Source of the DNA: Tepidisphaeraceae bacterium | GTDB lineage: Bacteria; Planctomycetota; Phycisphaerae; Tepidisphaerales; Tepidisphaeraceae | DNA length: 24,000 nt | Assembly (NCBI GenBank): GCA_965260985.1 | Contig: CBDHCE010000005.1 | Coordinates: forward strand, 358,306 to 382,305 | Direction of reading: 5' to 3' | Shown here: positions 1-24,000 of the stretch, piece by piece | How the letters are laid out: each line of letters starts with the position of its first letter | Position numbering within the stretch: the stretch's first letter is position 1 | Notes under the pieces: generated by a model | Database searches by the model: none | Told to the model about the DNA's origin: nothing | The model's input: only the letters and a program-made list of their open reading frames with translations | Position numbers and translations under genes: made by a program

Positions 1-392
1 ACGCCCTGTCGCCGGCGCACGAGGTGCTCTACACCCTGCAGGCGGGGCGGACGGGGGCGGCCGCGTTCTCGCACGACGGCTCGGCGGCGGCGTATGTCCT
101 GCCGGCGGGCGGGTTCCGGGGGGTCGACGCGGCGGCGGGGCCGACGATCTGCGTGAAGCCGGTGCCCGCCCCGGCGGGGTTGCGGTCGAGCGGTGACCGA
201 AGGGTGACGAACGCCAAAACCCCCTGCCACCCCCTGCACGCGGCGGGCCACTACGTCAGCCTCGTGCTGCCCCCCGACCTGCCGGCCGACGCCGGCGTCG
301 GCCGGGTGGCGGTGTACGACCTGCGGACCGGCGGCGCGCGGACCGTGACGATGAAGCAGGGGCCGGTGTACGCGGCGTTTCTGATCGACTGA
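1..392 (+). CDS. 3' end of a gene that starts upstream of the window; hypothetical protein
   Basis: The frame is open from base 3 at the window edge to TGA 390-392. Third codon positions are almost all G/C in this frame. I recognise no motif. Confidence 0.55.
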   Translation, partial: ALSPAHEVLYTLQAGRTGAAAFSHDGSAAAYVLPAGGFRGVDAAAGPTICVKPVPAPAGLRSSGDRRVTNAKTPCHPLHAAGHYVSLVLPPDLPADAGVGRVAVYDLRTGGARTVTMKQGPVYAAFLID

Positions 393-499
393 CCCCGCGT
401 TTCGCCGCGAGTGGGGCGGCTAGATGTCGAAGCGCTCGATTGGCGGGCGCACTTCCGCCGCCGGCGAGTCGACGGTATGGTGTGGCGACAGGAGTTGTT

Positions 500-901
500 A
501 TGGGCACATGGGCGGCGGGCAATTTCGATAATGACAAAGCGTGTGACTATGCCTGCGACCTGGTGGGTGGCTTGGTCAAGCAGATCGAGTCCACCGTCGC
601 CAGCGAAGATAATATGGAACCGGACCGCTCGAGCGGCGTGCTGATGATGTGCAATGTCGAGTTGGTGTGGGTGCTCTGCCGGCACCTGGACATGGCGCCC
701 CCGGCGGCTGCGACGGTCGAGGAGTGGAAGCAAAAATACCTTGCGGTGTGGGAAGCTTACATCGACCGGCTCTCGCCGAAGGCGGCGTATAAACAGGAGC
801 GGCGGGCCGTCCTGGTGCAGACGTTCGACCAACTGATCTCTTACAGCGTGTCCGTGGAGCAGGAGCGTGCGGCCCGCGCCGCGGCACGGCAGCGGAAGTG
901 A
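500..901 (+). CDS. DUF4259-like small protein
   Basis: ATG at 500 is preceded by GGAG (491-494). The N-terminus 'MGTWAAGNFDNDKACDY' matches the 'MG.WG.G.FDND.A.D' start I associate with DUF4259. The ORF-track start at 440 (TTG) is probably too early. Confidence 0.65.
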   Translation: MGTWAAGNFDNDKACDYACDLVGGLVKQIESTVASEDNMEPDRSSGVLMMCNVELVWVLCRHLDMAPPAAATVEEWKQKYLAVWEAYIDRLSPKAAYKQERRAVLVQTFDQLISYSVSVEQERAARAAARQRK

Positions 902-954
902 CCGTGGGTTGCAAATGCGACTGTCACGGTTCGCCGACACATCAAGTCAAGGCC

Positions 955-1026
955 ACCGTTTAGCCGCCCCGCTTGCGGGGCGCGTCTTGCCGCCCCCGCG
1001 CCCCGCAAGCGGTGCGGCTAAACGGT
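955..1026. repeat. Palindromic intergenic element B1: 30-nt arms with 1 mismatch and a 12-nt loop
   Basis: Left arm 'accgtttagccgccccgcttgcggggcgcg' (955-984) pairs with right arm 'cgcgccccgcaagcggtgcggctaaacggt' (997-1026). Each arm contains its own 'ccccGCTTGCgggg' mini-hairpin. Confidence 0.9.
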
Positions 1027-1072
1027 TTAGTATCAGTCGGCGAAAGAGATGCTCAAGGCGGGAGGCGGAGCG

Positions 1073-1903
1073 ATGCTCGGGTTCACGCGAAAAGTCAACG
1101 TCACCTTCATCGACGACGCCACCGGCGCGGCGTTCGCCCGCGCTTCCATGCCGCCGGGCGATTTGCCCAAGACGTTCGCGGTTCAGACGACGATGCACCT
1201 GGGGACCGACGACTGGCGGGTGGTGGCGGCCGACCCGCCGACGCGGTCGGCGTTCGCGCGGTCGGGCACCCTGACCCTGCGGCTGCGGCGGGTGGAGCGG
1301 CTGGCGGACGTGGACCCGGTGGACATTCTGTTCAGCCTGCCGTCGATCTGCGACCGGCTGCCGGCACTTTCGGGCGACCCGCTGGCGGGCGACGAGCTGA
1401 CGCTGGCCGAGGATGACTGGCGGCAGCTCGAGTTCGTCTCGCGGCAGTTCGCGGCGGCGGCGGATGAGGAGATCGACGCGATCCTGCGGATTCACGCGGA
1501 AGAGCGGGCGGCGGTGGGGTGGCGGAAGATTCACGTCCGGCGTCGGTCCGAGCCGCCGATCAGCGGGCCGCTGGCGCTGGAGGACGTGCGGCGGGCACTG
1601 GGGGGCGCGGCGGCGCGGGGCGTGGCGCTGGCGGATTATGGCTCGCCGGCGGCGGGCGGCTTCTCGCTGGCGGCGGCCGACGGGCTGCGGTGCTACGGCA
1701 TCGTTGACTCCGGCCGCGTGGCGGTGCTGGGCGTCGATCAGGACGGCCTGACGCCGGCCGTCGCGCCGGCCTTCGCGCGGTCCGCCGCGGCGCTGGCGGA
1801 CCTGGCGCGGGCGTTCGACCTCGACCTGGTCCACTGGTGCCGGTGTGTCCGCGCGTCGGCCGACGACCCGGCGTTCGGCGGGCTGCTGACGGGCGAGGGG
1901 TGA
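1073..1903 (+). CDS. hypothetical protein
   Basis: ATG at 1073 is preceded by GGAGG (about 1061). The frame has a strong GC3 bias. The TGA at 1901-1903 overlaps a possible downstream ATG (TGATG). I recognise no motif. Confidence 0.6.
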   Translation: MLGFTRKVNVTFIDDATGAAFARASMPPGDLPKTFAVQTTMHLGTDDWRVVAADPPTRSAFARSGTLTLRLRRVERLADVDPVDILFSLPSICDRLPALSGDPLAGDELTLAEDDWRQLEFVSRQFAAAADEEIDAILRIHAEERAAVGWRKIHVRRRSEPPISGPLALEDVRRALGGAAARGVALADYGSPAAGGFSLAAADGLRCYGIVDSGRVAVLGVDQDGLTPAVAPAFARSAAALADLARAFDLDLVHWCRCVRASADDPAFGGLLTGEG

Positions 1904-1950
1904 TGCCGCCGCTTGCGGCGGAGTCGACGCTACAGTCTCGCGGAGTGCCC

Positions 1951-2691
1951 ATGCGACTGCCCACCGTGCGCGGCGTGATCGACCGGCGGATCCTCGTCAA
2001 CTACCGGCTTGACCCGGCCGTCGCGGCGAGGGAGTTGCCGGCGCCGTTCCGGCCGAAGTTGGTCGGGGGGTGGGCGATGGCGGGCATCTGCCTGATCCGG
2101 CTGACGCGCGTCCGGCCGGCGTGGGTGCCGGGGTGGCTGGCGGGGGCGGTGGGCGTGGGGTCGGAGAATGCGGCGCACCGCTTTGCGGTCGATTGGGAGG
2201 GGGGCGAGGGCGTTTACGTCCCGCGGCGCGACACCGACTCGCGCCTGGCCGCGCTGGCCGGCGGACGGCTGTTTTCCGGCGAGCACCGGCATGCGCGGTT
2301 CGACGTGGAGGAGTCGGCCGACCGGCTGCGCGTCGGCTTCCAAAGCGATGACGGCACGGCGGCGGTGTCCGTCACGGGGCGGGTGGCGGACGGGCTGCCG
2401 GCGGAATCGGTGTTCGAGTCGGTCGAGGCGGCGTCACGCTTTTTCAAGGCCGGGTCGCTCGGCTACTCCGCCACGCGCGATGCGGGGCGGTTTGACGGGC
2501 TGGAGTTGCGGGTGGAAAATTGGTCGGTTCGGCCGCTGGCGGTGGAGGCGGTGGCGTCGAGCTACTTCGGCGACGCGGAACGGTTCCCGCCGCGGTCGGT
2601 GGCGTTCGACCACGCGCTGCTGATGCGCGGGATCGACCACGAGTGGCACGCGCGGGAAGACCTTTGCTGCGACGGGCGGGGAGGGGCGTAG
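1951..2691 (+). CDS. DUF2071-like (acetoacetate-decarboxylase-fold) protein
   Basis: 'VIDRRILVNYRLDPAVAARELPAPFRPKLVGGWAMAGICLIRL' resembles the N-terminus of actinobacterial DUF2071 proteins as I recall them. An alternative start at 1903 would overlap the upstream stop by 1 nt. Confidence 0.55.
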   Translation: MRLPTVRGVIDRRILVNYRLDPAVAARELPAPFRPKLVGGWAMAGICLIRLTRVRPAWVPGWLAGAVGVGSENAAHRFAVDWEGGEGVYVPRRDTDSRLAALAGGRLFSGEHRHARFDVEESADRLRVGFQSDDGTAAVSVTGRVADGLPAESVFESVEAASRFFKAGSLGYSATRDAGRFDGLELRVENWSVRPLAVEAVASSYFGDAERFPPRSVAFDHALLMRGIDHEWHAREDLCCDGRGGA

Positions 2692-2700
2692 AGGCTCGGT

Positions 2701-3033
2701 TCAGGCCGTCGCTTTAGGGGCGTTCGGGCTGTAGCGGTCCTCGACGAGGCGGAGTTCGCACTTTTTGCCGAAGGCGACAGCAATCTTTAGGAGCATCGCC
2801 ATCGAGTCGCCGTCGTAGTCGCCCTCTTCGAGGTCGTCGATGACGCACGGCTCGACGCCGACGCGCTCGGCGAACTGCTGCTGCGTCAGGCCGGCCTGCT
2901 CGCGGAGGTCGTAGACGGCCTGCTGAATGTCGGCGGTCACTTGCGCTTCGGCGTACAGGCGGAGCATTTCGGGGTCATCGCCGATGAACTGGTGGCGGAT
3001 CATGAACACGGCGTCGGAGGTTGTGGTGGGCAT
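2701..3033 (-). CDS. XRE-family HTH antitoxin (HigA-like)
   Basis: The HTH segment reads 'LTQQQFAERVGVEPCVIDDLEEG'. The protein is 110 aa. Its ATG at 3033 directly follows the TAG of the upstream toxin ORF (TAGATG). Confidence 0.8.
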   Translation of the reverse strand: MPTTTSDAVFMIRHQFIGDDPEMLRLYAEAQVTADIQQAVYDLREQAGLTQQQFAERVGVEPCVIDDLEEGDYDGDSMAMLLKIAVAFGKKCELRLVEDRYSPNAPKATA

Positions 3034-3411
3034 CTAAATCTCCAGATTGCGGGTGTGCGCCGGCGGGTTCTGCAGATAGATCTGCCGGCGCTGGATCGCC
3101 CGTTCAATATCTACCTTCGGAACTTCCTTTTCCTTGGTCAGCCCGTGGGCGAGAAGTGCCACGTTGCGGCCGTGGTAGAAGTATAGGATGCGGTAGTTTA
3201 CCCGGCCAACCTTCACCCGCAGTTCCAGAATGCCGTCGCGGAGGTAGTCCGCGTGCGGGCGGCGGAGCTCGTTCCCGAACTGCCTGAGCTTGTCCACGGC
3301 CGTCGCTATCCTGGCGACGGCGTTTGGGTCGCGTCGGCGCAACTGGTCGATCCAGTCCAGAACCGGCGCGTCATCTCCATCCGAGTAAACGTACACCTCC
3401 GTCTGCGGCAT
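3034..3411 (-). CDS. RelE/ParE-superfamily toxin (HigB / phage Gp49-like)
   Basis: 'LRRPHADYLRDGILELRVKVGRVNYRILYFYHGRNVALLAHGLTKE' is the typical Gp49/HigB-like core. ATG at 3411 has GGGAGG 8 nt upstream. The toxin-first gene order is as in higBA. Confidence 0.8.
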   Translation of the reverse strand: MPQTEVYVYSDGDDAPVLDWIDQLRRRDPNAVARIATAVDKLRQFGNELRRPHADYLRDGILELRVKVGRVNYRILYFYHGRNVALLAHGLTKEKEVPKVDIERAIQRRQIYLQNPPAHTRNLEI

Positions 3412-3448
3412 AGGTCCGGCCTCCCAAAGCAATGAACGGCTCGAGATT

Positions 3449-4351
3449 TTACCCCAGCAGCCCCCGCTCCCGCAAGTAGTTCAGCACCAGCGTGTCGAAC
3501 GGCACGGCGGTGGAGGTGAACAGGTACGTCCCGCCGCGCCGCGTGACATAGTTCTTCAGGCTCAGGCAGTAGGCGTTCAGGGTCGACTTATACTTTTTCA
3601 GCAGCGGCCCGGTGATGCTCACCTCCGCCTCGTCGGCGTCCTCCACGTCCTTCAGCCTCAGATCGCCCTGTAGGTCCGGGTCGATCTCCTGGGGGCTGAG
3701 GATTTGCACGCAGAACAAATCATACTTGCCGCCGGCGAGGTAGCGTAGGCCGTTCTCGAAGCCGCCCTTGTCGAAGAAGTCCGACAGCACGACGCACACG
3801 CCCTTGCCGCGGTTTTGCAGCGCGAAGCGCTTGCACGAGGCGGCGAAGTCGCTGCCGCCGGCGGGCTGCAACGTTTCGACGAACTCGATCATCCGCCGCA
3901 CGTTCCGCCGGCCTCGCATGGCGCCGGTTTCTGCCACCACCGTGTCGCTCATCGCCGCCACCGTCACGCGGTTGTAATTCACCAATCCGATGTAGGCGAG
4001 GGCGGCGGCGACCTGCTTGATATACTTCGACTTGCCCGGCTCGCCATAGTCGGTGCTCTTGCTTACGTCGAGCAGGACGTAGAGCGCCAAGTCTTCCTCT
4101 TCGAGGAAGAGTTTGAGGAAGAGCTTGTCGAGCCGGGCGTAGATGTTCCAGTCGATGAAGCGGAGGTCGTCGCCCTCGGTGTAATTCCGATAGTCGGCGA
4201 ACTCGACGGACTGGCCGCGGCGCTTGCTGCGGCGCTCGCCCTTCATCTTGCCGGACAGGAGCTTGCGCGAGACGACGTCGAGCTGGTCGAGCCGGGCCAT
4301 GAACTGCGGGTCGAGCAGGCGGTCGGACTTCGGTCGGGCGGTGGGGGTCAT
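3449..4351 (-). CDS. DUF58 domain protein (vWA-like, MoxR-associated family)
   Basis: 'LLDPQFMARLDQLDVVSRKLLSGKMKGERRSKRRGQSVEFADYRNYTEGDDLRFIDW' is the DUF58 signature. The ORF-track N-terminal extension (to 4435) is translated from repeat A1. Confidence 0.85.
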   Translation of the reverse strand: MTPTARPKSDRLLDPQFMARLDQLDVVSRKLLSGKMKGERRSKRRGQSVEFADYRNYTEGDDLRFIDWNIYARLDKLFLKLFLEEEDLALYVLLDVSKSTDYGEPGKSKYIKQVAAALAYIGLVNYNRVTVAAMSDTVVAETGAMRGRRNVRRMIEFVETLQPAGGSDFAASCKRFALQNRGKGVCVVLSDFFDKGGFENGLRYLAGGKYDLFCVQILSPQEIDPDLQGDLRLKDVEDADEAEVSITGPLLKKYKSTLNAYCLSLKNYVTRRGGTYLFTSTAVPFDTLVLNYLRERGLLG

Positions 4352-4364
4352 GCGGCAAGTGTAA

Positions 4365-4436
4365 CGTGGCACGGGCGTACTGCCCGCAGTCTTGTGGCGA
4401 AAAACCGAAGACTGCGGGCGGGACGCCCGAGCCACG
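4365..4436. repeat. Palindromic element A1 (GTGGCACGGGCGTCCCGCCCG family)
   Basis: Arm 'cgtggcacgggcgtactgcccgcagtctt' (4365-4393) pairs with 'aagactgcgggcgggacgcccgagccacg' (4408-4436) with 3 mismatches. It fills the spacer between the M16 stop (4439) and the DUF58 start (4351). Confidence 0.9.
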
Positions 4437-4438
4437 GG

Positions 4439-7400
4439 CTACGCCGCCGGCTTGGTCGTCGGGGCGCCGGGCACCTGGTCGGGGGCGCGCTGCAGGGGCA
4501 TCGGCAGCACCTGCACGTCGCCGAGGGCGTCCAACTGCGGCTTGATGATCGACGCCGGGCCGACCACGACGATGGTGAAGTCCTCCGGCTTGACGTACTG
4601 GCCCATCACCCGCCGCACGCCGTCGGCGGTGACTTCGGCGATCTTCTGGGGGTAAACGTCGAAGTAGTCGGTCGGGTAGCCGTTGAGCTCGATGTCCACG
4701 CGCCGGCCCGCCTGCTGGCCGACGGTTTGAGTTTGCAGCACCATGCTGCCGGCCACCTGGCGCTGGGTTTCGGTCAGCTCCGCCGGCTCGATGTCGGCGT
4801 CGACCATGCGCTCGAGGACGGTGAACGCCCCGGTGACGGCCTCGCCGGCGGTGGTCGGCTTGGTGTCGACCGAGACGTTGAACGTGCCGGCGTGGCGGCC
4901 GGGGCTGAAGTAGCCGCTCGCGCCGTAGGTCAGCCCGCGCTCGGCGCGGAGGTACTTGTTCATCCGGCTCTCGATGCCGCCCGACAGCACGCGGCTGGCG
5001 ACGGTGCCGGGGTATTTCTCGTCATTGGTGAGCTTGTACGCCTGGGCGGCCATGCGGATGCTCGCCTGCTGGCCGGCGGGGTTGTCGATCAGAATGATCC
5101 GCTGCTTCCGCGGCGCCGGCGGCAGGTCATAGGCGGCGGCGGGCGGGTCGCCGGCGGACCAGCCGTCGGCGAGTTGCTTGACCATCGCGTCCATCTGCGC
5201 CTGCGTCACGTCGCCGCTGACGACCATGAATGCCCCGTCGGGCCGGTAGGCCTTTTGGTACCACGCCTTCACGTCGTCGAGGGTGATCGACGCGACGCTG
5301 GCGGGCGTGGCCTGGCGGCCGAGGGCGGAGTCGCCGTACAGCGCCTTCTGCAAGTCCCGCCCCGCGACGCCGGCGGGGTCGCTCAGCGACTGCGCGAGGC
5401 CGCTGAGCGTCTGGGCCTTGAGCTTGGCGAACTCGCCGGCGGGGAAGGTCGGCTGCAGCAGCACCTGCTTGGCCCGCATCATCAGGTGCGGGAGTTCGTC
5501 AATCGTGGAGAAGCCGCTGAGGGTCGTGTGGTCGCCGCCGTCGGAGGCGTCGAGGGAGATGCCCCGGCCCTCCAGATCCTGACTCAACTGCTGGAACGAC
5601 AGGTCGCCCGCGCCGCGCGAGAGCATGGCGGCGGCGAGGTCGGCCACGCCCTCCTTGCCCGCCGGTGCCGCGTCGCCGCCGCCGCGCATCACCAGGGTCC
5701 AACTGGCGATCGGCAGCCGCTTGTCGGGCAGGACGATGACCTGCAACTCGCCGACCTTGCTGGTGGTGCCCTTCTCGAAGTTCGCCGTGAGGACATTGGT
5801 CGGCACCGGCGGCGCGTCGGGGAAGTCGGCCGGGAACTTGACCGCAGAGGCCGCGGGCATGGTGGCCGGCATCGTGGTGGGCTTGGTGCTAGCCGGCGTA
5901 GCGACGGGCGCGGGGCGGGGCGTCGGGGCCGCCCCCGCGGTAGTGCCCGCCGCGGCGCCGGCCTCGCCGGGCTCGGTCTTCGGCTGCTCGCTGGCGGGCA
6001 CGGCGGCGGCGGCCTGGTTGATCTCGCCGACGGCCTTCAGCCCCGCCGCCTGCTCCTGCTGCAGCTTCTCCGCCTCGCTGCCCGCCGGCGGCTTGCCGGG
6101 GAGGTAGGCGAGCTCGGTCATCTTCCGCTTCACCAGATACTTCTGCGCGATGGCCTGAATGTCCGCCGGCGTGACGGCCTCGATCTTCGACAGCGCCTCG
6201 TTGGCAATCTCCGCATTGCCTCCGAACACCTGCGCATCGCCCAACTGCGTCGCCACCTGCTCGGCGGTCTGGCGGCCGGTGATGAGGGCGATGCGGGCCT
6301 GGGTCTTGACCTTCTCCAGCTCCGCCGCCGTCACGCCGCCGGCCTTCAGCTTGTCGATGACCTTGAGCATCTCCGCCTCGATGCCCTTGACGTCATTGCC
6401 CGGCAGGGCGGCGCCGGAGACGACGAACAGCCCCTTGTCCTCGAGCTGAAAGTCCCCCGCCGACACGCCGACGGCCATCGGCTTCTCGCTGCCGACCATC
6501 GCCTCGTACAGCCGGCTGGTCGCCCCGTCGCCGAGGATCGAGCCGAGCAGGGCGAGCGCGTAGTGGTCATCGCTTTTATAGTCCGCCGTCTTGAAGCCGA
6601 GGATCGCGCGGGCGATCGGGACGTCGACCTTGTAAACCGTCAACTGCCGCTCGCCGTCCTGAACCGGCTCCGCGGGCGACTGGCGGGTGATCGGCTTGCC
6701 CTCGGGGATCCAGCCGAAGTACTCGTGGACCAGCTTCTTCGCCGCCGGCACGTCATACTTGCCGGCGATGATCAGTGTTGCATTATTCGGGACGTAGTAA
6801 GTGTTATGAAAGGTTTGCAATTCGTCGACGTTGGCGGCGGCGAGGTCGGCCATGTCGCCGATGGGCGTCCACTTGTAGTGGCTCTTGTCGTAGGCCGTCC
6901 GCAGGAAGTCCTGGAAGAACGTGCCGTAGGGCGGGTTGGCGGTGCGCATCCGCCACTCCTCGGCCACGACGTTGCGCTCGGTCTTGAAGATCGGCCCGGT
7001 GACGTGGAAGCTCGCCATGCGGTCGGCCTCCAGGTAGAGGGCCATCTTCAGGGCGTTGCTGGGGATCGTGTTGACGTAGGTCGTTTGATCAAAACTCGTG
7101 AAGGCGTTCGAGCTGCCGCCGACGTCGTTGATCAGTTTCATGTGCAGTTCCGGCGGCACGTGCGCGCTGCCGCGGAACATCATGTGCTCGAACATGTGGG
7201 CGAACCCCTGGCGGTCGGGCGTCTCGTCGCGGCTGCCGACGTGGTACATCACCCGCACGTGGATGACCGGCGCGTTGTCCAGCGGGGCGTAGAGGACCGT
7301 CAGCCCGTTGGGCAGCACCTCCTTGTCGTACTTGATCGGCGGCAGCGTCGCCGGCGCGGCGGCGGGCATCGTCGCCGGCATGGTGGAGGGCGAGTCGGCG

Positions 7401-7486
7401 GGCGAAGAGGTCTGGCCGTTGACGGCGACCGCGAGGATCGCGGCGTTGAGGACGGCAACGGTCGGCAGCAGGCGGCGGAGGGTCAT
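4439..7486 (-). CDS. Secreted M16-family (pitrilysin/insulinase-like) zinc peptidase, fused double unit
   Basis: The inverted zinc motif HxxEH lies in 'GFAHMFEHMMFRGS'. The N-terminal signal-like sequence is 'MTLRRLLPTVAVLNAAILAVAVNG'. A central Pro/Ala/Thr linker is followed by a second, motif-less M16-like half. The protein is 1015 aa. Confidence 0.9.
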   Translation of the reverse strand: MTLRRLLPTVAVLNAAILAVAVNGQTSSPADSPSTMPATMPAAAPATLPPIKYDKEVLPNGLTVLYAPLDNAPVIHVRVMYHVGSRDETPDRQGFAHMFEHMMFRGSAHVPPELHMKLINDVGGSSNAFTSFDQTTYVNTIPSNALKMALYLEADRMASFHVTGPIFKTERNVVAEEWRMRTANPPYGTFFQDFLRTAYDKSHYKWTPIGDMADLAAANVDELQTFHNTYYVPNNATLIIAGKYDVPAAKKLVHEYFGWIPEGKPITRQSPAEPVQDGERQLTVYKVDVPIARAILGFKTADYKSDDHYALALLGSILGDGATSRLYEAMVGSEKPMAVGVSAGDFQLEDKGLFVVSGAALPGNDVKGIEAEMLKVIDKLKAGGVTAAELEKVKTQARIALITGRQTAEQVATQLGDAQVFGGNAEIANEALSKIEAVTPADIQAIAQKYLVKRKMTELAYLPGKPPAGSEAEKLQQEQAAGLKAVGEINQAAAAVPASEQPKTEPGEAGAAAGTTAGAAPTPRPAPVATPASTKPTTMPATMPAASAVKFPADFPDAPPVPTNVLTANFEKGTTSKVGELQVIVLPDKRLPIASWTLVMRGGGDAAPAGKEGVADLAAAMLSRGAGDLSFQQLSQDLEGRGISLDASDGGDHTTLSGFSTIDELPHLMMRAKQVLLQPTFPAGEFAKLKAQTLSGLAQSLSDPAGVAGRDLQKALYGDSALGRQATPASVASITLDDVKAWYQKAYRPDGAFMVVSGDVTQAQMDAMVKQLADGWSAGDPPAAAYDLPPAPRKQRIILIDNPAGQQASIRMAAQAYKLTNDEKYPGTVASRVLSGGIESRMNKYLRAERGLTYGASGYFSPGRHAGTFNVSVDTKPTTAGEAVTGAFTVLERMVDADIEPAELTETQRQVAGSMVLQTQTVGQQAGRRVDIELNGYPTDYFDVYPQKIAEVTADGVRRVMGQYVKPEDFTIVVVGPASIIKPQLDALGDVQVLPMPLQRAPDQVPGAPTTKPAA

Positions 7487-7576
7487 GTCGGAATCTTTCT
7501 GGTGCGGTGGCGGCGGTTGCGGGAGAGTCTACCCGAGGTTGTCACGGCGCCAAAGGCGGGAAGTTGCACGCGGTCA

Positions 7577-8110
7577 TCAATGGTCGTCCGGCTCGCGCTG
7601 GAGCTCGAGATTTGCGATCAGTTCCGTGACGCGCCCGTGCAGGGGCGTCCCCGCCGCCCACTCAAGTCGCAGGTCGCCCTCCTCGCGGCTGGACATGCCA
7701 TAACTGCCGCCGGTGGCGACGAACTCGAACTGCCATCCGCACACCATTGCCCAACTCATGGCAGCGAGCAGCAGGCCGTACTCGTTTTCCACCACCAGCC
7801 GATGTGCGGGGCCGCCCGCGACCTTCCCCGCAGGGCCGGCCGGCCGCACGAGTTGGTCGAATACCGCGAGTTCTGCGGATGCGGCGTGAGAAATCCTGAT
7901 CACGCGGAAAAGGCCCGAGTCCACTCGTGTCGGAAGAAACTCGTTGAGGGCCAACTCCGCGACGTCCGACGCGGGCGTGCCGTGAACGTCGAACGAAAGG
8001 CGATACGCCTCCCCCGGCGCGTCGGGCGAGGAGAAGCCGCCGGGCCGCACGAGGGTCCGGCCGTTGGCGGCGAGCCACGCGATGACGGATGCTTCGTTGG
8101 CGACTTCCAC
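7577..8110 (-). CDS. hypothetical protein
   Basis: The GTG start at 8110 has GAAGGAGG 6 nt upstream. GC3 bias is good. I recognise no motif. Confidence 0.6.
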   Translation of the reverse strand: MEVANEASVIAWLAANGRTLVRPGGFSSPDAPGEAYRLSFDVHGTPASDVAELALNEFLPTRVDSGLFRVIRISHAASAELAVFDQLVRPAGPAGKVAGGPAHRLVVENEYGLLLAAMSWAMVCGWQFEFVATGGSYGMSSREEGDLRLEWAAGTPLHGRVTELIANLELQREPDDH

Positions 8111-8162
8111 CGTCGGCCTCCTTCGATCCGGGCGACCCGGCCGACTCCGCCCGCTTAGGCGG

Positions 8163-9194
<1,032 letters not shown>

Positions 9195-9433
9195 GGGGGG
9201 GCGGGGGGAGTGCCGCCCATGCCATAGGGGAAAGAGGACCACACGCAATAGCAACAAGACTGCTTCGGTGTGCCCCTTTTTCAGCCAGGGTAAGAGCCGG
9301 CTCGGAAGTCATGAGAACGGGCTATACCAGCTATGTCCGAACCCTGCCGAACATTGAAAGGGTCCGGGCAGAGCACACGCGTGCCCTTTTCCGCCCCTCA
9401 AGTCAGAGGGTCGAGATTGGGCCGACATCAGCC

Positions 9434-11731
9434 TTATATTTTCACGTCGTAGCGGTCGAGCATCATCACCTTGTTCCACGCCTTCACGAACGCTCGCACG
9501 AATCGCTCCTGGCCGTCGCTGCCGGCATAAACCTCCGCGATGGAGCGGAGCTGGGTGTTGGAGCCGAAGACGAGGTCCGAGCGCGTCGCCGTGAAGCGTT
9601 CCCGGCCCGTTTCGCGGTCGGCGAGCGTGAAGGTCATGCCGCTCTCGTCGGCCTTCTTCCAGTCGAACTCCATGCTCGTGAGCACGGTGAAGAAATCGTT
9701 GGTCAGCACGCCCACGCGGTCGGTGAAGATGCCGTGGGCGGAGCCGTCGTGGTTGGCGTTCATCGCCCGCAAACCGCCCACCAGCGCCACCCACTCCGGC
9801 GCGGCGAGCGAGAGCAGCTGCGCCTTGTCGAGGAACATCGCCTCCGGCGACACGCCCTGCGAGATGTCCGGGAACCCCTCGTCGCGGTAGTTGCGGAACC
9901 CGTCGGCGACGGGCTTCAGCCAGTTGAACATCTCGACGTCGGTCATCTCCTGCGTCGTGTCGCGGCGGCCGGGCGTGAAGGGCACCTCGGTCGGGACGCC
10001 CGCGTCGGCCGCCGCCTTTTCGAGCGCGGCGCATCCGCCGAGCACGATCAGGTCGGCGAGCGACACCTTCTTCCCGCCCGTCTGCCGGCCGTTGAACTCG
10101 TCCATCGTCTGCCGCAGCGCCGCGACCACCGGCACCGTGCGGCGGTTGACCGCCCAATCCTTCTGCGGGGACAGCGCCAGCCGCCCGCCGTTGGCCCCGC
10201 CGCGCTTGTCGCTGCTGCGGAACGTGACGGCGGCCGAGAAGGCGGCGTAAACCAAATCGGAGGGCGAGATGCCGAGCGCCATAATGGACTGCTTCAGCGC
10301 CGCGACGTCCGCCGCGTCGATCACGTCGTAGTCGGCCAGCGGGATCGGGTCCTGCCACAGCAGATCGCTCTGGTTCCGCTTCTCCGGCCCGAGGTAGCGC
10401 TCGCGCGGCCCCATGTCGCGGTGCGTCAGCTTGTACCACGCCTTGGAAAAAGCCTGCGTGAACGCATCGAAATCGTTCAGGAACTTCTCGCAAACCTTCC
10501 GGTACTCCGGGTCGACCTTGAAGGCGATGTCGGACGTCATCATCATCAGGGCGTTCATCTGGCCGGGGATGTGCGCGTCGGGCGTCTTGGGCGCGTCCGG
10601 GTCGGTCGGCGTCCACTGCAGCGCGCCGGCCGGGCTCTTGACCTGCTTCCACTCGTACTTGAACAGGTTGGTGAGGTAATTGTTGTCCCACTGCGTCGGG
10701 CTGGGCGTCCAACTGCCCTCGATGCCGTTGGTCATCGTGAACTCGGCGTTGCCCGAGCCCTTGGGGTTGTGCCAGCCGAGGCCCATCGCCTCCATCGGCG
10801 CGATCTCCGGCGGCGCGCCGATCTCGGTCGACTTCACCATGCCGTGGCTCTTGCCGAAGGCGTGGCCGCCGGCGATCAGGGCCACGGTTTCCTCGTTGTT
10901 CATCGCCATGCGGGAGAAGGTGACGCGGATGTCGCGCGCCGACCCCATCGGGTCGCCGTTGGCATACGGGCCTTCGGGGTTGACGTAAATCAGCGACTGG
11001 TGCGACGCGGCCAGCGGGTTCTCCAGGTCGTAGTCCGCGTCGCCGTTCTGCCCGCGCCACCGCTCGTCCCGCGTTACCATTTTGTCGAACGACTCGGCGG
11101 TCTTGAGGTCTTTATACACCTCCGGCCCCCAGTAGGTGCTGTCGTCGGCCTCCCACGCATCCCGGCGGCCGCCGGCGAACCCGTAGGTGGGCAGGCCCAT
11201 GATCTCCAGCGCGCAGTTGCCGGTCAGCACCAACAAATCACCCCACGACAGGGCGCTGCCGTACTTCTGCTTGATCGGCCACAGCAGCCGACGCGACTTG
11301 TCGGTGTTGCCGTTGTCCCACCAACTGTTGATGGGGGCGAACCGCTGCAACGCCTCGCCCGCGCCGCCCCGCCCGTCGGCGATGCGGTAGGTGCCGGCGG
11401 AGTGCCAGGCCATGCGGACCATCTGCGGCCCGTAGTTCTTGTAGTCCGACGGCCACCACGACACCGACGTGGTCAGGAAGGATTTGATGTCCTCCTTGAC
11501 CGCAGCGAGGTCGAGGGCGTTGAACGCCGCCGCGTAATCGAAGTCTTCGCCGAGCGGGTTGGCCTGCGGGCCGTCCTGGTGCAGCGACTCCACCTTCAGC
11601 CGCTCGGGGTACCAGTCCGACAGGGCCGGCGGCGTACCCACCGCGCCGCCGATCCGGTCGCCGCCGAAGGGGCACTTGCCCTCCATCTTGAACGAAGTGG
11701 TGTCGGTTTTGTCGTGATCGATCTGGAGCAT
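9434..11731 (-). CDS. katG: Catalase-peroxidase
   Basis: 'GKCPFGG', '[21 protein letters not shown]' and 'NPEGP' are present, and the protein has the two-domain length (765 aa). ATG at 11731 has GGAGGG 8 nt upstream. The ORF-track start at 11824 is probably too early. Confidence 0.95.
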
Positions 11732-11855
11732 GGTGAATTCCCTCCGAGAGGGGGTGGTGAAAGCTTGGTGATATCGTTCCGACTGTCGTACTGCTTTTTC
11801 GCCGCCCGGGTTCTTCGCCTTCACAGCGCGGGGCGGCAGCCGACCGTCTCTTGCT

Positions 11856-12066
11856 TCAAGTTACAGTCGTCGCTTTGGACGCCGGTTTCGAGTCGTCTTC
11901 AACCTCGGCGGGCTTGGTGTGCTGGATCACGGAAGACAACAGGCTGAACGCCACGGCGCTGAGCAGCGTCGCCCACCCCGCCGGCGAGGAAGAACGTGCC
12001 CACCAACTCGGCCCCGGCGGACCGCAAGGCTTGGCTAATGATCGGATTGGCGGGGGCATCTTTCAC
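11856..12066 (-). pseudogene. Small membrane-protein ORF with an apparent frameshift; possibly a MIP-channel remnant
   Basis: Frame B (GTG 12066) reads 'VKDAPANPIISQALRSAGAELVGTFFLAGGVG' with high GC3. GC3 then collapses in frame B. Frame A (the 67-aa ORF ending at 11856) takes over the high GC3 with 'ATLLSAVAFSLLSSVIQHTKPAEVEDD...'. The switch lies near 11975-11985. Confidence 0.3.
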
Positions 12067-12202
12067 GAGAGGGGGAGGAAGACAAAAAGCTGTAACCCTG
12101 CGTGCATGGGATATTAGGCGGCCGCCGCACGGCGCGAAAAATGAACGGGCTGCGACCGGGTGTCGCGGGGAAACGGTGCCGGCCGCGTCGCCGGGAGACG
12201 CG

Positions 12203-13192
12203 CTACACCACCGCCCCGCCGCAGCTGCTGCCGCTGCCGGCGGTGCAGGCGAAGCAGTGGACGCCGGTGGCGATGCGCCGCTGCACGAACCGCACCGGGT
12301 CGAAGTCCGCGACGTGGCCGCAGGTCTGCTTGCTCACGGGCATTCCGAGGGCGTAATTGAAATCGCAGTCGTACAGCCGCCCGTCGTAGGCGACGTGCAG
12401 GTGGTGGCGGCACATCAGGCCCTCCACCGTCGCGGGGTTGTAGGCGTTCTTCAGGACGTCCATGTATTGCTCATCCCGCCCCTGCCTCGCCAGATCGTGC
12501 AGGAATCGGCCGATGGGGACGTTGGTGATGGTGATGAGGTTCGTGAAGCGGATTCCGTACTTCTCGCCGAGCTCGCGCTTGTAATCGCCCTCCAATTCCG
12601 ACTGCTTGGGCGGCAGGCTCGGGCCGCCGGGATTGAAGACCAAGCTCAGCGGCAGGTGTTTCTCTATGCCGTAGCCGACGCTGTTCAAGGTTCGGACGAC
12701 CTCGATGCTGTCGTGGTAGACGCCCCGGCCGCGCTGCTTGTCGACATTATTTTCGAGGTAGCACGGCAGCGAGGCGACCAATTTCACGCCCTGATCGGCG
12801 TACCACTGCGGCAAATCGGTGTAGCCGTCCTTCAACAGAATCGTGAGGTTCGTGCGGACGATGACCTGATGACCCTGCCGTCGGGCGGCGGCGACGAAGC
12901 GGCGGAAGTGGGGGTTCATCTCCGGCGCCCCGCCGGTGATGTCGACTGTCTCGGCCCCCGCCGCCTTGGCCGCGGCCAGCACCTGGCGCATCGTCTCCCA
13001 CGACATCTCCTCGGTCCGCTTCGGGCCGGATTCGACGTGGCAGTGGTGGCAGGCGAGGTTGCACCGCAACCCGATGTTCACCTGCACCGTCCGCACCGAC
13101 TCGGCGGTGAGGAAGGTGCCGGTCGAGTCTTTGACGGCCTTGTTGAAGCCGTTGCCCTCGCGGACGCGCAGGGGGGTGAGGGTGGGGGTCAT
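12203..13192 (-). CDS. arsS: Radical SAM / Cys-rich C-terminal protein, ArsS-type (arsenosugar biosynthesis)
   Basis: The CxxxCxxC motif is in 'GLRCNLACHHCHVESGP'. 'DITGGAPEMNP', 'ASLPCYLENNVDKQRGRGVY', 'MCRHHLHVAYDGRLYDCDFN' and the C-terminal 'HCFACTAGSGSSCGGAVV' are all present. ATG at 13192 has AGGAG 5 nt upstream. Confidence 0.85.
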   Translation of the reverse strand: MTPTLTPLRVREGNGFNKAVKDSTGTFLTAESVRTVQVNIGLRCNLACHHCHVESGPKRTEEMSWETMRQVLAAAKAAGAETVDITGGAPEMNPHFRRFVAAARRQGHQVIVRTNLTILLKDGYTDLPQWYADQGVKLVASLPCYLENNVDKQRGRGVYHDSIEVVRTLNSVGYGIEKHLPLSLVFNPGGPSLPPKQSELEGDYKRELGEKYGIRFTNLITITNVPIGRFLHDLARQGRDEQYMDVLKNAYNPATVEGLMCRHHLHVAYDGRLYDCDFNYALGMPVSKQTCGHVADFDPVRFVQRRIATGVHCFACTAGSGSSCGGAVV

Positions 13193-13230
13193 GATATCTC
13201 CTACTGCAAACGCTGCCGCGCTGTTCTTCT

Positions 13231-13302
13231 GTGGCACGGGCGTCCCGCCCGGATTCTCCGCAGTCGCAAGCGCAGAAAATCCGGGCGGGACGCCCGTGCC
13301 AC
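13231..13302. repeat. Palindromic element A2
   Basis: 'gtggcacgggcgtcccgcccggatt' (13231-13255) pairs perfectly with 'aatccgggcgggacgcccgtgccac' (13278-13302). It lies in the MIP-arsS spacer. Confidence 0.95.
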
Positions 13303-13314
13303 TTGAAGCGGTCG

Positions 13315-14142
13315 CTACACCGCCACCTCCTGCTCGACCTCGCGGTGGACGACCTCCCGCGCGACGTGCGGGTGCAGATCGGCCTCGGCGGGGAGTTCGT
13401 CGCGGTGGTCGCCCGGCACGTCGGCGGCGCCGGCGTTGGTGAGTTGCGACGCGCGCTTTGGGAACGCCGCCGGCGCAATGACCCGGTAGGCGACCACGGC
13501 TAACTGTGCCCCGGCGATCGGCGCGACCCAATAGAGCCACTGCGACGTCCAGACGCCGCTGAAGACCGCCGGGCTGAACGAGCGGGCGGGGTTCATGCTC
13601 GCGCCGGTGATGGGGCCCATGCACATCGCCTCCAGCGCGACGGTCAAGCCGATGGCGACGCCGGCGAACCCCGCCGGCGACCGGCGGTCGAGGCCGCTGC
13701 CGAGGATCACGATCATCAGGAAGAACGTCAGCACGGTTTCGAGCACGAGGGATTGCATCCACAGCCCGCCGCGCGGGACGGTGCCGCCCATGTCGCTGAC
13801 GTTGCCGAAGGCGAGGTAGAGGGTGAGGGAGGCGAGGACCGCACCGGCGAGTTGCGCCGCGAGGTAGGCGGGCACCTTGCGGCCGGGGGTCGCGCCGCTG
13901 CTCCAGAAGGCGAGGGTGACGGCGGGGTTGAGCTGCGAGCCGCTGATGTGGCCGAAGGCGTAGATCATCGCCGCCACGACCGCGCCGAAGGTCAGCGAGA
14001 CGCCGACGTGGGTGATCGCCCCGCCGCTGACCGTGTTCGCCATCACCGCGCCGGTGCCGGCGAAGATCAGGCCGTAGGTGCCGAGGATTTCGGCGACCAC
14101 TTGCTGCGTGAGGGTCGGTTCGCCGATGGGTTCGTCTTGCAT
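13315..14142 (-). CDS. MIP-family channel (aquaporin/aquaglyceroporin-like)
   Basis: Two NPA boxes are present ('SQLNPAVTL', 'ASMNPARSF'), along with the N-terminal 'AEILGTYGLIFAGTG'. ATG at 14142 has AGGAGA 6 nt upstream. Confidence 0.9.
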   Translation of the reverse strand: MQDEPIGEPTLTQQVVAEILGTYGLIFAGTGAVMANTVSGGAITHVGVSLTFGAVVAAMIYAFGHISGSQLNPAVTLAFWSSGATPGRKVPAYLAAQLAGAVLASLTLYLAFGNVSDMGGTVPRGGLWMQSLVLETVLTFFLMIVILGSGLDRRSPAGFAGVAIGLTVALEAMCMGPITGASMNPARSFSPAVFSGVWTSQWLYWVAPIAGAQLAVVAYRVIAPAAFPKRASQLTNAGAADVPGDHRDELPAEADLHPHVAREVVHREVEQEVAV

Positions 14143-14155
14143 ATTGGTCTCCTTT

Positions 14156-14240
14156 CGTGGCACGGGCGTCCCGCCCGCGTCCGCGCTTTCGTTTTTCCGT
14201 CAACAGAAAGCGCAGACGCGGGCGGGACGCCCGTGCCACG
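14156..14240. repeat. Palindromic element A3
   Basis: 'cgtggcacgggcgtcccgcccgcgtccgcgctttc' pairs with 'gaaagcgcagacgcgggcgggacgcccgtgccacg' in a stem of about 35 bp with 1 mismatch. It lies in the arsM-MIP spacer, 5 nt after the arsM stop and abutting the MIP RBS. Confidence 0.95.
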
Positions 14241-14245
14241 GGGGG

Positions 14246-15436
14246 TTAGCAGCACCCGTCCGGGCCGCAGCAGTCGGCGGCGGCGTCGGTGGTGGCGCGG
14301 TACTCCAAGCCTTTCGTCTCGCGCGGGTGGCGGATGCTGGTGCGGGCGCAATCGAACGCCTTGGACGCCTCCAGCGGGATATCCGCCAGCGGCTCGACCG
14401 GCAGCATTTGGCCGGCGTAGGGGCCGTTGGGGTCGGTCATCAGCTTGAAGGTTTTGTCGCACACCGCCATCCGCTGGCCGCGGAAGAAGGTGTGATTATC
14501 ATCATCCTTCACCTGCTTCCACGGCCCGGCGTAGACCACCGCCTGGTTCCGCTCCATGCACGGCCCCTGCTTGCCCTTGTACGCCCGCACCGTGAGCGAG
14601 CGAAACTCGATGCCGTCGACCGTCCGCCACGGCGTCTCCTGCCGCTCGAGCACCTCGACGCCGTAGAAGCCGGCCTCCTCGAACATCCGCAAAAACTCCA
14701 GTTCCTGGAACGCGCCGCTGATGCAGCCGCTCCACAGCGACGGGTCGTTCATGATTTTGTCCGTCGGCGGCTCGTCGCAGACGATGTCGCTGATGACCGC
14801 CCGGCCGCCGCGCTTGAGGACGCGGAAAATCTCGCCGAACAGCTTGGCCTTCTCCTGCGACTTCACGAGGTTCAGTACGCAGTTGGAGACCACCACGTCG
14901 ACGCTGCCGTCGGCCACGAGGGGCTTGGTGTGGCGGAGCTTGTCCGTCGCGGCCTCGAACTCCGCCGCGTCTTCGATCGAGGTGATGGGCTTGGCGTCGA
15001 GCAGCGACTGGGCGGCGGCGAGGTCGAGCCGCAAGTCCTGAATCCGGCCCTTGCGGAAGCTCACGTTGTCGTAGCCCAACTTCTCCGCCATCTCCGGCTG
15101 GTACTGCCGGGCGAGGCCGAGCATGGCATCGTTGAAATCGACGCCGATGACGCTGCCGGCGGGGCCGACCTTTTGGGCGAGGATGTAGCAGATTTTCCCG
15201 CCGCCGCTGCCGAGGTCGAGGGCGGTTTCGCCGACGCCGACGTGCTTGGAGGGGTCGCCGCAGCCGTAGTCGCGGTCGATGATCTCCTGCGGCAGCAGTT
15301 TCAGGTACTGCGGGTCGTAATCGACCGGGCAGCAGAGCTCCGCCTCGGCCGCCTCGGCGCCGGCGGCGTAGCGGGTATTCACCTCGGCCTCGACGTTGTA
15401 GGGGGCAAAGTCGGTGGTCGTGTCAGTCTCGAACAT
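14246..15436 (-). CDS. arsM: Arsenite S-adenosylmethionine methyltransferase
   Basis: The SAM motif is 'ALDLGSGGGKICY'. Conserved Cys positions occur in 'ELCCPVDYD', 'DYGCGDP', 'SNCVLNL' and 'SGCISGA', and the tail 'DCCGPDGCC' is Cys-rich. ATG is at 15436. The ORF-track start at 15742 runs through repeats. Confidence 0.9.
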   Translation of the reverse strand: MFETDTTTDFAPYNVEAEVNTRYAAGAEAAEAELCCPVDYDPQYLKLLPQEIIDRDYGCGDPSKHVGVGETALDLGSGGGKICYILAQKVGPAGSVIGVDFNDAMLGLARQYQPEMAEKLGYDNVSFRKGRIQDLRLDLAAAQSLLDAKPITSIEDAAEFEAATDKLRHTKPLVADGSVDVVVSNCVLNLVKSQEKAKLFGEIFRVLKRGGRAVISDIVCDEPPTDKIMNDPSLWSGCISGAFQELEFLRMFEEAGFYGVEVLERQETPWRTVDGIEFRSLTVRAYKGKQGPCMERNQAVVYAGPWKQVKDDDNHTFFRGQRMAVCDKTFKLMTDPNGPYAGQMLPVEPLADIPLEASKAFDCARTSIRHPRETKGLEYRATTDAAADCCGPDGCC

Positions 15437-15463
15437 GTCAAGTCCTTCTTCAGAGAGGAGCGG

Positions 15464-15505
15464 GTGCGTGATGCGTGATGCGTGGTGCGTGGTGCGTGGT
15501 GCGTG
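15464..15505. repeat. Tandem heptamer array (RTGCGTG) x6
   Basis: The units read gtgcgtg, atgcgtg, atgcgtg, gtgcgtg, gtgcgtg, gtgcgtg. The array lies 27 nt upstream of the arsM start codon on the minus strand. Confidence 0.95.
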
Positions 15506-15533
15506 AGGATTCGAGGAGTGTTGTTGGGCCGGA

Positions 15534-15643
15534 ACAAGCCGGTGTCTGAGCCGAAGGCGAAGACCCGGGTTCTTTCGGAATTCAAGAGCTGTCCGAAGCC
15601 GAACGAATCCGGGTCTTCGCCTTTGGCTCAGACGCCGGCTTGT
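15534..15643. repeat. Palindromic element C1: 35-nt arms and a 40-nt structured loop
   Basis: 'acaagccggtgtctgagccgaaggcgaagacccgg' (15534-15568) pairs with 'ccgggtcttcgcctttggctcagacgccggcttgt' (15609-15643) with 2 mismatches. The loop holds a ttcgga/tccgaa sub-hairpin. Confidence 0.9.
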
Positions 15644-15678
15644 GTAAAGCTCGGTATGGCGTGGCGTGACGCACGACC

Positions 15679-15751
15679 GCCCGCCGCTTGCGGCTTCGCA
15701 AAGAAAGGGAGTTTCAACCCGCGTTTCTTTGCGAAGCCGCAAGCGGCGGGC
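15679..15751. repeat. Palindromic element B2: perfect 28-nt arms
   Basis: 'gcccgccgcttgcggcttcgcaaagaaa' (15679-15706) pairs with 'tttctttgcgaagccgcaagcggcgggc' (15724-15751). It ends 2 nt from the stop of the DUF2064-like gene. Confidence 0.95.
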
Positions 15752-15753
15752 CG

Positions 15754-16398
15754 TCAGGCGGCACGGCGGGCGGGGGGCGGGAGTTGCCAGCGGTGCCGGT
15801 CGAAACCGGCGCGGGCGTCGGCGGCGTGGTGGATCGGGCGGCGCGGCGGCGCGAAGCCGAGGAGCGCCATTGCTCGGACGACTTCAAGCGTTCGACGGAC
15901 GACCCGCAGGTCGGCGGTGCCGTCGAGGTCGATTTTCTCGTCGAGCAGCGCCACGGCCGACTCGCCGGCGCGGCGGGTCAACTCGGCGCGATCCGTACCG
16001 CGCCGCCACTTCACGCCGTCGAGCAGGTGGAGATCGGCGGCGCGCAGGCCGATCAGCCAGCAGCCGCCGGCGTGGTCGGGGCCGAGGGCGAGGCGGGTCT
16101 CCCCGGTTTCGAGCGCCGCCAGCGCCGCCTTCACATCGGTGGCATTCACGTCGGGGCAGTCGCGGCCGACGATCACGATCCGCTCGTAGCCGGCGGCGGC
16201 GAGGTCTGCGACGGCGTTGCTCAGCCGCCGGCCGAAGGTGCGGCCGCGCTGGCGGTCGGGCGTGAACACGTGAACGTCCGCCCCCGCCCCGCCCACGTCC
16301 GGCAGCGCCAGCAGCGGCGCGAGTTGCGACGGCCACCGCCGGCGCGACAAGTCGCGCTCTACCGCGTCGGCGAAGATGAGGACGGCGGCCTTGCCCAT
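15754..16398 (-). CDS. DUF2064-like transferase (family NCBI annotates as arsenosugar-biosynthesis glycosyltransferase; N-terminal motif degenerate)
   Basis: 'YERIVIVGRDCPDVNATDVKAALAAL', 'LGPDHAGGCWLIGL' and 'VKWRRGTD' match the DUF2064 pattern ('IGsDcP.l', 'lGPa.DGGyyLIGl', 'i.WsT') as I recall it. The N-terminal K.P..G.vKTRL motif is not evident. Confidence 0.65.
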   Translation of the reverse strand: MGKAAVLIFADAVERDLSRRRWPSQLAPLLALPDVGGAGADVHVFTPDRQRGRTFGRRLSNAVADLAAAGYERIVIVGRDCPDVNATDVKAALAALETGETRLALGPDHAGGCWLIGLRAADLHLLDGVKWRRGTDRAELTRRAGESAVALLDEKIDLDGTADLRVVRRTLEVVRAMALLGFAPPRRPIHHAADARAGFDRHRWQLPPPARRAA

Positions 16399-16453
16399 GC
16401 GTTGACAGTATAACCTATTGCCGCCGCCGGATATTTCAACCGAAAATCCTTCT

Positions 16454-16535
16454 TTAATAGCCGGAGGCGGAAGCCCCGGTTCTTCTCGTGGGGCTTCCCC
16501 GATGAAGAACCGGGGCTTCCGCCTCCGGCTATTAA
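16454..16535. repeat. Palindromic element D: perfect 32-nt arms
   Basis: 'ttaatagccggaggcggaagccccggttcttc' (16454-16485) pairs with its exact reverse complement (16504-16535). The loop contains a ggggcttcccc mini-hairpin. The element starts 4 nt after the stop at 16540. Confidence 0.95.
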
Positions 16536-16539
16536 GGAC

Positions 16540-17643
16540 TCACTCCCCCGTCGCTTCCTTCCACGCCTGGCGCCAGAGTTTCTCGATGCGGATCACGGCG
16601 AGCGCCGTCTGCCGGGCCTTCATCTGCATCACGGTCATCTTCTGTCCGTCGACCTCGCCGGCGTGGCGGAAGAAGACGCGGGTGTCGAAGTCGGAGGCGG
16701 CCCCCTCGGGCTTGGCCGGCGTGCCCCCCTGCTTCGCCGCGTCCATCGCCGCCCGGCCGATCAGCGGCAGGCAGTCGTAACTGTACAGCGAGACCTCCGC
16801 CGTCGACTTCCACGGATCGGTCGTGTCCGACGGATCCTTTACGGTCTCCAGCGCCTTGGCGAACAGCGGCCAGAACGCCTCCCGCAGGTCCATGAACGGC
16901 TCGTCCTTGTCGTCGATCATCCGGTACTCCACCTCGCCGTGGACGTTGGGGGCCTTGCGCTTGTTGGCGAAGTAGGTGGCGCTCTTGTAATCAATGGTCG
17001 CGTGCTGCGGCTGGGTGTTGTCCGCCGCGTAGTGGGCCAGGTAGCCGGCCCACCGCACGGCGTGGTCCTCGTCCTGCATTTTGGCCGGGTCGGGGGCCAT
17101 GCGCTTGTCCTTGATCGCCTTCACGAAGTTGCCGTAAACCTGCTCGACGCGGAACGGCAGCATCCCGGCCTGCAGGTAGCGCGGGTCGTGCCAGTCGCGG
17201 GGAATGTCGGCCAGTTTCGGCTTGCCCGAGAGGTCGTCGCGGAACTGGTTCTCCTCCCCCTTGGGCAGCAGCACTTCGAGGTCGATGAAGTGCATCATCC
17301 GCTCGTGGTCGGGGAAGGGGGCGACGGTCGAGTCCCGCGGCAGCCCCTGCGCGTCCACGTCCGGGCGGTAGGCGTAGTAGCAGATGCCGGTGAAGCCCTT
17401 GGGCACGATGCCGATGTTCGTGTGCAGGAAATACTCCTTCTCCTGCGCCATCGTGCCCAGGCCCGGCGTGTTGGCGGTGAGCCACGCCTTCATGTCCGCC
17501 GGCGTCGACGGGTCGGCCACCAGCCGCTCGGCGGCGATGCGGGCGAACTGGATGTGCTCCTTGAAACTCCACCCCCACGACGGGGCGGCGGCAAGAATTA
17601 GCACGAGCAGGAACGGGAGGTCGAGTCGGGGGAATCGGTGCAT
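16540..17643 (-). CDS. Secreted zinc-dependent phospholipase C / S1-P1 nuclease-superfamily-like protein
   Basis: A signal-like N-terminus is followed by 'WGWSFKEHIQFARIAA'; an N-terminal Trp/His is a zinc ligand in this fold. 'HYAADNTQPQHAT' resembles 'H..GD.HQPLH'. The functional call is tentative. Confidence 0.6.
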   Translation of the reverse strand: MHRFPRLDLPFLLVLILAAAPSWGWSFKEHIQFARIAAERLVADPSTPADMKAWLTANTPGLGTMAQEKEYFLHTNIGIVPKGFTGICYYAYRPDVDAQGLPRDSTVAPFPDHERMMHFIDLEVLLPKGEENQFRDDLSGKPKLADIPRDWHDPRYLQAGMLPFRVEQVYGNFVKAIKDKRMAPDPAKMQDEDHAVRWAGYLAHYAADNTQPQHATIDYKSATYFANKRKAPNVHGEVEYRMIDDKDEPFMDLREAFWPLFAKALETVKDPSDTTDPWKSTAEVSLYSYDCLPLIGRAAMDAAKQGGTPAKPEGAASDFDTRVFFRHAGEVDGQKMTVMQMKARQTALAVIRIEKLWRQAWKEATGE

Positions 17644-17651
17644 TCGGGCAT

Positions 17652-17749
17652 GATAGCGGGTCGGTCGGTAGCGGGTAGCGGGGGAAGCGAAGGCAGGGCG
17701 GGACGATCCGCCGATCCCCTCTTCCCCCGCTACCCGCTACCCGCTACCC
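17652..17749. repeat. Palindromic element E flanked by GCTACCC heptamers
   Basis: 'ggtagcgggtagcgggggaag' (17667-17687) pairs with 'cttcccccgctacccgctacc' (17721-17741). The right side carries gctaccc x3 (17729-17749) and the left side has degenerate gggtagc copies. It lies in the divergent spacer between starts 17643 and 17804. Confidence 0.9.
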
Positions 17750-17803
17750 GCCAACTTTCCCCGATGCACGCCCGGCCGCGTTCGCATAAAGTGCCGACCG
17801 CAC

Positions 17804-19867
17804 ATGGCTATCTCCCCCGCCCGGCAGGGCACGACCAACCGCTTCCTGATCCTCGCCTCGGTGGCGGTGGTGGTGGCCGGCCTCTACCTGGCGCAGGAGG
17901 TGCTGGTGCCGCTGGCGCTGGCGGTGCTGCTGTCGTTCCTGCTCAGCCCGCTCTGCAACCGGCTGGAGCGGCTGAAGGTGCCCCGCACGGCGGCGGTGAT
18001 CTTCAGCGTCCTGCTCGCGGTGGCGGCCCTCGCGGGGCTGGGGTACGTCCTCTACGACGGTGCCCGCGGGCTGGCGGCGGATTTGCCGAAGTACCAGCAG
18101 AACATCACCGCCAAGCTCCGCAGGCTGCCGCACTCCGCCGGCGTGTTCGGCAACATCAGCGGCGCGGCGGAGGGCATCAGCAAGTCCCTCGCCACCACCC
18201 AGCCCGGCGACCCCACGACCCAGCCCGTCGGCGCCGGGGCGTCGATGTTCAACGTCCAGGCCGCCGTCCAGTCGGCCGTGGACCGCCTCTACGCCAAGCC
18301 CCTGCCCGTGCAAGTCACCGGCGAGGACGGCTCGCCGTTGGGCCGAATCTTCCACTACCTCGAGTACGTCCTGGGGCCGCTGGAGATCGGCTTCATCGTC
18401 ATCGTCTTCGTCATCTTCATGCTGCTGCAGCGCGACGACTTGCGCGACCGGCTGATCCGCCTCGCCAGCGGCGGGCAACTCGGCATCGCCACCCAGGCGC
18501 TGGACGACGCCACCACCCGCATCAGCCACTACCTCGTCGCCCAGGCCGCCATCAACAGCAGCTACGGCGCGCTGGTGGCCCTCGGCCTGCTGGTCATCGG
18601 CTACACCGTCGGGGGCGGGGCGATGTTCCCGAGCTTTCTACTCTGGGGACTCGTCTGCGGCGTGATGCGGTTCGTGCCCTACATCGGCCCGCTGATCGGC
18701 CTGGCCTTCCCCGCCACCGTCGCCTTCGCCGCCTTCCCCAGCTTCTGGGTCGTGGTGGCGGTGCTGGGCCTGTTCGTGCTGCTCGAGCTCCTCGCCGCCA
18801 ACGTCTTCGAGCCGTGGCTTTACGGCAGCAGCACCGGCATGAGCCCCATCGCCGTGCTGGTCGCCGCCGTCTTCTGGACCTGGCTGTGGGGGCCGGTCGG
18901 GCTGATCATCGCCACCCCCGTCACCGCCTGCGTCGTGACCCTCGGCAAGTACATCCCCCAACTGCAATTCCTCGACATCATGCTCGGCGACGAGGACGTG
19001 CTCAGCCCCCCGCAGCGGCTCTACCAGCGGCTGCTGGCGCTGGATCAGGAGGAGGCCACCGAGGTCATCGACGACTTCCTCGAGGACCGCCCGCTCGAAG
19101 CTTTGTACGACGAGGTCATCATGCCCGCCTTGGGCCTGGCCGAACTCGACCGCCACGAGGGCCGGCTCGACGACGACCGCCAGGACTTCATCCGCACCAC
19201 CATCCGGGGCATCGTCCAGCACTTGGGCGCGGATTACGACCCCGAGGCGGAATTGGAGAAGGCCCGGCGCCTCGCCGACCGCCGCCTCAAGGAGCAGGCC
19301 AAGGAACACGCCAAGGCGAACAAGGCCAACGCCAAATCGGGCCTGAAATCCGGCGGCAACGGCACCGCGGCCGTGCCCGGCAACAAGCGCCGCGGCAGCG
19401 TCGACGAACTCCCCGGCGAGCGGACGGGCGCGTCGCGCGTCGACCGCTCGGTCGCCGAGGCCATCGACGTGCTGATCCTCCCCGCCCACGACGAGGCCGA
19501 CGAGCTGGTGGGCCTGATGCTCTCCCAACTCCTCGCCCACCGCGGCTACCGCCCCCGCGCCCTCACCCAGGACAAGCTCGCCAGCGAGATGGTCGCGGCC
19601 GTCGAGAACCCCGCCGGCTCGATCACCGTCCTCAGCGCCCTCCCCCCCGCCGCCTTCGTCCACGCCCGCTACCTCGCCAAGCGGCTGCAACTCGCCCACC
19701 CCGGCCTGAGAATGGTCGCCGGCCTCTGGACCAGCACCGGCGACATGAAAAAGGCCAAAACCCGCCTGGAATCCGGCGGCCACGTCGAGGCCGTCACCAC
19801 CCTCGCCGCCGCCATCGAAGAGGTGCGGCAAAATGCGTATGAAATCGCGCCCGCCGCGTCGAAGTGA
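17804..19867 (+). CDS. AI-2E family (PerM/UPF0118) permease with ~290-aa C-terminal cytoplasmic extension
   Basis: The N-terminal part is multi-TM, with 'LYLAQEVLVPLALAVLLSFLLSPLCNRLERLKVPR' typical of AI-2E transporters. The remainder is hydrophilic. The competing 734-aa ORF in another frame is Arg/Pro/Gly junk. Confidence 0.85.
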   Translation: MAISPARQGTTNRFLILASVAVVVAGLYLAQEVLVPLALAVLLSFLLSPLCNRLERLKVPRTAAVIFSVLLAVAALAGLGYVLYDGARGLAADLPKYQQNITAKLRRLPHSAGVFGNISGAAEGISKSLATTQPGDPTTQPVGAGASMFNVQAAVQSAVDRLYAKPLPVQVTGEDGSPLGRIFHYLEYVLGPLEIGFIVIVFVIFMLLQRDDLRDRLIRLASGGQLGIATQALDDATTRISHYLVAQAAINSSYGALVALGLLVIGYTVGGGAMFPSFLLWGLVCGVMRFVPYIGPLIGLAFPATVAFAAFPSFWVVVAVLGLFVLLELLAANVFEPWLYGSSTGMSPIAVLVAAVFWTWLWGPVGLIIATPVTACVVTLGKYIPQLQFLDIMLGDEDVLSPPQRLYQRLLALDQEEATEVIDDFLEDRPLEALYDEVIMPALGLAELDRHEGRLDDDRQDFIRTTIRGIVQHLGADYDPEAELEKARRLADRRLKEQAKEHAKANKANAKSGLKSGGNGTAAVPGNKRRGSVDELPGERTGASRVDRSVAEAIDVLILPAHDEADELVGLMLSQLLAHRGYRPRALTQDKLASEMVAAVENPAGSITVLSALPPAAFVHARYLAKRLQLAHPGLRMVAGLWTSTGDMKKAKTRLESGGHVEAVTTLAAAIEEVRQNAYEIAPAASK

Positions 19868-19913
19868 GCCGTGGTGCGTGGATGGGGAGGAGGGGTGAGC
19901 GGGTGAGTTTCTG

Positions 19914-20037
19914 AGCCGGTGTCTGAGCCGAAGGCGAAGACCCGGGTTCTTCGCCGCTTGCGGCTTCGCAAAGAAACCGAACCCGTCGACGCCCCGAAGA
20001 ACCCGGGTCTTCGCCTTCGGCTCAGACGCCGGCTTGT
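19914..20037. repeat. Palindromic element C2, with half of a B-type element in its loop
   Basis: 'agccggtgtctgagccgaaggcgaagacccgggttcttcg' (19914-19953) pairs with 'cgaagaacccgggtcttcgccttcggctcagacgccggct' (19995-20034). The loop contains 'gccgcttgcggcttcgcaaagaaa', identical to the B2 arm. Confidence 0.9.
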
Positions 20038-20065
20038 TCCGGCCCATCTCAACAACTTAAATCCT

Positions 20066-20100
20066 CACGCACCACGCACCACGCACCACGCACCACGCAC
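20066..20100. repeat. Tandem heptamer array (CACGCAC) x5, the reverse complement of the array at 15464
   Basis: There are five exact units. The array ends 6 nt from the atpG stop codon (20107-20109). Confidence 0.95.
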
Positions 20101-20106
20101 CACCCC

Positions 20107-21084
20107 TCACTTCATCGCCTCCACGCCCCCCATGATCTCCGACAGCTCCGTCGTGATCTGGCTCTGCCGCGCCCGGTTGTATTGCAACTGTAGCGCCTTG
20201 CCCATCTTGTCGGCGTTGTCCGTCGCGCTCTTCATCGACACCATCCGCGCCACGTGCTCGCTCGTCGTGGCGTCCAGGAAGCACTGGAACAGCGCGCTCT
20301 TCACCGTCAGCGGCAGCAGCTCGTCCAGCAGGCTCGCGGCGTCGGGCGAAAACTCGTAATCGGTCGTGCCGGCGACGTGCTCGTCCGCCTTCGCCGCCTC
20401 GCGCGGGGCGGTGCTGAACGCGCCGGCGGCGCCCTGCGATTCGGTCTCGGCCTGCTCGAGCGCCTGCCGGTCGGTCGCCTCGGCGATGCCCGCCAGCGGC
20501 AGCAGCGTGATCACCTCCGCCCTCTGCGTGCCGGTGCTGACGAAGTTCATGTACGCCACGTGCAGCGCGTCGATCTTGCCCGCCACGAAGTCGGCCATGA
20601 ACGCCTCGGCCAGCCGGTCGACCTCGGCGAACGCCGGCTGGTCGCTCACGTCCAGCCGGCCGGCCATCTCGCGCTTCTGGAAGCGGAAAAAGCTCACCCC
20701 CTTCTTGCCGTTGACGTGCAGCTCGACGCCCCGGCCGGCCGCGTCCTCGTCCTTCAGGAACGTCTGGGCGACCTTCAGCACGTTCGGGTTGTACGCCCCG
20801 GCCAGCCCGCGGTTGCTGGTGATAACCACCACCGCCGACCTCCCGCTCGCCGGCGGCTCGCTGTCGGCCGCCGGCCGGCGCAGCAGCGGGTGCTCGACGT
20901 TCCCGACGCTCTCGGCCAGCTCGCGGACGAGCTCCCGCACCTTGGCGGTGTAGGGCTTGGTGCCGGTCGCCCGCTTGAGCGACTTCTGGAACTTCGCCGT
21001 GGCGATCATCTGCATGGTCTTGGTGATCTTCTTGATGTTCCGCACCGCCTTGCGGCGCTTGAGGATCGCGCGTGCTTTAGCCAT
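20107..21084 (-). CDS. atpG: F-type ATP synthase subunit gamma
   Basis: The N-terminus 'MAKARAILKRRKAVRNIKKITKTMQMIATAKF' and the C-terminus 'MKSATDNADKMGKALQLQYNRARQSQITTELSEIMGG' are canonical for gamma. ATG is at 21084. The 96-aa upstream extension in the ORF track is not gamma-like. Confidence 0.9.
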   Translation of the reverse strand: MAKARAILKRRKAVRNIKKITKTMQMIATAKFQKSLKRATGTKPYTAKVRELVRELAESVGNVEHPLLRRPAADSEPPASGRSAVVVITSNRGLAGAYNPNVLKVAQTFLKDEDAAGRGVELHVNGKKGVSFFRFQKREMAGRLDVSDQPAFAEVDRLAEAFMADFVAGKIDALHVAYMNFVSTGTQRAEVITLLPLAGIAEATDRQALEQAETESQGAAGAFSTAPREAAKADEHVAGTTDYEFSPDAASLLDELLPLTVKSALFQCFLDATTSEHVARMVSMKSATDNADKMGKALQLQYNRARQSQITTELSEIMGGVEAMK

Positions 21085-21139
21085 GCCGGCAGTGTAGCGT
21101 CCGGCGGGGCCTGTGGGTAGTCGCCGGGCCCCCGGCCCC

Positions 21140-21888
21140 ATGCGGCGGACGAACCGCGGCGGCGAGCCGCTGGCGGGGTCGAGCGTCCGCCGCAAGCTCT
21201 CGGCCCTGAGCTCGCTGTTCGACCACCTGCTGGAATCCAACGCCGTGCTCATCAACCCCTGCGGCGGGGTAAAGCGCCCGCCCAACGAGCACGCCGGCGA
21301 GGGGAAGACGCCCGCCCTCAGTGACCGCAACGCCCGGAAGCTGCTCGACGCGCCGCCCGAGAACACCCTCAAGGGGCTGCGGGACCGGGCGATCCTCTCG
21401 ACGCTGCTCTACCACGGCCTGCGGCGGGCGGAGCTGTGCAAGCTGCGCGTGGCGACGTCCACGAGCGCGGGAACTTCCGCGTGCTGCGGGTGCGGGGCAA
21501 GGGCCGCAAGACCCGCCACGTCGAGTTGCACCCGGCGACCGACCGGCGGATCAAACGCTACCTGGAGGCCGCCGGCCACGGGGACCAGGTGCGGGGGCCG
21601 CTGTTCCGGCCGGTGGTGAACCGGGTCGGCACGACGGAGAGGGCGCTGAACCCCAACAGCGTCTACCGCCAAGTCATCAGGAAGTGGGGTGCGGCCGTGG
21701 GCATCCCGGCCGAGGCGTTCACGACGCACTCGTGCCGGGCGACGGCGGCGACGAACGCGATCGACCACGGGGCGGCGCTGGAGGAGGTGCAGGGGTGGCT
21801 GGGCCACGCCGACGTGGGGAGCACCCGGCTGTACGTGCGGCGGTGGGGCGGCGGGGAGAAGAGCCCGACGTTCAAGGTCAGCTACTAA
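21140..21888 (+). pseudogene. Tyrosine recombinase/integrase, 5'-truncated and frameshifted
   Basis: Frame 1 reads 'VRRKLSALSSLFDHL...LRDRAILSTLLYHGLRRAELCKLRV' and contains the catalytic Arg. Frame 2 continues with 'GDVHERGNFRVLRVRGKGRKTRHVELHP...HSCRATAATNAI...WLGHADVGSTRLY...SPTFKVSY', giving HxxR, H and Y. One G is missing at about 21451. An in-frame stop at 21095-21097 leaves no room for the N-terminal ~60 aa. Confidence 0.8.
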
Positions 21889-22015
21889 GACTGCTCGCCG
21901 CCGGCCGATCAGCTAGTCACGACACTTGACGAGATATGTCATCTATGTCGCCCCAGACATCGCCAATAGCGGGAATTCCACGCGATGCTGCCACATTTTC
22001 TGCAGTAAGACATTA

Positions 22016-22402
22016 TCAAGTGACATCCTCCCTTTCATAAACTTCCTCAAGTAATGCAATAAGGTATTCGCGCTCACTTTCAATGACTCGTTCACCCAAT
22101 ACCGATCGCGCCTCAATTTCATCAATGGCCTGTCGCGAACTTAATACCATACCCTCAGGGCACGCGAGCTGAAATCTTGCTATAGTGCGGCCATTCTCTT
22201 CGTCATCCGCCCCGCTTCTCATCTGGTTTAAAATTAGATCGCGCCACTCGTCTGGGGTTAAATTGATGAAAGATTTAATTGCGGGTTTGGAATCGACGAC
22301 CTCCCGCAATGTGTACATGCATCCACCATCTGTTGCATATGCGACTGGCAGTTGCCAGACTAACAATTGAGGCCGTTTCTCAAGATCCGGTATATATCGC
22401 AT
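22016..22402 (-). CDS. Hypothetical acidic protein; candidate immunity protein for the upstream toxin tip
   Basis: This 128-aa ORF sits in low-GC DNA and starts 37 nt downstream of the GNAT-like ORF on the same strand. I recognise no motif. The call is by position only. Confidence 0.5.
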   Translation of the reverse strand: MRYIPDLEKRPQLLVWQLPVAYATDGGCMYTLREVVDSKPAIKSFINLTPDEWRDLILNQMRSGADDEENGRTIARFQLACPEGMVLSSRQAIDEIEARSVLGERVIESEREYLIALLEEVYEREDVT

Positions 22403-22439
22403 AAGGATTTACTACAATTTGAATTTTGTACTCTTGGTC

Positions 22440-23168
22440 TCATCCGCCGCTACAGGACGAAGTCATCTGTGCCGTGCGGGGATTATATGTATGAATGTCA
22501 TACCCGAACTTACCAAGTATCTTTGCGCGGGGTGTGTCAAGTATTGTTTTTCCAGCCGTTTCCAAAATTGCCTCATTCACGCCTCCAGGAACTCCTTCGA
22601 CGATTAAAGGGTTTCCAATTTCCGGAAGCAGCCTGCCGTAAAGCTCTGTGCCAAGCCCCATTCCTTGGAATGTCGGATGAACTGCAACACTATAGATTTT
22701 CCCATACGCGGCAGTTCCCCTCCCAGAAATGGTCCCAAGGTTGCCATAATCTACTGTGATGAGGCCCCTGACTTGACGGACGCTAAATTCCGCAGGTATG
22801 CCTGGGTTTAAAATAGGCAAACTGATTGGCGACCTTGCTACTGTTGCATCTGCGGCCGCGACGCCCGCCGCCGGAGTGCCTGCAATTCCGGCAACCGCCA
22901 ACTGCGGACGCCGCAGGGCGATCGCGCCGAAGGTGGCGGTGCCGGCGACCGCGGCGGCCTTGAGCGTGCCCTCCGCGTCCGCCCCACCATAGGCCGCACG
23001 GCCGGCACTCACCGCCCCGACGGAGCCGGCCGCGCCCGAAGCGAGCATTAATCCCCTCGCGCCGGCCAAGGGCGGAATGACCCCAATTGCCAGCACGGTC
23101 AGCACGTCGACGCCGTTCGGGTCCGCCACCGGCCGGCTGCCGACGTAGAGCGGGTGGAGCACCGGCAT
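22440..23168 (-). CDS. Rhs-associated C-terminal module: core-end remnant, Gly/Ala-rich hydrophobic region and GNAT-like domain
   Basis: 'LHPLYVGSRPVADPNGVD' is a degenerate Rhs core end. 'IYSVAVHPTFQGMGLGTELYGRLL' is GNAT motif A, with QxxGxG at 22667-22650. The ORF is in frame with the upstream Rhs ORF across a single TAG. G+C falls sharply 3' of about 22850. Confidence 0.6.
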   Translation of the reverse strand: MPVLHPLYVGSRPVADPNGVDVLTVLAIGVIPPLAGARGLMLASGAAGSVGAVSAGRAAYGGADAEGTLKAAAVAGTATFGAIALRRPQLAVAGIAGTPAAGVAAADATVARSPISLPILNPGIPAEFSVRQVRGLITVDYGNLGTISGRGTAAYGKIYSVAVHPTFQGMGLGTELYGRLLPEIGNPLIVEGVPGGVNEAILETAGKTILDTPRAKILGKFGYDIHTYNPRTAQMTSSCSGG

Positions 23169-23219
23169 GCCGAGGCGGTCCCCGATGAGGTACCCGCTCC
23201 GCTCGGTTTGACTCCAGCT

Positions 23220-24000
23220 CTACGTCCCTTCGACGTACGACGCCAACGCCGCGTTGTGCCGCTCGGCCAACTGCTGGTCCCACATGTATCTGGCCGTCTC
23301 CTCCATGTCGCTGGGGCCCCCGAGCCAAGTGACGTACGGCTGCGGGGTCGGGTCGATGTGGGGGCTGAGCACATCCTCTATATCGAACATCGAATGCGAC
23401 CGGCCTGACACCGGCTCGGAATCGCGCAGGTGTTCGGACAAGCCTTCGCCGGCCCCGCCGGAGAAGGCCCCGCCGGTGAGGTCCAAGCCCTCGCCGGTCA
23501 CCTCCAAGGTGCCGTCGGGGCGGACCCGCACGCCGGGGGCCAACTCCACGCCGGGCATCGGCGGCCGGCCCCCGCCGCCGCCGGAGGTGGCCTCGTAGGC
23601 GAGGCCGCTCGGGTCGATCCCGTTCACCGGGTCGTTGCCGGCGTAGCGGTACAGGTTCCCGTCCCCCGCCCCGAAGCCGATCGGGTCCTGCGTGACGAAG
23701 CGGCCCGACCCCGCGTCGTAGTAGCGGTGCCAGGCGTAGTAGAGGCCGGCGTCCGCGTCCCACTCCAGCCCGGCGAACTGGTGCCGCGGGGCGTGGCTAG
23801 CATCTGTCTGGCCGGTCACGTTGCCGAAGCCGTCGTACCGCAGGTGGTCCAGCGCGACGCCGCCGTTGCCCACCACGTCCCGAACGGTCCCCTCGCGGTC
23901 GGCCAGGTCCCACGCCACCCGGTCCGCCGCGGACGCGGGTTTGCCCGCCTCCTCGTCCGCCAGCGCCCCCGGCGTGCCGGGGCGGGACAGCATTCGGTGC
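23220..24000 (-). CDS. Rhs/YD-repeat toxin, 3' part (gene continues beyond the window end)
   Basis: YD repeats are present ('LRYDGFGNVTGQTD'). The Rhs-associated core end reads 'WHRYYDAGSGRFVTQDPIGFGAGDGNLYRYAGNDPVNGIDPSGL' (L at 23603-23601). It is followed by a 126-aa unrecognised C-terminal region ending at TAG 23222-23220. Confidence 0.85.
   Translation of the reverse strand, partial: HRMLSRPGTPGALADEEAGKPASAADRVAWDLADREGTVRDVVGNGGVALDHLRYDGFGNVTGQTDASHAPRHQFAGLEWDADAGLYYAWHRYYDAGSGRFVTQDPIGFGAGDGNLYRYAGNDPVNGIDPSGLAYEATSGGGGGRPPMPGVELAPGVRVRPDGTLEVTGEGLDLTGGAFSGGAGEGLSEHLRDSEPVSGRSHSMFDIEDVLSPHIDPTPQPYVTWLGGPSDMEETARYMWDQQLAERHNAALASYVEGT

Follow-up and report, generated by a model that had tools for sequence, protein, structure and literature searches.

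A probable GNAT-fold toxin tip with a candidate immunity gene at the distal end of a Rhs polymorphic-toxin locus

The window, the whole 24,000-nt stretch of DNA analysed here, probably carries at its far edge the distal end of a Rhs polymorphic-toxin locus, the terminal module of which would be a horizontally acquired, low-GC cassette encoding a GNAT-fold toxin and an acidic immunity protein. A broader reading, to which we give an even chance, is that the tip represents the first acyl-CoA-dependent (GNAT) enzyme class to appear as delivered cargo of Rhs or other polymorphic toxins, that it would draw on acetyl-CoA of the victim to acylate a target essential to the cell, perhaps aminoacyl-tRNA, and that it is matched by at least two unrelated, subclade-specific immunity families. 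The N-terminus of the Rhs protein lies outside the window, and what was read of the gene is its 3′ end. The features are as follows.

23601–24000, minus strand: 3′ end of the rhs gene, encoding the RHS repeat-associated core domain and open past the window edge at 24000
23223–23600, minus strand: CT1, the 126 aa past the core end, of native G+C (GC3 0.91), with pI 4.4 and a Gly-rich start
23220–23222, minus strand: in-frame TAG stop codon that splits the Rhs ORF from ORF2
23169–23219, minus strand: 17 in-frame codons, SWSQTERSGYLIGDRLG, from the TAG to the first possible start codon
22440–23168, minus strand: ORF2 (P0001), 242 aa, with a Gly/Ala-rich N-terminal part of native G+C and a low-GC, GNAT-fold C-terminal domain
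22848–23114, minus strand: Gly/Ala-rich, moderately hydrophobic linker of native G+C, 48% Gly+Ala, with a Kyte-Doolittle peak of 1.8 at residues 19–45
22443–22844, minus strand: candidate toxin tip, a trimmed GNAT-fold domain modeled as four strands, α3, β5, α4, an extra helix and β6-β7
22650–22667, minus strand: GNAT motif A, QGMGLG (within FQGMGLG), the predicted acetyl-CoA pyrophosphate-binding loop from β4 to α3
22016–22402, minus strand: candidate cognate immunity gene, 128 aa, pI 4.5, starting 37 nt past the ORF2 stop
22033–22862, no strand assigned: putative mobile cassette of tip and immunity gene, ~0.83 kb, to which DNA homology with metagenome contig L001 is confined

The Rhs core end and the fold of the tip

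The visible part of the Rhs ORF matches TIGR03696 Rhs_assc_core at E 1.7e-20 (73.3 bits against a cutoff of 32.5; residues 55–133, corresponding to 23837–23601) and NF041261 RHS_core at E 1.3e-14 over positions 1165–1261 of 1261, and it contains one weak RHS_repeat match (E 0.042), the gene leaving the window at 24000. In translation the core closes in a DPxGL-type motif (...DPVNGIDPSGL), the core end reading ...NLYRYAGNDPVNGIDPSGL, and a custom core-end profile of 35 positions, made from seven family members, recovers this true core end at E 1e-7. The preliminary description had placed 126 aa with no known motif after the core end, and CT1 indeed has no match in Pfam, NCBIfam, PHROG or PADLOC; the search of genome contigs returned no relatives of it, and it bears no similarity to the linkers of tip-family members. 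CT1 would be either a main tip of short length or the opening stretch of a long pre-toxin linker. No immunity gene for CT1 was found, there being no gene between it and ORF2. Farther away, 10 large ORFs, all upstream of 12 kb, were scanned and showed only housekeeping Pfam families or none.

The C-terminal domain of ORF2, its last ~135 residues, is a GNAT fold according to both modeling and sequence profiles. AlphaFold2 modeled it with pLDDT 90 and pTM 0.79, and the comparison of such a model with the PDB, which the preliminary description had called for, returned a GNAT fold: Foldseek gave 44 matches at E≤1e-3, and of the matches listed 50 of 50 are GNAT-fold, with E-values of 1e-4 to 1e-3 and TMq of 0.41–0.61. 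In a PDB profile search with the tip, 28 of 30 matches are GNAT acetyltransferases or uncharacterised proteins, the latter of which we take to be GNAT-fold as well. The model contains the β4-α3-β5-α4-β6 GNAT core and lacks the α1/α2 arm, which usually shapes the GNAT acceptor site, with four consecutive strands preceding α3. Pfam Acetyltransf_1 scores 23.4–24.7 bits on the window protein (cutoff 20.7), across 36–37 residues only, and matches 11 of 16 family members at E≤0.1 (best E 4e-7), while PF14542 Acetyltransf_CG matches five of the 16. The top TM-scores among the listed matches, 0.59–0.61, belong to M. tuberculosis ICL2/Rv1916, whose C-terminal GNAT-like domain binds acetyl-CoA as a regulator and is not known to transfer the acetyl group. 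The ~130-aa low-GC domain with a GNAT motif A that had been read from the letters is therefore borne out, FQGMGLG being present and the fold being backed by AlphaFold2, Foldseek and profiles. Across the family motif A takes the form [QKR]-x-x-G-x-[GS], with Q, K or R at position 60 in 17 of 20 members, G63 in 17 of 20, and G or S at position 65 in 19 of 20; Asn90 is invariant, His118 and Tyr69 are near-invariant, a basic TPRAK motif is conserved, and the invariant residues include no obvious Glu/Asp general base.

Tip family, partner genes and proposed action

An exhaustive search together with metagenome scans found about 20 relatives of the tip, the true distant relatives numbering 15, and none were found in plasmid or phage records. 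Stand-alone housekeeping acetyltransferases had been named beforehand as the kind of homologue that would speak against a toxin, and the relatives are instead mostly C-terminal domains of full-length Rhs proteins and Rhs orphan modules, with one PT-HINT protein. The tip follows the TIGR03696 core in one continuous ORF in L010, L011, L012, P0020, and P0024; in P0015 and P0023 it stands behind a short stub of the core, and in P0011 behind PT-HINT. In locus L006 the module consists of P0015 and a 126-aa gene and lies downstream of a 2840-aa main Rhs, which has its own HNH-like tip (read by eye from the sequence) and an Imm33-like gene. On sequence grounds the tip is a member of an unannotated family of polymorphic-toxin C-terminal domains. 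Ahead of the tip, residues 21–107 of ORF2 are 48% Gly+Ala, in agreement with the earlier account of ~90 aa of Gly/Ala-rich hydrophobic sequence in native G+C; Gly-rich hydrophobic linkers of similar composition precede the tip in L001, L004, L010, and P0024, and the ORF2 and L001 linkers share no sequence homology.

The acidic 128-aa ORF, proposed from the outset as a candidate immunity gene, behaves as one in its linkage. Homologues stand directly downstream of related tips in L001 (P0008, 69% identity), L014 (46% identity), and L015 (hhalign probability 98.8%), so that this family occupies four loci, with the most closely related tips, and another tip subclade has an unrelated small-protein family, A5, in the same downstream position at four other loci. 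This linkage is the expected toxin/immunity pattern. The charges are complementary, with a basic tip (pI 8.8) against an acidic partner (pI 4.5), and purifying selection acts on both, with dN/dS against L001 of 0.08 in the 128-aa gene and 0.13 in the tip. The 128-aa protein has no match in Pfam, NCBIfam, PADLOC, or PHROG; no RHH/DUF1778 was detected in it, with no Pfam or NCBIfam match at E≤1, and its structure model (pLDDT 47) is unusable.

Tip and partner gene appear to travel together. By blastn the cassette is 71% identical to L001 across 836 nt (window 22033–22862 against L001 1357–527), and it is enclosed by a low-GC island at ~21900–22862. The abrupt G+C drop that had been placed near 22850 is located at ~22860–22900, where G+C falls from ~0.70 to ~0.46–0.50 and GC3 from ~0.85 to ~0.45, and the L001 homology has its limit at the GC3 drop. 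At ~130 bp from the cassette is a tyrosine recombinase gene that is both truncated and frameshifted, and synteny with the relatives L002 and L003 stops at 19881, which marks the region as variable. An IstB-like fragment, identified by eye, adjoins the L001 copy.

These surroundings also invite a quite different account, in which there is no toxin system and a mobile element brought in the gene of an ordinary small acetyltransferase together with a small ORF unrelated to it, both landing by chance beside the rhs end and fusing with it. The recombinase remnant ~130 bp away, the loss of synteny with L002 and L003 at 19881, and the IstB-like fragment beside the L001 copy would all fit such an event, but we consider it very improbable, given that tip relatives are fused to Rhs cores or PT-HINT in at least eight independent proteins, that two small-protein families are faithfully linked downstream at four loci each, that plasmids and phages yielded no relatives, and that in the window and in L001 alike the 5′ boundary of the cassette is the same domain boundary, inside an ORF that extends further.

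For a delivered toxin, the following sequence of events can be proposed. In Rhs/Tc proteins the Rhs shell encloses the part that lies C-terminal to the DPxGL autoproteolysis motif, and as the motif is present at this locus the same part would be enclosed here. After delivery, the Gly/Ala-rich hydrophobic linker might help the tip into the target cytoplasm, where the tip would use the [QKR]xxGx[GS] loop and the invariant Asn90 to bind acetyl-CoA of the victim and would then acylate an essential amine, with His118 and Tyr69 as the catalytic candidates of this inferred acetyl-CoA-dependent toxic mechanism. The basic and conserved TPRAK suggests a phosphate-bearing substrate, for which the aminoacyl-tRNA targets of TacT/AtaT are a precedent. 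In producer cells the acidic immunity protein would bind the basic tip, as suggested by their conserved linkage and co-variation.

It is unlikely, though a point worth weighing, that the GNAT-fold tip is toxic in some way other than as an acetyl-CoA-dependent N-acetyltransferase. It might sequester or hydrolyze acyl-CoA, might have aminoacyl-tRNA as its donor, in the manner of the GNAT-fold Fem and L/F-transferase enzymes, or might act through target binding alone. The lack of the α1-α2 arm would suit such a role, as would the top TM-scores to the acetyl-CoA-binding domain of ICL2/Rv1916, which is not known to have more than a regulatory role, and the lack of a Glu/Asp general base among the invariant residues. 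However, the conservation of motif A and of the invariant Asn90 is typical of CoA-binding transferases, the near-invariant His118 and Tyr69 are plausible catalytic residues, and bona fide acetyltransferases make up most of the fold and profile matches.

The in-frame TAG and the standing of ORF2

The TAG at 23222–23220 and the same-frame ATG at 23168 are present as claimed, the ATG being 51 nt (17 codons) past the TAG, and within the 17 spacer codons there is neither an in-frame ATG, GTG, or TTG nor a promoter- or terminator-like site. The spacer codons are also G/C-rich at the third position, as had been pointed out (15 of 17, GC3 0.88, with GC3 at 0.9–1.0 across the TAG), though 15 of 17 alone gives p~0.07 against 69% G+C by binomial arithmetic. 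Two other genes in the window also use TAG as their ordinary stop, which makes recoding unlikely.

One reading, which we hold to be evenly poised, is that a single ancestral effector ORF was interrupted by a nonsense change or a base-call error. It is favored by the shared frame and the GC3 unbroken over the TAG, by there being neither an immunity gene nor a regulatory signal between CT1 and ORF2, by the core-end profile seeing no stub at the ORF2 start, and by continuous ORFs of the same subclade in which at least 180 aa (L001) and at least 285 aa (P0010) precede the tip and contain no core end. Against it, L005 and L006 carry relatives of the classical orphan-module type, and the ORF2 N-terminus aligns to the Rhs core end and linker of L010.

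Those two observations belong to the opposing reading, a serious contender at somewhat below even probability, that the TAG delimits an orphan-like second module. The main rhs would then truly stop at the TAG, CT1 being its tip and possibly a defunct one, and ORF2 with the 128-aa gene would be a displaced or reserve rhs-CT/immunity module that keeps only a decayed core stub (…PLYVGSRPVADPNG…) and is silent or self-expressed until recombination rejoins it to a Rhs core. Orphan rhs-CT/rhsI modules downstream of main rhs genes are established in Salmonella and E. coli, and ORF2 resembles them in lying downstream of the rhs core end in the same orientation with its own immunity gene. Indeed, the tip-family members in L005 and L006 are textbook orphans, the P0015 stub in L006 being identical to the main core end at 20 of 21 residues and P0024 in L005 having a longer stub that matches TIGR03696. 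The TAG is real in the sequence and an ATG follows it 17 codons on, and in L010 and L004 a hydrophobic Gly-rich segment comes directly after DPxG, as the orphan arrangement implies for ORF2. However, ORF2 is unlike such modules in having no clearly recognisable core stub, in having no main-tip immunity gene intervening before it, and in lying in frame with the main gene 17 codons past its stop.

The stub would speak for the orphan arrangement, but the second degenerate core-end motif claimed in the preliminary description does not stand clearly above chance. Against the window's own core end, the ORF2 start gives a Smith-Waterman score of 31 over 14 residues (p~0.03 by shuffling). The best stub alignment, that of the ORF2 start with the L010 core end and its Gly/Ala linker, reaches p=0.004 with global and 0.024 with block shuffles as the best of nine comparisons, and the alignment to P0020 gives p=0.011; the 35-position core-end profile does not match the ORF2 start even at E≤1000, nor does TIGR03696 at E≤1. 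The DNA echo of the main core end at the ORF2 start is a single 16-nt match with no other, so that homologous recombination with the main gene is unsupported. The orphan arrangement must further accommodate a gap of just 51 nt, empty of any immunity gene, between CT1 and ORF2, and an unameliorated low-GC tip that looks younger than the native-GC CT1, the reverse of the displacement order usual in orphan formation; the shared frame would be a one-in-three chance.

Alternatively, the arrangement might be an assembly artefact, with a chimeric contig behind the G+C jump or a TAG that is a consensus error in a metagenome-assembled genome, which we regard as a minor possibility. The ORF2 protein is recorded from a single 389,435-bp NCBI/ENA contig, contigs of relatives break nearby (L003 stops just past the AI-2E transporter gene), and the adjacent integrase is also frameshifted. 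Yet the ORF is open throughout across the G+C junction, the independent contig L001 has the same domain boundary with the same G+C shift at the junction, and the island is bordered by high-GC DNA on both sides within the window, which together make a chimera very unlikely, an argument that does not extend to a single-base error at the TAG.

Relation to known toxins and GNAT proteins

Much new enzymology has come from the interbacterial Rhs, CDI, and T6SS/T7SS toxins, among it DddA base editors, (p)ppApp synthetases, and ADP-ribosyltransferases that target RNA. The Rhs cargos described to our knowledge are nucleases, deaminases, ADP-ribosyltransferases, pore-formers, and similar, whereas the cargo of the window locus is a GNAT-fold domain. 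If the tip is active, acyl-CoA-dependent modification would join the chemistries of bacterial antagonism, and a minimal GNAT scaffold of ~115 ordered residues would be available with a defined inhibitor. A cassette as compact as ~0.83 kb, together with two immunity families, would make a clean system for studying tip/immunity co-divergence and carrier swapping, the TAG/orphan question being of local interest only. Rhs/YD-repeat toxins with a variable tip and an immunity gene include Dickeya RhsA/RhsB, Pseudomonas RhsP2, Photorhabdus Tre23, and Chromobacterium RhsF/TreThr (PMC13617354). The window locus resembles them in its RHS-associated core closing in a DPxGL-type motif, in a variable C-terminal cargo with G+C unlike that of the core, in a small cognate gene immediately downstream (true of the GNAT-fold tip and not of CT1), and in a tip and immunity pair that is swapped between unrelated carriers; it differs from contiguous Rhs toxins, such as those of the relatives L010–L012, in that the TAG parts the tip ORF from the core. 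The preliminary description had called a GNAT tip with a non-RHH immunity protein an uncharacterised combination, which accords with the literature searched: no GNAT tip was found in the accessible part of the polymorphic-toxin survey PMC3482391 or in the later papers, and neither a published GNAT-tip Rhs toxin nor any description of acetyltransferase-fold cargo with dedicated immunity proteins was met there.

The type II toxin-antitoxin GNAT toxins TacT, AtaT, ItaT, and KacT acetylate aminoacyl-tRNA (PMC13617354). The tip shares with them a GNAT fold as candidate toxin with a dedicated small neutralising protein, and it is basic, its conserved Arg/Lys motif TPRAK being one that would suit RNA as a substrate. 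It is, however, a ~135-aa C-terminal domain of large, presumably secreted proteins and lacks α1-α2, whereas those toxins are stand-alone proteins of ~170 aa, and its partner is downstream, acidic, and without an RHH/DUF1778 match. None of the four is named among the 30 PDB profile matches or the 50 Foldseek matches listed, and a specific kinship to TacT/AtaT/ItaT is accordingly not supported, leaving the aminoacyl-tRNA target only a precedent. If the broader reading given at the outset proved true, TacT/AtaT chemistry would be linked to interbacterial warfare, and an active tip would offer a natural test of whether toxicity of this type, by aminoacyl-tRNA acetylation, has been reinvented for cell-to-cell delivery.

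Two further groups of GNAT domains are worth comparing. RimI-like GNAT domains occur in 'polyvalent proteins' that phages and conjugative elements inject (Iyer et al. 2017, PMC5512222), and the same work notes, as a general statement, that domains of this kind are found in polymorphic toxin systems. They resemble the tip as delivered effector modules in inter-genomic conflict, but they lie inside multi-domain phage or plasmid proteins and have no immunity genes. The PF14542 Acetyltransf_CG proteins (YjdJ-type, PDB 1r57 and 5i0c, both among the tip's PDB profile matches) and ICL2/Rv1916 (PDB 6edw and 8g8k) have a similarly small GNAT core, with ICL2 at 6–8% sequence identity to the tip and with weak E-values; these are cytoplasmic enzymes or regulators, whereas the tip would be a secreted cargo with an immunity partner.

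The GNAT-fold tip and its carriers

The minus-strand ORF that enters the window at 24000 reads ...GNLYRYAGNDPVNGIDPSGL in translation and carries a genuine Rhs core end, since its residues 55-133 match TIGR03696 (RHS repeat-associated core domain; E 1.7e-20, NCBIfam) and it matches the last 97 model positions of the NCBIfam RHS_core equivalog. These matches and the translation agree with the preliminary description, which had read here a core end, 126 residues with no known motif, a TAG, and a same-frame ATG. The features that follow the core end are these:

23600-23223, minus strand: CT1, the 126 residues between the core end and the TAG
23222-23220, minus strand: TAG stop, in frame with the Rhs ORF and ORF2
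Between the TAG and ATG 23168, minus strand: spacer of 17 codons without any start codon
22440-23168, minus strand: ORF2 (P0001), 242 aa, starting at ATG 23168 in the same frame as the Rhs ORF
22443-22844, minus strand: the tip, the last ~135 residues of ORF2
22016-22402: the 128-aa ORF, candidate immunity gene of the tip

CT1 has no match in Pfam, NCBIfam, PHROGs, or PADLOC, and no relatives in a scan of genome contigs, a collection from which close relatives are absent. The tip had been described as a low-GC, GNAT-like domain, and this holds: Pfam Acetyltransf_1 is matched by 11 of the 16 members of the tip family (best E 4e-7), with the window protein scoring 23.4-24.7 bits over 36-37 residues (gathering score 20.7), and the family profile run against PDB sequences returned almost only GNAT acetyltransferases, as weak matches (best E 0.004). 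The AlphaFold2 model of the tip, built on a 15-sequence alignment, has a pLDDT of 90 and a pTM of 0.79 and gave 44 Foldseek matches to the PDB at E<=1e-3. All 50 of the 50 matches listed are GNAT-fold, including RimI, GCN5/PCAF, AAC(6'), EctA, and Ard1/NatC, and the best TMq among them (0.59-0.61) is that of the C-terminal domain of M. tuberculosis ICL2/Rv1916. The model runs through four consecutive strands, alpha3, beta5, alpha4, an extra helix, and beta6-beta7, and is without the alpha1-alpha2 arm of canonical GNATs. Across 20 tip sequences motif A reads [QKR]xxGx[GS], residues L68, G84, N90, and G114 are invariant, and H118 (19/19), Y69 (19/20), P105 (18/20), and R106 (17/20) are near-invariant, P105 and R106 being part of a TPRAK motif. 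The tip represents a family of GNAT-fold cargo domains with conserved CoA-loop residues.

Queried with ORF2 or with the family alignment, word-indexed protein searches retrieved nothing but the query's own record, and relatives were found by an exhaustive phmmer search with the last 135 residues of ORF2 against 1.84 billion cluster representatives, which gave 15 true tip relatives (E 7.5e-16 to 7e-4); three other hits, P0012, P0017, and P0018, are repetitive and were set aside as spurious. Scanning metagenome contigs for a pattern gave five more tip loci. All of the relatives come from short metagenome contigs, none was found in plasmid or phage records, and PADLOC and PHROGs gave no meaningful match for the tip or the immunity protein. 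The tip domain is C-terminal in every relative. Three loci (L010, L011, and L012) have it at the end of a continuous ORF that also holds YD repeats and a TIGR03696 core, and it is likewise terminal after such regions in the fragments P0020 and P0024. In P0015 and P0023 it comes after a short stub of the core (…YTYVVQNPWTKFDPLGL), and in P0011 after a PT-HINT domain (E 3.7e-31). By eye, P0015 has a signal-peptide-like segment upstream of its core stub (residues 1-25, MNVKRIAALFILLLVWVSSASG; L006 6001-6075), so some of the "orphans" in the tip family may be exported on their own.

Probable immunity partners and the exchanged cassette

The 128-aa ORF is acidic (pI 4.5) compared with the basic tip (pI 8.8), and its homologues lie directly 3' of the four most closely related tips, in the loci tabulated here.

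Homologues of the 128-aa ORF beside related tips
Locus; partner; relation to the 128-aa ORF; tip compared with the window tip
L001; P0008, 122 aa; 69% identity; 75% identical
L014; 122-aa ORF; 46% identity; P0009, 43% identical
L015; uncalled 117-aa ORF; hhalign probability 98.8%, E 1e-16; P0010, 39% identical

These linked homologues support the immunity role that had been suggested for the 128-aa ORF, which by its sequence relationships appears to behave as the cognate immunity gene of the tip. Comparison of the window with L001 gives a dN/dS of 0.13 for the tip and of 0.08 for its partner; dS is close to saturation, and both are therefore maintained by selection. The structural model of the immunity protein (pLDDT 47) is unusable. 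In the other tip subclade a different small-protein family, A5, occupies the same downstream position; its proteins are 126-133 aa long with 22 invariant columns (including LEG, LW..P, F.S, and WF motifs), have no Pfam match, and always come directly after a GNAT-fold tip, at the following places:

L004 3296-3679 (uncalled, 127 aa)
L005 2484-2885
L006 6972-7352 (also L009)
L013 773-1162

The window-type and A5 families are unrelated (hhalign probability 0.1%), and A5 is a new candidate immunity family. That the two tip subclades each keep to their own, unrelated partner family is the signature of polymorphic toxin/immunity pairs and not of a metabolic operon. The full-length Rhs-tip genes are followed by small ORFs at L011 6252-6551 (99 aa, zinc-ribbon-like, overlapping the Rhs stop), L012 6329-6553 (74 aa), and L010 2029-2268 (79 aa), which may be further immunity types.

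At the DNA level the window resembles L001 only over 22033-22862 (71% over 836 nt, blastn). This stretch begins ~6 codons upstream of 22844, where the tip model starts, and reaches the 3' end of the immunity gene; it has a lower G+C than the surrounding DNA in the window as well as in L001. Upstream, each ORF runs into a Gly-rich hydrophobic linker of host-like composition. The upstream linkers are non-homologous, and the tip and immunity pair has therefore moved between unrelated carriers, with the linker/tip boundary as the point of exchange. A 14-nt direct repeat (CTGTTGCAT[A/C]TGCG, 93% identity) has one copy at the 5' boundary of the cassette (22841-22854) and the other within the immunity gene (22330-22343), and is probably due to chance (a two-copy short family).

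A tyrosine recombinase remnant (XerC/D-like, Phage_integrase) lies at 21113-21888 (+), convergent with the immunity gene and ending ~130 bp away; ~40-55 N-terminal residues are missing, and a frameshift at ~21458 to ~21478 leaves its halves in ORFs 21113-21619 and 21436-21888. Integron-like capture of the cassette by this adjacent integrase is unsupported, given the convergent, truncated, and frameshifted gene; no flanking repeats stood out at the cassette ends, and there is no evidence that the recombinase mediates exchange. In L001, an IS21 IstB-like ATPase fragment recognized by eye (2256-2558, minus strand; …LIVDELGYL…TSNLPFGEW…) lies ~0.9 kb downstream of the cassette copy, which suggests that this copy is also in a mobile-element neighbourhood. 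The related contigs L002 and L003 are syntenic with the window (82-90% nt identity) only up to 19881 and are without the Rhs region, so ~19900-24000 may be a variable region. An ATP synthase gamma-subunit gene (PF00231, E 5.6e-83) at 20107-21084 (-) has no neighbouring atp genes, and the large ORFs scanned up to ~12 kb are housekeeping (for example M16 peptidase, malate dehydrogenase, and a peroxidase-family protein) or without a Pfam match.

Proposed action and relation to known toxins

In Rhs proteins the shell encloses what lies C-terminal to the core motif and releases it, GNATs use motif A to bind acyl-CoA, and acetyl-CoA is confined to the cytoplasm. The window Rhs core end carries an autoproteolysis-type motif, and the shell would enclose and release the cargo C-terminal to it, after which the tip would act inside the target cell, and specifically in its cytoplasm because acetyl-CoA occurs there alone. 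The Gly/Ala-rich hydrophobic linker may help membrane passage, the tip would transfer an acyl group to an essential amine, and the acidic partner would block it in producer cells. The missing alpha1-alpha2 arm, together with structural closeness to the GNAT-like domain of ICL2, which is not known to do more than bind acetyl-CoA, leaves room for a non-transferase mode of action. If the tip is a transferase, its basic TPRAK motif and its H118 may point to a substrate that carries phosphate, for example charged tRNA, and the GNAT toxins TacT, AtaT, and ItaT poison cells by acetylation of aminoacyl-tRNA (PMC13617354).

In its workings the window system resembles a classical Rhs polymorphic toxin, and some members of the tip family form classical orphan modules. 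The tip falls outside the TacT/AtaT class, because it differs in the type and position of its partner, in domain form, being instead a trimmed C-terminal module, and in its best matches, with TacT/AtaT-class toxins absent from the best ones listed by the PDB profile search and Foldseek. The preliminary description had known of no characterised case of a GNAT-fold Rhs tip paired with a non-RHH immunity protein; consistent with this, full-text search, within incomplete literature coverage, found no description of a GNAT or acetyltransferase tip in the Rhs, polymorphic-toxin, T6SS, or interbacterial literature, and the words GNAT, acetyltransferase, and acyltransferase were not found in the accessible portion of the 2012 polymorphic-toxin survey (PMC3482391). 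What comes nearest is the general observation that conflict systems include GNATs, made alongside a description of RimI-like GNATs within injected polyvalent proteins of phages and plasmids (PMC5512222). We take GNAT to be a catalytic fold new to Rhs/HINT toxin cargo, and both immunity families to be new as well.

The in-frame TAG

The G/C-rich third positions previously noted in the spacer are confirmed, with a GC3 of 0.88 (15/17) between the 0.91-0.95 of core and CT1 and the 0.83 of the first 107 codons of ORF2. The reported abrupt drop in G+C before the GNAT-like domain is equally clear, with GC3 falling to 0.44-0.45 in the last 135 codons of ORF2 and in the downstream 128-aa ORF, and overall G+C stepping down at the same place. 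TAG is the ordinary stop of two other window genes, and recoding was rejected for that reason. A likeness of CT1 to the L001 region upstream of its tip, seen by eye (LGG..D.MEET..HNA), gave p=0.43 by Smith-Waterman with shuffles and is therefore due to chance, and BLASTP with composition correction found nothing significant between CT1 or the ORF2 N-terminus and all family linkers.

We give an even chance to the possibility that one ancestral effector ORF has been interrupted by the TAG, either by a genuine nonsense mutation or by an error in base calling. The frame is shared, GC3 periodicity is continuous through the TAG and the 17 codons, and just 51 nt separate the ORFs, with no CT1 immunity gene and no promoter- or terminator-like sites found in 21700-24000; CT1 is without relatives or domains, and the core stub is not detected by the family core-end profile. 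Frames in the same subclade are open for at least 180 aa (L001) and at least 285 aa (P0010) upstream of the tip with no core end, and a 256-aa pre-toxin region is therefore plausible. However, the tip relatives in L005 and L006 follow the logic of orphan modules, and that ORF2 and the 128-aa gene form an orphan-like module after a main rhs is a serious prospect, if a little short of even. In L006, P0015 comes after the main Rhs, its Imm33-like gene, and ~1 kb, and has a stub sharing 20/21 residues with the main core end and its own 126-aa partner; the arrangement in L005 follows this logic too, the module there lying behind a tip that gives a weak deaminase match. The ORF2 N-terminus (YVGSRPV–ADPNG, then a hydrophobic Gly/Ala segment) also aligns with the Rhs core end and linker of L010 (p=0.004 by global shuffles, 0.024 by block shuffles). 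The second core-end motif proposed in the preliminary description is thus supported in this pairwise comparison but not by the family profile, and from the alignments it is a lead rather than a finding. Other histories, such as an in-frame deletion that fused both, take the small probability left beside the interrupted and orphan-like readings.

A second "split" arrangement around a GNAT-fold tip is seen in L004 (2-3679), where the Rhs ORF (TIGR03696 core and Gly-rich linker) holds just the first Hint block (CFPAGTPVLMADDG) and stops at 1789, and P0011 (1849-3288) holds the remaining Hint/PT-HINT domains and the tip, followed by the A5-type ORF; this may be a single polyprotein that was disrupted. 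In L005, the region upstream of the orphan P0024 (2-1102) contains a toxin gene end with an HSE...CPDC motif and a weak cytidine-deaminase match (PF00383, E 0.006), with two small unannotated ORFs next, and is probably another toxin/immunity set of the same array. L006 1-9405 (also L009) is a textbook Rhs array, in which the main Rhs (2840 aa) has a C-terminus that is HNH-like by eye and is overlapped by the Imm33-like gene (4733-5032), and in which three further small ORFs after P0015 and its partner (7429-7806, 8490-8891, and 9199-9405) may be orphan immunity genes.
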